Shown: positions 1-64,000, counted from the stretch's first letter. The stretch is DNA of 64,000 bases from an uncultured Candidatus Saccharibacteria bacterium (GCA_964385105.1 CAYLMU010000001.1:130252-194251), one strand, 5' to 3'. Made by a program: numbers and translations. The notes: generated by a model from the letters alone, not told the origin.

Positions 1-9079: not shown

Positions 9080-9922
9080 TCAAAATTTTTCAAGAGTTGG
9101 ATTTACATAATTATCTAAAAGAAACTCAATCTGTTGTTTTGATGGGGCTGCAACCCCACGTGTTCTCACAAATTTTCCAAGTATATCAGAAATGTCTATT
9201 GCACCCATAATATAACCTAGTACACCAATATGGGTTAGCAGAGTATTTGGTCTGCCGGTAGCATTGGCCCACAGCTTACCATTCTGTATAGCGTTGTCAT
9301 AATACTTATAGTCTTCGTTCCACGCCAGAATTTCGTTATATAGTACAAAACCTTCAACAGACATGTCACACAAATCATTTAATTTTTGCTGTAGATAATC
9401 GAAGAGTGCTTTATTTTTTTTATTGTCAAATAAAAGTACTGGAGTGTTGTAAATATTTTTGATGGGTTTGCCCGCTATATTGTCAGTTAGTGATAAAGTC
9501 ACAAAGTTTGGGTTATTTAGTTCAATATAATCGAGTAAATGTATACATTTATAAAATAATGCCATTAATAAAGAAATTGCTTCTTGGAATTCAGCATCGT
9601 TTTCATCAAAATCTTTGGATAATTTAAAGAATTCGCTCCAAACATCAATAAAACTTAAGTCCCGAAGTACCTGACCTTTACTATTGTATATTTTAGGTCT
9701 GAAATCACGTTGTTTTGTATTTGTTAATCGCGCCGATTCTTTACCTGGATATTGCAAGAATAGGTTTTCACCTGCAAAAGTTTCGTAAAGATGTATAAGT
9801 TTTTCGTTTGAACCATACTTTAAATGAACCAGTGGTAAAGCTGTAATAAATTCAATATTCTTTTTTCTTCTCAAATAAGATTCGGATTTTACTCCATATC
9901 CCATGTAGTGCAATGGATTCAT
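9080..9922 (-). CDS. putative Type II restriction endonuclease (convergent partner of the C5-MTase)
   Basis: Tail-to-tail with the MTase across a 6-nt gap, 280 aa, no other family recognised. Confidence 0.45.
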   Translation of the reverse strand: MNPLHYMGYGVKSESYLRRKKNIEFITALPLVHLKYGSNEKLIHLYETFAGENLFLQYPGKESARLTNTKQRDFRPKIYNSKGQVLRDLSFIDVWSEFFKLSKDFDENDAEFQEAISLLMALFYKCIHLLDYIELNNPNFVTLSLTDNIAGKPIKNIYNTPVLLFDNKKNKALFDYLQQKLNDLCDMSVEGFVLYNEILAWNEDYKYYDNAIQNGKLWANATGRPNTLLTHIGVLGYIMGAIDISDILGKFVRTRGVAAPSKQQIEFLLDNYVNPTLEKF

Positions 9923-10062
9923 ATAATAATATTAACAGCCTGTAGTAGAAATTGAAATTGATATTAGATATATATTAACTATTATGAATATTGACCTTAT
10001 AGTTCCTAATATGATATTTTTTAAATAAAATATCAGCCAACGACGGCAAAGGGGTGAAATAC

Positions 10063-10230
10063 ATGATTTTAGATGGCCAGGTTCTGTTTTGTGGTCCTGA
10101 GGATGAGGATGAAGATGACTATCTAGGCTATTACGATGACGACGATTACGACGTTTTTGATGCCGCAGATGATACAGATTCATCTTGGGAAGATGCCGAA
10201 GAGGCATGGTCGGATGCTGAGGACGATTAA
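10063..10230 (+). CDS. small highly acidic protein (55 aa, D/E-rich), not in ORF track
   Basis: ATG preceded by aaggggtg RBS. Sequence MILDGQVLFCGPEDEDEDDYLGYYDDDDYDVFDAADDTDSSWEDAEEAWSDAEDD. Followed by a 10-bp-stem hairpin (10243-10277). Antisense ORF 9932..10207 rejected. Confidence 0.5.
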   Translation: MILDGQVLFCGPEDEDEDDYLGYYDDDDYDVFDAADDTDSSWEDAEEAWSDAEDD

Positions 10231-10296
10231 CTAGTAAATTGGAGGTATAAGAAGATTGTTTTTTATACCTCCATAGATATATTTGTATAATTAATT

Positions 10297-10581
10297 ATGT
10301 CAAAATCCCAAAAAGAAAATAAAATACAATTCGCAGTGATTGAATGGAGAGATTCTGTTAACCATAGCAATGAAATGGATACAAAAGAAGTTGCAATGAA
10401 GAAATCTCGTCTTGCACATCTTTTAACTTGTGGTTTTATAATCGGTGAAGATGAAGAAAAGATTGTAATTGGAATTGATTACAATATTGGAAGTAAAAAA
10501 TTTAGGCACATTTATACTCGTGCAAAAAGCGCAATTGAGAATATTCAACGCTTTGATATTGAGATTCCGGAATTTAAATAA
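10297..10581 (+). CDS. hypothetical protein (94 aa)
   Basis: ORF with upstream TATAAT (10283-10288). Confidence 0.4.
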   Translation: MSKSQKENKIQFAVIEWRDSVNHSNEMDTKEVAMKKSRLAHLLTCGFIIGEDEEKIVIGIDYNIGSKKFRHIYTRAKSAIENIQRFDIEIPEFK

Positions 10582-10587
10582 TATTAA

Positions 10588-11463
10588 CTACACAGTCAAT
10601 GCCACTCCAACCATCACAAGCACCGTGGCAATGACCTTTTTTAATCGGTCGTTTCTTTCGTTAAAAATAAGGTAGGCCACAAGTACATTTAATAATACGG
10701 ATGTTCCGCTCAAAGTTACAACTGTGGTAACGCTTCCAAGTTGATATGCCTTAAGTAAAAATAAAATTGCCAAGCCCCAAGATATTCCAGTTAGTAAGTA
10801 GTATTTTTTGTCGGGAGTATTAAATTCTTTTTTTACCTCATTAAATTTAATTCTTTCGGCTCCTGCAACCATTAATGCGGGTACAAACAAAGTTACAAAA
10901 ATATAAAAGGGAAGGTTGAAGTTTTCAGAAATTCCTATGTCAATTGACATTGCAATTGAGATTATTAATGTAGCAAGAATTCCAAGTGCAAAGTGCTTGT
11001 CGATTACTATGCCTCCTTTTTTGTAAGCTAATAAAACATTCCCTAAGACTATAAGTATGGCGCCCATAGTTTTGTTGAATAGTAGGGGTTCGCCAAATGC
11101 AGTAAATCCAATAATAATTATAAAAACCGTGGACATTTGAGAGATTATTGAATATGTGGATACGGGCAAATTTTTTCGAACGGTTGTGTTAATTCGGTCG
11201 TTGAGAGCATAAAATATACATGCGGCAAGAAATAATAGCCAGGTTTTAACATCAGTTGCAAGTGAGTACTCAAAAAACGGTGCCACAAGTAAGATGCTAA
11301 ATCCGGCAATTAACTGTAAAACTATTGTAGCAGCGCCATCTCTTTTGGCATTTCTTACGGCTGCTTTGTAACCCTGAAAAAAAAGAACAATAAATAATAA
11401 ATATCCGATAAGCCAAAACTGCCATGATGTGATGAGTGTTTCCATTGTTTCTATTGGGTGCAT
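10588..11463 (-). CDS. EamA/DMT-family membrane transporter
   Basis: ~10 TM helices, ~290 aa, duplicated EamA-like halves. Confidence 0.55.
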   Translation of the reverse strand: MHPIETMETLITSWQFWLIGYLLFIVLFFQGYKAAVRNAKRDGAATIVLQLIAGFSILLVAPFFEYSLATDVKTWLLFLAACIFYALNDRINTTVRKNLPVSTYSIISQMSTVFIIIIGFTAFGEPLLFNKTMGAILIVLGNVLLAYKKGGIVIDKHFALGILATLIISIAMSIDIGISENFNLPFYIFVTLFVPALMVAGAERIKFNEVKKEFNTPDKKYYLLTGISWGLAILFLLKAYQLGSVTTVVTLSGTSVLLNVLVAYLIFNERNDRLKKVIATVLVMVGVALTV

Positions 11464-11499
11464 TTATGTATTATAACTGGTTTGCTGGGGGAGAAGTAA

Positions 11500-11877
11500 G
11501 TGAACCCATCAATAAGTAGCTCAGACTTAATGTTTCACGCTTATGGAATTGTAGAAGATGTTAAGGGTAATTGGTATGCATTTTCTCCTGCTAACTACAA
11601 TCGTCAAAATGTAAAGCTAGGTAGGATTGACCCAATGACCCAAATACTAAGAGCGTCGTCGTTAGAAGAAGTTCTTGAGCAGATTGAAGACAGTGTAGAT
11701 GGTGAATGGTTGCATGCTGCTGAAGAGTTATTTAATTATCGTAATCCGAAAGTTGCTATAAAAACAAACAGGAGGGGTGAACAATATAAAACTTTTGAAG
11801 TACAGTGTATAGTACTTGAAGAATCTGGAGGGGTTTTGAATTTGCGGCAAAATTTTGTTGTAGTAGGTGGTTTGTAG
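11500..11877 (+). CDS. hypothetical protein (GTG start, 125 aa)
   Basis: gggggagaag RBS before GTG. Confidence 0.4.
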   Translation: MNPSISSSDLMFHAYGIVEDVKGNWYAFSPANYNRQNVKLGRIDPMTQILRASSLEEVLEQIEDSVDGEWLHAAEELFNYRNPKVAIKTNRRGEQYKTFEVQCIVLEESGGVLNLRQNFVVVGGL

Positions 11878-11894
11878 TAATTATTTGTTTGACT

Positions 11895-13574
11895 CTATTC
11901 CAAATCCGTCGAAGCACCTGTTTCATCATTTCTTTGAGAAATAATATCTAGCTCATCTCGATATGTCGGGTCATCATTTAAAATTGTCCATTCATTATCT
12001 CTTAGCTGAAATACCATAGTTTCGGTTTGAGGTACAAGTCTTTTTTGACCAAATTTATTCTCTTCTTTATGATAGCTTATCTCCATAACAACAAATTCAG
12101 GTGATAATAACACAGGTCTTATGCCTGATTGCTCAAGTTCAACTAAATCAGCATCAATATCAAATCTTAATCCGGCATAGTCTCGTACCAATCTTTGATT
12201 TAGTAATCTTTCAACCGTATTACCTTTTTTGTCCAATCTATTTAAATAGTATTCGTATGCATTCATGCCCTCAGGAATCATTTCAGCTAATTGATCATAA
12301 ACGGCATCTTCGTTGTCTGGGGTTAACATAGTAGCTTCTACTTGTATTGATTCAACACCTGTTTCTAACGCTTGTATACCGCTTATCGTATTTCCTTCCG
12401 TTGGGCCACCAGGATAATACATTTCAAATAGTCTTACAATATCGGTAGTGGGTAAATCAGTCAGTTCTTCACCATTTGACATTAAGTGCATTTTACCGTC
12501 AGTGTCATAAGTTATATGAACCTTTGCTTTTGATCCAAATAGTGTAAATGATTGAATAGGTTCTTTTGTCGTATATCTTTTGATTTCACCATTTTCGTCA
12601 GGCTCAGATTCTATAACTCTTAGAGCAGGACGTGATTGTGCAAGAGCAGCATAAACCAAAGCTTTTGCTTTTTTTACAGCTGAAGGGTTGCTATTCTCAG
12701 GATTTTCAAAATTTATCATAGTATTTAACTTCGAGTCTGGCAAAAGGTTACCAACCGTGAGTTGACTTGTATCATCATACTCAATAAGGTGCGCAGGTTC
12801 CTGTTCAGCAAGATTTAATCTAATGCCCGATCCGGTGACATATACATCTTCTGCAAGTTGTTTCGATGATTTAATCATCCAAACATGTCTTTCATAATCT
12901 CTTGCCGGGGCATCATTAGGAATAACAATGGTTTGTGTTTCAGGTATATAAACCATGCCTGAGTCAGTCATGAAAATATCTTTTTCAGGAGTCTTTCCTA
13001 ATGCTGCTAACGCTGCTTCTGGACCATATGCATTATATATTGCTGTTGGAAGTCTGCTACTCATATCCTGCATTTCATCACGACTTAATCTTTCGGGGTT
13101 TATTAAGTTAGAAAGCTCCTCATTAAATTTAGATTTCAAAAATTTTTCGGATAGAGCGCTTTTAATATAAAAATTGTTTCTCTCTTCATGATATGCTATT
13201 TCTTGAGGAACAATTCTGTCTTCACCCAAGTGATTTCTTATACCCTCAACATCGTTTATATGAACGAATAAAGTATTTCCTCCTGCAAGATATTTCTTTA
13301 GTTGTTCTCTTTGTTTTGGGGTTAAATGTTCGGTCAAATATGGTCTACCTTCTAATAAATGTGATGGTAGGTTTACGAAGCCAAACCCATTATATTCTTT
13401 GCCTGTCCTTTCATTTCTTGTAATTACCGTGCATGAGACAGGTGGTTCGAATTGTTCATCTTGCAAGGATTTTTCAAGGGCTTTGGGTAATTCGCCATTT
13501 TGTGTATTCTCGAATCCATTGGTGGAATGTTCTGTTTCAGTGTAATCAGAAATTGAGGGTATGGCAGAACTCAT
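11895..13574 (-). CDS. large hypothetical soluble protein (559 aa)
   Basis: Long ORF with no recognised motifs. Confidence 0.5.
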   Translation of the reverse strand: MSSAIPSISDYTETEHSTNGFENTQNGELPKALEKSLQDEQFEPPVSCTVITRNERTGKEYNGFGFVNLPSHLLEGRPYLTEHLTPKQREQLKKYLAGGNTLFVHINDVEGIRNHLGEDRIVPQEIAYHEERNNFYIKSALSEKFLKSKFNEELSNLINPERLSRDEMQDMSSRLPTAIYNAYGPEAALAALGKTPEKDIFMTDSGMVYIPETQTIVIPNDAPARDYERHVWMIKSSKQLAEDVYVTGSGIRLNLAEQEPAHLIEYDDTSQLTVGNLLPDSKLNTMINFENPENSNPSAVKKAKALVYAALAQSRPALRVIESEPDENGEIKRYTTKEPIQSFTLFGSKAKVHITYDTDGKMHLMSNGEELTDLPTTDIVRLFEMYYPGGPTEGNTISGIQALETGVESIQVEATMLTPDNEDAVYDQLAEMIPEGMNAYEYYLNRLDKKGNTVERLLNQRLVRDYAGLRFDIDADLVELEQSGIRPVLLSPEFVVMEISYHKEENKFGQKRLVPQTETMVFQLRDNEWTILNDDPTYRDELDIISQRNDETGASTDLE

Positions 13575-13623
13575 AGATAAATATTAACAGGAATTTGTAT
13601 GTGTGCAAAATGTTTAAGTAAGG

Positions 13624-13884
13624 CTATTTAATAGTGATCATGAAACTAAAACTTACCAGCTTCACCTGCAACAATTCTACTTTTTTTCCTAATCGTTCGA
13701 TTTGTACAGCCTCAACACCAGACCCGGTACCTGCATCCAGCACTTTGGCCCCATCAGGAATTTTATTAAGAAACCTTTCAAGAATTTTTTGGGTCGTTGA
13801 ATCGATTAGGTTATATTTACCCAGACCAGCTTTCTCTAGGTTATCGTAGTAGCCATCCTGAAGTTCTGGGCTAATGGTTAGCAT
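13624..13884 (-). pseudogene. truncated class I SAM-methyltransferase fragment
   Basis: Motif I VLDAGTGSGVEA present, but the ORF ends ~25 aa later (86 aa total). Confidence 0.35.
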
Positions 13885-13936
13885 GGTTTTATTATAGCAA
13901 CCGGGCAGCTCATCAAGCGTGAGCCGCCCCAGTTAC

Positions 13937-14386
13937 TTAACCCCATAATTCACACTGCGCAACAAACCTTTTTAACCTAGAACTCTTTACAATTATCAAC
14001 TCAGGATGGAAAGTTCCTTTGTACATATTAACAATATCTATCACGGTGTTTATTTCCCGACAGCCGGAAATATCAATGTAGATTTTGTTGAAATTGTAGC
14101 CTAAATCTAGTACTTTTCGTATGTTAAATCCATCTATTTTATATAATTCCAATTCAGGATAACTTTGCACAGCTGTATAGTAGGACTCACCTTTATCTAT
14201 TCCAACTACATGTTTACATTGTTGTTCTAGTAGTTTTGTAGTTGTTCCCCAGGCGAATCCTATCTCAAGCACGGTATCTTGATTTGTTATGTACTTTTGT
14301 ATTGTTTCCCGATATTCTTTCACGCCTTTTGTTATTATTATCTTTGTTTGGTGGTGCAGGTTCTTTTCAAGTTTTTCCTGTATCAT
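13937..14386 (-). CDS. class I SAM-dependent methyltransferase-like protein
   Basis: VLEIGFAWGTTTKLL ... HVVGIDK. Start at MIQEKL with AAAGGA RBS. Confidence 0.5.
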   Translation of the reverse strand: MIQEKLEKNLHHQTKIIITKGVKEYRETIQKYITNQDTVLEIGFAWGTTTKLLEQQCKHVVGIDKGESYYTAVQSYPELELYKIDGFNIRKVLDLGYNFNKIYIDISGCREINTVIDIVNMYKGTFHPELIIVKSSRLKRFVAQCELWG

Positions 14387-14648
14387 TTTAATCCTTTCTA
14401 CATGGTTGGGGAACAAAAAAGCGCCCGAAACCACGCATAAATTAATACTTATGTATGGTTTCAGACGCTCTATACAGATTACTGTCAGATGAGCTCCGTC
14501 TACTTTAGGTAGATCTGCTTCTGAAACGATTTATTTAGTTGTAGGGGGATTATAGCAGAGAGGCGTATTATTGTAAACCTATAGTAGGATATGTTATAGA
14601 TAAGCTTTTGAAAGTGTGTATTTGTCAACCTGTAGTATATACCAGCTA

Positions 14649-14709
14649 CAATAAAAAAGTACCTCCTCTGTGTCAATTCACAGAAACCCATTAGGGTTGG
14701 ACTGAATGT
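14649..14709 (-). terminator. multi-branched terminator structure for the BI-1-like gene
   Basis: GTACCT...AGGTAC closing helix enclosing three hairpins (CTGTG/CACAG, CCC/GGG, GGAC/GTCC). On the minus strand it is followed immediately by TTTTTTATT. Confidence 0.45.
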
Positions 14710-14740
14710 CCGAAGGTACAAAATATACTGTTTTTGTTAG

Positions 14741-15385
14741 TTAGCCCCGTCGCCGACCGCCAGAACCCTTAGCCCGTGCATACAGTTCAAGCAGACGGAT
14801 AAACAGGTTAACCGCATCTAGAATCAAGCCGCCGCTTGCATCGATAGCGTTATCGAGCGTATACGGCATGGATAATGCCCGAGACCAGTCGTAAGCGACA
14901 ATGCCGGTAAAGAGAATGACGCCTGCCCATGTAATCCAGGTCATGTCTTGTGCCTGTTCAAATCCCAAGCTTATGAAAATCAGCTGGGCGAACTGGGCTA
15001 CGAGAAGAAGGACAAGTCCGGCTAGAACGTACGGCCCAAGACCTTCGAAGATCTGTGGGAACATAATCCCAATAGCAGACATCACGACCATAATCAGGGC
15101 TGTAGTTACGACGGCGTAGATGACAACCTCAGCCGTGTATAGTGCTACATAGGGCCCGATCATAAGGCCAAGAGCTCCACTCATGATACTTACGCCAGCC
15201 ATACTCACTAGCGGATTGCTGGAGCCCGTAAACATGATAATGCCCACCACAGATACCACGAAGGTACCAATGAGCAAAAACCACGTGAAGTCCCAGTTGT
15301 TAGCTCACCACAGTTCCTGCACCAACTAGTGCGCCGACCAGGAGCGTAAAAAAGGACACGGCACGCACAAAAGCGTTCTTGCTCA
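14741..15385 (-). pseudogene. Bax-inhibitor-1/YccA (TMBIM) family membrane protein gene split by a frameshift; GC-rich
   Basis: C-terminal ...YDWSRAL...ILDAVNLFIRLLELY typical of BI-1/YccA. N-terminal 29-aa piece (MSKNAFVRAVSFFTLLVGAL...) at 15304-15385 lies in a different frame from the TTG-initiated main ORF. ~55% GC. Confidence 0.5.
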
Positions 15386-15576
15386 TAGTGCTAGCACCAG
15401 AGCGGTTCCAAATACTACTTGTAATACCCACGACTTTTCTCCTTGTATTGGTGGGAACTCCCACTACTTTTGTCAAATGGGAATATTTTATTATATTGGC
15501 TTAAGTATGTTAACCTATAGTCTGTGTGTACCCTGCGGGTACCCGTCACTGTAAAACTCGCTATGCTCGTTAACAT

Positions 15577-15652
15577 TGGTGTGCCCGGAGGGATTTGAAC
15601 CCCCGACTTCAACGTCCGCAACGTTGCGCTCTATCCACTGAGCTACGGGCAC
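15577..15652 (-). tRNA. tRNA-Arg (anticodon GCG)
   Basis: Reverse complement GTGCCCGTAGCTCAGTGGATAGAGCGCAACGTTGCGGACGTTGAAGTCGGGGGTTCAAATCCCTCCGGGCACACCA. Anticodon loop TTGCGGA. Confidence 0.75.
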
Positions 15653-15730
15653 ATGCAACAAAATATCGGTAATCTTGTACTCACACAAGCGCATACATTA
15701 TATTACAAAAATTCAATTTTCACTGAAAAA

Positions 15731-16336
15731 TTACTTTAAATTAAGTTTACCCACAACAGATTCATATGCTCTGTCTGCAAAAGTTTTAGGCTCTGATTCC
15801 AGGTATGTAAGGTGTTCGTTCAAAAGGTTTTGAACTTTTTCCCGGTCTCCCGGCAATAAAGTTAAGTACAACCGCGATGGAAGTCCTTCTTTTACATCTA
15901 TAGCTACAACATCTACATCAGAATTTTCTAAAAAGAAGAAGCGCAACAATTCATGCCATTTGTACGAGTGTTCGCCATATTTAACATCTACATTGCTAAT
16001 TTCGTATTTTAAAGTTTCACCGGGTACTTGCATTAACATATAACTTACAAAAACCAGGCTCAGAATTCCTATAATTAGAAAAAACTGCTGCATTGCCACT
16101 AAAAATAATGAAACAACAATTCCAATAACTATAAGAGTTCGCGACATTTTTGGATTTAATCCTGCATACACTGGTCGTGAGATTGCTTCCCAGGAATAAA
16201 TGACTTCACGCTTTATAGTTTCATTTATGGGTTGCATAGGTTGGGTAGCTTCTGTGGCCGGTTGTGTTGGCGGTGTTTGATTGGATGATTTAGGTAAAGG
16301 GATTCCCAGCATGTTTGTGACGTCTCTAAGTTTCAT
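15731..16336 (-). CDS. hypothetical membrane protein
   Basis: Two TM segments, Pro/Thr/Gln-rich N-terminus. Confidence 0.4.
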   Translation of the reverse strand: MKLRDVTNMLGIPLPKSSNQTPPTQPATEATQPMQPINETIKREVIYSWEAISRPVYAGLNPKMSRTLIVIGIVVSLFLVAMQQFFLIIGILSLVFVSYMLMQVPGETLKYEISNVDVKYGEHSYKWHELLRFFFLENSDVDVVAIDVKEGLPSRLYLTLLPGDREKVQNLLNEHLTYLESEPKTFADRAYESVVGKLNLK

Positions 16337-16476
16337 GTTTTTATTTTACACTATTTGTTTTTTTTAGTTTAGGGGTTTTTTGTGATATAAGTGCTGAAAC
16401 GAATATACTAAAATATCTTTTGTTGCTTTCGTAATGGGTAACTGCCGTCCACTTAGCAGTGAACACCACTTACCCA

Positions 16477-16565
16477 TGGCGGAGGGTACAGGAATCGAAC
16501 CTGTGCACGGATTTTACTCCGTGACGGCTTAGCAAGCCGCTGCATTACCGCTCTGCCAACCCTCC
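16477..16565 (-). tRNA. tRNA-Ser (anticodon GCT), long variable arm
   Basis: Reverse complement GGAGGGTTGGCAGAGCGGTAATGCAGCGGCTTGCTAAGCCGTCACGGAGTAAAATCCGTGCACAGGTTCGATTCCTGTACCCTCCGCCA. Confidence 0.85.
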
Positions 16566-16589
16566 AGAGCGTTCATATTATACTTTATT

Positions 16590-17387
16590 TCAAGTATTAT
16601 TAAAACTACTCAACGGTAGCCTCACAACAAAAGTAGTCCCCATATTTTCGGATGATTCTACAGTAATTTCGCCTTTAAAATCATTTTCAACAATCTGTTT
16701 GCAAATGTATAAGCCAAGTCCCTGATTTTTTAAGCCTTTGGTGGTGTAGTATAAATTAAATATTTTATCGATTTTATTTGCATTTATACCGGAACCGTTA
16801 TCGCTAACTGTTATGGTAACGGTTTTTTCTGTACTTTGTGCTGTTAGGCGTATTTTTTTGGAATCCCTTTTTATATCACTAAGTGCTTCAATGGCATTTA
16901 TTATCAGATTAGAAATAAGTTGCTGCATTTTTAAGCTGTTGCCCCGCACCACAATTGCATCACACACATCGCAGCTTATTATTATGTCCTGTGTAATCGC
17001 TATATTTTCAACAATATTCAAACACTTTTTAATTTCGGTTTTAAGGTTAAAGCTTTCTTTAATTTGATTTTCTACATTTCTATTTTGAGAAAGCAGATTT
17101 TTTAATGTATTTGCTGCCTGGTTTGCAGTTTTTAAATTTGAGTCAGTGTTATACAGGCTCATTTCTTCAAGACAGATTAAGAGTGTAGTTAACGGAGTAG
17201 TAATATCGTGTAAAGTTTCAATTGCTAGATAACCTTGGTGAGTTATTTGGTTAAGCTCTTTAATTTTTGTGTTCAAAACAAATTGTATTTTAGAATTTTT
17301 ATCTTCAATGTATGCTTGGGCAACTTTTTCCTGATTTTGTAATTTGAGGTTACTTAAGTTCATCATCCACCTTATAGCCAAGCCCAT
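16590..17387 (-). CDS. sensor histidine kinase (cytoplasmic, HisKA + HATPase_c)
   Basis: DNGSGI...GLGL G-boxes at the C-terminus. Overlaps the upstream response regulator. Confidence 0.7.
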   Translation of the reverse strand: MGLAIRWMMNLSNLKLQNQEKVAQAYIEDKNSKIQFVLNTKIKELNQITHQGYLAIETLHDITTPLTTLLICLEEMSLYNTDSNLKTANQAANTLKNLLSQNRNVENQIKESFNLKTEIKKCLNIVENIAITQDIIISCDVCDAIVVRGNSLKMQQLISNLIINAIEALSDIKRDSKKIRLTAQSTEKTVTITVSDNGSGINANKIDKIFNLYYTTKGLKNQGLGLYICKQIVENDFKGEITVESSENMGTTFVVRLPLSSFNNT

Positions 17388-18039
17388 AAACTGTTTTAAT
17401 TAATTTTTTCTTAAATGGTTTGTCAATTTTTGCCCTAAGATTTTTTATATGTACATCAATTGTGTTACTTTCTACATCGCCGTTGTTGTGCCACATGTTG
17501 TTTACAATATTATCCCGGGTAATTATGTTTCCTTTGTTTAAAAGCATCTGTTCAAGTATTTGAAACTCTTTTTTTCTAAGTTCAATTTCTAAGTTGCCTC
17601 GGGTGACTTTGTGTGTTTTTCTATTTAAATGCAGGTCTGCTGCACGTAATATATGATTACAACTATTGTTTCGTCTTAAAAGTGCTTTTATTCTTGCTCT
17701 AAGTTCAAGAATATTAAATGGTTTGCATAAGTAATCATCTGCCTCATAGTTAAATGCCCCGAGTTTAAAGTTTATTGCTGTTTTTCCTGAAATTATTAAT
17801 ATTGGTGTGGATTTATCTTTTTTTCGAATGTGTTTGCAAATATCTAAACCTGTTAAGTTACTGCGGTCATATAGCATTATGTCAATAATGTATAGGTCAA
17901 AGACTTTTTTGGATATAAGTTTTTTTGCTTCGAGGATGTTTTTAGTAAATTCAATAGCGTACTCTTGTTTTAATATGTCTGAAATTTTTTCACATAGTTG
18001 TAAGTCATCTTCAATTAGCAAGACTCTAGGTCTTTTCAT
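17350..18039 (-). CDS. OmpR-family response regulator
   Basis: Receiver domain (LLIEDD...D...K) plus C-terminal wHTH (...LRAKIDK...YGLGYKV). Confidence 0.8.
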   Translation of the reverse strand: MKRPRVLLIEDDLQLCEKISDILKQEYAIEFTKNILEAKKLISKKVFDLYIIDIMLYDRSNLTGLDICKHIRKKDKSTPILIISGKTAINFKLGAFNYEADDYLCKPFNILELRARIKALLRRNNSCNHILRAADLHLNRKTHKVTRGNLEIELRKKEFQILEQMLLNKGNIITRDNIVNNMWHNNGDVESNTIDVHIKNLRAKIDKPFKKKLIKTVYGLGYKVDDELK

Positions 18040-18119
18040 ATTATTTGTATAACACACAAATATGAAAAAAACATGAAATTTGCAAAATTTTTTGTAAGAT
18101 TATATATTAAAAACGCATT

Positions 18120-18590
18120 ATGTTACTTACACCCCACACATTCGTAGGAGTAGCAATAGGCGCTTCAGTGGCAAATCCTTTAATTGCCGTGCCATTATCT
18201 TTTATTATGCACTTTGTTGGTGACAGAGTTCCGCACTGGGATTTTTACTCTAATACCGAAAAATCACAACGACGCGAAGGTTGGCGCCCACTGGCTGTAA
18301 TGGCTGATTTATCATTAGGAATAGGTTTGGGCTTGAGTGTGACTTTATATGCTTTGTGGGTTCTAAATGACCAGGCATTGGCATTGAATATTTTTTTATG
18401 TGGTGTAGCTTCGGTTTTGCCCGACGCGCTTGAAGGACCCTATATCTACATGAAGTCCGAACCCAAAATTTTAAGTTATTTAACCGAAATACAACGAAAA
18501 CTTCAGTTTCAAGCTCCATTGCCATGGGGCATAATTACACAGCTTATTGTAATAATAATCTCGTCTTTAGTTATTTCAGCTTCTATTTAA
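18120..18590 (+). CDS. hypothetical membrane protein
   Basis: Multiple TM helices. Confidence 0.4.
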   Translation: MLLTPHTFVGVAIGASVANPLIAVPLSFIMHFVGDRVPHWDFYSNTEKSQRREGWRPLAVMADLSLGIGLGLSVTLYALWVLNDQALALNIFLCGVASVLPDALEGPYIYMKSEPKILSYLTEIQRKLQFQAPLPWGIITQLIVIIISSLVISASI

Positions 18591-20039
18591 GAATTTGCTA
18601 TAAACGTTCAAAAAAAGTATAAAAAATGCAACAATTCCGGTACCTGCCAAACTTATTAAAATAAAATATTGTTCGGCTGCAAACAGGCTGATTATTCCAA
18701 ACAATGCGGTTGTTGCCCAGTAAAATAAAGAAATTCTTCTTACACCCCAGCCCCGCTTGTGCAATAGATGGTGCAAATGCCCTTGATCCCCTCTAAATGG
18801 GTTTTTCTTTTTTAACACCCGTTTTATAAATGTTACTACTGCATCCAAAAACGGCACTAAAATTATCATTACCGAAATAGCTATTTTTCCGCCAATGAGT
18901 ACCGACAAGGTTGCAATAACTAAACCTGCAGCAGTTGCACCAAATCCCCACATAATTTTTGATGGATACCAATTAAATCTTGTTAATCCAATAGAAATTC
19001 CTGATGCAAGAATAGCAAGTTTTGCTGTGCTTATGTGAATTGGCTCAAGAGGTTCAAATCTAAGTGCAAGTAAGGCAATAACTATGCAAGCTATAGCTAC
19101 AATTCCGCCAAACTGACCGTCGACCCCATTTGACCATGAAAGTACATTTAATACCCAAACAAACCACAAAACCGTAAATAAAATTGAAGCCCATCCAATA
19201 ACATTTTCGCCAATTGCAACAGTATATTGTGAGAAGTCAAAAATTCCGCCCAATGGACTACTTATATAATCTATTCTTATACCCATATAAACCGGAATCA
19301 TAACCACAACAAACAAAATTAATAAACGAACAAGCGGATTTTCCAATATCACAAGCCGAGTATGGCTATGTGTGTTCTGGTAGTCGTCGGCCAACCCTAA
19401 AAGTGCTAAAACTGCAACTCCTATATATATACCCAACAAAAGATTAGAAGAGCCTACAAACACAAGCCCCAAAAATAACAGTATTATTGTAAAAATAAAT
19501 CCGCCTCCACGCACTGCAGGAGTTCTTAAAAGCATTGCCGGGTGTATATGGACTTCAGGATTTGTTTCTATGCCTTTATCTTTGAAATACTCTATAAACC
19601 AGGGAGTTACTGTATTAGTTACCACAATAGCTATAAAAAATGGAATCAATAGCGCCGAATATTTTGGATCAATTGCTGAAGCTAGAGGTGATGAGGCCAC
19701 CTGCACAATTCTATAAATAGAAAACGCAAGCAAAACATTTGCAAATGTTGTAGCAAAAAGCACAAGCTTTTCGGCATACATTAAAAAATAACTTTTGGCA
19801 TTAAAATAGAGCATTAATGCAAAAGGTACAAGTAACGCACTTGCCATTGGAATTAGAAATAAATTAATTTTAGGGGCTAATTGATCGTCTCCCCATTGTT
19901 TTGTGTAATAAAAAGGAATGAGTTCGTTTATGCTTTCATATCTTAATGCCACATACAAAACTTGAAACAATACAAGTGCAATATTAATTAAAAAGAAATT
20001 GAGCAGTTCTTTAGGTATATGTCTAAACCTGGTATCCAT
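18576..20039 (-). CDS. glycosyltransferase family 4 (MraY/WecA-like polyprenyl-phosphate sugar-1-P transferase) with N-terminal TM extension
   Basis: LADDYQN (DDxxD), NGVDGQFG (NxxDGxDG) and HHLLHKRGW motifs. Confidence 0.65.
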   Translation of the reverse strand: MDTRFRHIPKELLNFFLINIALVLFQVLYVALRYESINELIPFYYTKQWGDDQLAPKINLFLIPMASALLVPFALMLYFNAKSYFLMYAEKLVLFATTFANVLLAFSIYRIVQVASSPLASAIDPKYSALLIPFFIAIVVTNTVTPWFIEYFKDKGIETNPEVHIHPAMLLRTPAVRGGGFIFTIILLFLGLVFVGSSNLLLGIYIGVAVLALLGLADDYQNTHSHTRLVILENPLVRLLILFVVVMIPVYMGIRIDYISSPLGGIFDFSQYTVAIGENVIGWASILFTVLWFVWVLNVLSWSNGVDGQFGGIVAIACIVIALLALRFEPLEPIHISTAKLAILASGISIGLTRFNWYPSKIMWGFGATAAGLVIATLSVLIGGKIAISVMIILVPFLDAVVTFIKRVLKKKNPFRGDQGHLHHLLHKRGWGVRRISLFYWATTALFGIISLFAAEQYFILISLAGTGIVAFFILFLNVYSKFLNRS

Positions 20040-20040
20040 T

Positions 20041-21597
20041 TTATTTTCTTATTTTAGGCGTATGATAAAGTTCTTTCATCTTCTTACCAAACATCATACG
20101 TGTTTGTGCGTCAACAAAGGGAATAAATGAGTAGGTAAGCAGATTTACTATAACAAGCGGACCTTCTAACAAAACGAGGGCTTTTTTCCACATAGGCCAC
20201 TCAGCGGGCATTGGCTTTGAGATTTTTGACCTTAATATAATTCCGGGAATCAAAAAAACCATCGTGAATGTAAGAATTATACTGGTTACATGTGGAAGGC
20301 TATAAGCAAAATTAGTTTGTTTTATGTCGGGGTTAACTAGTGTTGCAATACCAAACCCGAAAGTTATTAAAAATGCCAGATTTATTAAAAATACACGCGT
20401 TCGTAAATGATGAATCACCCATGCCAGTTTTTTGCTACGTGAAATTTTGTCGTTTTTCATAAATTCTTTTACAGACAGCGGAAAATCAATTACACCATAA
20501 CCCCACCTTAAAAGTTGCTTGTACATACTTCGATATGAATCCCAATAAGTTTTGCCCTGAACAGCATCGGCAGAAATAGGAATATAATGGGCGACTCCTG
20601 TAAAATCACCGTTTCTTGCAAAATATGCCCGCCAATAATAAATTGTATCGTCGATACCAAGAGATGGGTCCCAGTAATCAGCGTCAATTAATGTTTGTAC
20701 AGATGTAGTGTATGCCGAGAAAGTTTTTCGTGAGCTTGAACCTCCGGATCTGTGAAGGGCCCAGTCAGAAAGCGATCCTACCGTTACAAAGTTTGCTTCA
20801 ATCCTCATCATAGCAGGAACCTTCCAAGTATTGTTGTTAAAAGTCATAACAGCAGTTGTATAAAATTTATGGTCGCGTTTGTTCGATGTTAAATATAAAT
20901 GGGTTGTTCGGGCAAAAAATTGTTCGTGCAGTACATGGTCGCAGTCTATTGTTGTAAAAACATAATTTCTTAAGTTTGCACCTGAATTCTTTAAGGTTTC
21001 TACTGCTTTAAGCGCGCCCCACCTTCTGTTTGCACCGGCCACACCTTTAGCTTCACCTTCAATCCCTGCCGGATGTACAAAAAACATAACTTTATCAAGC
21101 ATGTTTTCTCGTCCGTCAATAGCATTATCAATAGTTTTCTTAACCTGTTCTGCATATTTTTCTTCGGCGGTAAAAATGAGTGTTGTTTGAGTTGATGGAA
21201 ATGTTTGATTAAATATTGAATCTACCGACGGTTTTATAACTTCTAGCGGCTCGTTTACCACCGGAATAAGTAAAAAATGTTTAACATCTTTTAAACTAGG
21301 CGGAAGTGTTTCTTTCTCGGGGAGTTCATCAAAGTTAAGCTTTTTTAATTCTTCCATCCAGTCGGCCGTAATTTCTTTTTTGTATCGTCTATATCCGATA
21401 AATCCTTGAAATGTGCCAGTTATAGCCAAATACGACCAGTAAATAGTTACAAATGTCAGTAAATAAACCATTGCAGGATAATAGATTAACGACAGCCAAA
21501 TCGGTGACAATATGATAGTCCAGGTAAGTATACCGGGTATCATTTCGAGCAGGCGTTGAACCTTTTTATCATGTTTTATAACAAATTTTGCAACCAT
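20041..21597 (-). CDS. processive GT2 family beta-glycosyltransferase (cellulose-synthase-like, QxxRW motif)
   Basis: DxD-type GT2 core and QLLRWGYG. Flanking TM helices. Confidence 0.6.
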   Translation of the reverse strand: MVAKFVIKHDKKVQRLLEMIPGILTWTIILSPIWLSLIYYPAMVYLLTFVTIYWSYLAITGTFQGFIGYRRYKKEITADWMEELKKLNFDELPEKETLPPSLKDVKHFLLIPVVNEPLEVIKPSVDSIFNQTFPSTQTTLIFTAEEKYAEQVKKTIDNAIDGRENMLDKVMFFVHPAGIEGEAKGVAGANRRWGALKAVETLKNSGANLRNYVFTTIDCDHVLHEQFFARTTHLYLTSNKRDHKFYTTAVMTFNNNTWKVPAMMRIEANFVTVGSLSDWALHRSGGSSSRKTFSAYTTSVQTLIDADYWDPSLGIDDTIYYWRAYFARNGDFTGVAHYIPISADAVQGKTYWDSYRSMYKQLLRWGYGVIDFPLSVKEFMKNDKISRSKKLAWVIHHLRTRVFLINLAFLITFGFGIATLVNPDIKQTNFAYSLPHVTSIILTFTMVFLIPGIILRSKISKPMPAEWPMWKKALVLLEGPLVIVNLLTYSFIPFVDAQTRMMFGKKMKELYHTPKIRK

Positions 21598-21613
21598 AAG
21601 TAGTTTTTAGTAA

Positions 21614-22417
21614 CTAGTTCTCAAGCATCAGACCAAAAACATTTGCAGTGTTTTTGCTTGTTGTTTCAGCAATTTCTTCAAACGGCAGGTTTTTAGTTTC
21701 GGCAACTTTCAGTGCGACTATTTTAACATTTTTAGGTTCGTTAAGTATTTTTGCTCCCGAAGCGTCAACTTGTGCAATACCCTTTGGCAAAATATATGGA
21801 GCATCGGTTTCTACCAGTATTTTATTTAGCGGTGTTTTTTTTACTGTTTCGAGTAAATAGTTTTTGCTGTTATAAGTTATAAACCCCGAAAAAGAAATGT
21901 AAAACCCGCAGTCTAAAAAATTTTTAGCCAAGTTCCAGTCACCGTCAAAGCAGTGGGCCACACCTCGTAAACCCTGCGGAACGTATTTTTTGATTAACTC
22001 AATTATTTTTTCGTCTCCATTTCGATTGTGAATAATTATTGGTAAATTTTTTCGTAGAGCAAGTTGGATTTGTCTCTCAAAGAGTTCCATTTGTTGATCC
22101 ATAGGCCTTTGGTTTGGAAATTTTGTTATATCAAGTCCGCATTCACCCAAGGCCACAATTTTTGGTAACGAGTCAATTTGTGTTTTAAGTGCTTTTACCA
22201 GGTCTTGCGGGGTTTGGTTTAAGTTACTATTTGGATAAATTGCAATAGCTGCATAAACATTATTAAATTTTTCGGCTATAGTTGTTGTGTGAATATTGTC
22301 TTCAAGTGTAGTTCCAATGTTTATACACGCAGTCACACTTTCATCAAGTGCATTTTTTAGAATAAGTTCGGTTTCTGTTGTGTTATGGGGCAGGTGGCAA
22401 TGCGAATCTATTAGCAT
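21614..22417 (-). CDS. tatD: TatD-family metal-dependent hydrolase
   Basis: IDSHCHL ... GECGLD ... typical TatD motifs. Confidence 0.8.
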   Translation of the reverse strand: MLIDSHCHLPHNTTETELILKNALDESVTACINIGTTLEDNIHTTTIAEKFNNVYAAIAIYPNSNLNQTPQDLVKALKTQIDSLPKIVALGECGLDITKFPNQRPMDQQMELFERQIQLALRKNLPIIIHNRNGDEKIIELIKKYVPQGLRGVAHCFDGDWNLAKNFLDCGFYISFSGFITYNSKNYLLETVKKTPLNKILVETDAPYILPKGIAQVDASGAKILNEPKNVKIVALKVAETKNLPFEEIAETTSKNTANVFGLMLEN

Positions 22418-22477
22418 AAAACTTTAAACATTATACAATATGCCCATGAACAATAAGCTCGGAGAAATAAATAATCC

Positions 22478-23483
22478 TATGCGAATTTTGGGAATTGAAA
22501 CATCATGCGATGAGACCGCGGCAGCTATTGTTGAAAATGGTGTACATGAGGTTGCAAGTGTAGTTGCAAGTTCAAGAGAATTGCACGAAAAAACAGGAGG
22601 TGTGGTACCAGAGGTTGCAGCACGCAAACAGGTTGAATCAATAGTGCCGGTTTTGAATGAGGTGCTAGAAGTTGCAAAAATGACCCAAAATGATATAGAT
22701 GCACTTGCAGTAACTGTGGGTCCGGGATTAATAGGTTCTTTGCTGGTTGGTGTTGAGGCGGCAAAGGCTTTGTCATTGGCATGGAGCAAACCTTTAATTC
22801 CTGTGAATCATTTGGTAGGGCACATTTACGCCAATTTTGTAGATAACCCTAAACCTGTTGAACTTCCTGCGGTTGCTTTGGTTGTTAGCGGTGGTCACAC
22901 CGACCTGGTTTTAATGCAGAATCACGGTAACTTGCAGTATTTAGGCGGAACACTTGACGATGCCGCGGGGGAAGCTTTTGACAAAACTGCCAGGTTGTTA
23001 GGTTTGGCTGACTATCTTGGTGGGCCTTTGTTGTCAGCGGTGGCTGAAAAATGCGAAGACACAACATTAACGGGTACATTGCCAAGACCAAAAATAAATG
23101 ACAATGACTTGGATTTTTCGTTTTCGGGTTTAAAAACTGCTGTAAAAAGATTAGTTGAAAAAAATGACTTGCCTGTGGAATGTGTGGCAAAAGAGTTTGA
23201 GGACGCGGTTGTGGATGTGCTGGTTAAAAAAACTTTAGACGCTGTGAAGCAAAATAATGTGCAAACAATTTTGCTGGGCGGAGGAGTTTCGGCAAATTCG
23301 CAATTACGTAAGCGCCTGGGGGATGAAGCTGAAAAATTAGGTTTTGTGTTGCATATTCCGCCAATGCCATTGTGTACAGACAATGCAGTGTATATTGCAT
23401 CGGCAGCGTATTTTAGCAGTGTAAAAAAACCTTTAGCCGAAATTCAGGCCGATCCGGGACTGGGGATTACGGATTTGGTTTAA
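22478..23483 (+). CDS. tsaD: tRNA N6-adenosine threonylcarbamoyltransferase TsaD
   Basis: MRILGIETSCDET, HLVGHIYA, SGGHT motifs. GGAGAAA RBS. Start trimmed to 22478. Confidence 0.9.
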
Positions 23484-23549
23484 TTTTTTGTATAAGGAAG
23501 TGGCCACTTCAAGTTTTGGTGAAGTGGCCACATGTAAGTAAGACAGTGC
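23484..23549. repeat. tandem palindromic GAAGTGGCCAC(TTC) repeats, probable bidirectional terminator
   Basis: ggaagtggccacttc (perfect 14-bp palindrome) ... gaagtggccacatg, between convergent tsaD and 23550..23948. Confidence 0.5.
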
Positions 23550-23948
23550 TTAGCGTCTACTCATAATATACTCATTTGGGAAGTCTTTATTGTACCTTCG
23601 GTACAGATTGATAGCAGCCTCCATTTGCTCTACGGTTAGTCTTGGATTAGCTGATTCCAAACGACTATAAAAAGGACTTTTGGGATCATAACCATCCCAA
23701 GTATGAGCTTCGTCCATTATGGTTTCCTTCAGGTGCGGCAAATCATATCCAAGAAAGATAGGACCAAACTTTCTCTCATTTTGTATCACCCACACTTGGC
23801 ACTCCTCTTCAAGCAACGGCACAGCAAATTCCATTATTTCACGACCAGGATTAAATCCGACATATCCAAATATGATTTTCAAACCAATCTGTGTACCCTT
23901 TCGCGAGATTTTATCGTACAACCAGGAACGAACCACGTTATCAGTCAT
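23550..23948 (-). CDS. hypothetical protein (132 aa)
   Basis: AAAAGGAGAG RBS before MTDNVV. Upstream minus-strand promoter TTGCAG/TATATA adjacent to the CCTATAGT motif. Confidence 0.5.
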   Translation of the reverse strand: MTDNVVRSWLYDKISRKGTQIGLKIIFGYVGFNPGREIMEFAVPLLEEECQVWVIQNERKFGPIFLGYDLPHLKETIMDEAHTWDGYDPKSPFYSRLESANPRLTVEQMEAAINLYRRYNKDFPNEYIMSRR

Positions 23949-24051
23949 GTAACTCTCCTTTTTTGTATGTGGGGTTTGTAAACATTTGGGAGTATATATT
24001 AATGCGTGCAATTCTGCAACCTATAGTAACAAATGTGCGTCTGAACGATGA

Positions 24052-24088
24052 AAAAAGACTCCTTATGCGGACGATAAGGAGTCAAGGT
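24052..24088 (-). terminator. intrinsic terminator (gactcctta...taaggagtc + T-run on minus strand)
   Basis: aaaaaagactccttatgcggacgataaggagtc, followed by a T-run when read on the minus strand. Confidence 0.6.
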
Positions 24089-24102
24089 TAATTGATGTTT
24101 TT

Positions 24103-24273
24103 CAGAATAGTTGTGTAGCTACAATAATAACCGCTATTACCAACAGGCCAAGCATAACTAGCAGCAGAGCGTCCTTTGGCACTTTTCTCTCATTAACATG
24201 ATGTAATGCAACTTCAAATGCCCTGTTAGCAATAAACGGTAAAGTCTCGTCATTACTTAAGTAGTCCATTGTT
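24103..24273 (-). CDS. small tail-anchored membrane protein (56 aa), not in ORF track
   Basis: AAAGGAGTTAAA RBS, MDYLSNDETLPFIANRAFEVALHHVNERKVPKDALLLVMLGLLVIAVIIVATQLF, terminator directly downstream. Confidence 0.5.
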
Positions 24274-24397
24274 TAACTCCTTTTTGGCTGTGTTTAGGGG
24301 GAATTATAAGATATTGAATTGAGTTAGTAAACAAAAAAAACCGCCACTAGTGTAAATGGTGACGGTTTTGAGCAGGCAGCGATGATCACATGATGTA

Positions 24398-24667
24398 CTA
24401 CATAAATACTAATCCGCGCAAAGCAAGTCCTACAAATCTCAATTTCACTCTTAGCGAATCTTGTTTTGAACTCATGTCTATGAGTAAACCAAGAAATGCA
24501 ATGAAATCAGGATGTATGTCCCCGTTTTGCAAGGCCTGAATAGCTTGAGCTACAGGCCCTGTTTGACATTCCGCTTTGACACCTTTCACTATATGCAGCA
24601 TAGCCAAAGCAATGTCATTTCGCGTAAAAGCTTTTACGTTCATACTACTTACCGAACTAGCCATCAT
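24398..24667 (-). CDS. hypothetical protein (90 aa)
   Basis: AAGGAG RBS before MMASSV. Bidirectional terminator hairpin at 24338-24378. Confidence 0.45.
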   Translation of the reverse strand: MMASSVSSMNVKAFTRNDIALAMLHIVKGVKAECQTGPVAQAIQALQNGDIHPDFIAFLGLLIDMSSKQDSLRVKLRFVGLALRGLVFM

Positions 24668-24739
24668 CCTATACTCCTTTTTCAAAAGCGTTTAATAAAA
24701 AAGTCCATCTAGCCCGTAGTATAATCTAAAAAACTTAAA

Positions 24740-25990
24740 TTATAAAGTGCTTGAGTTTATAAATGTTTCTAAATCAATCAAACTGCTTTCAGTTTCGGAA
24801 CGTCTTTTGTATTCAACTTGATTTCCGGTTTTTCTTGAAACCACAATTCTGTGGGGTATGCCTATTAAATCAGCTTCGGCAAATTTTTCTCCGACACCGG
24901 TATCTGCCCGGTCATCAAACAAAACCTCAATCTCGGCATTTTGTAGCTTTTCGTAAACATTTTGAGCGTTCGCTACAACCGTTTCATCTTCAAGATTCAG
25001 CCCAACTAAATGCACTTTAAAAGGTGCTACCGGTTCAGGCCATAAAATACCCTTTTCGTCGTGAAAGGTTTCAACAATTGCCCCCATAACCCTGCTTGAC
25101 CCGATACCGTAACATCCCATGTAAACCGGGTTTTCAGTTCCTTTTTCGTCAGTGTAGGTATAGCCAAATGCATCACTATATTTTGTATTTAAAGGAAAAA
25201 TATTGCCAACCTCAGACGCTGGAAACATTTCGTATTCATCTTCGCTCAAGTTACTAACATCTGGGGCGACTTCTTTGTTGTAATACACGTCTTCAGACTT
25301 AATGTAATAAATTGTATCTTCGCCTGTTGCACACTTTGTTTGAAATTCATGTGAAAATTGTTCGGTAAAATCCCCGCCTGATGCTAAAGCTATAACCGTA
25401 ACGTTGCCCATACCTAAACGTTCATAAATTGTTGTATAAACCTTTTTAATTTCGGCATAAAACCTGAGCAAGTCTTCTTCTGATGTGTGGAAACTGTATA
25501 AATCTTTCATTCTAAACTCGCGGCCGCGCAATAAACCTGATTTTGGACGTGCCTCGTTTCTAAATTTTGTTTGAATTTGGTAAACGGCAAACGGCAGTTC
25601 TTTGTAGCTAAATTTAAACTGTTTTGCCAATGGAGTGACTATTTCTTCGTGGGTTGGGCTTAAAATATATGTTCCGCTGTTTAAAGCTTGTGACTCTTTG
25701 GTTGCTCCGGATGCTTTAAAAAGTGTATCGTAAGTGTCTATTCTGCCTGTTTTTTCCCAGTTTTCGGTTGGGGCAAGTGTCGGCATTAAAATTTCATTTG
25801 CAACCTTATTCATTTCTTCACGAATTATATTTTCAATTTTTGCTAAAACTTTATTACCTAAGGGCAGGTAAGTATAAACACCTGACATTGTCTGATCAAT
25901 AAAGCCGCCTTTAATTAAATAGGTAGCGTTTACAGAATCATACTCTTTTGTACTTTTTTTAGGTCGGGCAAAAAGTTGGGTATACCGCAT
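24740..25990 (-). CDS. proS: prolyl-tRNA synthetase (short form lacking editing domain)
   Basis: N-terminal MRYTQLF...YLIKGGFIDQ..SGVYTYLPLG, class II motif 2 FRNEARPKSGLLRGREF. Confidence 0.8.
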   Translation of the reverse strand: MRYTQLFARPKKSTKEYDSVNATYLIKGGFIDQTMSGVYTYLPLGNKVLAKIENIIREEMNKVANEILMPTLAPTENWEKTGRIDTYDTLFKASGATKESQALNSGTYILSPTHEEIVTPLAKQFKFSYKELPFAVYQIQTKFRNEARPKSGLLRGREFRMKDLYSFHTSEEDLLRFYAEIKKVYTTIYERLGMGNVTVIALASGGDFTEQFSHEFQTKCATGEDTIYYIKSEDVYYNKEVAPDVSNLSEDEYEMFPASEVGNIFPLNTKYSDAFGYTYTDEKGTENPVYMGCYGIGSSRVMGAIVETFHDEKGILWPEPVAPFKVHLVGLNLEDETVVANAQNVYEKLQNAEIEVLFDDRADTGVGEKFAEADLIGIPHRIVVSRKTGNQVEYKRRSETESSLIDLETFINSSTL

Positions 25991-26172
25991 ATGTTGCTAT
26001 TGTACACTATTAATGATTCGATTTTTATACTTTTCTTTTATTTTTTTATTTTGGGGTCAGTAACTATAAAACAATATGGTTGAGTGGGAGTTGTTTTCAT
26101 AAAAAATCACCGATCTATATTGAGTACACCAAAAGCATCATCCTCTAAATGCGGCTTTTTGAGTATTGTTCA

Positions 26173-26712
26173 TTATTTAAGAGAATTTAAAATACTTAAT
26201 TGTTCATTTATTGTGGTAAGAGGGTCGGCACCATAAGTTACCAATAGTTTGTCGTTTGGTTCAATGACTCTGTCTAGCGCGTGTGGTGTTAGAGTGCCGT
26301 TTAAATAAAACTTTAGCTCATGTACATCTCTATTACAAAGAGTTTGCCCGGTGCCCGTTACAATGCATTCTGAAGTGAGTTTAAACGGGGCAGGCATTGT
26401 GTCAAAAAATTCCTGCCACGTTACCTTTTCATTTACAGTTATGATGTAAGGAGTTGTACCTTCAATAAAAACTTTTTCAGATCTCTTGTGGTAAATGGTC
26501 GGCCAAAAATCCCGTCTTAGGCTATTGGTGAACACCAGGAATGTTGCAGTATAAGGTAGATTAGAGTCGTTAGATATTGAGGGGGAAGTAATTGTTTTAA
26601 GCAATTTATCTGTTTCTAATTTGGTTTTGTAAAAATTATATTGATGCACGTTAAAAGCAATAATTCCGGTGAATATAGCAATGAGCAGTAATAAAACAGT
26701 AATTTTTGTCAC
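26173..26712 (-). CDS. hypothetical membrane-anchored protein
   Basis: N-terminal TM only. Confidence 0.4.
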   Translation of the reverse strand: MTKITVLLLLIAIFTGIIAFNVHQYNFYKTKLETDKLLKTITSPSISNDSNLPYTATFLVFTNSLRRDFWPTIYHKRSEKVFIEGTTPYIITVNEKVTWQEFFDTMPAPFKLTSECIVTGTGQTLCNRDVHELKFYLNGTLTPHALDRVIEPNDKLLVTYGADPLTTINEQLSILNSLK

Positions 26713-26907
26713 TAAATAAAATAATACATGAATTAATACTATTGTTAAATACGATTTTGTATATTATTTTTAATAAAATGCATCCTAAACTTTCACGCTC
26801 TATAATTTTGTATTTATGTTTAGTGTTTTTTTATAATATCTTTTACTTTTATAGCAAAATGGACGCCTTCACCAGTACAACAACAATTTACATTTTTTTC
26901 TGAAGCT

Positions 26908-28016
26908 TTGCTGCAAGGAAAATTATATTTTCTTGATAATTCAAGCCCCTGGTCTGACGCAACTTTTCATAACGGGCAGTATTATTGGCCACTTAGGATA
27001 TTTCCGGCAATTTTGTTAATGCCTTTTTCATGGGTTGCAAATAATTTATTTGGAATACATTTTTGGCAAGGCTATATACATTTTCCGCTAATTATCGCAA
27101 TATTTATTCTGGTTAAAAAACTGGCGAGGATTTATAACTTTAGTTCAGATGATTCTTATTATTTGGCATTTGCATTTTGTTTTGCTTCCGTAATGCAGTT
27201 TGTTTCATTTAATCCTTTGAGCTGGTATTATTCTCACGCAGTTGCCGTATTTTTTACATTTTTAGCCATTTATGAATATAAAACTAAAAATAGAATGTGG
27301 TTGATTGGGTTGTTTATGGCATTTGTATTCATGACCCGATACACTGCCGGAATAACGTCTATTTTCTTTGCATTGTCGGTAGTTACAAAAAATATTAATT
27401 TAAGTAAAAAGGTAAATGATTTGTTGCAGCTTTTTTTGCCCATTGCTTTGGCAGGGATTTTTTTGTTAATACTTAATCATGTTAGATTTGGGAATATTTT
27501 TGATAACGGGTATAAGAGTGTAAATAATGCTTTATTAACTGATGAACAAAGATTTGAGTTATTAAATTATGGATTATTTCAATTAAGAAATATTCCCACA
27601 AATTTCTATTATTATTTTATAAAAACAGTTGACCCGATTCTTGTAAATTTTGAAAGTCTTCATGGAAATACATTTGTTTTAAGTTTCCTTATGTTAAAGC
27701 TGGTTATCCCAGTGTAGGGTTTTTTGTAGTTGCACCCATTTATTTATATATTTTTAGGTCAAAGCTTACGCACGAAGTTAAATTGGCGTTAGTTCCTGTG
27801 TTTTTAACACTTTTTATTCTTTTAACATATTATTGGCCGGGATGGACTCAAGTGGGGCCACGGTATACTCTTGATTTTTTACCAATTCTCACACTTGTAC
27901 TATTTGAGTCGTTTCGAGAGTCAAAGTTATCAAGTTTTGCAAAAGGCATAATAATTTTTAGCGCATTTTTTAATCTTTATTTGTTTGTTACTGTTGTTTC
28001 CCCAAGGTTTGTTTAA
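26908..28016 (+). pseudogene. GT-C-type membrane glycosyltransferase-like gene interrupted by a frameshift (two overlapping ORFs 26908..27717 and 27654..28016)
   Basis: Frame of 26908..27717 ends at 27717. The other frame is open from 27654 through 28016 with continuous TM-like sequence (VGFFVVAPIYLYIF...). An upstream AT-rich ORF 26706..26903 lies in yet another frame. Confidence 0.35.
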
Positions 28017-28032
28017 TGTGTACAATAAAGTT

Positions 28033-28497
28033 ATGAAAAAATTACAAGCTTCAATAAAAATAAATGCACCTAAAGAAAAAGTTTGGCACACCATGCTTGA
28101 TAATCAAACATATCGTCAATGGACTGAAGTATTTCATCCTGGATCATATTACAAAGGTAATTGGGAAAAAGATTCAAAAATGTTATTTCTTGGTCCAAAT
28201 CCTGAAACAGGTGAAGAAGGCGGAATGATTGCAAAGGTTGTAGAAAATAAGCCATATGAATATATATCTTTAGAACATGTAGGTATTATTAACAATGGTG
28301 TTGAAGATACAACAAGTGATGAGGTTGCAAAATGGACGCCGGCTTTTGAGAATTATACCTTTACCGAAGAAAACGGAGTTACTACAGTATCAATTGAGAT
28401 GGATGTTTTGGAAGAGCATATGGAAATGTTTAATCAAATGTGGCCTGAAGCATTGGAGAAGTTGAAAGAGATTGCTGAGAAGGGTAGTGAGGGCTAA
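28033..28497 (+). CDS. SRPBCC (AHSA1/START-like) family protein
   Basis: Typical ~150-aa SRPBCC pattern with W..EEI.KW. Start trimmed to MKKLQ. Confidence 0.55.
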   Translation: MKKLQASIKINAPKEKVWHTMLDNQTYRQWTEVFHPGSYYKGNWEKDSKMLFLGPNPETGEEGGMIAKVVENKPYEYISLEHVGIINNGVEDTTSDEVAKWTPAFENYTFTEENGVTTVSIEMDVLEEHMEMFNQMWPEALEKLKEIAEKGSEG

Positions 28498-28540
28498 TTT
28501 GTTGCAAGTGGGTATAGGAACAAGTCTTATTACATTACTG

Positions 28541-28843
28541 TTATTTATTGTCAGAATCTCCACTAGGTGCAACTAAAATATTTAAGTTAAGAAATAGATA
28601 TTGCTTAAAAGCTGCCCAGAAGTCTTTATTACTATTATCAATTAGGATTTCGGAATAATTTTCTTTTACAGATAGATTAACAATGTCGATTCCTACTGAA
28701 GTAACAGCTCTGCTAAGTACTGGTAAATATTTGTCATTTACTAAAGGTGATACGTCAATCTTTATTTTAGTAAAATCATCACTTAATTTTATTTTTCCGA
28801 GAAGAGTAGCTTTATCTAATTTTAGTAAGTTGTATTCTTTCAT
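28541..28843 (-). CDS. hypothetical protein (100 aa), co-transcribed downstream of the HEXXH protein
   Basis: AAGGA RBS. 4-nt gap after the stop of 28847..30577. Confidence 0.5.
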   Translation of the reverse strand: MKEYNLLKLDKATLLGKIKLSDDFTKIKIDVSPLVNDKYLPVLSRAVTSVGIDIVNLSVKENYSEILIDNSNKDFWAAFKQYLFLNLNILVAPSGDSDNK

Positions 28844-28846
28844 ATG

Positions 28847-30577
28847 TTATTCCTTGTCAGTTTCATGGGATAAATATATTTTTTTTATGTCTTTCGCAGT
28901 ATAACCGTTTTTTTGCCATACAGTGTAGGTTGCTAACATTTTAATGCTCATTTGATTATTAAATGCTTCTTGTTGGGTTGTTTTCAACCTCCTTTGGAAG
29001 TAGTCAAACATGAATTGATATCTAAGTGGGGAAAGAGCATGTAATGTTGCTGGGTTTGTCACAAAAAGTCTAAAGGTGTCTGAGAAATCTTCTATTTTTC
29101 CTCTTGATTCGCTGTCTTTTCTTGCATAATTAACATACCAAGTAATAGCAGTATTATCTTCCTCCATTACCACTTCCCAGGCTCGCATTTCATCATACCT
29201 CATCATATGATGAGCATTATGCCCAAACTCATGCCACACAGTATCCATAAAGTCCGATCTGATTAATTCTCTCTGTAGCTCGTCTGCATTTTCTGGTGCA
29301 AATAGTTCACGATAAATTTCTATATCTGCAGAAACAAGGGTTTTGTCTTCAAACACAGGTACATATCTACCCATAGTTTCAACGGTCGGGTCATCTTTGG
29401 GAGATTTTTCCGGTCGAGGTTTATGACTTAAATTTCTTAAACCTTGAATGAAATCGGGAGGAAGTAATGTTCGTACTTCCTGGAGAATATCTTCAGGTGT
29501 TATAACAGCTACTAGACCTTCAGGTGGTGTAAAGCCATCAAACCTTACCTCATTAACTGATACATCAGTTTCTAATAAATCGATTCTTTGGCGATCTTGT
29601 CTTAAAGTTTCTTCAGTTGGTGGCAGGTGACCTAAACGTCTGTGTTTTTCAACAGCTTTGTTAATATATTTAGCAGCCGCTGCAATAAATTCCGGGTCAA
29701 AACCTATTTCTCTGAAATTCTCAAAAAACTCATACTCCTCATCATCCGCTTCTTCCCTATTTCTTTCAATGCTTAATACATTTTGTACTCTAGCTAACGC
29801 AAGATCAAACGGATACCAGGATGACAAAGTGTGCTGATAAACGGCTCGTAGTCTATTGTAACTTTCCAGCTGTTCCATAACGTTATTTACATAAGTCACC
29901 ACCTCCATACGATAATCTTCCATCTGTACTAATTCCTGACCACTTTCAAAATTTCTAATTGGCTCATCATCAAGAAACCCTTTTTCCTTCCATCTTTTCG
30001 CGTAAGCTGCAAGTGTTCTACAATGAAAATCATAATTGTGGAAATTTCTTTGACTGTCACTGGTTGTTGCAATATCATGTTGATATCTTCTCAATTCATA
30101 AATTTCTCTAGCAGTAGTATCGAGAAGTTCGACATGACCGTCAGGGTCACGGTTTTTTTCATCAAAATATTCAAAAACTGCATCATAATTTAATCTTTCG
30201 GATAAGTTTTGTATCATATTTTGATAATCTTCTCTTCTGTATGGTGTCATTTCAGTTTCGAGTCTTTGTTGTTGTGCGTTAAGTTTTTTAAACTCTTGCA
30301 TTGCACGTCTTACTCTATTTGCTATAGGTAACATTTTGTATGGCACAAGTTCATCAAATATATCATTACTGATTTCTTCTTCAGCTAATCGACTTGATAG
30401 TTCGTCTATAATCAGCTTGTCTCTTTCGGGTAGCTCCTCGATATCATCTCTTAAAGGATTTAATGCTTCGTCAAATTCAGTAAAGGTTTGTTCTAGAGCG
30501 CGCATATCAGCTTCGATATCCTCACGTGGGCGTGTGGGTAAGGTTTCATTATCGGAATTCTTTTCATCGGTGGTCAC
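28847..30577 (-). CDS. HEXXH zinc-metallopeptidase-like protein (576 aa; possibly M3/oligoendopeptidase-F-like)
   Basis: WHEFGHNAHHMMRY motif. Acidic coiled-coil N-terminus, no TM. Confidence 0.45.
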   Translation of the reverse strand: MTTDEKNSDNETLPTRPREDIEADMRALEQTFTEFDEALNPLRDDIEELPERDKLIIDELSSRLAEEEISNDIFDELVPYKMLPIANRVRRAMQEFKKLNAQQQRLETEMTPYRREDYQNMIQNLSERLNYDAVFEYFDEKNRDPDGHVELLDTTAREIYELRRYQHDIATTSDSQRNFHNYDFHCRTLAAYAKRWKEKGFLDDEPIRNFESGQELVQMEDYRMEVVTYVNNVMEQLESYNRLRAVYQHTLSSWYPFDLALARVQNVLSIERNREEADDEEYEFFENFREIGFDPEFIAAAAKYINKAVEKHRRLGHLPPTEETLRQDRQRIDLLETDVSVNEVRFDGFTPPEGLVAVITPEDILQEVRTLLPPDFIQGLRNLSHKPRPEKSPKDDPTVETMGRYVPVFEDKTLVSADIEIYRELFAPENADELQRELIRSDFMDTVWHEFGHNAHHMMRYDEMRAWEVVMEEDNTAITWYVNYARKDSESRGKIEDFSDTFRLFVTNPATLHALSPLRYQFMFDYFQRRLKTTQQEAFNNQMSIKMLATYTVWQKNGYTAKDIKKIYLSHETDKE

Positions 30578-30782
30578 TTTTTTATTTTAACACCGTAAAG
30601 ATATAGCTCGATAGCATCTTGTTAAGTTTTAAGCGTTAGAACGAGTACTCAATTGTTATATCTTAAAAAAAGCGGCTATTACCCGTTGGATGGTATCCGT
30701 TTTTCCTCTGGTCGACTATAGTTGATGATCTTCGCAACTATTTTATGACCCTTAAAGAACTTGTTTATATTCTTTATTTTGC

Positions 30783-32039
30783 TTAAGTTACTTCTTCCCA
30801 GACGAAATAATTGGTTTTCCTGGGTTGATCTTCGGTATATCCTTCAGGTTTATAAGGAACTTTTTTGCCGTTAATTTCATAATGAGTGCAAACCTTAATA
30901 TTTTCATTTTCTCTTGCGATATCTAGATGTGTAAATCCAGCATGGCTTATGCCCGATACAAAAGTGTTGTATTTTAAAAATGGTAAGTCGATATAGCAAA
31001 TGTCACGAGGTCGACTTGTTGTTGTACCGTATTCATGTGCTGTATCACGTACCCATTGAGCCCACTCGTTGTTAACTTGTGTAGGCATTGTTCTGGCTCC
31101 TACGCTTGACATATAGGTTGCTTTTAGAATTCCTATTGTTTGCTCAATGTTTGTTGGTTTCCAATATCGAGTGCCATATAAAATGGCAAATGATGTGGTA
31201 GGAGTTGTTGTCATATCACCTCGAGTTCCAAACCACGGGTCAAGACCTGCAGCTTGTGCCAACTCAAAAATCACTCCTGCTTTCTCATCATTGAATATTT
31301 TTTCATGAAGCAAAAAAGTATCTTTTACAATGTTTTTTTCCAGCAGCCGGTGGCGGGTTTCTTCAAGTCGAGCTAAAAACTCTTTTTTTGTGCCAATTTT
31401 ACGAGTGCAGCTTTTTTGTTGTAGTTTTGTTTGATTAAAGTCCGGAACGTCAATGTCTTTAAGCTCCATGTCATATGCGTTAAAAAGTTTTTGCATATTT
31501 TCGTATTTTTTATTTAAAACTTCTTTCCAATCATCCGCAACTAGATTTTTTACAAATAAACCTGTTTTGTCGTAGTATTCAGCTGTAGTTGGGCCAATGC
31601 CGCGTCCGGTGCCTCCTTTTGCATTACCGCTTAATGTACGATTTAATACTTCTTTTGCACGGTGCAGGTCTGTATTTAACATTGCATCGCCAGATAATAT
31701 AACCCGGTCACTAAACTTTCCTACCTTTTCTTCCACATAGTCTATTTCATCAAGCAAATCTTCTACGTTTAACACCATTCCCGCATCTAAAACCTCTATA
31801 GCTTCATCATAAAAAACTCCCGATGGAAGCTGATGGAGTCCCAAACGAACATTATCTTTTTCAACCGTATGGCCTGCATTATTTCCTCCCTGGCATCGTA
31901 TAACATAAATTTTTGAAAGTTTTTTGTTGGTTAAATAGTTTTTAATTATATTGTCTACAATTCGTCCCTTGCCTTCATCGCCAAGTTGTAATCCCATTAC
32001 AGCTGCAGAGTTTTTTCGAATAGAATTTGATGGATTCAT
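30783..32039 (-). CDS. purA: adenylosuccinate synthetase
   Basis: GLQLGDEGKGRIVD P-loop signature of PurA. Confidence 0.85.
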   Translation of the reverse strand: MNPSNSIRKNSAAVMGLQLGDEGKGRIVDNIIKNYLTNKKLSKIYVIRCQGGNNAGHTVEKDNVRLGLHQLPSGVFYDEAIEVLDAGMVLNVEDLLDEIDYVEEKVGKFSDRVILSGDAMLNTDLHRAKEVLNRTLSGNAKGGTGRGIGPTTAEYYDKTGLFVKNLVADDWKEVLNKKYENMQKLFNAYDMELKDIDVPDFNQTKLQQKSCTRKIGTKKEFLARLEETRHRLLEKNIVKDTFLLHEKIFNDEKAGVIFELAQAAGLDPWFGTRGDMTTTPTTSFAILYGTRYWKPTNIEQTIGILKATYMSSVGARTMPTQVNNEWAQWVRDTAHEYGTTTSRPRDICYIDLPFLKYNTFVSGISHAGFTHLDIARENENIKVCTHYEINGKKVPYKPEGYTEDQPRKTNYFVWEEVT

Positions 32040-32134
32040 TTTATCCTGTTACAAATTAACACACCCAATTAACAATCACAATTAAATAGTTTTATTGAAA
32101 TGCTTTATACTAATGTATATACTTCAACTTATTT

Positions 32135-32365
32135 ATGAACAAACTTAAGTGGCTAAGAAGACATTGGAAACTGGTTTTGGCAGTAATTTATGTACTGTCA
32201 CCTGTAGATATTATTCCGGAGGCAATTGTGGGCCCGTTAGGAATACCGGATGATATTTTGGTGGTTCTTGGCGCTGTTGTCAGTTATATAAAAGAAAAGC
32301 GTGAACAGGATAAAATTAGGTTTGACGCAGAAGGTGAAGTGTTTGAGGGTGAGGTTGAGGAGTAA
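32135..32365 (+). CDS. DUF1232 (YkvA-like) small membrane protein
   Basis: YVLSPVDIIPEAIVGPLGIPDD motif. Confidence 0.6.
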   Translation: MNKLKWLRRHWKLVLAVIYVLSPVDIIPEAIVGPLGIPDDILVVLGAVVSYIKEKREQDKIRFDAEGEVFEGEVEE

Positions 32366-32367
32366 AT

Positions 32368-34647
32368 ATGCCGGTTCAAATGCCAAAAAGGTATAGCCAC
32401 AAAGAATCTGAGCCCAGAATTTACAAAATGTGGGAAGATGGAGATTATTTTAAAGCTCATGTTGACGAAACCAAAGAACCGTTTACCATTATTTTGCCCC
32501 CTCCAAATGCAAGCGGTAAAATGCACACGGGAAATGTTCTCATGCTCGCAATCGAAGATTTATTAATACGTTGGAAAAGAATGCAGGGCTATAACGCACT
32601 TTGGATTCCCGGAACTGATCATGCAGGAATAGAAACTCAAGTAACTTTTGAACGAGAACTTAACAAAGAAGGTAAGTCTCGGCTGGATTTTGACCGCAAC
32701 ACGCTATATAAAAAAATCTGGGATTTTGTTCACAAAAATAAAAGCAATATTGAAGGGCAAATTAGAAGCATGGGCGCAAGTGTTGATTGGAGCAGGTACA
32801 AATTTACTTTGGATGAAAGCTCAATTACCACTACGACTGACACTTTTAAAAAACTCCACGATGAAGGTTTGATTTACAGAGATGAATATTTGGTAAATTA
32901 TTGCCCGATTTGCGGTTCAACTTATGCAGACGTTGAGCTAAAGCATGAACAAAGGCAAACTCCTATGTATTACATAAAATATAAACTGGTTGAACCTAAT
33001 GGCAATGACCCTGAGTTTTTAACGGTTGCCACAACAAGACCTGAACCGATTTTTGTTGATACACATGTGGCTGTGAATCCTGATGATAAATCAAAGAGTA
33101 AGTTTATTGGTAGAAAAGTCTTAAATCCGTTGACCGGTGCTGAGATGGAAGTTGTTGCAGATGAATTTGTAGACCCCGAATTTGGCACGGGTGTGGTTAA
33201 AATGACACCTGCACACGACAAGAATGATTTTGAGGCGGCAAAAAAGCACAATATACCAATAATTTCTGCTTTTGATTTAAACGGCAAGGTAAATGAAAGA
33301 GGCGGTGAACTTGCCGGATTATCTATTAAAAATGCTCGTGAACGAGCTGTTGAAATAATTAAAGAAAAAGGTTTGTTGGAAAAAATTGATGAAGTTTATG
33401 AAAACACAACAGCTTTGTGTAAAGGCGGCCATGTTATCGAACCTATGGTTTTGCCAAACTGGTTTGTAAAAATTGATACACTAAAAAAACCGGCACACGA
33501 TGTTGTTAAAGAGGGCAAAGTTAAGATCTACCCTGAATGGCAAGAAGTAAAATACCATAGATGGATGGAAGAAATGCATGATTGGGCAATTTCAAGGCAG
33601 GTGGTGTGGGGAATTAGGATGCCTGTTTGGTACGACATTAACTTAAATCCTGATTTAACCGTCACATTTTTGTCAAAAGACAAAAGTGTGAAAGCTGGAA
33701 AAATAAGCGAATTATTAAAGGAACATTCTTTAGATGAAATTAAAGAAGGCTTGCAGGTGTTGTTTGCTCCGGTAACAGCACAGTACTCGATTGGTAGAGA
33801 ATCACCGGGCGAACAGTTTTTGCAAGAAACAGATACTTTTGATACCTGGTTTTCGTCCGGGCAGTGGCCGTTAATATTATTAAACTACCCTGAATCAGAA
33901 GATTTTAAATACTTTTACCCCACAAGTGTGCTTGAAACAGGCTGGGAAATATTAAGGTTGTGGGTGTCGCGAATGATTATGTTTGGAATTTACTTAACGG
34001 GGGAGGTGCCGTTTAGGGAAGTGTATTTGCATGGATTAGTTTATGCAATAGACGGTAGAAAAATGAGTAAAAGTTTAGGTAACGTTGTAAATCCTGAGGA
34101 ATACCAGGAAGAATTTGGAACAGATGCTTTGAGAATGGGTTTAATTGCAGGAACTGCCACCGGCCAGGACTTTAATTTTCCGCATGATCGTGTGGTGGCA
34201 TATAGAAATTTTGCCAACAAAATCTGGAATATGGCACGTTTTATGTTAATGATGTTTGATAATTTTGAAGAATCGGGTGCAAAAGTTTTAGAATTTAATG
34301 AAATTAATAAGAATTCTCTACATGAGAAAGATTTATATGTATTGAAAGAATTAAATAATCTAATAAACACAACAAATTCTAATCTTGAAAAATATAGATT
34401 TGCCGACGCGGGAAATGATATTTATCATTTTATGTGGGATTTACTGGCATCAGATTACATTGAGCACGTAAAAGAGCGTGAAGATAAAGAAGTAGCGTTA
34501 GGTGTTTTAAAATATGTTTACTTAAATTCACTTAAACTATTACACCCTTTTATGCCCTTTGTAACCGAGGAAATATGGAATTTAATTCCTAAAGATGTAG
34601 TTGAACCTTTAATTGCTGCAAAATGGCCAGAAACTGGTGAATTTTAA
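32368..34647 (+). CDS. valS: valyl-tRNA synthetase (short, no C-terminal coiled coil)
   Basis: PPPNASGKMHTGN (HIGH region), GTDHAGIETQ, KMSKSLGN. Confidence 0.85.
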   Translation: MPVQMPKRYSHKESEPRIYKMWEDGDYFKAHVDETKEPFTIILPPPNASGKMHTGNVLMLAIEDLLIRWKRMQGYNALWIPGTDHAGIETQVTFERELNKEGKSRLDFDRNTLYKKIWDFVHKNKSNIEGQIRSMGASVDWSRYKFTLDESSITTTTDTFKKLHDEGLIYRDEYLVNYCPICGSTYADVELKHEQRQTPMYYIKYKLVEPNGNDPEFLTVATTRPEPIFVDTHVAVNPDDKSKSKFIGRKVLNPLTGAEMEVVADEFVDPEFGTGVVKMTPAHDKNDFEAAKKHNIPIISAFDLNGKVNERGGELAGLSIKNARERAVEIIKEKGLLEKIDEVYENTTALCKGGHVIEPMVLPNWFVKIDTLKKPAHDVVKEGKVKIYPEWQEVKYHRWMEEMHDWAISRQVVWGIRMPVWYDINLNPDLTVTFLSKDKSVKAGKISELLKEHSLDEIKEGLQVLFAPVTAQYSIGRESPGEQFLQETDTFDTWFSSGQWPLILLNYPESEDFKYFYPTSVLETGWEILRLWVSRMIMFGIYLTGEVPFREVYLHGLVYAIDGRKMSKSLGNVVNPEEYQEEFGTDALRMGLIAGTATGQDFNFPHDRVVAYRNFANKIWNMARFMLMMFDNFEESGAKVLEFNEINKNSLHEKDLYVLKELNNLINTTNSNLEKYRFADAGNDIYHFMWDLLASDYIEHVKEREDKEVALGVLKYVYLNSLKLLHPFMPFVTEEIWNLIPKDVVEPLIAAKWPETGEF

Positions 34648-34655
34648 AATGAATT

Positions 34656-35462
34656 TTAATTAACTTTTGACTTAAAATCATACCTCTTTTGATAATCATG
34701 ACCAAAAAGTTCTTCAAAACTTTTTGAATTGGATTTATTGTAAATGCCGTTTGCAGTGCGGGTTATTGATAAAATAAATCCGATTTTATTTAAACTTTTT
34801 GATATATCTTGTGATAGTGAACGAACATACAAACCTTTTGACATATTTACCATGATTTTTGCAACACATATTGTTTGTTTGGGGTAATCGTTTAATAAAT
34901 CCATCCATCTCTGTTTCACTTCTTTTTGTCTTAAATCACCAGATACCCGGTCGATTTTATTTAAAATTTGAGTGGTAAGCTCATTTATAGTTACAATTCT
35001 TGTATCTAAAAGCTTAATATTATTAATATTACCAGAACGTTGCGGTAAATTAATTTCATCAAGTAAATTGTTTCTTGCATACCAATGAAGCGGCTTACCT
35101 TTTATTTTTATTGCAGAGTAAGGTGGTACTGTTTGTTCATATTTTCCAGCAAATTGCTTAAGTTTATTATTTAAGGTGGTTTCTGAGACTTTCTCATTTG
35201 AGAAATCTGTTGCAACAATTAAACCTAGCCCGTCATATGTATCAGTACTTATGCCAAAAGCAATTTCAAACTCGTATTCTTTTTCCCACGCGGCAAATTC
35301 ATATTTTTTATGTCTTTCTTCACCAAGTAAAACAATTATTACTCCCTCTGCCATTGGGTCAAGTGTACCTGTATGAGAAGTTTTGACCCCATATTTTTCT
35401 GATACTTTTTTGGCGATAATATGCGTTGAATAACCTACAGGTTGCCATATTGGTAAAATCAT
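34656..35462 (-). CDS. truB: tRNA pseudouridine(55) synthase TruB
   Basis: SHTGTLDPMAEGVIIVLLG catalytic motif. Confidence 0.85.
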   Translation of the reverse strand: MILPIWQPVGYSTHIIAKKVSEKYGVKTSHTGTLDPMAEGVIIVLLGEERHKKYEFAAWEKEYEFEIAFGISTDTYDGLGLIVATDFSNEKVSETTLNNKLKQFAGKYEQTVPPYSAIKIKGKPLHWYARNNLLDEINLPQRSGNINNIKLLDTRIVTINELTTQILNKIDRVSGDLRQKEVKQRWMDLLNDYPKQTICVAKIMVNMSKGLYVRSLSQDISKSLNKIGFILSITRTANGIYNKSNSKSFEELFGHDYQKRYDFKSKVN

Positions 35463-36113
35463 GTGTATATTCTAGCTATGATTATTGTAAAAGGAAATAA
35501 AAGTGAAGAAATGAACAAATCTCAGTTGACTAGTGTAATTGATGCTTTCAAAAATGTTCATGTAGATATTGGTACAGGTGACGGCAGATTTATATATAAA
35601 AATGCACTTAAAAACCCTGAAACTTTTTATATTGGTGTTGATCCAAGTCAAAAACAACTTGAGCTGTATTCAAAAAAAGTTCTGAAAAATAAATTGAATA
35701 ATGTGCTTTTTGTAGTTGGTTCAATTGAGCTTTTTCCTGATGAACTTTACGGTATTGCGAGTAAAATAACAATAATTTTGCCGTGGGGGAGTTTACTTGG
35801 TGCGGTTGTTAGTGCAGATGAATATTTGCTTAATATACTAAAAAAAACTTTAAAGCAAAACGGGTCGATGCAGATGCTATTTGGGTATTCGCAAGAAATA
35901 GAGCCTACTGAAACATCCAGGCTTGAATTGGAAAATCTTGATATAAATTATATAAACTCAATTTTATTGCCAAAATATGAGGTTAACGGATTTAACTGCG
36001 TACAAGTCAAAGAATTAGATAAAAGAGATTTAAAACATTTTGAATCAACATGGAGCAGGAAACTGGTTTTCGGTCAAAATCGTCCCATGTTTTTGGTAGA
36101 GTTTACCATTTAA
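35463..36113 (+). CDS. TrmB-like class I SAM-dependent methyltransferase (tRNA m7G46 MTase-like)
   Basis: VHVDIGTGDGRFIYKNALKNPETFYIGVD closely parallels the TrmB motif ...GTGKGQF...NP..NYIGIE. Confidence 0.5.
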   Translation: MYILAMIIVKGNKSEEMNKSQLTSVIDAFKNVHVDIGTGDGRFIYKNALKNPETFYIGVDPSQKQLELYSKKVLKNKLNNVLFVVGSIELFPDELYGIASKITIILPWGSLLGAVVSADEYLLNILKKTLKQNGSMQMLFGYSQEIEPTETSRLELENLDINYINSILLPKYEVNGFNCVQVKELDKRDLKHFESTWSRKLVFGQNRPMFLVEFTI

Positions 36114-36140
36114 AAACTTCTTGCTACACTTTAATAATAA

Positions 36141-37562
36141 ATGCCTGAACAATTGCCTATTGTAAATTCAAAAACAATAAAGCCTTTAGAAACAAAGCCT
36201 CTACCGCCTTCAATTTCTTTAAGAAGATTAATAGGTCCCAGTTTCATAATTTTAGGATTAGGTTTGGGAAGCGGTGAAATTATTTTATGGCCGTTTTTAA
36301 CATCAAACTATGGTATGGGAATCATTTGGGGTGCGGTTTTGGGTATAACATTTCAATTTTTTATGAATATGGAAATTGAACGTTATGCGCTTGCACGTGG
36401 TGAAAGCATATTTGTTGGATTTGCAAGAAAACTTAAAGCACTTCCAGTTTGGTTTTTAATTTCTACATTTTTACCGTGGATATGGCCTGGTATTGTTGCT
36501 GCTTCAGCTAAAATAATTGGTTCTTTATTTGGTATTGAAAAGACTCAATACATAGCAATCGGGTTTTTGATTTTAATGGGGCTAATTCTTTCGTTAGGGC
36601 CTGTTTTATACAAGACTGTTGAGACACTTCAAAAAATTTTAATATCCGTTGGAGTGCCTACCGTATTTTTGTTATCAATTATATTGGCACGCGGAGAACA
36701 TTTTGGAGCGCTTGCCCAAGGTTTACTTGGTTATGGTGATGGTTATAGATTTCTCCCCGCGGGAATTCCGATTGCCTCATTTTTAGCCGCTTTAGCGTAT
36801 GCGGGAGCCGGCGGGAATTTGAATTTAGCTCAATCATTTTATGCAAGAAACAAAGGTTATGGTATGGGAAAGTATGCTGGACAAATTACAAGTTTGTTTA
36901 CCGGCAAAAAGCAAAAAGTAGAACTGACCGGAGCAAGATTTGATATCACACCGGAAAACGTTTCAGAATTTAAAAAGTGGTGGAAAAACGTAAATATTGA
37001 ACATTTTATTGTATTTTGGCTTACAGGCTCTATCACAATAATTTTATTGGGTTTGTTGTCATATGTTACAACCTACGGTATATCCGAGGCCGCTTCAGGT
37101 ATTAATTTTGTGATTTTAGAGGGTCAGAGAATAGGTGAATTGCTATTTCCTGCAGCAGGAATATTCTTTTTACTTGTTGCCGGCATTACACTTTTTGGTA
37201 CACAACTCACCGTTTTTGATGCAACAAGCAGAATATTAACTGAAAACTTTTTACTGTTAAAAACTGGGAGAAAAACCCCCGATGTTCCTAAAATTTATTA
37301 TAGTGTACTGTGGTTGCAGATTCTTGCGGGAATAATTATTTTCTTGCTTGGATTTACTGAACCGTTACAGTTAATAATTATTGCAGCTGTACTTAACGCA
37401 TTTGCCATGTTTATTCATACTGGTTTAACGTTGTGGGTAAATTTGACATCTCTTGAAAATGAAATTAAGCCTTCAAAATTAAGAATTTTAGTTATGGTTA
37501 TGGCTTTTTTGTTTTACGGTGGATTTAGTGCTTACACAATTTATTCAAACGTGTTTAATTAA
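36141..37562 (+). CDS. NRAMP-like polytopic membrane transporter
   Basis: ~11 TM. GPSFIILGLGLGSGEI resembles the Nramp N-terminal motif. Confidence 0.4.
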   Translation: MPEQLPIVNSKTIKPLETKPLPPSISLRRLIGPSFIILGLGLGSGEIILWPFLTSNYGMGIIWGAVLGITFQFFMNMEIERYALARGESIFVGFARKLKALPVWFLISTFLPWIWPGIVAASAKIIGSLFGIEKTQYIAIGFLILMGLILSLGPVLYKTVETLQKILISVGVPTVFLLSIILARGEHFGALAQGLLGYGDGYRFLPAGIPIASFLAALAYAGAGGNLNLAQSFYARNKGYGMGKYAGQITSLFTGKKQKVELTGARFDITPENVSEFKKWWKNVNIEHFIVFWLTGSITIILLGLLSYVTTYGISEAASGINFVILEGQRIGELLFPAAGIFFLLVAGITLFGTQLTVFDATSRILTENFLLLKTGRKTPDVPKIYYSVLWLQILAGIIIFLLGFTEPLQLIIIAAVLNAFAMFIHTGLTLWVNLTSLENEIKPSKLRILVMVMAFLFYGGFSAYTIYSNVFN

Positions 37563-37620
37563 TAATCTATGGAATAAACGACAATGCACTCTTATAACAG
37601 AAAGTGCATTGCCATAAATA

Positions 37621-37956
37621 CTACATTTGAGTTGGCATATCAGTGGATTGTGTCACTGATGGGGTTGTACCTTCTTCAACAATAGTAACCTTTAGGCCAC
37701 CGGTTAATTTCACAACAAAATTCCACACTAAACCTCCAATAATACCGCCAATAAATCCCAAAACACCATAAAATATAGGCATCAGAATTATCATACCAAC
37801 ACCTAAACCCGCCGCGAAACCTCCTAAGTCTGAATTGGTACCTAAAGCCATTGTAATAAGCCCATAAGGTAGACCAATAATAAGACCCATTAAAGCCCCT
37901 ATCAACCCTTGTACTTTAGCTAAAGAAACAATATCAACATTTTTTATTATTTTCAT
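37621..37956 (-). CDS. small glycine-rich membrane protein
   Basis: Three TM helices, G-rich. Confidence 0.4.
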   Translation of the reverse strand: MKIIKNVDIVSLAKVQGLIGALMGLIIGLPYGLITMALGTNSDLGGFAAGLGVGMIILMPIFYGVLGFIGGIIGGLVWNFVVKLTGGLKVTIVEEGTTPSVTQSTDMPTQM

Positions 37957-38061
37957 TTTTTTTCACCTCCTTAGTACTTTTAACTTTATTGTTTAATTTT
38001 TTCATGATTTAGCGGTTTTGTCACTTTTAACCTTGCAGGTGATAAAATAACAAAGTGTTAT

Positions 38062-38138
38062 CGGGGTGTGGCGCAGTTGGCTAGCGCGTTCGCATGGGGT
38101 GCGAGAGGTCGCAGGTTCAAGTCCTGTCACCCCGACCA
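38062..38138 (+). tRNA. tRNA-Pro (anticodon GGG)
   Basis: CGGGGTGTGGCGCAGTTGGCTAGCGCGTTCGCATGGGGTGCGAGAGGTCGCAGGTTCAAGTCCTGTCACCCCGACCA. Confidence 0.8.
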
Positions 38139-38145
38139 GGATAGT

Positions 38146-38174
38146 TGACACAGCAACAAACTTGTCTTAACATT
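38146..38174 (+). promoter_or_regulatory. sigma70-like promoter TTGACA-N17-TAACAT immediately after tRNA-Pro
   Basis: Consensus -35, 17-nt spacer. Transcript would run to the terminator at 38301-38324 (~140 nt). Confidence 0.4.
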
Positions 38175-38300
38175 TACTCACTATGCCAAGTAAAAGCATA
38201 AACAGACATCACTATAGGTGGCATGTTAGGACGTTACCAAGCGGGTCTGTTGAGTTGATGCTTATTTCATAATAGTAAAAACAAAACATATTTTTTAAAC

Positions 38301-38324
38301 AAACCCGCTTCGGCGGGTTTTTTT
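38301..38324 (+). terminator. intrinsic terminator cccgc-UUCG-gcggg + T7
   Basis: aaacccgcttcggcgggttttttt. Confidence 0.7.
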
Positions 38325-38338
38325 GTACCTTGAAAATT

Positions 38339-38395
38339 CTATCCTTTAGAACAAGTAGCACTTCAAAATTGGAGTTCTACTTCACTCTAAAGGAT
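38339..38395 (+). repeat. 57-nt imperfect hairpin (11-bp perfect IR TATCCTTTAGA/TCTAAAGGATA) in the 5' leader of the 479-aa ORF
   Basis: Outer 11-bp inverted repeat plus inner AAGTAG/CTACTT stem. RBS aaggagaa follows. Confidence 0.5.
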
Positions 38396-38423
38396 AACAG
38401 TTTAAACACACAAGGAGAAAAGA

Positions 38424-39863
38424 ATGTTTAATGTAACGCGGTTTAATGATTTTGAAAGTACAGAGGTGACACAACAACTATTTAACCGAGGCATCCGTTA
38501 TTTGATAGATCCGTCAAAAGGTAATTACTATCAAGATGTACCGTCATTCCCAAATATGCCAAGAGTTTATACCCCGAATTTCGTTGGTTACGATGGTCGT
38601 GTGCGTGCTACAACTATGCCTTTAAGCGGCATTGTTGAGTATGATCCGCTTTTGATTGACGAATTTAGTTTGGGATTACAGATGTATCTTAAGTTTGCAC
38701 ATGCATTTGTGAATACGGATGCAACTCGAAACCTGCTGCTCGCCAATTTATCCCGACCAACTGCTGAAAAGATTGAATTGTATTTACAAGAGCGTATTGA
38801 GTTGAAAAAGGGAACAGTAACACGTATTGATGCGGTTCCCGTGGGTCGTAGGCTTGCGTCTGTTGATACAAACTATCTTCCTCTTGGCTTGGCAAACCAG
38901 CTTGTTGCACAATCTGTTGTAAATGGTTGTTTAACTCACGGCGCCTGGATACATTTATCCGATCTTGCTGAGTTGGGTAATCACAGTGGTATTGTCACGC
39001 AGCTTACTTATCCGGGTTGGATGGCTCATGCAGTTATCGCGGATATGGTTAGTAAGTTTGGTGTAGATTTCTATGTAATTCCTTATGAGTTGCTTGAAGG
39101 TGACGGAAGTGTAGATGGAAAAAAGTTACAGTTGTTCTATGAACAGCTTTATTCAGTTCTTCCTATATCCACGCGAAAAATTCCTGACAAAAAGTTTACT
39201 CCACCCGGAATAGTTCGTTGTTGCCGGGAAAAACTCACTCAAAGTCCCACTACTCAAGTTGTAAACCCTTTTGGGCAGTACTCGCTAGACAGTCACATCT
39301 TAACAACAATGCCCTTTGTTCCGGGAATTGATGAGTTTATGAAAAATGTTGGTTTTGTTGGGAATTTTGATGTGGTCCGGGCTTCTCATATGCCTGGCAC
39401 CGTCGCAAGGCACACTGAAGGATTGGTGGAAATTGCCGTTGGTATAGAATACAGCGCCGGCGAAACCAAATTCATCTGGTCATCAGGAAATCAGGCGGTA
39501 AGTCTTTTGTTGCAAATTCAGCAACTTGCGGGAATAGACCCTGAGGCAAAAAACACTTGGTATGTAAAAAATGCCGGAAGTACTGGCAAAAAAGGTATTA
39601 TGAGTATTGGTAAAAGCCAATCTGCAGGGTTGCTTGAAAAAGCAAGCGGTAAAGTTGCTTCAATGTTTCCCGATGGTGAAATCTTCACGCTGCAGCCTCA
39701 CGTGCACTTCAAAGTTAGCACTGAACCAGAAGTTCGCCGGGGTAAATTTGAAGCTTACTTTACGGGGCCTGACATGTATCCGATTGGAAGCTTTCTTATG
39801 ACGACGCAACTTAACTCACTGTTTGTGCATGGAGGAAGTTCTACTGATTTGTACTTGGGCTAG
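38424..39863 (+). CDS. hypothetical protein (479 aa), GC-elevated single-gene cassette
   Basis: Strong RBS AAGGAGAA, flanked by large hairpins (38339-38395 and 39883-39929), composition richer in GC than neighbours. Confidence 0.55.
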   Translation: MFNVTRFNDFESTEVTQQLFNRGIRYLIDPSKGNYYQDVPSFPNMPRVYTPNFVGYDGRVRATTMPLSGIVEYDPLLIDEFSLGLQMYLKFAHAFVNTDATRNLLLANLSRPTAEKIELYLQERIELKKGTVTRIDAVPVGRRLASVDTNYLPLGLANQLVAQSVVNGCLTHGAWIHLSDLAELGNHSGIVTQLTYPGWMAHAVIADMVSKFGVDFYVIPYELLEGDGSVDGKKLQLFYEQLYSVLPISTRKIPDKKFTPPGIVRCCREKLTQSPTTQVVNPFGQYSLDSHILTTMPFVPGIDEFMKNVGFVGNFDVVRASHMPGTVARHTEGLVEIAVGIEYSAGETKFIWSSGNQAVSLLLQIQQLAGIDPEAKNTWYVKNAGSTGKKGIMSIGKSQSAGLLEKASGKVASMFPDGEIFTLQPHVHFKVSTEPEVRRGKFEAYFTGPDMYPIGSFLMTTQLNSLFVHGGSSTDLYLG

Positions 39864-39956
39864 ACTGTTATTCTTAGAACCGAGGTGTAGCTATGTGTTG
39901 AGTTAACACTCTTCACTGGTTACACCTCAGCCCGCATAGTAATATTATAAAAAAGT

Positions 39957-41078
39957 ATGATAAATATCAAAGAAGAGCTTAATGCTCTAGTCTCTATTCC
40001 CTCATACGGTGCTGGAGACTTAAAAAAAGAAAATAGAATATGCGAATACCTAAGTGTTTACATAAAAAACAATCTTTCGGATCTAACTATTAGATACAAT
40101 GAAACTAAAGATGGAATAAGAACGCTTGTAGCACTTGGTTCAGACAATCCTGAAATACTTCTTGCTTGTCATATGGATACGGTGCCTCCTTCAAACAGTT
40201 CGCAGCTTAGTCTTTCGGTGCAAGGAGATAAGGCTTTTGGTTTAGGGACAAAGGATATGAAAGGTGGTATTGTAGCAAGCTTGCTGGCTTTAGAAGGGTT
40301 GCAGGATCTAAAAAAAGCTGGACTTGTTTTTTACAGTGATGAGGAGTACGAGCAAAAAGGGATGTTATGTGCGGTTGAATTTCTTAAAGACGAGCTGAAA
40401 ATAAAGCCTAAATTAATAATTTCACCAGAATCACGGTTTAACATTGGGTATGGTGCCAGAGGCATAATTGTGTTGACCATGAAAGTAACAGGAAAAAAAG
40501 CGCACTCGGCCAGACCTCACCTAGGAATCGATGCAATTGACGCAACTTATAAAATACTTCAAAAGCTAAAGGATGAATTTTCTGAATATGAGTCCCAGCT
40601 TGGATACACCACTTTTACCTTATCTTTTATTTCGGGTGGGTCTTTGATGAATGATTCTACAGTAGAAGATTTGCCCGGGAGCATCCCGGATGTATGCTTA
40701 TCTACAATTTCGGTTAGAAATGCAAACAAAAAACTTAACTCGAAGAATCTAAGCTCATATATCATAAAAATAGCAAAAGAGCTAAATGTGGAAGTTGAAC
40801 TAAAAGTGCAAACTGACCATCCTGTAAGAGAAACAGACATTTTGCTGGTAAACAAACTGAGGGCAATTGCTAAACAAAAAGCAGGTTTTGATTTAGAACT
40901 TGGAGACCCAAAGCTTGCAGGCTACAACGACGCTGCAATATTGGCACAAGCCATGGATGTACCTGTTATAAATTTTGGGCCATATGGTGAAGATAATCAC
41001 ACTCAAAACGAATGGGTGAGTTTAAACAGTATCAAAGACACAGCCAATGTTTTGAGGTTGTGGATTGAAAATTTCTAA
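39957..41078 (+). CDS. M20-family metallopeptidase (ArgE/DapE-like)
   Basis: LACHMDTVPP, GTKDMKGG, DEEYE metal-ligand pattern. Confidence 0.75.
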   Translation: MINIKEELNALVSIPSYGAGDLKKENRICEYLSVYIKNNLSDLTIRYNETKDGIRTLVALGSDNPEILLACHMDTVPPSNSSQLSLSVQGDKAFGLGTKDMKGGIVASLLALEGLQDLKKAGLVFYSDEEYEQKGMLCAVEFLKDELKIKPKLIISPESRFNIGYGARGIIVLTMKVTGKKAHSARPHLGIDAIDATYKILQKLKDEFSEYESQLGYTTFTLSFISGGSLMNDSTVEDLPGSIPDVCLSTISVRNANKKLNSKNLSSYIIKIAKELNVEVELKVQTDHPVRETDILLVNKLRAIAKQKAGFDLELGDPKLAGYNDAAILAQAMDVPVINFGPYGEDNHTQNEWVSLNSIKDTANVLRLWIENF

Positions 41079-41227
41079 ACCTAACCTTCACCTAAGCCAA
41101 GTCAACAATTGCTCTTTCTACAATTGGAAAGTTGGCTTGAGGAGTGTTTGAGAGGTTCATCATAGAAATTATTTCGGCTCTTATTAAACTCAGAATACAA
41201 TGATTTTTTAACTGGTAGAATTTAACT

Positions 41228-42037
41228 ATGTCAAAACAAATTCAATACTTACAATCCCTAAAGCTTGATACGGATTTAGACCAACACTTTCTTATATCAG
41301 AAAAAATAATAAAAGAAATTGTTGAACAAGCTAATCTAACAAACACTGATGTTGTGTTAGAAATAGGAGCCGGTATAGGAAATTTAACTAAATTTTTAGC
41401 AGCGGGTGCCGGCAGGGTAATAGCAGTTGAATATGACAAAAGATTTATGAGTCAATTAAATGAGCTTCCTCAAAATGTAAGTATAATTTTTGAGAGTGCA
41501 ACACAAATTCCTGTAGTTCGACAAGGAGGTAAGGTATGGAAAACAAAAGAGTACAACAAGATTATTTCAGCTCCGCCGTATTCTATTTTGGAATGGTGGC
41601 TACATAATATAACTTTTGTGAAATTTGATTTATCACTATTAGTTGTACCTGAGGGATTTTTTTATTCAGTAAGAGAGAATTGTGTATTTAGCTCTTTTTT
41701 TGAGCCCGAGATTGTATTTATGGTTCCAAAAGATGCATTTTACCCTAAGCCCAAAACAAACTCGGTGTTAATGAAACTTAATAGACTGCCAGATGCGATT
41801 GACACAAAAAATTTAAGTTTATTTCTAAGTCAATATCTTTACCAATGCGAAGATAGAAAAGTTAAAAATACCTTAAGGGAAGGCTTAATACAGTGGGAAA
41901 AGTCAGTCAATAACAAAGAATTATCCAAAAAAGAAGCCCACGGAATAATAGAAAAAAAGAATTTTACCAAATCACTATTAGAACAACCTCCGAATAACAA
42001 AACTATTTATTTAGAAGTGAAAGAAAAGTTTAAATAA
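41228..42037 (+). CDS. rsmA: 16S rRNA (adenine1518/1519-N6)-dimethyltransferase RsmA/KsgA family
   Basis: DQHFLI, LEIGAGIGNLT motifs. Confidence 0.8.
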   Translation: MSKQIQYLQSLKLDTDLDQHFLISEKIIKEIVEQANLTNTDVVLEIGAGIGNLTKFLAAGAGRVIAVEYDKRFMSQLNELPQNVSIIFESATQIPVVRQGGKVWKTKEYNKIISAPPYSILEWWLHNITFVKFDLSLLVVPEGFFYSVRENCVFSSFFEPEIVFMVPKDAFYPKPKTNSVLMKLNRLPDAIDTKNLSLFLSQYLYQCEDRKVKNTLREGLIQWEKSVNNKELSKKEAHGIIEKKNFTKSLLEQPPNNKTIYLEVKEKFK

Positions 42038-42111
42038 TTCGTTGAGCATCAGTTAGTGCTATAATGCTCTAAATCAGCCCAAAGAAAAAATGGAAAAAAG
42101 GAGTAAGCGAG

Positions 42112-42801
42112 ATGTTGAAGCGTTCATACATGGTTGTGCTTGTTATTGTTGCTTTGTGTGCATTTAGTTTGATTTCGACGAGTCAAGTGCGGAGTACAGA
42201 GACCGAAGAAGAGGAATATGGAGTTATTGAGCTTTGGGCATGTCAAGATGATGATGAAAATCAAATGTGCTTGAGTTCAGATGATTCCTATATTGACGGT
42301 GTTTTAGGATGTTTAGTTTACCCGGATGGGAGTGAAAGCTGTCGTACAACCGAAGATGGTTTTTACTTCTGGGATGTACCGATTGATGCGGTTTACACAT
42401 TATATGTGAACGATTCACAATCTCCTCCGGGCATGTATTTGGATTCTGTGTTGTGCCATACTTACCCTGGAGAGGAGTATAATCTTTGTACATATCAACG
42501 TACAGTTGAGGGTTTACAAGCGGAAATAACCTTTGATGGTGTTGAGAATGGGATTCAGGTCAGCTTTGTGTTTAAGCCCATAGCAAATGCAACCCCAACT
42601 CCTATAATCACACCGACACCATCAGCGACGCTCAATTCCACGGCCAGTCCCACATCCACGGCAAGCGTCACCAACACACCAACAGCAACATCAACGCAAA
42701 TGCCCACAGCGACGCTCCCAGCAAGTACCGTAGCACCTTCACCTACGTCAACTTTGGAACATAGGCTGTTTAGGTATTTTTTACCAACCACGTTTCGTTA
42801 A
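42112..42801 (+). CDS. secreted Cys-containing protein with Thr/Pro/Ser-rich C-terminal tail; GC-elevated
   Basis: Signal peptide, 8 Cys, TPTPIITPTPSATLNSTASPTSTASVTNTPTATSTQ low-complexity tail. Promoter TTCGTT-N16-TATAAT upstream. Confidence 0.55.
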   Translation: MLKRSYMVVLVIVALCAFSLISTSQVRSTETEEEEYGVIELWACQDDDENQMCLSSDDSYIDGVLGCLVYPDGSESCRTTEDGFYFWDVPIDAVYTLYVNDSQSPPGMYLDSVLCHTYPGEEYNLCTYQRTVEGLQAEITFDGVENGIQVSFVFKPIANATPTPIITPTPSATLNSTASPTSTASVTNTPTATSTQMPTATLPASTVAPSPTSTLEHRLFRYFLPTTFR

Positions 42802-42891
42802 AGTATACGGGTGTTAGTTAAGACCTGGCTAACACCCATTTTGTTAAAATCAGCATATGAACCACGAAAAATCTCACTTAATCCCATAATT

Positions 42892-43455
42892 TCACAACCT
42901 CTTTAAACCTTTGTCGCTATAAATCATTATATTTTGCCCCTTAAAATCTAATTTATGCTGCTTAACGTTAAATCCTTTACTCACAGCATATTCAACAAGT
43001 GATTCAAGCCAGTCGACATTAGAAGTTTTTATAATAGGTTCATCTATAACACAACATGGTAGTAACAAGAAATCCTTTTTGTATTTTTCGCATGCGTTAA
43101 TTATTTGTATGTTGCTACCGTGTGCATGTAAACCAACTACTAAGTCAAAATTTTGTACCATTTCTTCTTTAAATGTTGAAATAATCCGTGGGATTTCCTT
43201 TTGTTCTACGTTAGAAAGTTTTACTTGCTTTCTTGTATTCAAATCACGATATTTCAATGGTCTAAAATTATTTTCAGGGTCAACGACTATGGCTTGCCAG
43301 CCCGACTGGTTTAATAGATAAGTGAGTAAGCCCTTTCCTCCACCAACATCCAAAACTTTAGATGGTATATAATTTTGTATTAACAACTCGGATAATAGTT
43401 GAAATCGGTATTTTTTGTTTTTTCTAGGTTTTCTTCGAATTGTATTTTGGCTCAT
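42892..43455 (-). CDS. class I SAM-dependent methyltransferase
   Basis: VLDVGGGKGLL motif I. Leaderless start at MSQNTI, 9 nt after TATAAT. Confidence 0.6.
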   Translation of the reverse strand: MSQNTIRRKPRKNKKYRFQLLSELLIQNYIPSKVLDVGGGKGLLTYLLNQSGWQAIVVDPENNFRPLKYRDLNTRKQVKLSNVEQKEIPRIISTFKEEMVQNFDLVVGLHAHGSNIQIINACEKYKKDFLLLPCCVIDEPIIKTSNVDWLESLVEYAVSKGFNVKQHKLDFKGQNIMIYSDKGLKRL

Positions 43456-43487
43456 GACGCCTGTATTATACTTGGTATACTTTTCAT

Positions 43488-44084
43488 ATGGAATCACTCA
43501 ATGAATTAACAAATTTTTTATTTGAAGTGGGAACTTTAAGAAAGATTCCACGTGCTCATAGGCAAAATCTATTATCCGAAGACACTACCGATAATATTTC
43601 ATCGCATAAGTTTAGAGTGGCCTGGATTGGTTGGTTCTTGGCTAAACTTGAAAACGCCGATCCTTATAAGATAGTTATGATGTGTTTGTTACACGATCTT
43701 CCCGAAGCCAGAAGCAATGATCAAAACTGGATTCATAAGAATTACGTAAAAGTTTATGAAGATGAAATCATTGCAGACCAATTAAAAGGTATACCCGCAA
43801 GTGAAGAGCTTCAAGAAATATTTAGTGAGTACGAGAAGAGAGAAAGTTTAGAATCAGTACTTGCCAAAGACGCTGATATTTTGGATCAAATATTACTTCT
43901 AAAAGAACATGCACATACCGGGAATAAAGAAGCGGAACTCTGGCTTGAATTAGATGATTTTGAAAACAAAAGTCAGCAATATCTCAGCCTTAAAACAGAA
44001 ACGGCCAAACAACTTGCCAAAAAGATTGTAAAGGCTAAGGTTGGTGACTGGTGGAAATCAAACTGGTCAAAAAATCGAAGATAA
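43488..44084 (+). CDS. HD-domain phosphohydrolase (YfbR-like 5'-deoxynucleotidase)
   Basis: H...HD...D motif (LLHDLPEA). Confidence 0.7.
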   Translation: MESLNELTNFLFEVGTLRKIPRAHRQNLLSEDTTDNISSHKFRVAWIGWFLAKLENADPYKIVMMCLLHDLPEARSNDQNWIHKNYVKVYEDEIIADQLKGIPASEELQEIFSEYEKRESLESVLAKDADILDQILLLKEHAHTGNKEAELWLELDDFENKSQQYLSLKTETAKQLAKKIVKAKVGDWWKSNWSKNRR

Positions 44085-44102
44085 AGATAGTAAATATAAT
44101 AC

Positions 44103-44684
44103 TCAGGTAGATTTTTTATCAAAAAGCAAAACGCCAAACACTGAACCCAAAAATCCACCCACAGTAGACATAGCCAAATCACCTATAGTATCGTTGTATG
44201 ATAAGTGTAGTCCGCTTACATACCCCATGCCATCAACCGAAACAACCCATTCAGCTACTTCCCAAATCACAATTAGTAAAGCTCCAAGACTTACTCCAAA
44301 TAAGACATTTTCTTTTTTTGACAAGCCAATCGAAGAGTTGATATTTTTTTGAAATCTAAATGCATGAAATGCCATAACCACAAAAACCCAGTTTACCGCA
44401 TGTATAACGTCATCAAATATAGTAATTCTGTCGAATAAGCCAAATAAATTACCTAGTGTATCAAGCAAAAAAGGAATTGTAATTAATGCATCAGTAGCAT
44501 GAGGATAAGTTTTCCAGTTTTTCACACGGCTCAATATAGGAAAAAGTACAATAATTCCCAAAAAAAACGGAGCTCTAAACTCCATGCCCTTACCCGATAA
44601 ATGATCAAAATCAAACAAAAAAACAATTATAAAACACACAAGTAAACCAAGTTTAAGAGCTATATTTAAATTTTTATAATTCAT
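44103..44684 (-). CDS. polytopic membrane protein (YjdF/DUF2238-like)
   Basis: Multiple TM. Weak family resemblance. Confidence 0.35.
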   Translation of the reverse strand: MNYKNLNIALKLGLLVCFIIVFLFDFDHLSGKGMEFRAPFFLGIIVLFPILSRVKNWKTYPHATDALITIPFLLDTLGNLFGLFDRITIFDDVIHAVNWVFVVMAFHAFRFQKNINSSIGLSKKENVLFGVSLGALLIVIWEVAEWVVSVDGMGYVSGLHLSYNDTIGDLAMSTVGGFLGSVFGVLLFDKKST

Positions 44685-44702
44685 AATTAAATAATACCGT
44701 AT

Positions 44703-46436
44703 TTATGGGTTATTACAGTAAACCCCCACGACCGGGTTTTTACCTAAAATACTATAAATCGGTGAAAAATACTCTTTTTTAATAAATATGTCATCACGAT
44801 GTTGTGAAACCGGTTCAACCCCCGGAACAGTAGTATTACCAAAAATCCTGGGATTTGTTATATATTTGTTTATCGTGCGGCTATTCTCAAATCTGTGTAA
44901 AACTTTGTATAAAAAGTTTCCCTCGCCTTCAACTATGTAGTGGTGTACAAAGCATTCGTACGCAAGAGCGCCTGGTACTTTTTCATCAATTTGGGACGGA
45001 TGATTAAATCTGTTTGTGTGCATAAATCTGGTGAAAGTACCGTCAACAAAAATATTGGTAACAAGATTTCTTTCTATTTGCATTTGTTTGGCTAACTCCC
45101 ACTTTATGTCGAGCTTGCGGTAATAGTCAGTTGTTAACAAAATAGTTATAACCGGCAAAATAATTAAACCACCAAAACCTATGTAGTATTGTTTTGCGGT
45201 TAGTTTGGGAGTCTTTATGCCCACAAATAAAATGCTAAGGGCAAAAAAGTTAATTAAATACCTGTCGTAAAATTCCGCAGTCGCTAATGCAACGGCAATT
45301 ACCATACCAAGCATTCCTAGTGAGCATAACAAAATTGTTAATGCCGGTCGGGTAGTATTTTTGAAAAGGGAAGACAGCATATGTAATAATCCAAAAGACA
45401 TCATGCTTGCATAAAAGCTTAAAAATAGTTTAAAGGGAATATTGTCAAAAATGTGAATATAATGAACAAAATTGCTTTTTCCGTATAATTCTTCAATATA
45501 AAAGACATTTCCTATTGGAAAAATATCGGCATTGTACACAGGTATAAATGAAATTAAAGCCCCGAGTAAAAGAATTAGCAGAGTTTTTTTGTTCAGGGTA
45601 GCCCAATGAGTAATTATGAATGGTGATAGAAAAAAGCCGGTATAAGTTAAAATGTAAGGGAAGAGCCGTATTGTGCTAATTACTCCGCTTCTATCTGAAT
45701 TCATGATTTTTTCTGGTAAAACCATATTGCCACTTTGAGGCCATGTTGAAGATATAATTATGGCAATTGCAAAAGGTGTAATTAACCTGATTAATGAGTT
45801 AAATTTAAGTGTTTTTGTGCCGTTTAAATAAAGTGCATTAAGGTATACGGGTAGAAGAACAAGTCCAAATTGTCTAATGAGTAAACTTGCACTACCCAAA
45901 ATTCCTGCGTATAGCAGTGTGTTGTGATTTTTTTGAAGCATAAATTTAATAAAAAAATATAAACTCCAAATACAAAAAGTTAAGAAGTAAATTTCGGTCA
46001 TAAAAGTTAGTGATGAGTTGTACAAAAGGGGGTTAAATGCTGTTGTTAACAACACAAGTGCCACAATACCATCGGTTTTATTTAGAGCTTTCAAAATTTT
46101 AAAAATTCCAAACAAAAAGCCTATAAAAAAGATAATGGTTAGAATTCTTAAATTTAAAAAACTTAAACCAAAAATTCTCGCCCATGCTGCACCTATAAGC
46201 CCTTGAAGTATAAATTCAGCATCAGTAAACGAACTTTTTTGATATATGCCATTTAAAAAAAATCTAGTGTTGAGAAAAAAATCCCAGTCATCGTTTATTG
46301 AATATTCGCCAAATGGCCAAACAAATAAAAGTGACAGAAAGTAAAATCCTATAGTTACAATGAAAGGCCACGATTTAAAATGTTTTATGTTCATGTGAGC
46401 TGTTTTATTATACAAAAATAGATTCATAGCCCACAT
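44703..46436 (-). CDS. GT-C fold membrane glycosyltransferase (ArnT/PMT-like, GT39/GT83)
   Basis: ~12 TM. First extracytoplasmic loop has INDDWDFF (DE-like motif). Confidence 0.6.
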   Translation of the reverse strand: MWAMNLFLYNKTAHMNIKHFKSWPFIVTIGFYFLSLLFVWPFGEYSINDDWDFFLNTRFFLNGIYQKSSFTDAEFILQGLIGAAWARIFGLSFLNLRILTIIFFIGFLFGIFKILKALNKTDGIVALVLLTTAFNPLLYNSSLTFMTEIYFLTFCIWSLYFFIKFMLQKNHNTLLYAGILGSASLLIRQFGLVLLPVYLNALYLNGTKTLKFNSLIRLITPFAIAIIISSTWPQSGNMVLPEKIMNSDRSGVISTIRLFPYILTYTGFFLSPFIITHWATLNKKTLLILLLGALISFIPVYNADIFPIGNVFYIEELYGKSNFVHYIHIFDNIPFKLFLSFYASMMSFGLLHMLSSLFKNTTRPALTILLCSLGMLGMVIAVALATAEFYDRYLINFFALSILFVGIKTPKLTAKQYYIGFGGLIILPVITILLTTDYYRKLDIKWELAKQMQIERNLVTNIFVDGTFTRFMHTNRFNHPSQIDEKVPGALAYECFVHHYIVEGEGNFLYKVLHRFENSRTINKYITNPRIFGNTTVPGVEPVSQHRDDIFIKKEYFSPIYSILGKNPVVGVYCNNP

Positions 46437-46482
46437 ATTTGGTATTATTTATTTAGTAAGTCAATAAATTTAAGGAGAATTA

Positions 46483-47262
46483 ATGGAAAATAAGAAAAAA
46501 ATTATTATTTTTGGAACTTTAGGTATTATTTCTATCATTGTTGCAGGTTTAATCTTTTTAAGAAATTCAAGCCAAAAAACTAGTCAAACAGATTTGGCGT
46601 CTAATGTCTCAGGTGTTACCGGGGTAAACGGAGTAGTGGTTAGAGAGCAATTTGCAGGTGATTTTGTGCTTATTGATGCAGTTAAACTGGCAGAAAGAGG
46701 TTTTGTTGCAATTCATTTGCAGGAAGATGGTGAACCTGGTGTTTTAATAGGAAGTAGTGAATTAGTTGTAACCGAAGCAACAGATATAAAAATTCCTTTA
46801 GGAAGGCCGGTTGTAGAGGGTGAAGTTATTTATGTCATGTTGTATACAGATGTAAACGATGACGGGGAATTATTATTTGATACTGATACTCCGGTTTTAG
46901 ACGAAGATGGTAATGTAATTTCTCATCAGATAGTAGTAGGTCCCGAGCAATCACTTGAAGGAAGCGCTGATGAAACAGAATCGGTGTTTGAATCAATTAT
47001 CAATGAGTCAAACGTAAATATTTCGTCAAGAGATTATTCATTTGAACCTGCTCAAATTAATGTGAGTGGGGGTACTATAACAGTAACCGTAACCGAAAAT
47101 ATGGGAGATCACACATTTGTTATTGATGAGCTTGGCGTTAACGAGGTGCTTGAGACAGGCAAAACATTTTCATTTGAAGCAGCTCCGGGAACTTACACCT
47201 TTTATTGCGGGGTAGGGAATCATAAGGCGCTTGGCATGGAAGGTACATTGGTTGTTGAATAA
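46483..47262 (+). CDS. membrane-anchored cupredoxin (type-1 copper, plastocyanin/azurin-like) protein
   Basis: C-terminal GDHTF...YTFYCGVGNHKALGMEGTLVV copper-ligand pattern (H, C, H, M). Confidence 0.7.
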   Translation: MENKKKIIIFGTLGIISIIVAGLIFLRNSSQKTSQTDLASNVSGVTGVNGVVVREQFAGDFVLIDAVKLAERGFVAIHLQEDGEPGVLIGSSELVVTEATDIKIPLGRPVVEGEVIYVMLYTDVNDDGELLFDTDTPVLDEDGNVISHQIVVGPEQSLEGSADETESVFESIINESNVNISSRDYSFEPAQINVSGGTITVTVTENMGDHTFVIDELGVNEVLETGKTFSFEAAPGTYTFYCGVGNHKALGMEGTLVVE

Positions 47263-47385
47263 AGAATTCATTGTTCTATCGAATTCTTAACATTGGCTTA
47301 ATAAACAAATAACAAAATAATCATAAAAGTAAACTATCACTTAGTTTACTAAAGGAGGTGTAGGAATATTTTAAAAACCTACGGA

Positions 47386-47574
47386 ATGACAAATCCCGTA
47401 CAACTTCAGGAATATCTATCGGGAATAGATTATCCAGCCAGCAAGGACATTATTTTACATAGAGCAACCGAAAATAATGCCACAGAAGATGTATTGAGTG
47501 TGCTGGGAAGAATTCCTGATAGTAAATACCAGACTCCTGCTGACTTAAGCCGTGCTTTAGGTGATGTTTTATAG
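47386..47574 (+). CDS. DUF2795 family small protein
   Basis: LQEYLSGIDYPASKDIILHRATENNATEDVLSVL...Y.TPADL matches the DUF2795 pattern. AAAGGAGGTG RBS. Confidence 0.65.
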   Translation: MTNPVQLQEYLSGIDYPASKDIILHRATENNATEDVLSVLGRIPDSKYQTPADLSRALGDVL

Positions 47575-48567
47575 AGTAGTTTTTTCTGAAATGATGTAGG
47601 CTTTTTTGCCGCTGCTTTCAAAGTAGATTCTCATAAGCAGTTCACCAAGTAATCCCACCATAATAAGTTGAACACCAAAAACCATTAAAATTAGTCCCCC
47701 GATAAATAAAGGTCTATCGCCAATAGAATGACCGAACCCGAATTTAAGAAAGGTTAGATAAGCTGTAGCTAATGCCCCCAAAAAAACCGAAACAATTCCT
47801 GCTGTTCCAAAGATTCTTCCGGGCATCATTGTAAATGGCTTTGTAGCAAAAGAGAGCATAAATTTCATTGAGAATAAATCAAGAAATACTGCAAATGTCC
47901 TGCGTATTGAGCCATAGGCTGAGCTTCCATAAGTTCTTTCCTGGTAATCAACGTCAAATTCAATATATTTTTTTGTATATAAGCTTGCATAGGCGGGTAA
48001 AAATCTGTGCATATCACCATAAATTCGTAAATTATCAATTATAAATCTTTTAAAGCCTTTTAGTCCCGAACCAGTATCTTTTACATCAACACCCGAAATT
48101 TGCCTTATCATCCAGTTTGCAATGTTTGAGGGGATTCTTCTTAAAGTCGACGAAAATCCGGATTCATTCCACCTGCCCGACCTGTTTGTATTAACCATAT
48201 CAAATCCGTCATCTAGTTTATCAACAACTTCCGAAATGTATCGTGGAGGAATTTCGAGGTCAGCAGAGTATGTAATTATATATTGGCCTTGAGTTTCATC
48301 AAATGCGGTTTGGTAAGCAGCACCCATTCCGTAATTTCTTGAATGGCGAAGCGCTTTTAACTTGGGATTTAGCTCGGCGGTTTTTACCAATGCTTGCCAG
48401 GTATTGTCTTTGGTGGATCCGTCATCAACCGCTATTACCTCATAGTCGTATTTTAATTGCTCCAGTACAGGAAATAGTTCCGTTATAAATCTTTCTATGT
48501 TTTTTTCTTCGTTGTAGCAGGGGATAACGAGCGAGACAAGTTTTTTACTTTTTTCTATTTCAGACAT
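47569..48567 (-). CDS. GT2 polyprenyl-phosphate glycosyltransferase (DPM1/ArnC/GtrB-like) with C-terminal TM helices
   Basis: LVIPCYNEE...IAVDDGS... Confidence 0.75.
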   Translation of the reverse strand: MSEIEKSKKLVSLVIPCYNEEKNIERFITELFPVLEQLKYDYEVIAVDDGSTKDNTWQALVKTAELNPKLKALRHSRNYGMGAAYQTAFDETQGQYIITYSADLEIPPRYISEVVDKLDDGFDMVNTNRSGRWNESGFSSTLRRIPSNIANWMIRQISGVDVKDTGSGLKGFKRFIIDNLRIYGDMHRFLPAYASLYTKKYIEFDVDYQERTYGSSAYGSIRRTFAVFLDLFSMKFMLSFATKPFTMMPGRIFGTAGIVSVFLGALATAYLTFLKFGFGHSIGDRPLFIGGLILMVFGVQLIMVGLLGELLMRIYFESSGKKAYIISEKTTL

Positions 48568-48604
48568 GTGTTTTTGCCTTTCATACGCACTTAAATTATA
48601 TCAC

Positions 48605-48952
48605 TCAAGCCGTTTTTCGAGGAGTTATATTTGGTTCTTGGCCATATTGCGGCAGATATGGTTTTGTTGATGGTTTAATTCCAAGTGCCCAGTTTATTAC
48701 ATTTGCTATTGTAACCCCGGATTTTATTCCTGTAAATGATCCGGGACCGGTGTTGGGAATAACCCCGATAATTTGTTTAGAGGTTATTTTATGTATCGTG
48801 AGAATTCTTTGTAACTCCGATACCACATCTACATCACCATCAATTTCTTCAACTAGTTTTTCGTTATTATTGTTAACCTCAACCAATTTGATGTGCTTTT
48901 CATATCTTGTAGTGGTGTCAATGTAAATTTTGTATTTTAGCAATTCGCTCAT
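48605..48952 (-). CDS. tsaB: minimal TsaB (YeaZ)-like protein, 115 aa
   Basis: IDTTTRYEK..., GVIPNTGPGSFTGIKSGVTIA motifs. About half the usual length. Confidence 0.6.
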   Translation of the reverse strand: MSELLKYKIYIDTTTRYEKHIKLVEVNNNNEKLVEEIDGDVDVVSELQRILTIHKITSKQIIGVIPNTGPGSFTGIKSGVTIANVINWALGIKPSTKPYLPQYGQEPNITPRKTA

Positions 48953-49352
48953 TTTCGTTACTCCCGTATGAGAAATAAATTTTAATTGTTTTATCAGGCA
49001 ATATGTTCTCTATTATGTCAGGCCATTCAATTATTGTTATAGCGTCTTTTTCATAAAAATAATCTTCCGGGTCAATTTCTATAGCTTCGTTGGTGTCAAT
49101 TAACCGATACAAATCCAGATGATTTACAGTTTTTATTATTCCTCGGCCGTTAGTGTATTTTCTTGCCAAAACAAACGTGGGGCTTTGCACTTTTGCCTGA
49201 AAATTTAGTGCTTTTACCAGATATTGAGTAAATGTAGTTTTTCCCGAACCCAATTCGCCATAAAGTGCTATCACGTCATTAACATTAAGTTTTTTGGCTA
49301 CCTGTTTAGCCAGTCTTTGAGTTTCTTCGGTAGAAGATAATCGTATTTCCAT
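48918..49352 (-). CDS. tsaE: tRNA threonylcarbamoyladenosine biosynthesis ATPase TsaE
   Basis: LYGELGSGKTTF Walker A, typical TsaE N-terminus. Confidence 0.85.
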   Translation of the reverse strand: MEIRLSSTEETQRLAKQVAKKLNVNDVIALYGELGSGKTTFTQYLVKALNFQAKVQSPTFVLARKYTNGRGIIKTVNHLDLYRLIDTNEAIEIDPEDYFYEKDAITIIEWPDIIENILPDKTIKIYFSYGSNENERIAKIQNLH

Positions 49353-49681
49353 AAAATAACTCCGGCAAGAATTATACCTAAACTATCTACAATTATATCC
49401 TTTAAACTGGCGGATCTTTCGGGTACAAAGCTTTGGTGGTATTCGTCAGAAAGTGCAAACATAAATGAAAGCAATATAGAAACTAAAAGGTCATTTGTAG
49501 CTTTATAATAAGCAAAAAGCAAAAAAAAATATAAAATAAAGTGACCGTTTACATGAATGCCTTCACTGCCCAAACCTGATTCCTTAATTATTTGTCCGTG
49601 AATTGATGAAATACCAAAAATTATGCCCATAATTATTAAAGCAGGTAGCCATTTTTTCAAAAGAACCCGAAAATTAGTCAT
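49298..49681 (-). CDS. VanZ-like membrane protein
   Basis: DEYHQSFVPERSASLKD...D motif. Confidence 0.6.
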   Translation of the reverse strand: MTNFRVLLKKWLPALIIMGIIFGISSIHGQIIKESGLGSEGIHVNGHFILYFFLLFAYYKATNDLLVSILLSFMFALSDEYHQSFVPERSASLKDIIVDSLGIILAGVILWKYDYLLPKKLKDWLNR

Positions 49682-50297
49682 AGAGCCATTTTACCATTTT
49701 AGAGGGATATTTACGGTAACCTGCAACAAATGATATTGAATATGCAAAGAGTGCAAAAGGCAGATGTATTTTATTTTTCCTAAAATTAAACGCAGTTGTG
49801 TTTGATGCATGTTCCGGTGAGACAACAGGGGTATTAGTATCAGTGATTTTAGAAGTTTCAAATGACGTGATATTGTCATTAATTTTTTGAAAGTAAGTAG
49901 GATTTTTATTAAATATAGTTAATTCATCAGTTTCATATATTTTAGCCGTCGGAATATGCAAGATTTCCATTTTTAAAGTTATTTTTTCTTGTGGTGGGTT
50001 TATGAATTTTATTTTTAGATTTTTATCTAGCGTGGGCAACCGTTCCCAAGGGGAATTCCCCAGGAGCCAGAAATTGCTATTCGTATCGAAAATTCCGGCC
50101 ACATTGTTGGGAGCATTTGGCTTTACTTTATAATCAATCAAGTCAATATCTTCACTTGTGTTTGTGAGTAAAATTATTTCACCGTTGCTGTTTAGTTTAA
50201 GTGTTTCAGGAACAAATTCTATACCAAAGTTTGTTTCGGCAGCAACCGGAGTAACCCACAAAAAATAAAGAATAGCCAAGGTTATAACTTTTAGCAT
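49674..50297 (-). CDS. hypothetical secreted protein
   Basis: Signal peptide. Confidence 0.4.
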   Translation of the reverse strand: MLKVITLAILYFLWVTPVAAETNFGIEFVPETLKLNSNGEIILLTNTSEDIDLIDYKVKPNAPNNVAGIFDTNSNFWLLGNSPWERLPTLDKNLKIKFINPPQEKITLKMEILHIPTAKIYETDELTIFNKNPTYFQKINDNITSFETSKITDTNTPVVSPEHASNTTAFNFRKNKIHLPFALFAYSISFVAGYRKYPSKMVKWLYD

Positions 50298-50361
50298 GAG
50301 AAAATTTTAATTAAGTGAAAATATTATTCAATATTGTAAAGTCTATTAATACTGGAACTCT

Positions 50362-51579
50362 TTATTGCAAATGCCAGTATATTGTTCTTTCTCCGTCCCC
50401 ATGGTCTATAATAGCGCCTTTTCCTATTGAATTATTTAACCACGGACAATAGACTTTTGCGTCCTGTGCATAATAAAGCACCCCGTCTTTTGCAGCTTTA
50501 ACCGGTGCTCCTGACCATTGAGATTTTGAAACTATATCTAGCGCATCATGTCCGGGAATTCCAAAGTTATTCATATAAAATGAGTAATTAGCCCCGAAAT
50601 ATTGCGTGATTTGCCAATTATCAACCGGCCACTCTAAATCGTCGTTTTCAAGGTAGGGTAGAGGGTCACGTGTTTTTCCGCCTTTAACATATCCAAAGTG
50701 TAAGTGCGGCCCTGATGAACATCCGGTGTTTCCCATGAGGCCGATAATATCCCCTTTTTCAACCTTTTCCCCATTTCCCGAAGGAAGATTTATGGCCATT
50801 TGCATAGCAGCTAATTCTGATTGCACTTGTGCCAACAAAGCCTGATATTTGTTTTCGTCGTTTTCGGTACGGGCTAATAGTTCTTCTTTATCTGCTCTTT
50901 GCTTATCCAAATCGGATTTATAGCCTAATAGGTTAGTTTTTTCTATTTCAAGCTGTTCTTTTAATAATTCTTCTTTTTCTTTTTTGTTAACGAATATGTT
51001 TTTTTGTACTCCATACGCGTCTTTGGTTTGATTCATTTCTGTTAGCATTCGGTGATCCTGTTTTTCAAGAACTTTAAGGTATTCAGCTTTTTGAATAAGT
51101 CTTGACATGGTTGTAGCGCCAAGAATTACAACAAGCGGAGTATCTTCACGTGATTTATATCTGGCTCTAATTCTTTCTCCCAATACTTCTTCCTGATAGT
51201 TTATTGAGCCTTCAAGTTTATCAATTCTGCCTGATAAATTTTCAATGTCAGAACCAAGTTTAATAATTTGTTCCTGTTTATTTACAATGGCTGCTTCTGA
51301 TTGGCTTATTCTAAGTTCAGTAAGTGATATTTGTGAATTTGCATAGTCAATTTGTTGTTGTAGTGATTTTTCCTGTGCTTGTAAGTCTTTTATTTTATCT
51401 TCATACTCTTTAATTTTTTCCTGCAGCTCTTTCATGTTTTCGTTAATCTCTTCGTCTTCTGTGTCATCATTGTCTGATGCTCCAAAAATTGCATAACGAT
51501 TGGGATGTGCTTCAACCGCAGCACCAAGGCTAAAGGTAACGGATATTAAAATAAGAGCAAGTAAAATTTTTAATTTCAT
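50362..51579 (-). CDS. M23-family peptidase with N-terminal coiled coil (EnvC-like)
   Basis: GDIIGLMGNTGCSSGPHLHF M23 signature. Operon with ftsEX. Confidence 0.8.
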   Translation of the reverse strand: MKLKILLALILISVTFSLGAAVEAHPNRYAIFGASDNDDTEDEEINENMKELQEKIKEYEDKIKDLQAQEKSLQQQIDYANSQISLTELRISQSEAAIVNKQEQIIKLGSDIENLSGRIDKLEGSINYQEEVLGERIRARYKSREDTPLVVILGATTMSRLIQKAEYLKVLEKQDHRMLTEMNQTKDAYGVQKNIFVNKKEKEELLKEQLEIEKTNLLGYKSDLDKQRADKEELLARTENDENKYQALLAQVQSELAAMQMAINLPSGNGEKVEKGDIIGLMGNTGCSSGPHLHFGYVKGGKTRDPLPYLENDDLEWPVDNWQITQYFGANYSFYMNNFGIPGHDALDIVSKSQWSGAPVKAAKDGVLYYAQDAKVYCPWLNNSIGKGAIIDHGDGERTIYWHLQ

Positions 51580-51580
51580 A

Positions 51581-52447
51581 TCAGTATTTTAGATATTTTT
51601 TTATGGCAGTCTGGCTTCCGAAGTATCCAAGCAATGCACCGAGAATCATCAAAATCAGACAAACACCCAATATAAAAGCAAGAAAATGAATTGCAAATTC
51701 CGGAAAAAATGAAAATTCCACATAATTAGCCAGTCCTATAATTTGTAGAATAATCGCTATGAGTAACAGCACCAAGGAGGCGATTAATGATGAACTTACA
51801 CCAAAAAATAATCCCTGTTGTATTAATGGTTTTTTCACGTATGCATCTGATGCTCCGACCAATTTAAGTATTTCAAGTTCTTTACCTTTTGAATTAATAG
51901 TTATTCTGAGGGTTATTAACACCACGGCAAATGAAATTAACATGAGCACGACTGTGAGCAGAAAACCTATTGTATAAGCAATCCCGCTCCAATATTTGAA
52001 TCTTTCAATAACATCCTGCCTATAAACAACCTCTTCAACCCCGTCTAACGTTATGAGTTCCTCCGACATAACAGTAAGGTCGGCAAGGTCTTTTGTTCTT
52101 ATTTCAAGGCTGGCCGGTAATATTTCTGCTGATGCCGCTTCTAATAAAATGGGGTCATCCTTATTTTCTTCAACAAAAATTGCCAGCGCATCCTGTTTTG
52201 AAATATAACTTACCTGTGAGATTCTTTCATCATTTTCGAGTTCGGTTTTAAGGGCCAAAATATCTGACTCCGGAAACTCATCTTTAAAAAACAATGAAAC
52301 TTGTGCCTGTTTTTCAAGAGCTCTTATACCTGTTTGGGTTAATGCAATAAGTGCGATGAAGGTACCAAGTGTTAAGAATGTGAACGCCATCACACCAATA
52401 TTTGAAAGTGTCAGTAATTTTTCTCTTTTTAAATTTTGTAGCATCAT
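51581..52447 (-). CDS. ftsX: cell-division ABC permease FtsX
   Basis: 4 TM plus large periplasmic loop. Adjacent to ftsE. Confidence 0.8.
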   Translation of the reverse strand: MMLQNLKREKLLTLSNIGVMAFTFLTLGTFIALIALTQTGIRALEKQAQVSLFFKDEFPESDILALKTELENDERISQVSYISKQDALAIFVEENKDDPILLEAASAEILPASLEIRTKDLADLTVMSEELITLDGVEEVVYRQDVIERFKYWSGIAYTIGFLLTVVLMLISFAVVLITLRITINSKGKELEILKLVGASDAYVKKPLIQQGLFFGVSSSLIASLVLLLIAIILQIIGLANYVEFSFFPEFAIHFLAFILGVCLILMILGALLGYFGSQTAIKKYLKY

Positions 52448-53124
52448 TTATAACTTCCTTCCTTTTTGTCAAATACCAGCTTACCTCCCTCAAGTCTTAT
52501 AACCCTTTTTCTAAGTTTGTCTACCACGTTCTGATCATGCGTAGCCATCAAAATAGTAGTACCAAGTGAGTTTACACGCTCCAAAACCTCTATTACCTCT
52601 TCACTGGCATCGGGGTCAATCATTCCCGTAGGCTCATCAGCAATAATAACGTCAGGTTCATGTGCCAACGCCCTTGCAATTGCAAGTCTTTGTTTTTCAC
52701 CTCCCGATAAAGAATATGGAAAATTACGCATTTTGTGTTGAAGACCTACTAAATTTAACACATTAGGCACTACCTCATTAACTACGTGTGAATCGCTATC
52801 AACTACCTCAAGAGCAACTGCCACATTTTCAAATACATTTTTTGAATCCAAAATTCTAAAATCCTGAAACACCACTCCAATTTTTCTGCGTAAATTGGGA
52901 ATTTCCGCTTGCGAAAGTTCTAAAATATTTTGATTGTTAAATAAAACAGTTCCCTCATCAGGATATTCCTCTCGAACCAGCATTTTAATTAAAGTAGACT
53001 TGCCGGCTCCCGAAGGCCCTACCAAAAATACGAATTCTTCATTATCAATACTAAAGCTTACATTTTCAAGAGCGGTGAAGTCATTGTATTTTTTTGTAAT
53101 ATTTTTAAATTCGATTTGATGCAT
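52444..53124 (-). CDS. ftsE: cell-division ABC ATPase FtsE
   Basis: GPSGAGKST Walker A, LSGGEKQR signature. Confidence 0.85.
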   Translation of the reverse strand: MHQIEFKNITKKYNDFTALENVSFSIDNEEFVFLVGPSGAGKSTLIKMLVREEYPDEGTVLFNNQNILELSQAEIPNLRRKIGVVFQDFRILDSKNVFENVAVALEVVDSDSHVVNEVVPNVLNLVGLQHKMRNFPYSLSGGEKQRLAIARALAHEPDVIIADEPTGMIDPDASEEVIEVLERVNSLGTTILMATHDQNVVDKLRKRVIRLEGGKLVFDKKEGSYK

Positions 53125-53552
53125 TAGTTTTGTTTAATTATAACCTTATCAACTTCCAAAATTTCTTTTTTTCCGTCTTTTGTTTTAACTTTTTTACCCT
53201 GGGCAATAACATGTAGACCTTCGGATACCTGAAGCTTTTGATCTTTGGCTTTTAACAAAATAATCTCTTTTCCTTGCTGATCTGCTAAATAAAATGAAAC
53301 GTTGTCATTAGGGTAAAAATTGGAATCTACAAATGTAACAATTCCTTCATAAGTATCGGAATTTTCATCCACTAAAGTTTCTTCAACATTATTTTCTGAA
53401 ATTTCAGAACTTTTTAATAATTTTTTTATAGTATAGTTTGAGATCGCACCTATGAGAATAAATAGTACAAAACTGCCCAAAAGAACAAAGGCAAGTTTTT
53501 TGCCTTTTAAAGTTTCGGCTCGGTCGTGAAGTTGTTTGAGCAGGTTTGTCAT
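53124..53552 (-). CDS. hypothetical membrane-anchored protein
   Basis: Single N-terminal TM. Overlaps the ftsE start. Confidence 0.4.
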   Translation of the reverse strand: MTNLLKQLHDRAETLKGKKLAFVLLGSFVLFILIGAISNYTIKKLLKSSEISENNVEETLVDENSDTYEGIVTFVDSNFYPNDNVSFYLADQQGKEIILLKAKDQKLQVSEGLHVIAQGKKVKTKDGKKEILEVDKVIIKQN

Positions 53553-53583
53553 AACGTACTTATTATACAGTATTGGAAAGATT

Positions 53584-54030
53584 ATGAACCAATATGTACT
53601 AAAAGTTATTATACCTGATGAATCAGATACGAACCAATTTACGGTTTATCTTTTTGACCCCGAAAAACACTATTTAATTTCAATAACAACAGACCGTTGG
53701 GCATGTGAGTCAATTTTATTGGCGAAACAAAATTTAAAACTTATTCGTCCACATATTCATGACACTTTATATAGACTTTTGAGGTGTTTTGATTCAGAAG
53801 TTCAATGCATTTACATATACAAAGTTTTGGATGATGTGTTTTATGCTTATTTAAGGTTGGTCAAAAACGGACATGTGCTTGATTTGGATATAAAGGTTAC
53901 AGATGCAATAAGTATGAGTTTTAGATTTAATGTTCCTATATTTATAGCAGACGATGTGGTTAACCGGGTTGGGATTAAAATTACAAAAGAGCTACTGGAA
54001 AAAAGCCTTGAATTTAATGAAGAATATTAA
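53584..54030 (+). CDS. bifunctional nuclease family (DUF151) protein
   Basis: ...ILLA...RP..HD.L..L...I..V..DVFYA.L.L ... ISMS.RFNVPIFI pattern. Confidence 0.6.
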   Translation: MNQYVLKVIIPDESDTNQFTVYLFDPEKHYLISITTDRWACESILLAKQNLKLIRPHIHDTLYRLLRCFDSEVQCIYIYKVLDDVFYAYLRLVKNGHVLDLDIKVTDAISMSFRFNVPIFIADDVVNRVGIKITKELLEKSLEFNEEY

Positions 54031-54132
54031 ATGTTTCTTAAAGTATGAGGCGACGTCATAGATAGTTGGCGTGAAAAAAAGCTAGACCCGGTAAGATGTT
54101 GTTAAACATGTTACCGGGTCGTGGGTTTGGAG

Positions 54133-54327
54133 TTAAAAAATCCCTAATATTGTGGCAATTGCGACAATCACCACAAGGATTAGGAAACCGAATAGTGCAA
54201 TTCTCCGAATAATTCGCGGAGAAATTGCAGGTATTGCAAATGCTGCAATACAAAACGCCACACCCAATAAGATTCCTGCAAGACAACCTAGCGGTGTCGT
54301 AAACAAAAAAATTACAAGGTTTTCCAC
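54133..54327 (-). CDS. small membrane protein (64 aa, GTG start)
   Basis: GGGAGG RBS 6 nt before GTG. Own promoter at 54364-54392. Confidence 0.5.
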   Translation of the reverse strand: MENLVIFLFTTPLGCLAGILLGVAFCIAAFAIPAISPRIIRRIALFGFLILVVIVAIATILGIF

Positions 54328-54363
54328 AATATCCTCCCTATTGTTGCGGGTAATTATATATAT

Positions 54364-54392
54364 ATTATACCCTATAGTATGTTCGAGTGCAA
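54364..54392 (-). promoter_or_regulatory. sigma70-like promoter TTGCAC-N17-TATAAT with ACTATAGG motif abutting the -10
   Basis: Minus-strand reading: TTGCAC tcgaacat ACTATAGG g TATAAT. Confidence 0.5.
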
Positions 54393-54407
54393 GGCTACAA
54401 AAAAAGG

Positions 54408-55484
54408 TTATAAATAAAGTTCAATATTTGTATTATGTTCTACTAGTGTTTGAGCATAGTGTGTAATTCCAGATGAGTCTGTTAAATAGTAGTAGTAGTC
54501 GCTGGTTTCATAATTAACCACAGCTTCAATAGAATTTAATCCCGGGTTAGCTATTGGAGTAGGGGGGAGTCCGGGCATTTTTCGAGTGTTATAAGGGCTT
54601 TCAAGCTCAAGTTCAGCAATTGTGAGATCGTGTGGCCACCAGTTTATATTTTGGTTTTCATCCATGTTTGTGCAAATTTGTGCAGGATTTTCAGAGCATC
54701 CATAACGCAATGCTGCAATTGTATACTGAGTTGTGGCATCGGCGCCTACTAATTCTCCATCACGCCACCTTTTTATTAAAATTCCGGCTACAATTGGTCT
54801 GTCTTCTGAAGTGTTTACTTCACGCTCAACAATTGATGCAAGTATTATTGTCTCTTCTTTGGTTAATCCTGCTTTAGTCAATGATTCTTGAGATAAAAGC
54901 TCGTTTGTCTTAGATTCAAATGTTGCTAGTAGTGCCTGTAATACCGTCTCTTCATCTGCATTTATATTAAAATTATATGTATCGGGAAATAAATAACCTT
55001 CATGTTCTTTTGCTATTTTTAGAAAATCTATGTAGTCAACGTTTTTTAGCTCAAGGCTTAAATGTTTGGCTACCTCTTCAGCGCGCCAACCCTCAAGTAC
55101 CGTTATATTTTTGTCATTGGTGCCATGCTGCAAAATTTGAGCAAGGTCTTTTAGAGAAGTTCCAGCGGGTATGGTGTAAATGCCTGCCTGAATATTGTTT
55201 TGCAGCTGATTTATTGTAACGTAAAATTTAAACAAAAATTCAGAATTTATGACATCATTTTGGTAAAGCAATGAGGCGATTTCAGATGTGCTATCACCTG
55301 TTTCAATCTCAAGTGTGACTTCGTTTCCGGTTTGAGAGGGTCGATTTACCGCAAAACTATAATATAAATACATTAACATCGGAAGAATGAATACTACAAA
55401 AAGTATTGAACCTGCTATTAAGAACTTTTTTCCTTTAGGTGAAATCATATGATATTTGTTAGAGTCTAAATCTCCTGTAGCCAT
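54408..55484 (-). CDS. mltG: endolytic murein transglycosylase MltG (YceG-like)
   Basis: N-terminal TM, EGYLFPDTYNF catalytic motif. Confidence 0.85.
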   Translation of the reverse strand: MATGDLDSNKYHMISPKGKKFLIAGSILFVVFILPMLMYLYYSFAVNRPSQTGNEVTLEIETGDSTSEIASLLYQNDVINSEFLFKFYVTINQLQNNIQAGIYTIPAGTSLKDLAQILQHGTNDKNITVLEGWRAEEVAKHLSLELKNVDYIDFLKIAKEHEGYLFPDTYNFNINADEETVLQALLATFESKTNELLSQESLTKAGLTKEETIILASIVEREVNTSEDRPIVAGILIKRWRDGELVGADATTQYTIAALRYGCSENPAQICTNMDENQNINWWPHDLTIAELELESPYNTRKMPGLPPTPIANPGLNSIEAVVNYETSDYYYYLTDSSGITHYAQTLVEHNTNIELYL

Positions 55485-55544
55485 ACATCAATAATTTTAG
55501 CATATTCAAAATCATATTTGGGTTTTCTATGGTATAATTCTGAC

Positions 55545-55860
55545 AGGAAGTCGAGAGGTCGCCTTTTTTTAAAGGAGGAAAGTCCAGACTGCACAGAGCA
55601 GGGGATGGAACGCAAGTTCCGACGGGTAACCGCTGGTGTTTCAAGGCGAAAGCCAAGAAAACAGGGTATGAATTGACATATCTTGAGAGCAACAGAGACG
55701 AGCTTTTTCCTACATCTTTACGATAAGGAAAAAGTGTGAAACGGGCAATCCCACCCGCAGCAATCCACGAATTTACCGTTTTAAGCCGGCTCGGCAAGGT
55801 ATAAAGATGGAGCATAGATAGATGACCTTTTAAAACAGAATCTGGCTTACGGACTTCCTA
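55545..55860 (+). ncRNA. rnpB: RNase P RNA (bacterial type A)
   Basis: TATAAT at 55533-55538. GGAGGAAAGTCCAGAC (P4 5' strand), GGGTAACCGCTGG, and AACAGAATCTGGCTTACGG (P4 3' strand). P1 formed by GGAAGTC/GGACTTCC. Confidence 0.85.
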
Positions 55861-55873
55861 TTTTAATAAAATT

Positions 55874-56872
55874 TTAGTTTATCGGCGGGGTATAACGCAA
55901 TACACGCTTTAATATAATCACTGAAATCATCATAGTCGGTACGGCAATTATTGCTCCGATTACACCAAGTAATGTACTGCCGACCAAAAGTGCAATTAAA
56001 ATTACAAGCGGGCTAAATCCCGAAACTCGATGCATAATTTTTGGAACTAAAAAGTTATTTTCAAGTTGTTGAATTAAAGTAAATAGTCCTATTACCGCGA
56101 TTCCTTTAGTTACAGAGTCTGAAAAACCTACGATTCCGGCAAGAATTAAAGCAATAATGGGGCCAAGTACCGGAACAATTTCAAGTAATCCTGCAATTAA
56201 GCTCAACGCTACAGGGGATTCAATTTGTAAAACCATCAAGCCCACAAAACTCATGATACCCACAACCAGCATCAAAAACATCTGGCCTTTAACCCAATGG
56301 CCTATGCTTGTTTCAATTTCACGTATAGTGCTTTGTATTTCTTCCTTTAAATCCCCAGTAAATAAAGATAAAAACCTACTTTTTATATTTAGCCAGTCAA
56401 GTGACATGTAAACTGAAATAATTAAGACGCTAAAGATTCCTGCTACACCTGAAAATAAACTAAACGTTGTAGTAAATATATTTTCTGAGACACTGGAAAA
56501 TCTTGATAACAATCCCGGAACTGAAAAGTCCGAATCTTCCATACCCGGAATTTCTTTAATAAATTGTGAAATGTTCACAAATAGTTTCTGACTTTGAGCA
56601 ACAACCGGCTGGAATCCGATTGTTAATATGGCAATAAGTACGAATATCAAGAGAAAATAAGTGATTAAAACTGCAGCACTTCGTGAAAGCGGCTTATTAA
56701 AAACCTTTTGGCCTTGAAAAAACATGACCGCATGTTCTACCGAAATCACTATAATTAAAGCTACAGCCAAAATAATAATAATCGGACGCACCATGTATAA
56801 CAGGTAAAACAAAAAAAGCAAAGATAGGGTTAAAATTATAGTTTTAAGCGAAATGACTATATCTTTATCCAT
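55874..56872 (-). CDS. AI-2E (PerM/UPF0118) family transporter
   Basis: 8 TM, typical AI-2E topology. Confidence 0.7.
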   Translation of the reverse strand: MDKDIVISLKTIILTLSLLFLFYLLYMVRPIIIILAVALIIVISVEHAVMFFQGQKVFNKPLSRSAAVLITYFLLIFVLIAILTIGFQPVVAQSQKLFVNISQFIKEIPGMEDSDFSVPGLLSRFSSVSENIFTTTFSLFSGVAGIFSVLIISVYMSLDWLNIKSRFLSLFTGDLKEEIQSTIREIETSIGHWVKGQMFLMLVVGIMSFVGLMVLQIESPVALSLIAGLLEIVPVLGPIIALILAGIVGFSDSVTKGIAVIGLFTLIQQLENNFLVPKIMHRVSGFSPLVILIALLVGSTLLGVIGAIIAVPTMMISVIILKRVLRYTPPIN

Positions 56873-56907
56873 TGCATTAATAATAACAAATATAAAGGTT
56901 TATAACA

Positions 56908-57816
56908 TCACGCAGTTGGGATGTTTGTAGTGTCTGACACATCTACCCACTTAATTTCAGGATTTTTTTTGAACCAGGTTTGTTGTCTTCTTATATATGC
57001 GTGCAAATCATACATTGCCCTTTGCATTGCACTTTCCTTTTCGTCATTGCCTTGGACATAATCTTTTACATTTTTATAAATTAATCCATTCAACTTTTGT
57101 GAATCGGGGAAGTTTTGCATTAAAAATTCGGTTTCTTCAACTAAACCATTTTGCCAAACCGACTTTAGCCAATTATCGGCTTTTTGGTAGAGAAGTGGTC
57201 GCGGCATTGTGAAACCCGTAAATTCATAATTATTTATTTTTAGCTGAGGTAATGTTTTTTTTGGTTTATTTTTGTTTAATTCTTTTTCTATTGCTCTAAC
57301 TAATCTGGATTTATTTTTAATATCAATATTTTTGTAGGCCTTTTTGTTTAACGACGTCAATTTTGCCTGCAGGTTTTCTAGTGACTCTGACTCAAGCTCT
57401 TTTCTTAATTCAAAATCAGGCTCTACACCTTCAAGTTGCTTTCTACCTGTTACAATGTCTACGTATAAACCTGTTCCTCCAACTAGCATTAGTGAATCAT
57501 ACTCAAAATTTTCAATTAATTCATTAAGCTTATTTATAGCAAACTCGGCATAATCAAAAGCTGAAAAATACATGTCAGGTGTTGTTAAATCATAACCCCA
57601 TATGTCAATTCCGTCTAAAGTCCAATAGTTGTTCCCTTTTTTCACATTTATACCAATGTCAACAGGTACTTTGCCTGTACCTATATCCATATACTTATAC
57701 ATCTGCCTTGAATCCGCAGAAACAATAACCCCATTACTTTTTTGGCACATACTAAGAGCATAATTTGTTTTTCCAGTAGATGTAGGCCCTACTATAACTT
57801 GTAACGTATTTATCAT
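56908..57816 (-). CDS. miaA: tRNA dimethylallyltransferase MiaA
   Basis: IVGPTSTGKT P-loop. Confidence 0.85.
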   Translation of the reverse strand: MINTLQVIVGPTSTGKTNYALSMCQKSNGVIVSADSRQMYKYMDIGTGKVPVDIGINVKKGNNYWTLDGIDIWGYDLTTPDMYFSAFDYAEFAINKLNELIENFEYDSLMLVGGTGLYVDIVTGRKQLEGVEPDFELRKELESESLENLQAKLTSLNKKAYKNIDIKNKSRLVRAIEKELNKNKPKKTLPQLKINNYEFTGFTMPRPLLYQKADNWLKSVWQNGLVEETEFLMQNFPDSQKLNGLIYKNVKDYVQGNDEKESAMQRAMYDLHAYIRRQQTWFKKNPEIKWVDVSDTTNIPTA

Positions 57817-57847
57817 AATTTTAGATTACCACGAATCATTTAGAATT

Positions 57848-58282
57848 ATGGGTTTTTTTGTTATAGTAAATACAATGAACCATATGAACAAGCGCCTCCT
57901 AATTTTATCTATAATAACAGCTTTTTCTACTATGTTATATTTTTACAGCCAGCAAAAAGAAATCTTAGAATTAAAATTTGCAAAAGATATACTTTCATTT
58001 AGTGTTATTTTTTATTGTATTTGGACTATAGCAGGAGTAATTTTTAATGAACTTCAGTTCAATAGTAAAGAAATTGCAGTATTAACAACTTTCTTTGTAA
58101 TGAACTTTTTGTGGTATGCTGCCGGTGAGTGGTCTGCTCTACTCTTTTTGTCTTTGCCAGTGCAGTTTTTTGGGATTGTTTCACTAAAGGTGTTTATGCG
58201 GTTTGTTGAGTCTTATACGTTGGGTGGGGTGCATATGGTGGAAGAAAACGGCTCAGAAGTGGAAAAACAGATAATCCTATAG
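57848..58282 (+). CDS. hypothetical membrane protein
   Basis: 4 TM. Confidence 0.4.
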   Translation: MGFFVIVNTMNHMNKRLLILSIITAFSTMLYFYSQQKEILELKFAKDILSFSVIFYCIWTIAGVIFNELQFNSKEIAVLTTFFVMNFLWYAAGEWSALLFLSLPVQFFGIVSLKVFMRFVESYTLGGVHMVEENGSEVEKQIIL

Positions 58283-58365
58283 TTTACGAAATGCCATAAA
58301 TATAGTAGAATACTTCAAGATTTATAGATATCCGTAGTTTCTACGTCAAACAAGGAGAGAATGAG

Positions 58366-58758
58366 ATGCCATTTCCGGTAATTTTAGGTTTAGATGGAAC
58401 GCCTCAAAGTATTTTGGATGAAATTGATAAGCGCCTTAGAGAAGTAATTTCCTTAACTATGGATTGTCCTAGTAGTTGGGTTGTACCATTTTTTCCTGCC
58501 GACCTGAGAAAGAATCCTGGTCACACAACTATTTATGTTCAGTTGGATACTGCAATGTTTTATGCATTGGTTGGCGATAATAACATGGCACAATCTGACA
58601 GAGAACAAATGGAAGAAAAGGTGCTTGAGGTTTTGAATGCTATTGCTACAGTTATCCAAGAATTTCTACCACAAAAGGAAGTTGAAGGATGGTTGGGCAA
58701 TTTCAATCCCGGTTTCAAAGTGCTTCTATCGCCAGGTGTAATTCCTTCTGAATCGTAA
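58366..58758 (+). CDS. hypothetical protein (130 aa)
   Basis: AAGGAGAG RBS. Confidence 0.45.
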   Translation: MPFPVILGLDGTPQSILDEIDKRLREVISLTMDCPSSWVVPFFPADLRKNPGHTTIYVQLDTAMFYALVGDNNMAQSDREQMEEKVLEVLNAIATVIQEFLPQKEVEGWLGNFNPGFKVLLSPGVIPSES

Positions 58759-58845
58759 GCATCCTAATTACCCTTAACTTTGGATTTTATAAATAGTATG
58801 TAACGGGTGAAAGCATACAACCATTATATAAAATGGTCCCGTTTC

Positions 58846-59826
58846 TTACTCCACAAACTTTCTTAACTCACTCAACAAATTATCTTCCACTTCAATCTCA
58901 CCCGTTTCAATAATATTTGCACGAATTCTGTCACCCCGCTCGCCGGGTACAAATATTTCATCTACATCGGGTAATCTTTTTGCGTTTTTTATAGCACTTT
59001 TTATTTTTTCAACTTCGCTTATAAAGTATGCGTTTCCAGCCAGTGCCGACGGGTTTATTGCTATAACAATATTACCGTCATTATCACTTTCATTATGAAA
59101 ATCTGCCCCAACCAACGCTCCCCCTATAATTTGCACCATTAAGGCAAGCCCCGCACCTTTAAATCCTCTATCAAAAGGTTTTATAGCACCCTCCATAATT
59201 TTAGCAGGGTCAGTTGTTTCGTTTCCGTCTTTATCCCAACCGATGTTCTCTGTAACTTGTACTCCCTTTGTTTTTGCTTCAACCAATCCAAAGTAAGAAA
59301 TTGCAGATGAAGACATATCCAAAACAATAGGCTCGCTTTCTGTAGGAATCGCCCACGCAATAGGGTTTGTGCTAAAAAGCGGCTCATAAGAACCATGAGG
59401 AGGGACACTGTTGTATGGATAGCTGGACATTGTAATGGCAACCAATCCTTGTTCGGCAACCTGACGTGACCAGTAACCTATTGCACCGGATGATCCAAAA
59501 CCATTGTGAGTACCCACTGCAGCGATACCCATTTCATTAGCTTTTTTTGCAACCATTTTAACCGCCATATCCATAACAATTGCTTCCATGGTTAAGTTAG
59601 CGTTAATTAAGGCTGTAGTTGGAGTATCTTTTTCTATGGTGGGCTCTTGCGCGTTTTTATGCTTTGGAATACCCGGCCCTATTAGCTTTACAATTCCCTG
59701 ATTATTTCCCCTTGTTTGGGCATACATCAACATTCCTAAAATTATTTCAGCTTCATTGTCGTTATACCCGTATTTTAATAATGCTTTTTTAGACAGTTCA
59801 TTAAGTTCGATTAATTTTATTTTCAT
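58846..59826 (-). CDS. Ldh_2 family (malate/L-lactate/sulfolactate dehydrogenase-like) oxidoreductase
   Basis: Length and overall pattern. Weak. Confidence 0.4.
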   Translation of the reverse strand: MKIKLIELNELSKKALLKYGYNDNEAEIILGMLMYAQTRGNNQGIVKLIGPGIPKHKNAQEPTIEKDTPTTALINANLTMEAIVMDMAVKMVAKKANEMGIAAVGTHNGFGSSGAIGYWSRQVAEQGLVAITMSSYPYNSVPPHGSYEPLFSTNPIAWAIPTESEPIVLDMSSSAISYFGLVEAKTKGVQVTENIGWDKDGNETTDPAKIMEGAIKPFDRGFKGAGLALMVQIIGGALVGADFHNESDNDGNIVIAINPSALAGNAYFISEVEKIKSAIKNAKRLPDVDEIFVPGERGDRIRANIIETGEIEVEDNLLSELRKFVE

Positions 59827-59856
59827 TATATGTTTCTAATAATATATTATAAATTA

Positions 59857-61020
59857 TTAATTTGTTTGATTTTTACTCTCATTCCAAACCTCTGTCAAAT
59901 ACGCATGCCTTCTCTTTTTCTCTTTCAACGGCACATCATCTTCAAAAAATCTTTCGGCTGGCGTGCCCGGTCGAGGAGAATAAATTGAAATATAAGCCAC
60001 ATTGAACTTAATTTTATTAAAAAGGGCAACCGTGTCCATAAACTGTTCTTCGGTTTCGCCCGGAAACCCAACAATAATATCTGTTCCAAACTCAATATCC
60101 GGTTTAACGGTTTTTAATTTTTCTATAAGCGCAATAAAATCCTCAATAGTGTGTCGCCTACTCATACGTTTCAAGACGTCGTTATTTCCTGATTGAACTG
60201 CAATATGCAAATAGTTAGATACTTTTGGATGCTTTAGTGCGTCAATTAAGTCTTGAGTAAAATCAAATGGATTTGAGGACAAAAAGCTTATTTTCTCAAT
60301 TCCGTCAATTTCAGCAACACTGCGCAATAAATCGGCAAACGGTATTTTTTGGTCACTTCCGGTACGTATTTTGAATTTTTCTTTTCGATCAAGCCCCCAC
60401 GAATTTACATTTTGCCCGCACAAAGTTATATGTTTAAATCCCCTTTTGGCCAAATGTTCAATTTCACGCATTATATGTTCTTTTGGCCGCGAAACCTCTT
60501 CTCCACGTGCATATGGTACAACACAAAAAGTGCAAAAATTATCACATCCGTAAGAAATATTTACAAAAGCATGTTCAGGATTGTCCTGAACCGCTACAAC
60601 TGCTTCAGGGTCAAATTTTTGTATAGCCCACTCATCTAAAATTCCGTTATCATGTAAAATCGCTGGAATTTTGGTTAATTGCGCAGGATTAATATATTCA
60701 TCAACCCAAGGTGTTTTATTTCGTAAAGTTTCAAATTCATACCTTTGACGCTCCCCTGTTACAGATCCCACCATGCATCCTGCCATTATAGTAAAAGGCT
60801 TTCTTTCATTGGAATCGTTAATATTCTTAAAAATTTTACCCAGCCCATAAACCTTATCTTCGCTTTTTTGTCGAACTGAGCATGTGTTAACTATAAAAAC
60901 GTCGCTGTCATGAAGGTTGTTACCGGGTTCAAAACCAATTGCTTCTAAAATTCCCGCCATGGTATTTGAATCAGCCACATTTGCCTGGCATCCTAAAGTT
61001 TGAATAAAGTATTTTTTCAT
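59857..61020 (-). CDS. miaB: radical-SAM methylthiotransferase MiaB/RimO family
   Basis: N-terminal MTTase domain (TLGCQANVADS), radical SAM CDNFCTFC. Confidence 0.75.
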   Translation of the reverse strand: MKKYFIQTLGCQANVADSNTMAGILEAIGFEPGNNLHDSDVFIVNTCSVRQKSEDKVYGLGKIFKNINDSNERKPFTIMAGCMVGSVTGERQRYEFETLRNKTPWVDEYINPAQLTKIPAILHDNGILDEWAIQKFDPEAVVAVQDNPEHAFVNISYGCDNFCTFCVVPYARGEEVSRPKEHIMREIEHLAKRGFKHITLCGQNVNSWGLDRKEKFKIRTGSDQKIPFADLLRSVAEIDGIEKISFLSSNPFDFTQDLIDALKHPKVSNYLHIAVQSGNNDVLKRMSRRHTIEDFIALIEKLKTVKPDIEFGTDIIVGFPGETEEQFMDTVALFNKIKFNVAYISIYSPRPGTPAERFFEDDVPLKEKKRRHAYLTEVWNESKNQTN

Positions 61021-61039
61021 CGGAGGAATTATATCAGTT

Positions 61040-61381
61040 TTACGATATACCCTCACCATTATCTACGGGTACTTTTGGTATAACAAAAACAGGTTTACTG
61101 TCCAAATCCGTGCCTATTGATAAAAGCATGCCTTGCGATTCCTGCCCTGCCATTTTTTTAGGCTCTAGGTTTGTTAAAACTAAAGTTTGCATATTTTTAA
61201 AGTCTTCAGGGTTATACCACTTGGCCATTCCGGTTAAAATTGTTCTCATCTCCCCGCTTCCAATGTCTACTGTTAGTTTTATTAATTTATTTGAGTTTTC
61301 TACATTTTCGGCGGCAACAATCGTTCCAACCTTTATTTCTAGTTTTTCAAAATCGGAGTAGTTTATTGTTGGTTTTGGCAT
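61040..61381 (-). CDS. CsaA/EMAP-type tRNA-binding domain protein
   Basis: LEIKVGTIVAAENV...KLTVDIG OB-fold tRNA-binding pattern. Confidence 0.7.
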   Translation of the reverse strand: MPKPTINYSDFEKLEIKVGTIVAAENVENSNKLIKLTVDIGSGEMRTILTGMAKWYNPEDFKNMQTLVLTNLEPKKMAGQESQGMLLSIGTDLDSKPVFVIPKVPVDNGEGIS

Positions 61382-61399
61382 AGGGTGATTGTAGCATAA

Positions 61400-61669
61400 G
61401 TGGAATATGACTCATTTTTCTGCTATAAATACCTAGTGTCAAAAACTATCAGCAAACACGAAATAATCAAGAATCTGCGTGAGGAACTCAAAATCCTTCG
61501 TGAAGAACGTGATAAGATAACACTTGAAAAAGGATTAGTTGCACAAGACAATAAAGATTTGCGTGAAAATGCTGCATATTCGCAACTTGAGCAAAAGGAA
61601 CATGCTCTTACCTCAAGAATTCGTGGTGTAATAGAAGAAATTTATGAGTACTCAAGAAAAAACATTTAA
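61400..61669 (+). CDS. GreA N-terminal coiled-coil domain-only protein (89 aa)
   Basis: DLRENAAYSQLEQKEHALTSRIRGVIEEI matches the GreA N-terminal D-x-x-ENAEY motif region. No FKBP-like C-domain. Confidence 0.45.
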   Translation: MEYDSFFCYKYLVSKTISKHEIIKNLREELKILREERDKITLEKGLVAQDNKDLRENAAYSQLEQKEHALTSRIRGVIEEIYEYSRKNI

Positions 61670-62708
61670 AGAACAATTTGATAAGCTAGTTGTTTTACTA
61701 GAAGAGGATTCAAAAATACTAATTACCTCACACATGAATCCCGATCCCGATGCAGTAGCTTCAATGCTTGGGATGAAGCATTATTTAGATAATTACCACC
61801 AAAATTTTAAGTCAGATGTTTTGGTTACGGGAAACAAGGACGAACAATATGATTGGTTGCCCGATTTCGATAAAATTAACTGGAAAGAAGATATTGCCCC
61901 ATTCACAGCAGATTACAATGTTATTATTTTGGTAGATTGTCACTCCCGCGCTAGAGTATCCGAAACTCCTGAAATGATTGATTTAAATAAGCACCGCTTT
62001 ATTTGCATTGACCATCACCCCGAAATTACCGAAGATTTTGAGCTGGTATTTAGCGATTCTACTTATGCTGCTGCAGCACAACAAATTTCAAACATATTTT
62101 TTTCAAAAGAAGATTTAGCACACAAAAATATTGCAGAAACGTTACTTTACGGTATTTTAAGTGATACAGGAGGGTTGACCTTTGTTAATAAAGAAAAATC
62201 AAATGTTTTGGTTACGGTAAAAGAGATTATCGATGCTTCAGGTTGTGACCTACAGGTTGTTAAGTCAAAAATTGAATCGGTCAATAAAAAGGCATTAGAG
62301 CTTGTAAATGTTTTACTGTCAAATACCAAGTATGTAGAGCTAAGTAATGCGCCATCTTTGTCATACGCATATTTAGAGCGTGAGAATGTAAGCAGTTATG
62401 GCCAAGAGATAGTAAGTGACGCGTCGCACGTATATATGTTTTCTTATGTACGAAAGGTAAAAGGGTATCCTTGGGGGTTTGTTGTAACACCCCGTGATAA
62501 TTATTATAAAATATCGTTTAGGTCAAGCCCGGGAGCACCAAATGTTAAAAAAATTTGTAATGAATTTTTTGAAGGCGGTGGCCACGTGATGGCGGCAGGA
62601 GGTAAGTACATGCCTTCAGAAAATAATAAAAACATCTCAGCCGAAAAAGTTGCGCAAGAAATTATTAAATCTATAAGCAGCGCAAAAATTGAGATAAACC
62701 CCTTTTAG
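61644..62708 (+). CDS. DHH/DHHA1 phosphoesterase (NrnA-like)
   Basis: HMNPDPDAVAS, ICIDHH motifs, GGH in the DHHA1 domain. Confidence 0.75.
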   Translation: MSTQEKTFKEQFDKLVVLLEEDSKILITSHMNPDPDAVASMLGMKHYLDNYHQNFKSDVLVTGNKDEQYDWLPDFDKINWKEDIAPFTADYNVIILVDCHSRARVSETPEMIDLNKHRFICIDHHPEITEDFELVFSDSTYAAAAQQISNIFFSKEDLAHKNIAETLLYGILSDTGGLTFVNKEKSNVLVTVKEIIDASGCDLQVVKSKIESVNKKALELVNVLLSNTKYVELSNAPSLSYAYLERENVSSYGQEIVSDASHVYMFSYVRKVKGYPWGFVVTPRDNYYKISFRSSPGAPNVKKICNEFFEGGGHVMAAGGKYMPSENNKNISAEKVAQEIIKSISSAKIEINPF

Positions 62709-62712
62709 CCAC

Positions 62713-62741
62713 TTTACACAATCCTATAGTTTTGCTAAAAT
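62713..62741 (+). promoter_or_regulatory. sigma70-like promoter TTTACA-N17-TAAAAT with CCTATAGT in spacer; leaderless start at 62750
   Basis: Perfectly spaced hexamers. ATG 8 nt after the -10. Confidence 0.5.
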
Positions 62742-62749
62742 CCTGGTGT

Positions 62750-63004
62750 ATGACCCAAACACAGATGAAAAAAGTAAGAATACATGTGAAAGGAAAACTT
62801 AGAAATTCAGTTCACAAATATTTTTCACATAAAAAGGCTAAAAAATACGGTGTTCACATGCATCAGATTTCATATAAAGCAAATGATCACGCCGAGCTTC
62901 TTCTTGAAGGAGACAGGGCTGATTTATGGGAACTTGTTAACTGGCACAAACGCGGGCCTATTTTGTGCAGCGTAAGTGAAGTGGACATTGAGTTTATAGA
63001 CTAG
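62750..63004 (+). CDS. acylphosphatase-like protein
   Basis: VRIHVKGKL..V..R... and ...LLLEGDRADLWELVNWHKRGP pattern of acylphosphatases. Confidence 0.6.
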   Translation: MTQTQMKKVRIHVKGKLRNSVHKYFSHKKAKKYGVHMHQISYKANDHAELLLEGDRADLWELVNWHKRGPILCSVSEVDIEFID

Positions 63005-63731
63005 GATCATTTTTTTGTTCTGCAACTCTTTTTACGTACTCCGTAAACAATTCCTCATATGTTTTATCTAAATTGCCGACAAGTGGCGTAAAATCGGTAA
63101 TAAATCCAACACATTCTTTAGGGTAATATTTTTCTGAGATTACTCCGTCCCAAATTATTGCAGTATCCATCTTGGCATTTGTAGACGCTTGGGCTCCATA
63201 CACTGAGTCTTCAAAAACAAGAATTTGGTTGGGTTTTAACTGTAATTTTGAAGCAGCCAGTTTATATATTTCAGGGTCGGGTTTTGGTTTTCTTACTTCA
63301 TCACCATAAATTTCAATATCAAAAACTCCGTTTAATCCAAGTAAATTTATAACCTGCGTACCAATTTCACGTATTGTGTTTGTAACCATTCCCAATTTTA
63401 ATTCCTTATCATGCTTAAGTTCTGCAGCCAAACTCCAAAAACCGGATCTAACTTCGAGATTACTTTTTTGAAATAAATTAAGATATTCGGTATAAGTATG
63501 CTTTACAAGCTCATTTACCGTAAAAGGCGATTCAAGGTGATTTTGATGCACAAGATAATCCCATTTGTCATTCATAAACATTCCGCGGGGAACCTCAAAA
63601 TCAAAATAATAAACCCCCATTGAGTTTAAGACTTTAATGACAGCTTCATCCCACAACATGTGTGTATCGGCCAGTGTGCCGTCTAGGTCAAATATTACTG
63701 CTTTTTTTTCTTTAATTAAATTTTTGTACAT
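62994..63731 (-). CDS. HAD-family hydrolase (beta-phosphoglucomutase-like)
   Basis: AVIFDLDGTLADT motif I. Confidence 0.8.
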   Translation of the reverse strand: MYKNLIKEKKAVIFDLDGTLADTHMLWDEAVIKVLNSMGVYYFDFEVPRGMFMNDKWDYLVHQNHLESPFTVNELVKHTYTEYLNLFQKSNLEVRSGFWSLAAELKHDKELKLGMVTNTIREIGTQVINLLGLNGVFDIEIYGDEVRKPKPDPEIYKLAASKLQLKPNQILVFEDSVYGAQASTNAKMDTAIIWDGVISEKYYPKECVGFITDFTPLVGNLDKTYEELFTEYVKRVAEQKNDPSL

Positions 63732-63914
63732 TTATAAAATTCTTCTTTTTTTACCCCTTAAAGTGGTAAGAAAATTAATTATTAGTGCAATCGGCCCAAA
63801 TATAAAATTTATAGGAAACCAATACCACACATCACCCGCAAACAGCAAAATGTAAAGTGCATACAAAAAACCTATTAAAAAATATAAGATTAGGAAAATT
63901 TCTAATATACCCAT
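63732..63914 (-). CDS. small membrane protein (60 aa)
   Basis: Two TM, abuts the HAD gene. Confidence 0.3.
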   Translation of the reverse strand: MGILEIFLILYFLIGFLYALYILLFAGDVWYWFPINFIFGPIALIINFLTTLRGKKRRIL

Positions 63915-64000
63915 GAATTAAGCTTAACATTTTGTGAATAAAGTTTGAAGCTCAGCGGAGTTATTTTAACTCGTCATAGTATTTTCTTAGAATAACAGCT

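Follow-up and report, generated by a model that had tools for sequence, protein, structure and literature searches.

Introduction

Attenuators that respond to amino acids classically carry tandem or multiple control codons. Leader-peptide attenuators of the leaderless type are also known (PMC3890552; bioRxiv 10.1101/834739; PMC4007540). Examples from Actinobacteria and Deinococcus include the trp/ilv/leu leaders of Corynebacterium and the poly-Cys short ORFs of mycobacteria (PMC3890552; 10.1101/834739; PMC4007540; PMC10272879). A small operon which combines a peptidase with a ligase has been described in S. aureus: hmrA/ldmS codes for an M20D peptidase and an L-amino-acid ligase, and is controlled by CodY/CymR or by an S-box riboswitch (PMC9486568).

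We have analyzed a stretch of 64,000 nt, called here the window. All positions are counted from its first letter, and all features described lie on the + strand. One region of this window is an operon complete in itself, which appears to be regulated by a leader of its own. Taken as a whole, it is best explained as a conserved ligase-M20 operon under a leaderless leader-peptide attenuator, an explanation which we consider rather likely. It builds on a conserved anatomy, on complementarities within the leader, on the statistics of short ORFs, on the fold of the ligase model and on a constant gene pairing, all of which we have observed. This kind of attenuator is already known; the ligase family is unannotated and the leader has no Rfam family.

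The ligase gene and its partner

The first gene of the operon (38424–39863) codes for a protein of 479 amino acids. Its Shine-Dalgarno sequence, as read from the DNA, is AAGGAG (38412–38417), with a spacing of 6 nt to the ATG at 38424. A first-pass annotation had already described this strong ribosome binding site and the 479-aa ORF, and had proposed that the protein could be a capsid-like or an enzymatic novelty. The ORF has no sequence match in Pfam, NCBIfam, PHROG or the PDB, and none of its relatives (17/17) matches Pfam or NCBIfam either. These 17 distant relatives were found among 1.84 billion representatives: the family comprises 18 representatives at a threshold of E ≤ 1e-3, and 16 remain at E ≤ 1e-10. 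Judging from these sequences, it is a real but rare family. Its members have the motifs R.D..CDPN.PLG, YPNW.SH, RY.RE, W.VK..SGKKGV, F.LQP and HGGS in common. Their alignment has columns in which Lys, Arg, Asp, Asn or Glu never varies, and the residues K382, K389, D148 and N150 are among the invariant ones. A word-index homology search with the ligase returns the query alone, and only two proteins when the alignment is used. The ligase profile finds nothing relevant among PDB sequences, and its hhalign comparison with E. coli YgiC is not significant (probability 0.8%, E 0.07).

The structure predicted from the 18-sequence alignment has a pLDDT of 91.7 and a pTM of 0.91; the single-sequence prediction has a pLDDT of 31. 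The best Foldseek matches of the model are 2hgs and 8fbz (E about 1e-9 to 6.5e-10, TM 0.52), followed by GspS 2io7, YjfC 7uk6, YgiC 7uk8, 3n6x, Cp1B 9cjn and TryS. All 29 matches at E ≤ 0.005, related structural-genomics entries among them, belong to the GSS/GspS ATP-grasp structural class, and the Foldseek probability beyond them is at most 0.12. The model thus identifies the product, by its fold, as a putative ATP-grasp ligase of the glutathione-synthetase/glutathionylspermidine-synthetase structural class, in an unannotated family. The Foldseek comparison which the first-pass annotation had proposed therefore excludes a capsid-like protein and, as far as the model goes, agrees with an enzymatic novelty.

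The next gene (39957–41078) codes for an M20 metallopeptidase of the ArgE/DapE deacylase type, according to its Pfam domains (PF01546, catalytic, E 1.2e-22; PF07687, dimerisation, E 4.7e-13). Its best NCBIfam match, TIGR01910, scores 134.8 bits, below the cut-off of 217.6, so no equivalog can be assigned. This gene is the conserved partner of the ligase gene. The M20 gene follows directly in 14 distinct loci, which are all those with enough downstream sequence. The homologues are divergent, with 22–30% identity for the ligases and 40–52% for the M20 proteins. When GTDB is scanned with the M20 protein, the result is only M20 genes with 40% identity. In one Moraniibacteriota locus (L003), the M20 gene is found with neither ligase nor leader. 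We suggest that a single small amide or peptide may be formed by the ligase and cleaved again by the deacylase.

Surroundings of the ligase gene

Several elements are found between the leader terminator and the M20 gene. Directly past the U-tract of the terminator there is a conserved block, GUACCUUGAAAA (38325–38336), which is kept in the window and in four related loci (L006, L011, L013 and L012). MFE folds pair it with the Shine-Dalgarno sequence of the ligase gene in 4 of these 5 loci, with a duplex z of only −0.2 to −1.4; this block may act as an anti-Shine-Dalgarno sequence. It is followed by a long stem-loop of about 23 bp (38340–38396), with an 11-bp perfect base formed by arms 38340–38350 and 38386–38396, previously placed at 38339–38395. 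This hairpin has a folding energy of −25.8 kcal/mol (z −8.4), and none of 200 shuffles folds equally well. It has a counterpart in L006 and L011, with a conserved base CCUUUGGAGCA/UGCUCUAAAGG. It may be an element for RNA processing or stability, or for translational control. A second hairpin, with no U-tract, is located between both genes at 39882–39929, practically where it had been noted before (39883–39929). The intergenic region which contains it folds with −29.7 kcal/mol (z −5.0). L006 and L011 have hairpins of different sequence at the matching position, and they are the only loci with structural counterparts of both hairpins.

The position of the operon next to a tRNA-Pro(GGG) gene (38062–38138, ARAGORN and Rfam), together with these two hairpins, had led to its description as an expression cassette inserted at a tRNA, with attC-like or MITE-like flanks. 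The module does lie directly 3' of the tRNA, two strong hairpins flank the ORF, and the neighbourhoods of the module differ between lineages. The base composition points in the same direction: the GC content of the ligase ORF is 0.426, against 0.358 ± 0.033 for the 41 window ORFs of at least 200 aa, and its GC3 is 0.360, against 0.288 ± 0.035. The elevated GC which had been noted is therefore real, but mild, at about 2 sd over the mean and rank 3 of 41. Nevertheless, leader, ligase and M20 genes are conserved in relatives with no adjacent tRNA-Pro. In the other loci examined, no tRNA is found upstream of the homologous modules, so the tRNA-Pro is only an upstream neighbour, outside the conserved module and particular to the window. 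The 3' end of the tRNA is duplicated nowhere in the window. The hairpin arm has 3 matches in the window, when 1.9 are expected; two of them are the hairpin itself, so there is no repetition beyond chance. There is no sequence relationship between the two hairpins, and each has a counterpart at the corresponding position in L006 and L011. The 3' hairpin does not mark a border of the operon but belongs to its interior, as the ligase gene lies on one side of it and the conserved M20 gene on the other. No integrase or transposase is found within about −6 to +10 kb, where the neighbours are housekeeping genes, and a search for viral relatives found none. A recent insertion at this tRNA is largely refuted, and we consider it extremely unlikely.

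Promoter and putative leader ORF

A sigma-70-type promoter starts 7 nt past the tRNA-Pro gene (38145–38173). Its −35 hexamer TTGACA (38145–38150) and its −10 hexamer TAACAT (38168–38173), separated by a 17 nt spacer, match 10 of the 12 consensus positions; the TTGACA-N17-TAACAT promoter reported before at 38146–38174 is thus present, displaced by 1 nt. Thirteen loci have counterparts of the promoter, the leader and the terminator, and a TTGACA-like −35 with a −10 hexamer occupies the equivalent place in every one of these leaders. Two distant family members, L020 and L002, have no recognisable leader of the attenuator type.

A putative leader ORF of 29 codons (MPSKSINRHHYRWHVRTLPSGSVELMLIS*) is found at 38183–38272. 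Its AUG lies 9 nt past the −10 hexamer, therefore it would be leaderless or nearly so. An ATG or GTG is present 7–13 nt past the −10 hexamer in all 13 leaders, and in all of them it opens an ORF of 16–40 codons which closes upstream of the terminator. Only 0.54 such ORFs in 13 leaders are expected by chance, as estimated from dinucleotide shuffles with criteria (at least 16 codons, stop before the terminator) which were fixed only after inspection of the data. These features of the sequence suggest that transcription starts at or adjoining the AUG, and that the ORF is translated.

The lengths and C-termini of the leader peptides are poorly conserved across loci, being dictated by RNA pairing. 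On the other hand, the peptides have common hydrophobic and aromatic motifs, [FL]I.W[GSA] and KY..W[HY]. Four amino acids, Asp, Glu, Pro and Ala, are strongly under-represented in them, with Asp and Glu at 0.1–0.2 times background. The number of codons between the conserved motif and the stop codon varies with the locus, from 1 to 17.

Terminator, antiterminator and predicted competing folds

About 110–130 nt of leader precede the terminator. In the window, the intrinsic terminator is formed by region 3 (AACAAACCCGCUU) and region 4 (GCGGGUUU), which with the U-tract span 38298–38324. Its hairpin, AAACCCGC-UUCG-GCGGGUUU (38301–38320), has an energy of −13.7 kcal/mol (z −3.0), and the U-tract extends to 38324. 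This is the UUCG terminator which had been recognised at 38301–38324. In one subclade, the 3' strand of the terminator also serves as the Shine-Dalgarno sequence of the ligase gene.

The antiterminator strand, region 2 (AAGCGGGUCUGUU, 38239–38251), is complementary to 38298–38310. The resulting 2:3 duplex has an energy of −17.5 kcal/mol in the window (RNAduplex, z −5.3), which none of 300 shuffles equals. It is found in 13/13 loci, with energies of −13 to −22.6 kcal/mol and z from −2.6 to −5.3; at most 1% of the shuffles are equal. The core of this duplex differs between loci (GCGGG/CCCGC, GGGAGG/CCUCCC, GUGAGAG/CUCUCAC, GGGAGU/ACUCCC), therefore both strands covary. Its extension past the terminator stem also covaries in L006 and L011. 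Region 2 is located within the 3' part of the leader ORF or begins 0–9 nt past its stop.

Region 2 has a second possible partner. MFE folds and duplex searches identify region 1, AACAGAC (38201–38207), in codons 6–9 of the leader ORF, as the candidate 5' strand of an anti-antiterminator: it pairs with GUCUGUU of region 2. The apex of this 1:2 structure is an inner hairpin seen in MFE folds, GGUGGC...GUUACC (38217–38238), which holds the in-frame UGG. In most loci, the MFE fold contains the extended 1:2 hairpin as its structure, and z is −2.7 to −5.1 in six of them; in the window (z −1.2 to −1.7), as in several relatives, the pairing is no better than that of shuffles. RNAalifold on a raw MAFFT alignment recovers no more than the terminator and a portion of the hairpin at the apex, because this alignment is not structure-aware. 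The statistics of the leader are therefore based on duplexes and folds of each locus, compared with shuffles.

Some other elements were also considered. The motif ACTATAGG (38211–38218), which had been noted in the leader transcript, is present and over-represented in the window (11 copies, 1.5 expected), but it is not conserved at the homologous position in the leaders of relatives. AUGCCA/UGGCAU was rejected as a conserved stem, for it is missing in L011, and what stands as the 5' copy in L006 is the −10 hexamer. We also rejected a second small ORF (YLEN.I...) that would begin at a UUG in the U-tract, since its spacing to the next conserved block differs between loci by non-multiples of three.

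Such a leader might also work as an RNA switch independent of translation, either as a metabolite riboswitch or as an RNA whose 1:2 structure or antiterminator is stabilised by a bound protein or tRNA, the ORFs being incidental. Terminator/antiterminator expression platforms are typical of riboswitches. The stems of the apex hairpin show compensatory changes (UUAGCC/GGCUAA, UUACC/GGUAA, CCGCU/AGCGG, CCUCUU/AAGAGG), and the conserved sequence UUAUUUGG is found in its loop or on its 3' side. This reading would leave unexplained the 13/13 start codons in place and the ORFs which stay open up to region 2, against 0.54 by chance. The reading frame is also kept: GGAGG has the same frame in 6/6 loci where the leader ORF runs through region 2, and UGG is in frame although its distance to the AUG ranges from 30 to 66 nt. 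In addition, there are almost no conserved unpaired nucleotides common to both subclades that could form a ligand pocket. The search of Rfam, which the first-pass annotation had proposed for the leader, gave no family: only tRNAs reach the gathering score of Rfam 15 in the window and the 13 related loci, riboswitch, T-box and leader families being unmatched, and relaxed matches on 38100–38460 are all far below that score and driven by the terminator. Control of the T-box or TRAP type was rejected, as there is no Rfam match, a T-box would need a longer leader, and no (G/U)AG repeat array is present. We find a switch of this kind improbable; ribosome-mediated transcription attenuation in general is, in our opinion, the likely function of this leader.

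Proposed attenuation mechanism

In the attenuation which we propose, the first few nucleotides of the transcript would be the AUG of the 29-codon leader ORF, and the leader would adopt one of two mutually exclusive folds. In fold A, regions 1 and 2 would form the extended hairpin, with the only Trp codon close to its apex; the terminator would be formed by regions 3 and 4, giving a terminated RNA of roughly 145 nt. In fold B, pairing of regions 2 and 3 would form the antiterminator, and RNA polymerase would read on. A ribosome which moves smoothly would cover region 2, or would have just passed it, when region 3 emerges, and therefore the terminator would form. A ribosome which stalls early would open region 1 and leave region 2 free, so the antiterminator would form; the conserved Trp codon would be the likeliest stall site. 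Antitermination would then allow expression of an amide-bond ligase of the ATP-grasp type, similar to glutathione synthetase, and of an M20 deacylase of the ArgE/DapE type. The first-pass annotation had considered the short transcript a candidate sRNA. A terminated leader transcript of about 145 nt is indeed predicted, but we prefer to see in it the product of termination at a cis-acting attenuator.

Exactly one Trp is found in 12 of the 13 leader peptides, while Trp has a background frequency of 1.2%. This gives a P of about 6e-7 assuming independent loci, a value which, as the other P values for the leader, is optimistic because the 13 loci have a common ancestry. In the window, the Trp codon (38219–38221) lies 17 nt upstream of region 2. 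The distance is 11–19 nt in 9 of the 12 peptides with Trp, and 23–34 nt in the other three loci. UGG also occupies conserved stem or loop positions, therefore constraint at the RNA level could account for part of its conservation. Tandem control codons are absent from the 13 leader peptides, and we know of no connection between tryptophan and the genes downstream. A shortage of Trp-tRNA as the stall signal is a tentative suggestion, about which we have more doubt than confidence.

The same leader ORF and hairpins might respond to a different signal: translation stress, an antibiotic which targets the ribosome, or arrest by the nascent peptide, as in the attenuators of erm, bmrCD, vmlR and msrD. 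The evidence from the architecture is identical for this signal and for Trp. The single Trp codon with no codon run, the absence of Trp in one of the 13 peptides (L013), the strong depletion of certain amino acids and the aromatic motifs, which could act from within the exit tunnel, all agree with a general stall. However, the variable distance between motif and stop makes a fixed arrest geometry at termination hard to reconcile with the data. To our knowledge, no resistance-type function has been attributed to pairs of a GSS-like ATP-grasp protein and an ArgE/DapE-type enzyme; if such a stall were the signal, the ligase-deacylase pair would be a stress or resistance response. We consider a signal of this kind unlikely.

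A very different possibility is that the short ORF codes for a functional peptide: a small membrane protein, or a ribosomally made precursor which the ligase would modify and the M20 enzyme would trim. The main role of the terminator would then be to set the ratio of precursor to enzyme, and terminators past precursor genes are common in peptide-modification clusters. A short ORF is found immediately upstream of the ATP-grasp gene in 13 loci, with conserved aromatic motifs, and L012, L013 and L016 would produce hydrophobic peptides of 32–40 amino acids. Nevertheless, a peptide whose length and C-terminus follow the RNA pairing does not look like a conserved product, and simple leaky termination has no need of a strong, conserved antiterminator. 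A precursor of the graspetide type is unlikely: known ATP-grasp macrocyclisations require Asp and Glu, which are scarce in these peptides, and known graspetide ligases belong to another branch of ATP-grasp proteins, while the GSS/GspS fold class acts on small molecules. This reading is very unlikely. We also give little credit to a combination of both ideas, with the conserved aromatic leader peptide ([FL]I.W[GSA] or KY..W[HY]) as a substrate, or a partner, of both enzymes and the precursor gene doubling as their attenuator. This would amount to a minimal system for modifying a ribosomal peptide in ultrasmall bacteria.

To return to ribosome-mediated attenuation of the ligase-M20 operon, an ORFan beside a tRNA has become a defined unit: an unannotated family of ATP-grasp ligases, with a high-confidence model, which is locked to an M20 deacylase. 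Its leader resembles a textbook attenuator of the trp type, yet it would be leaderless and has one Trp codon. We know of very little work on gene regulation or amino-acid sensing in CPR-like bacteria. If these organisms are genome-reduced bacteria of this kind, as they appear to be, this operon would show that ribosome-coupled attenuation is found in them. The regulatory codon is also a handle for guessing the role of the enzyme pair. In any case, both the protein family and the cis-regulatory leader are new, and each could be described in resources such as Pfam and Rfam.

Comparison with known systems

The overall fold of the modelled ligase is like that of eukaryotic-type glutathione synthetase and of GspS, YgiC, YjfC and Cp1B (Foldseek probability 1.00, TM about 0.5 over the full length). 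Its Lys-...-Gly-rich motif, VK...GKKGV, stands at the site of VVKP...GANV in YgiC, in an hhalign alignment which is not significant. It differs from these proteins in having only about 10% identity with them and in the absence of an amidase domain.

As a gene pair, the closest case is S. aureus hmrA/ldmS, which likewise combines an ATP-grasp amide ligase with an M20 hydrolase in a two-gene operon. It also has a 5' control region that responds to amino acids (PMC9486568), as the leader in the window may do. The two genes stand in the opposite order there, LdmS belongs to the classical L-amino-acid ligases whereas the window ligase is GSS-like, and the peptidase is of the M20D type, not of the ArgE/DapE type. 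Its regulators are proteins or a riboswitch; for the window we propose a leader peptide.

The leaderless attenuators of Actinobacteria and Deinococcus have, as predicted for the window leader, a short ORF at, or adjoining, the transcription start, which controls the downstream operon by attenuation. They contain runs of the sensed codon, absent from the window leader, and they are found in a different lineage (the window probably comes from an ultrasmall, CPR-like organism) with a different target operon.

The leader of E. coli trpL has no sequence similarity with the window leader. It has two Trp codons, while the window leader has one, and the window ORF differs from it in being probably leaderless, with no Shine-Dalgarno sequence. 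E. coli trpL controls Trp biosynthesis, not an ATP-grasp ligase and an M20 deacylase, and it also differs from the subclade in which the 3' strand of the terminator is the Shine-Dalgarno sequence of the ligase gene. The arrangement is nevertheless the same: a short ORF near the promoter, with region 1 (a candidate in the window) within it, an antiterminator strand which starts inside the end of the ORF or just past it, and an intrinsic terminator directly before the first structural gene. When the identical script is applied to E. coli trpL, its Trp codons are 13 and 16 nt from region 2, against 11–19 nt here, region 2 begins 1 nt after the stop, and the 2:3 duplex has a comparable energy of −13.4 kcal/mol.

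A new family of predicted amide ligases

The tRNA-Pro(GGG) gene (38062-38138) is followed by a promoter, TTGACA-N17-TAACAT (38145-38173, 10/12 positions matched), and an intrinsic terminator, AAACCCGC-UUCG-GCGGGUUU (38301-38320, T-run to 38324), with z -3.0, where z is folding or duplex energy relative to shuffled sequences. Then come a long hairpin (-25.8 kcal/mol, z -8.4), whose arms (38340-38350 and 38386-38396) form an 11-bp perfect inverted repeat at its base, and an ORF of 479 codons (38424-39863) with AAGGAG 6 nt upstream of its ATG. A 93-nt gap, which contains an intercistronic hairpin (39882-39929, z -5.0), separates this ORF from a gene with Pfam Peptidase_M20 and dimerisation domains (39957-41078). 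The promoter, terminator, perfect-repeat hairpin, RBS, 479-aa ORF and 3' hairpin of the first-pass annotation are all found in the sequence, although some of its positions were off by one. The elevated GC that it reported for the ORF is confirmed (0.426 vs 0.358 +/- 0.033; third of 41 long ORFs; GC3 about +2 sd), but the shift is modest.

A 229-aa ORF (42112-42801, plus strand) is the most GC-rich of the window (0.441); it has weak PHROG matches, an endolysin family among them, and none in Pfam or NCBIfam. A homologue of NpmA-family 16S rRNA (adenine1408-N1) methyltransferases, enzymes of the aminoglycoside-resistance kind, is encoded between truB and the gene of an Nramp transporter (35463-36113, plus strand; Pfam PF24675, E 1.8e-53).

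The 479-aa ORF has no matches in Pfam, NCBIfam, PHROGs or PDB sequences, and a word-index search of 5.8 billion proteins retrieves only the ORF itself. When 1.84 billion cluster representatives are searched exhaustively with HMMER, 17 relatives with 21-33% identity are detected, mostly of 470-520 aa (16 of the proteins listed have E <= 1e-10); none of the 18 family members has a Pfam domain. Their alignment contains the motifs R.D...CDPN.PLG, GIVT..YPNW.SH, (I/V)RY.RE, VVN.PG.R..ES, W.VK..(S/T)SGKKGV, F.LQP.I.S and HGGS.T. The structure model obtained from the single sequence is poor (pLDDT 31); with the 18-row alignment it reaches pLDDT 91.7 and pTM 0.91. When this model is compared with the PDB by Foldseek, matches with probability 1.00 are glutathione synthetases from human, plant, yeast and nematode (best E 6.5e-10, TM about 0.52), the glutathionylspermidine synthetase of E. 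coli, YjfC, YgiC, the structural genomics entries 3n6x and 3k1t, the E-64 ligase Cp1B and trypanothione synthetase. All others drop to a probability of 0.12 or less. Since the matches are confined to the GSS/GspS class, we assign the ORF to the ATP-grasp amide ligases: as modelled, it has the ATP-grasp fold of that structural class, at about 10% identity. This rules out a capsid-like protein, one of the two possibilities first proposed; the other, an enzymatic novelty, agrees with a known fold in a protein lacking matches in the sequence databases. A search of PDB sequences with the ligase profile gives nothing relevant, and hhalign gives a probability of 0.8% against YgiC, aligning a single stretch (W.VK..GKKGV in the ligase, YVVKP..GANV in YgiC). 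As class membership has no support at the sequence level, we treat the ligase as a new sequence family within a known superfamily, with predicted catalysis.

Conservation of the ligase-M20 gene pair

The M20 protein is nearest to ArgE/DapE deacylases, yet falls under every curated cut-off; its nearest match in a GTDB scan is from a Candidatus Moraniibacteriota MAG. A ligase homologue directly followed by an M20 homologue is found in all related loci with enough downstream DNA, 14 with the window (L002, L005, L006, L007, L009, L011, L012, L013, L014, L016, L018, L019 and L020 are the others). The M20 homologues are 40-52% identical to that of the window, and the ligase stop and M20 start codons often overlap. 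Upstream neighbours are tRNA-Pro and Nramp in the window; one subclade has DUF5660 and trigger factor there, and other loci an Asp/Asn-tRNA ligase, an M29 peptidase or a paralogue of M20. DUF5660/DUF5665 neighbours are seen in relatives; together with the Moraniibacteriota match and a GC of about 36%, they make a genome-reduced host of the CPR type probable.

The first-pass annotation considered the locus as a cassette inserted at the tRNA, with attC-like or MITE-like flanks. We find this hardly credible. The gene pair is kept in 14 loci with different neighbourhoods, a tRNA lies directly upstream in the window alone, and the 3' end of tRNA-Pro has no duplicate within the window. The hairpin arm occurs at chance frequency, and the supposed 3' flank sits within the operon, before M20; L006 and L011, the closest relatives of the window, have a hairpin of other sequence at this position (GGACAUAGG.../...CCUAUGUCC). 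Mobility genes are absent between LeuRS (32.4 kb) and about 48.5 kb, and IMG/VR contains no relative of the ligase protein or of the leader motif. The independent Logan assembly of the same sequence (L001) starts inside tRNA-Pro, at about 38110, with 314 nt ahead of the ligase ATG; the assembly graph probably broke at the tRNA, which gives no evidence of a junction.

Several loci show further genes. In L013, another M20 paralogue, which is longer (440 aa, 746-2068), directly precedes the leader. One subclade (L005, L014/L015, L017, L018 and L019) shares the order trigger factor, DUF5660, leader, ligase, M20 and a 331-345-aa protein, which has no Pfam domain and faint nSTAND3 matches. The operon is longer in L005 (9551-14090), where ligase and M20 are followed by an unknown protein of 333 aa, one of 511 aa that matches GCS2 faintly (glutamate-cysteine ligase family 2, E 0.055) and a GATase/Peptidase_C26 gene. 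This operon is a weak hint that the ligase might act in gamma-glutamyl-peptide chemistry.

A predicted attenuator upstream of the ligase

At least 13 distinct loci share the same order upstream of the ligase: a TTGACA-like -35, a -10, an ORF, region 2, and a terminator with its U-tract. The start codon, ATG except for GTG in L014, lies 7-13 nt past the -10, so the ORF (16-40 predicted codons) would be leaderless or nearly so. Region 2 complements region 3, that is, the 5' strand of the terminator plus the bases just ahead of it. In the window, the putative leader ORF is found at 38183-38272, region 1 at 38201-38207, an inner hairpin at 38217-38238, region 2 at 38239-38251, region 3 at 38298-38310 and the terminator, T-run included, at 38301-38324. 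No leader matches any Rfam family. The window, L006 and L011, whose ligases are only about 30% identical, have in common the blocks TATCA.AGGTGGCAT, AAGCGGG, GCGGGTTTTTTTGTACCTTGAAAA and CCTTTGGAG...CTCTAAAGGA. L011 also has a second terminator-like hairpin (370-405; GAAACC...GGUUUC, then UUUUU) between the conserved terminator and the ligase start.

A leader ORF of 16 or more codons that starts 7-13 nt after the -10 and ends ahead of the terminator is present in 13/13 loci and in 2.5-6.8% of the dinucleotide shuffles of each (0.54/13 expected); as these criteria were picked after seeing the data and the loci share ancestry, such probabilities are upper-bound impressions, not exact values. All 13 have a strong 2:3 duplex (-13.0 to -22.6 kcal/mol, z -2.6 to -5.3, equalled by at most 1% of shuffles). 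Its core varies by locus: GCGGG/CCCGC, GGGAGG/CCUCCC, AGGAGG/CCUCCU, GGUGAGAG/CUCUCACC or UUGGGAGU/ACUCCCAA. The extension past the terminator stem covaries: UCUGUU/AACAAA in the window, UACCUU/AAGGUA in L006, GAC.GU/ACGUC in L011. Region 2 lies within the 3' part of the ORF or 0-9 nt past its stop; where the ORF reads through it, GGAGG is always in one frame (GGA GGN, 6/6 loci). Region 1, inside the ORF, pairs with region 2 and, with the inner hairpin, builds an extended 1:2 stem-loop. Most loci have it as their MFE structure; its z is -2.7 to -5.1 in six loci, but only -1.7 in the window.

Judging from sequence, this anatomy is that of a ribosome-mediated attenuator, and we infer that the leader ORF is translated. 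An unimpeded ribosome would mask region 2, or have just passed it, as region 3 emerges; the 3:4 terminator would form and an RNA of roughly 145 nt would be released. A ribosome stalled upstream would melt region 1 and leave region 2 free for the 2:3 antiterminator, and the operon would be read. If no ribosome is present, the 1:2 anti-antiterminator would favour termination again. A translation-independent riboswitch, or a switch bound by a protein or tRNA, would account for the compensatory apex hairpin with its conserved UUAUUUGG; start-codon placement, frame conservation and the scarcity of conserved unpaired nucleotides make it improbable. Even less likely is a leader peptide which is functional or a precursor, since Asp and Glu are depleted in these peptides, whose ends vary. 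The terminated leader may, by analogy, also play a role in trans, as does rnTrpL of Sinorhizobium (PMC6614838), which is compatible with the other readings.

Which signal might stall the ribosome in such an attenuator? Exactly one Trp is found in 12/13 leader peptides (L013 has none), and Trp is their most enriched residue, at three times a 1.2% background (P about 6e-7 if the loci were independent). In 9/12 peptides the UGG precedes region 2 by 11-19 nt, in the window by 17 nt. With the same script, E. coli trpL gives UGG spacings of 13 and 16 nt, a stop 1 nt from region 2, and a 2:3 duplex of -13.4 kcal/mol. The single Trp and this trpL-like spacing make Trp-tRNA supply our favoured candidate, a tentative one: a single control codon is unusual for attenuators, L013 lacks it, the UGG also falls in structured RNA positions, and we know of no link of either enzyme type to Trp. 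There is some chance, though a small one, that the same hardware responds to another stall signal, such as an antibiotic, general translation stress or nascent-chain arrest.

The ligase of the other subclade starts 1-19 nt downstream of the U-tract, and the terminator 3' strand (GGAGG) is the only SD-like element ahead of it; therefore, the predicted switch could gate translation too. In the window subclade, a GUACYUUGAMAA block follows the U-tract directly in the window (38325-38336), L006 (445-456), L011 and L013, and about 80 nt further on in L012. In the MFE folds of 4/5 loci, it pairs with the ligase SD around the long hairpin; the duplex alone is no better than chance in the five (z -0.2 to -1.4). 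The long hairpin has about 23 bp, and L006 and L011 keep its base with a variable interior. We speculate that it is a processing or stability element, for example an RNase III site parting anti-SD from SD, and that the intercistronic hairpin might set the ratio of the two products.

The window also contains 11 copies of the octamer ACTATAGG, against 1.5 expected, a number reached in no shuffle. They are located at 151-158, 6225-6232, 14578-14585, 15514-15521, 24020-24027, 38211-38218, 44182-44189, 46348-46355, 54371-54378, 58276-58283 and 62723-62730, nine on the minus strand and most of them intergenic. Several run straight into a -10-like hexamer, for example ACTATAGGGTATAAT and ACTATAGGTTAACAT. 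It looks like a genome-specific, promoter-associated or operator motif, and L006 and L011 do not keep it in their homologous leaders.

Comparison with known systems

The leader resembles the trp attenuator in predicted function, and is leaderless like those of Corynebacterium, Mycobacterium and Deinococcus. Classical attenuators contain a run of control codons, unlike the leaders described here, whose sequences are unrelated to those of known leaders. The gene pair is similar to hmrA/ldmS of S. aureus, in which amino-acid-responsive control acts on an M20 peptidase and an ATP-grasp amino-acid ligase (PMC9486568); the ATP-grasp branch, the M20 branch, the gene order and the regulator all differ. 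In summary, we read this as a known regulatory type, predicted to control a sequence family that is new within a known enzyme superfamily.
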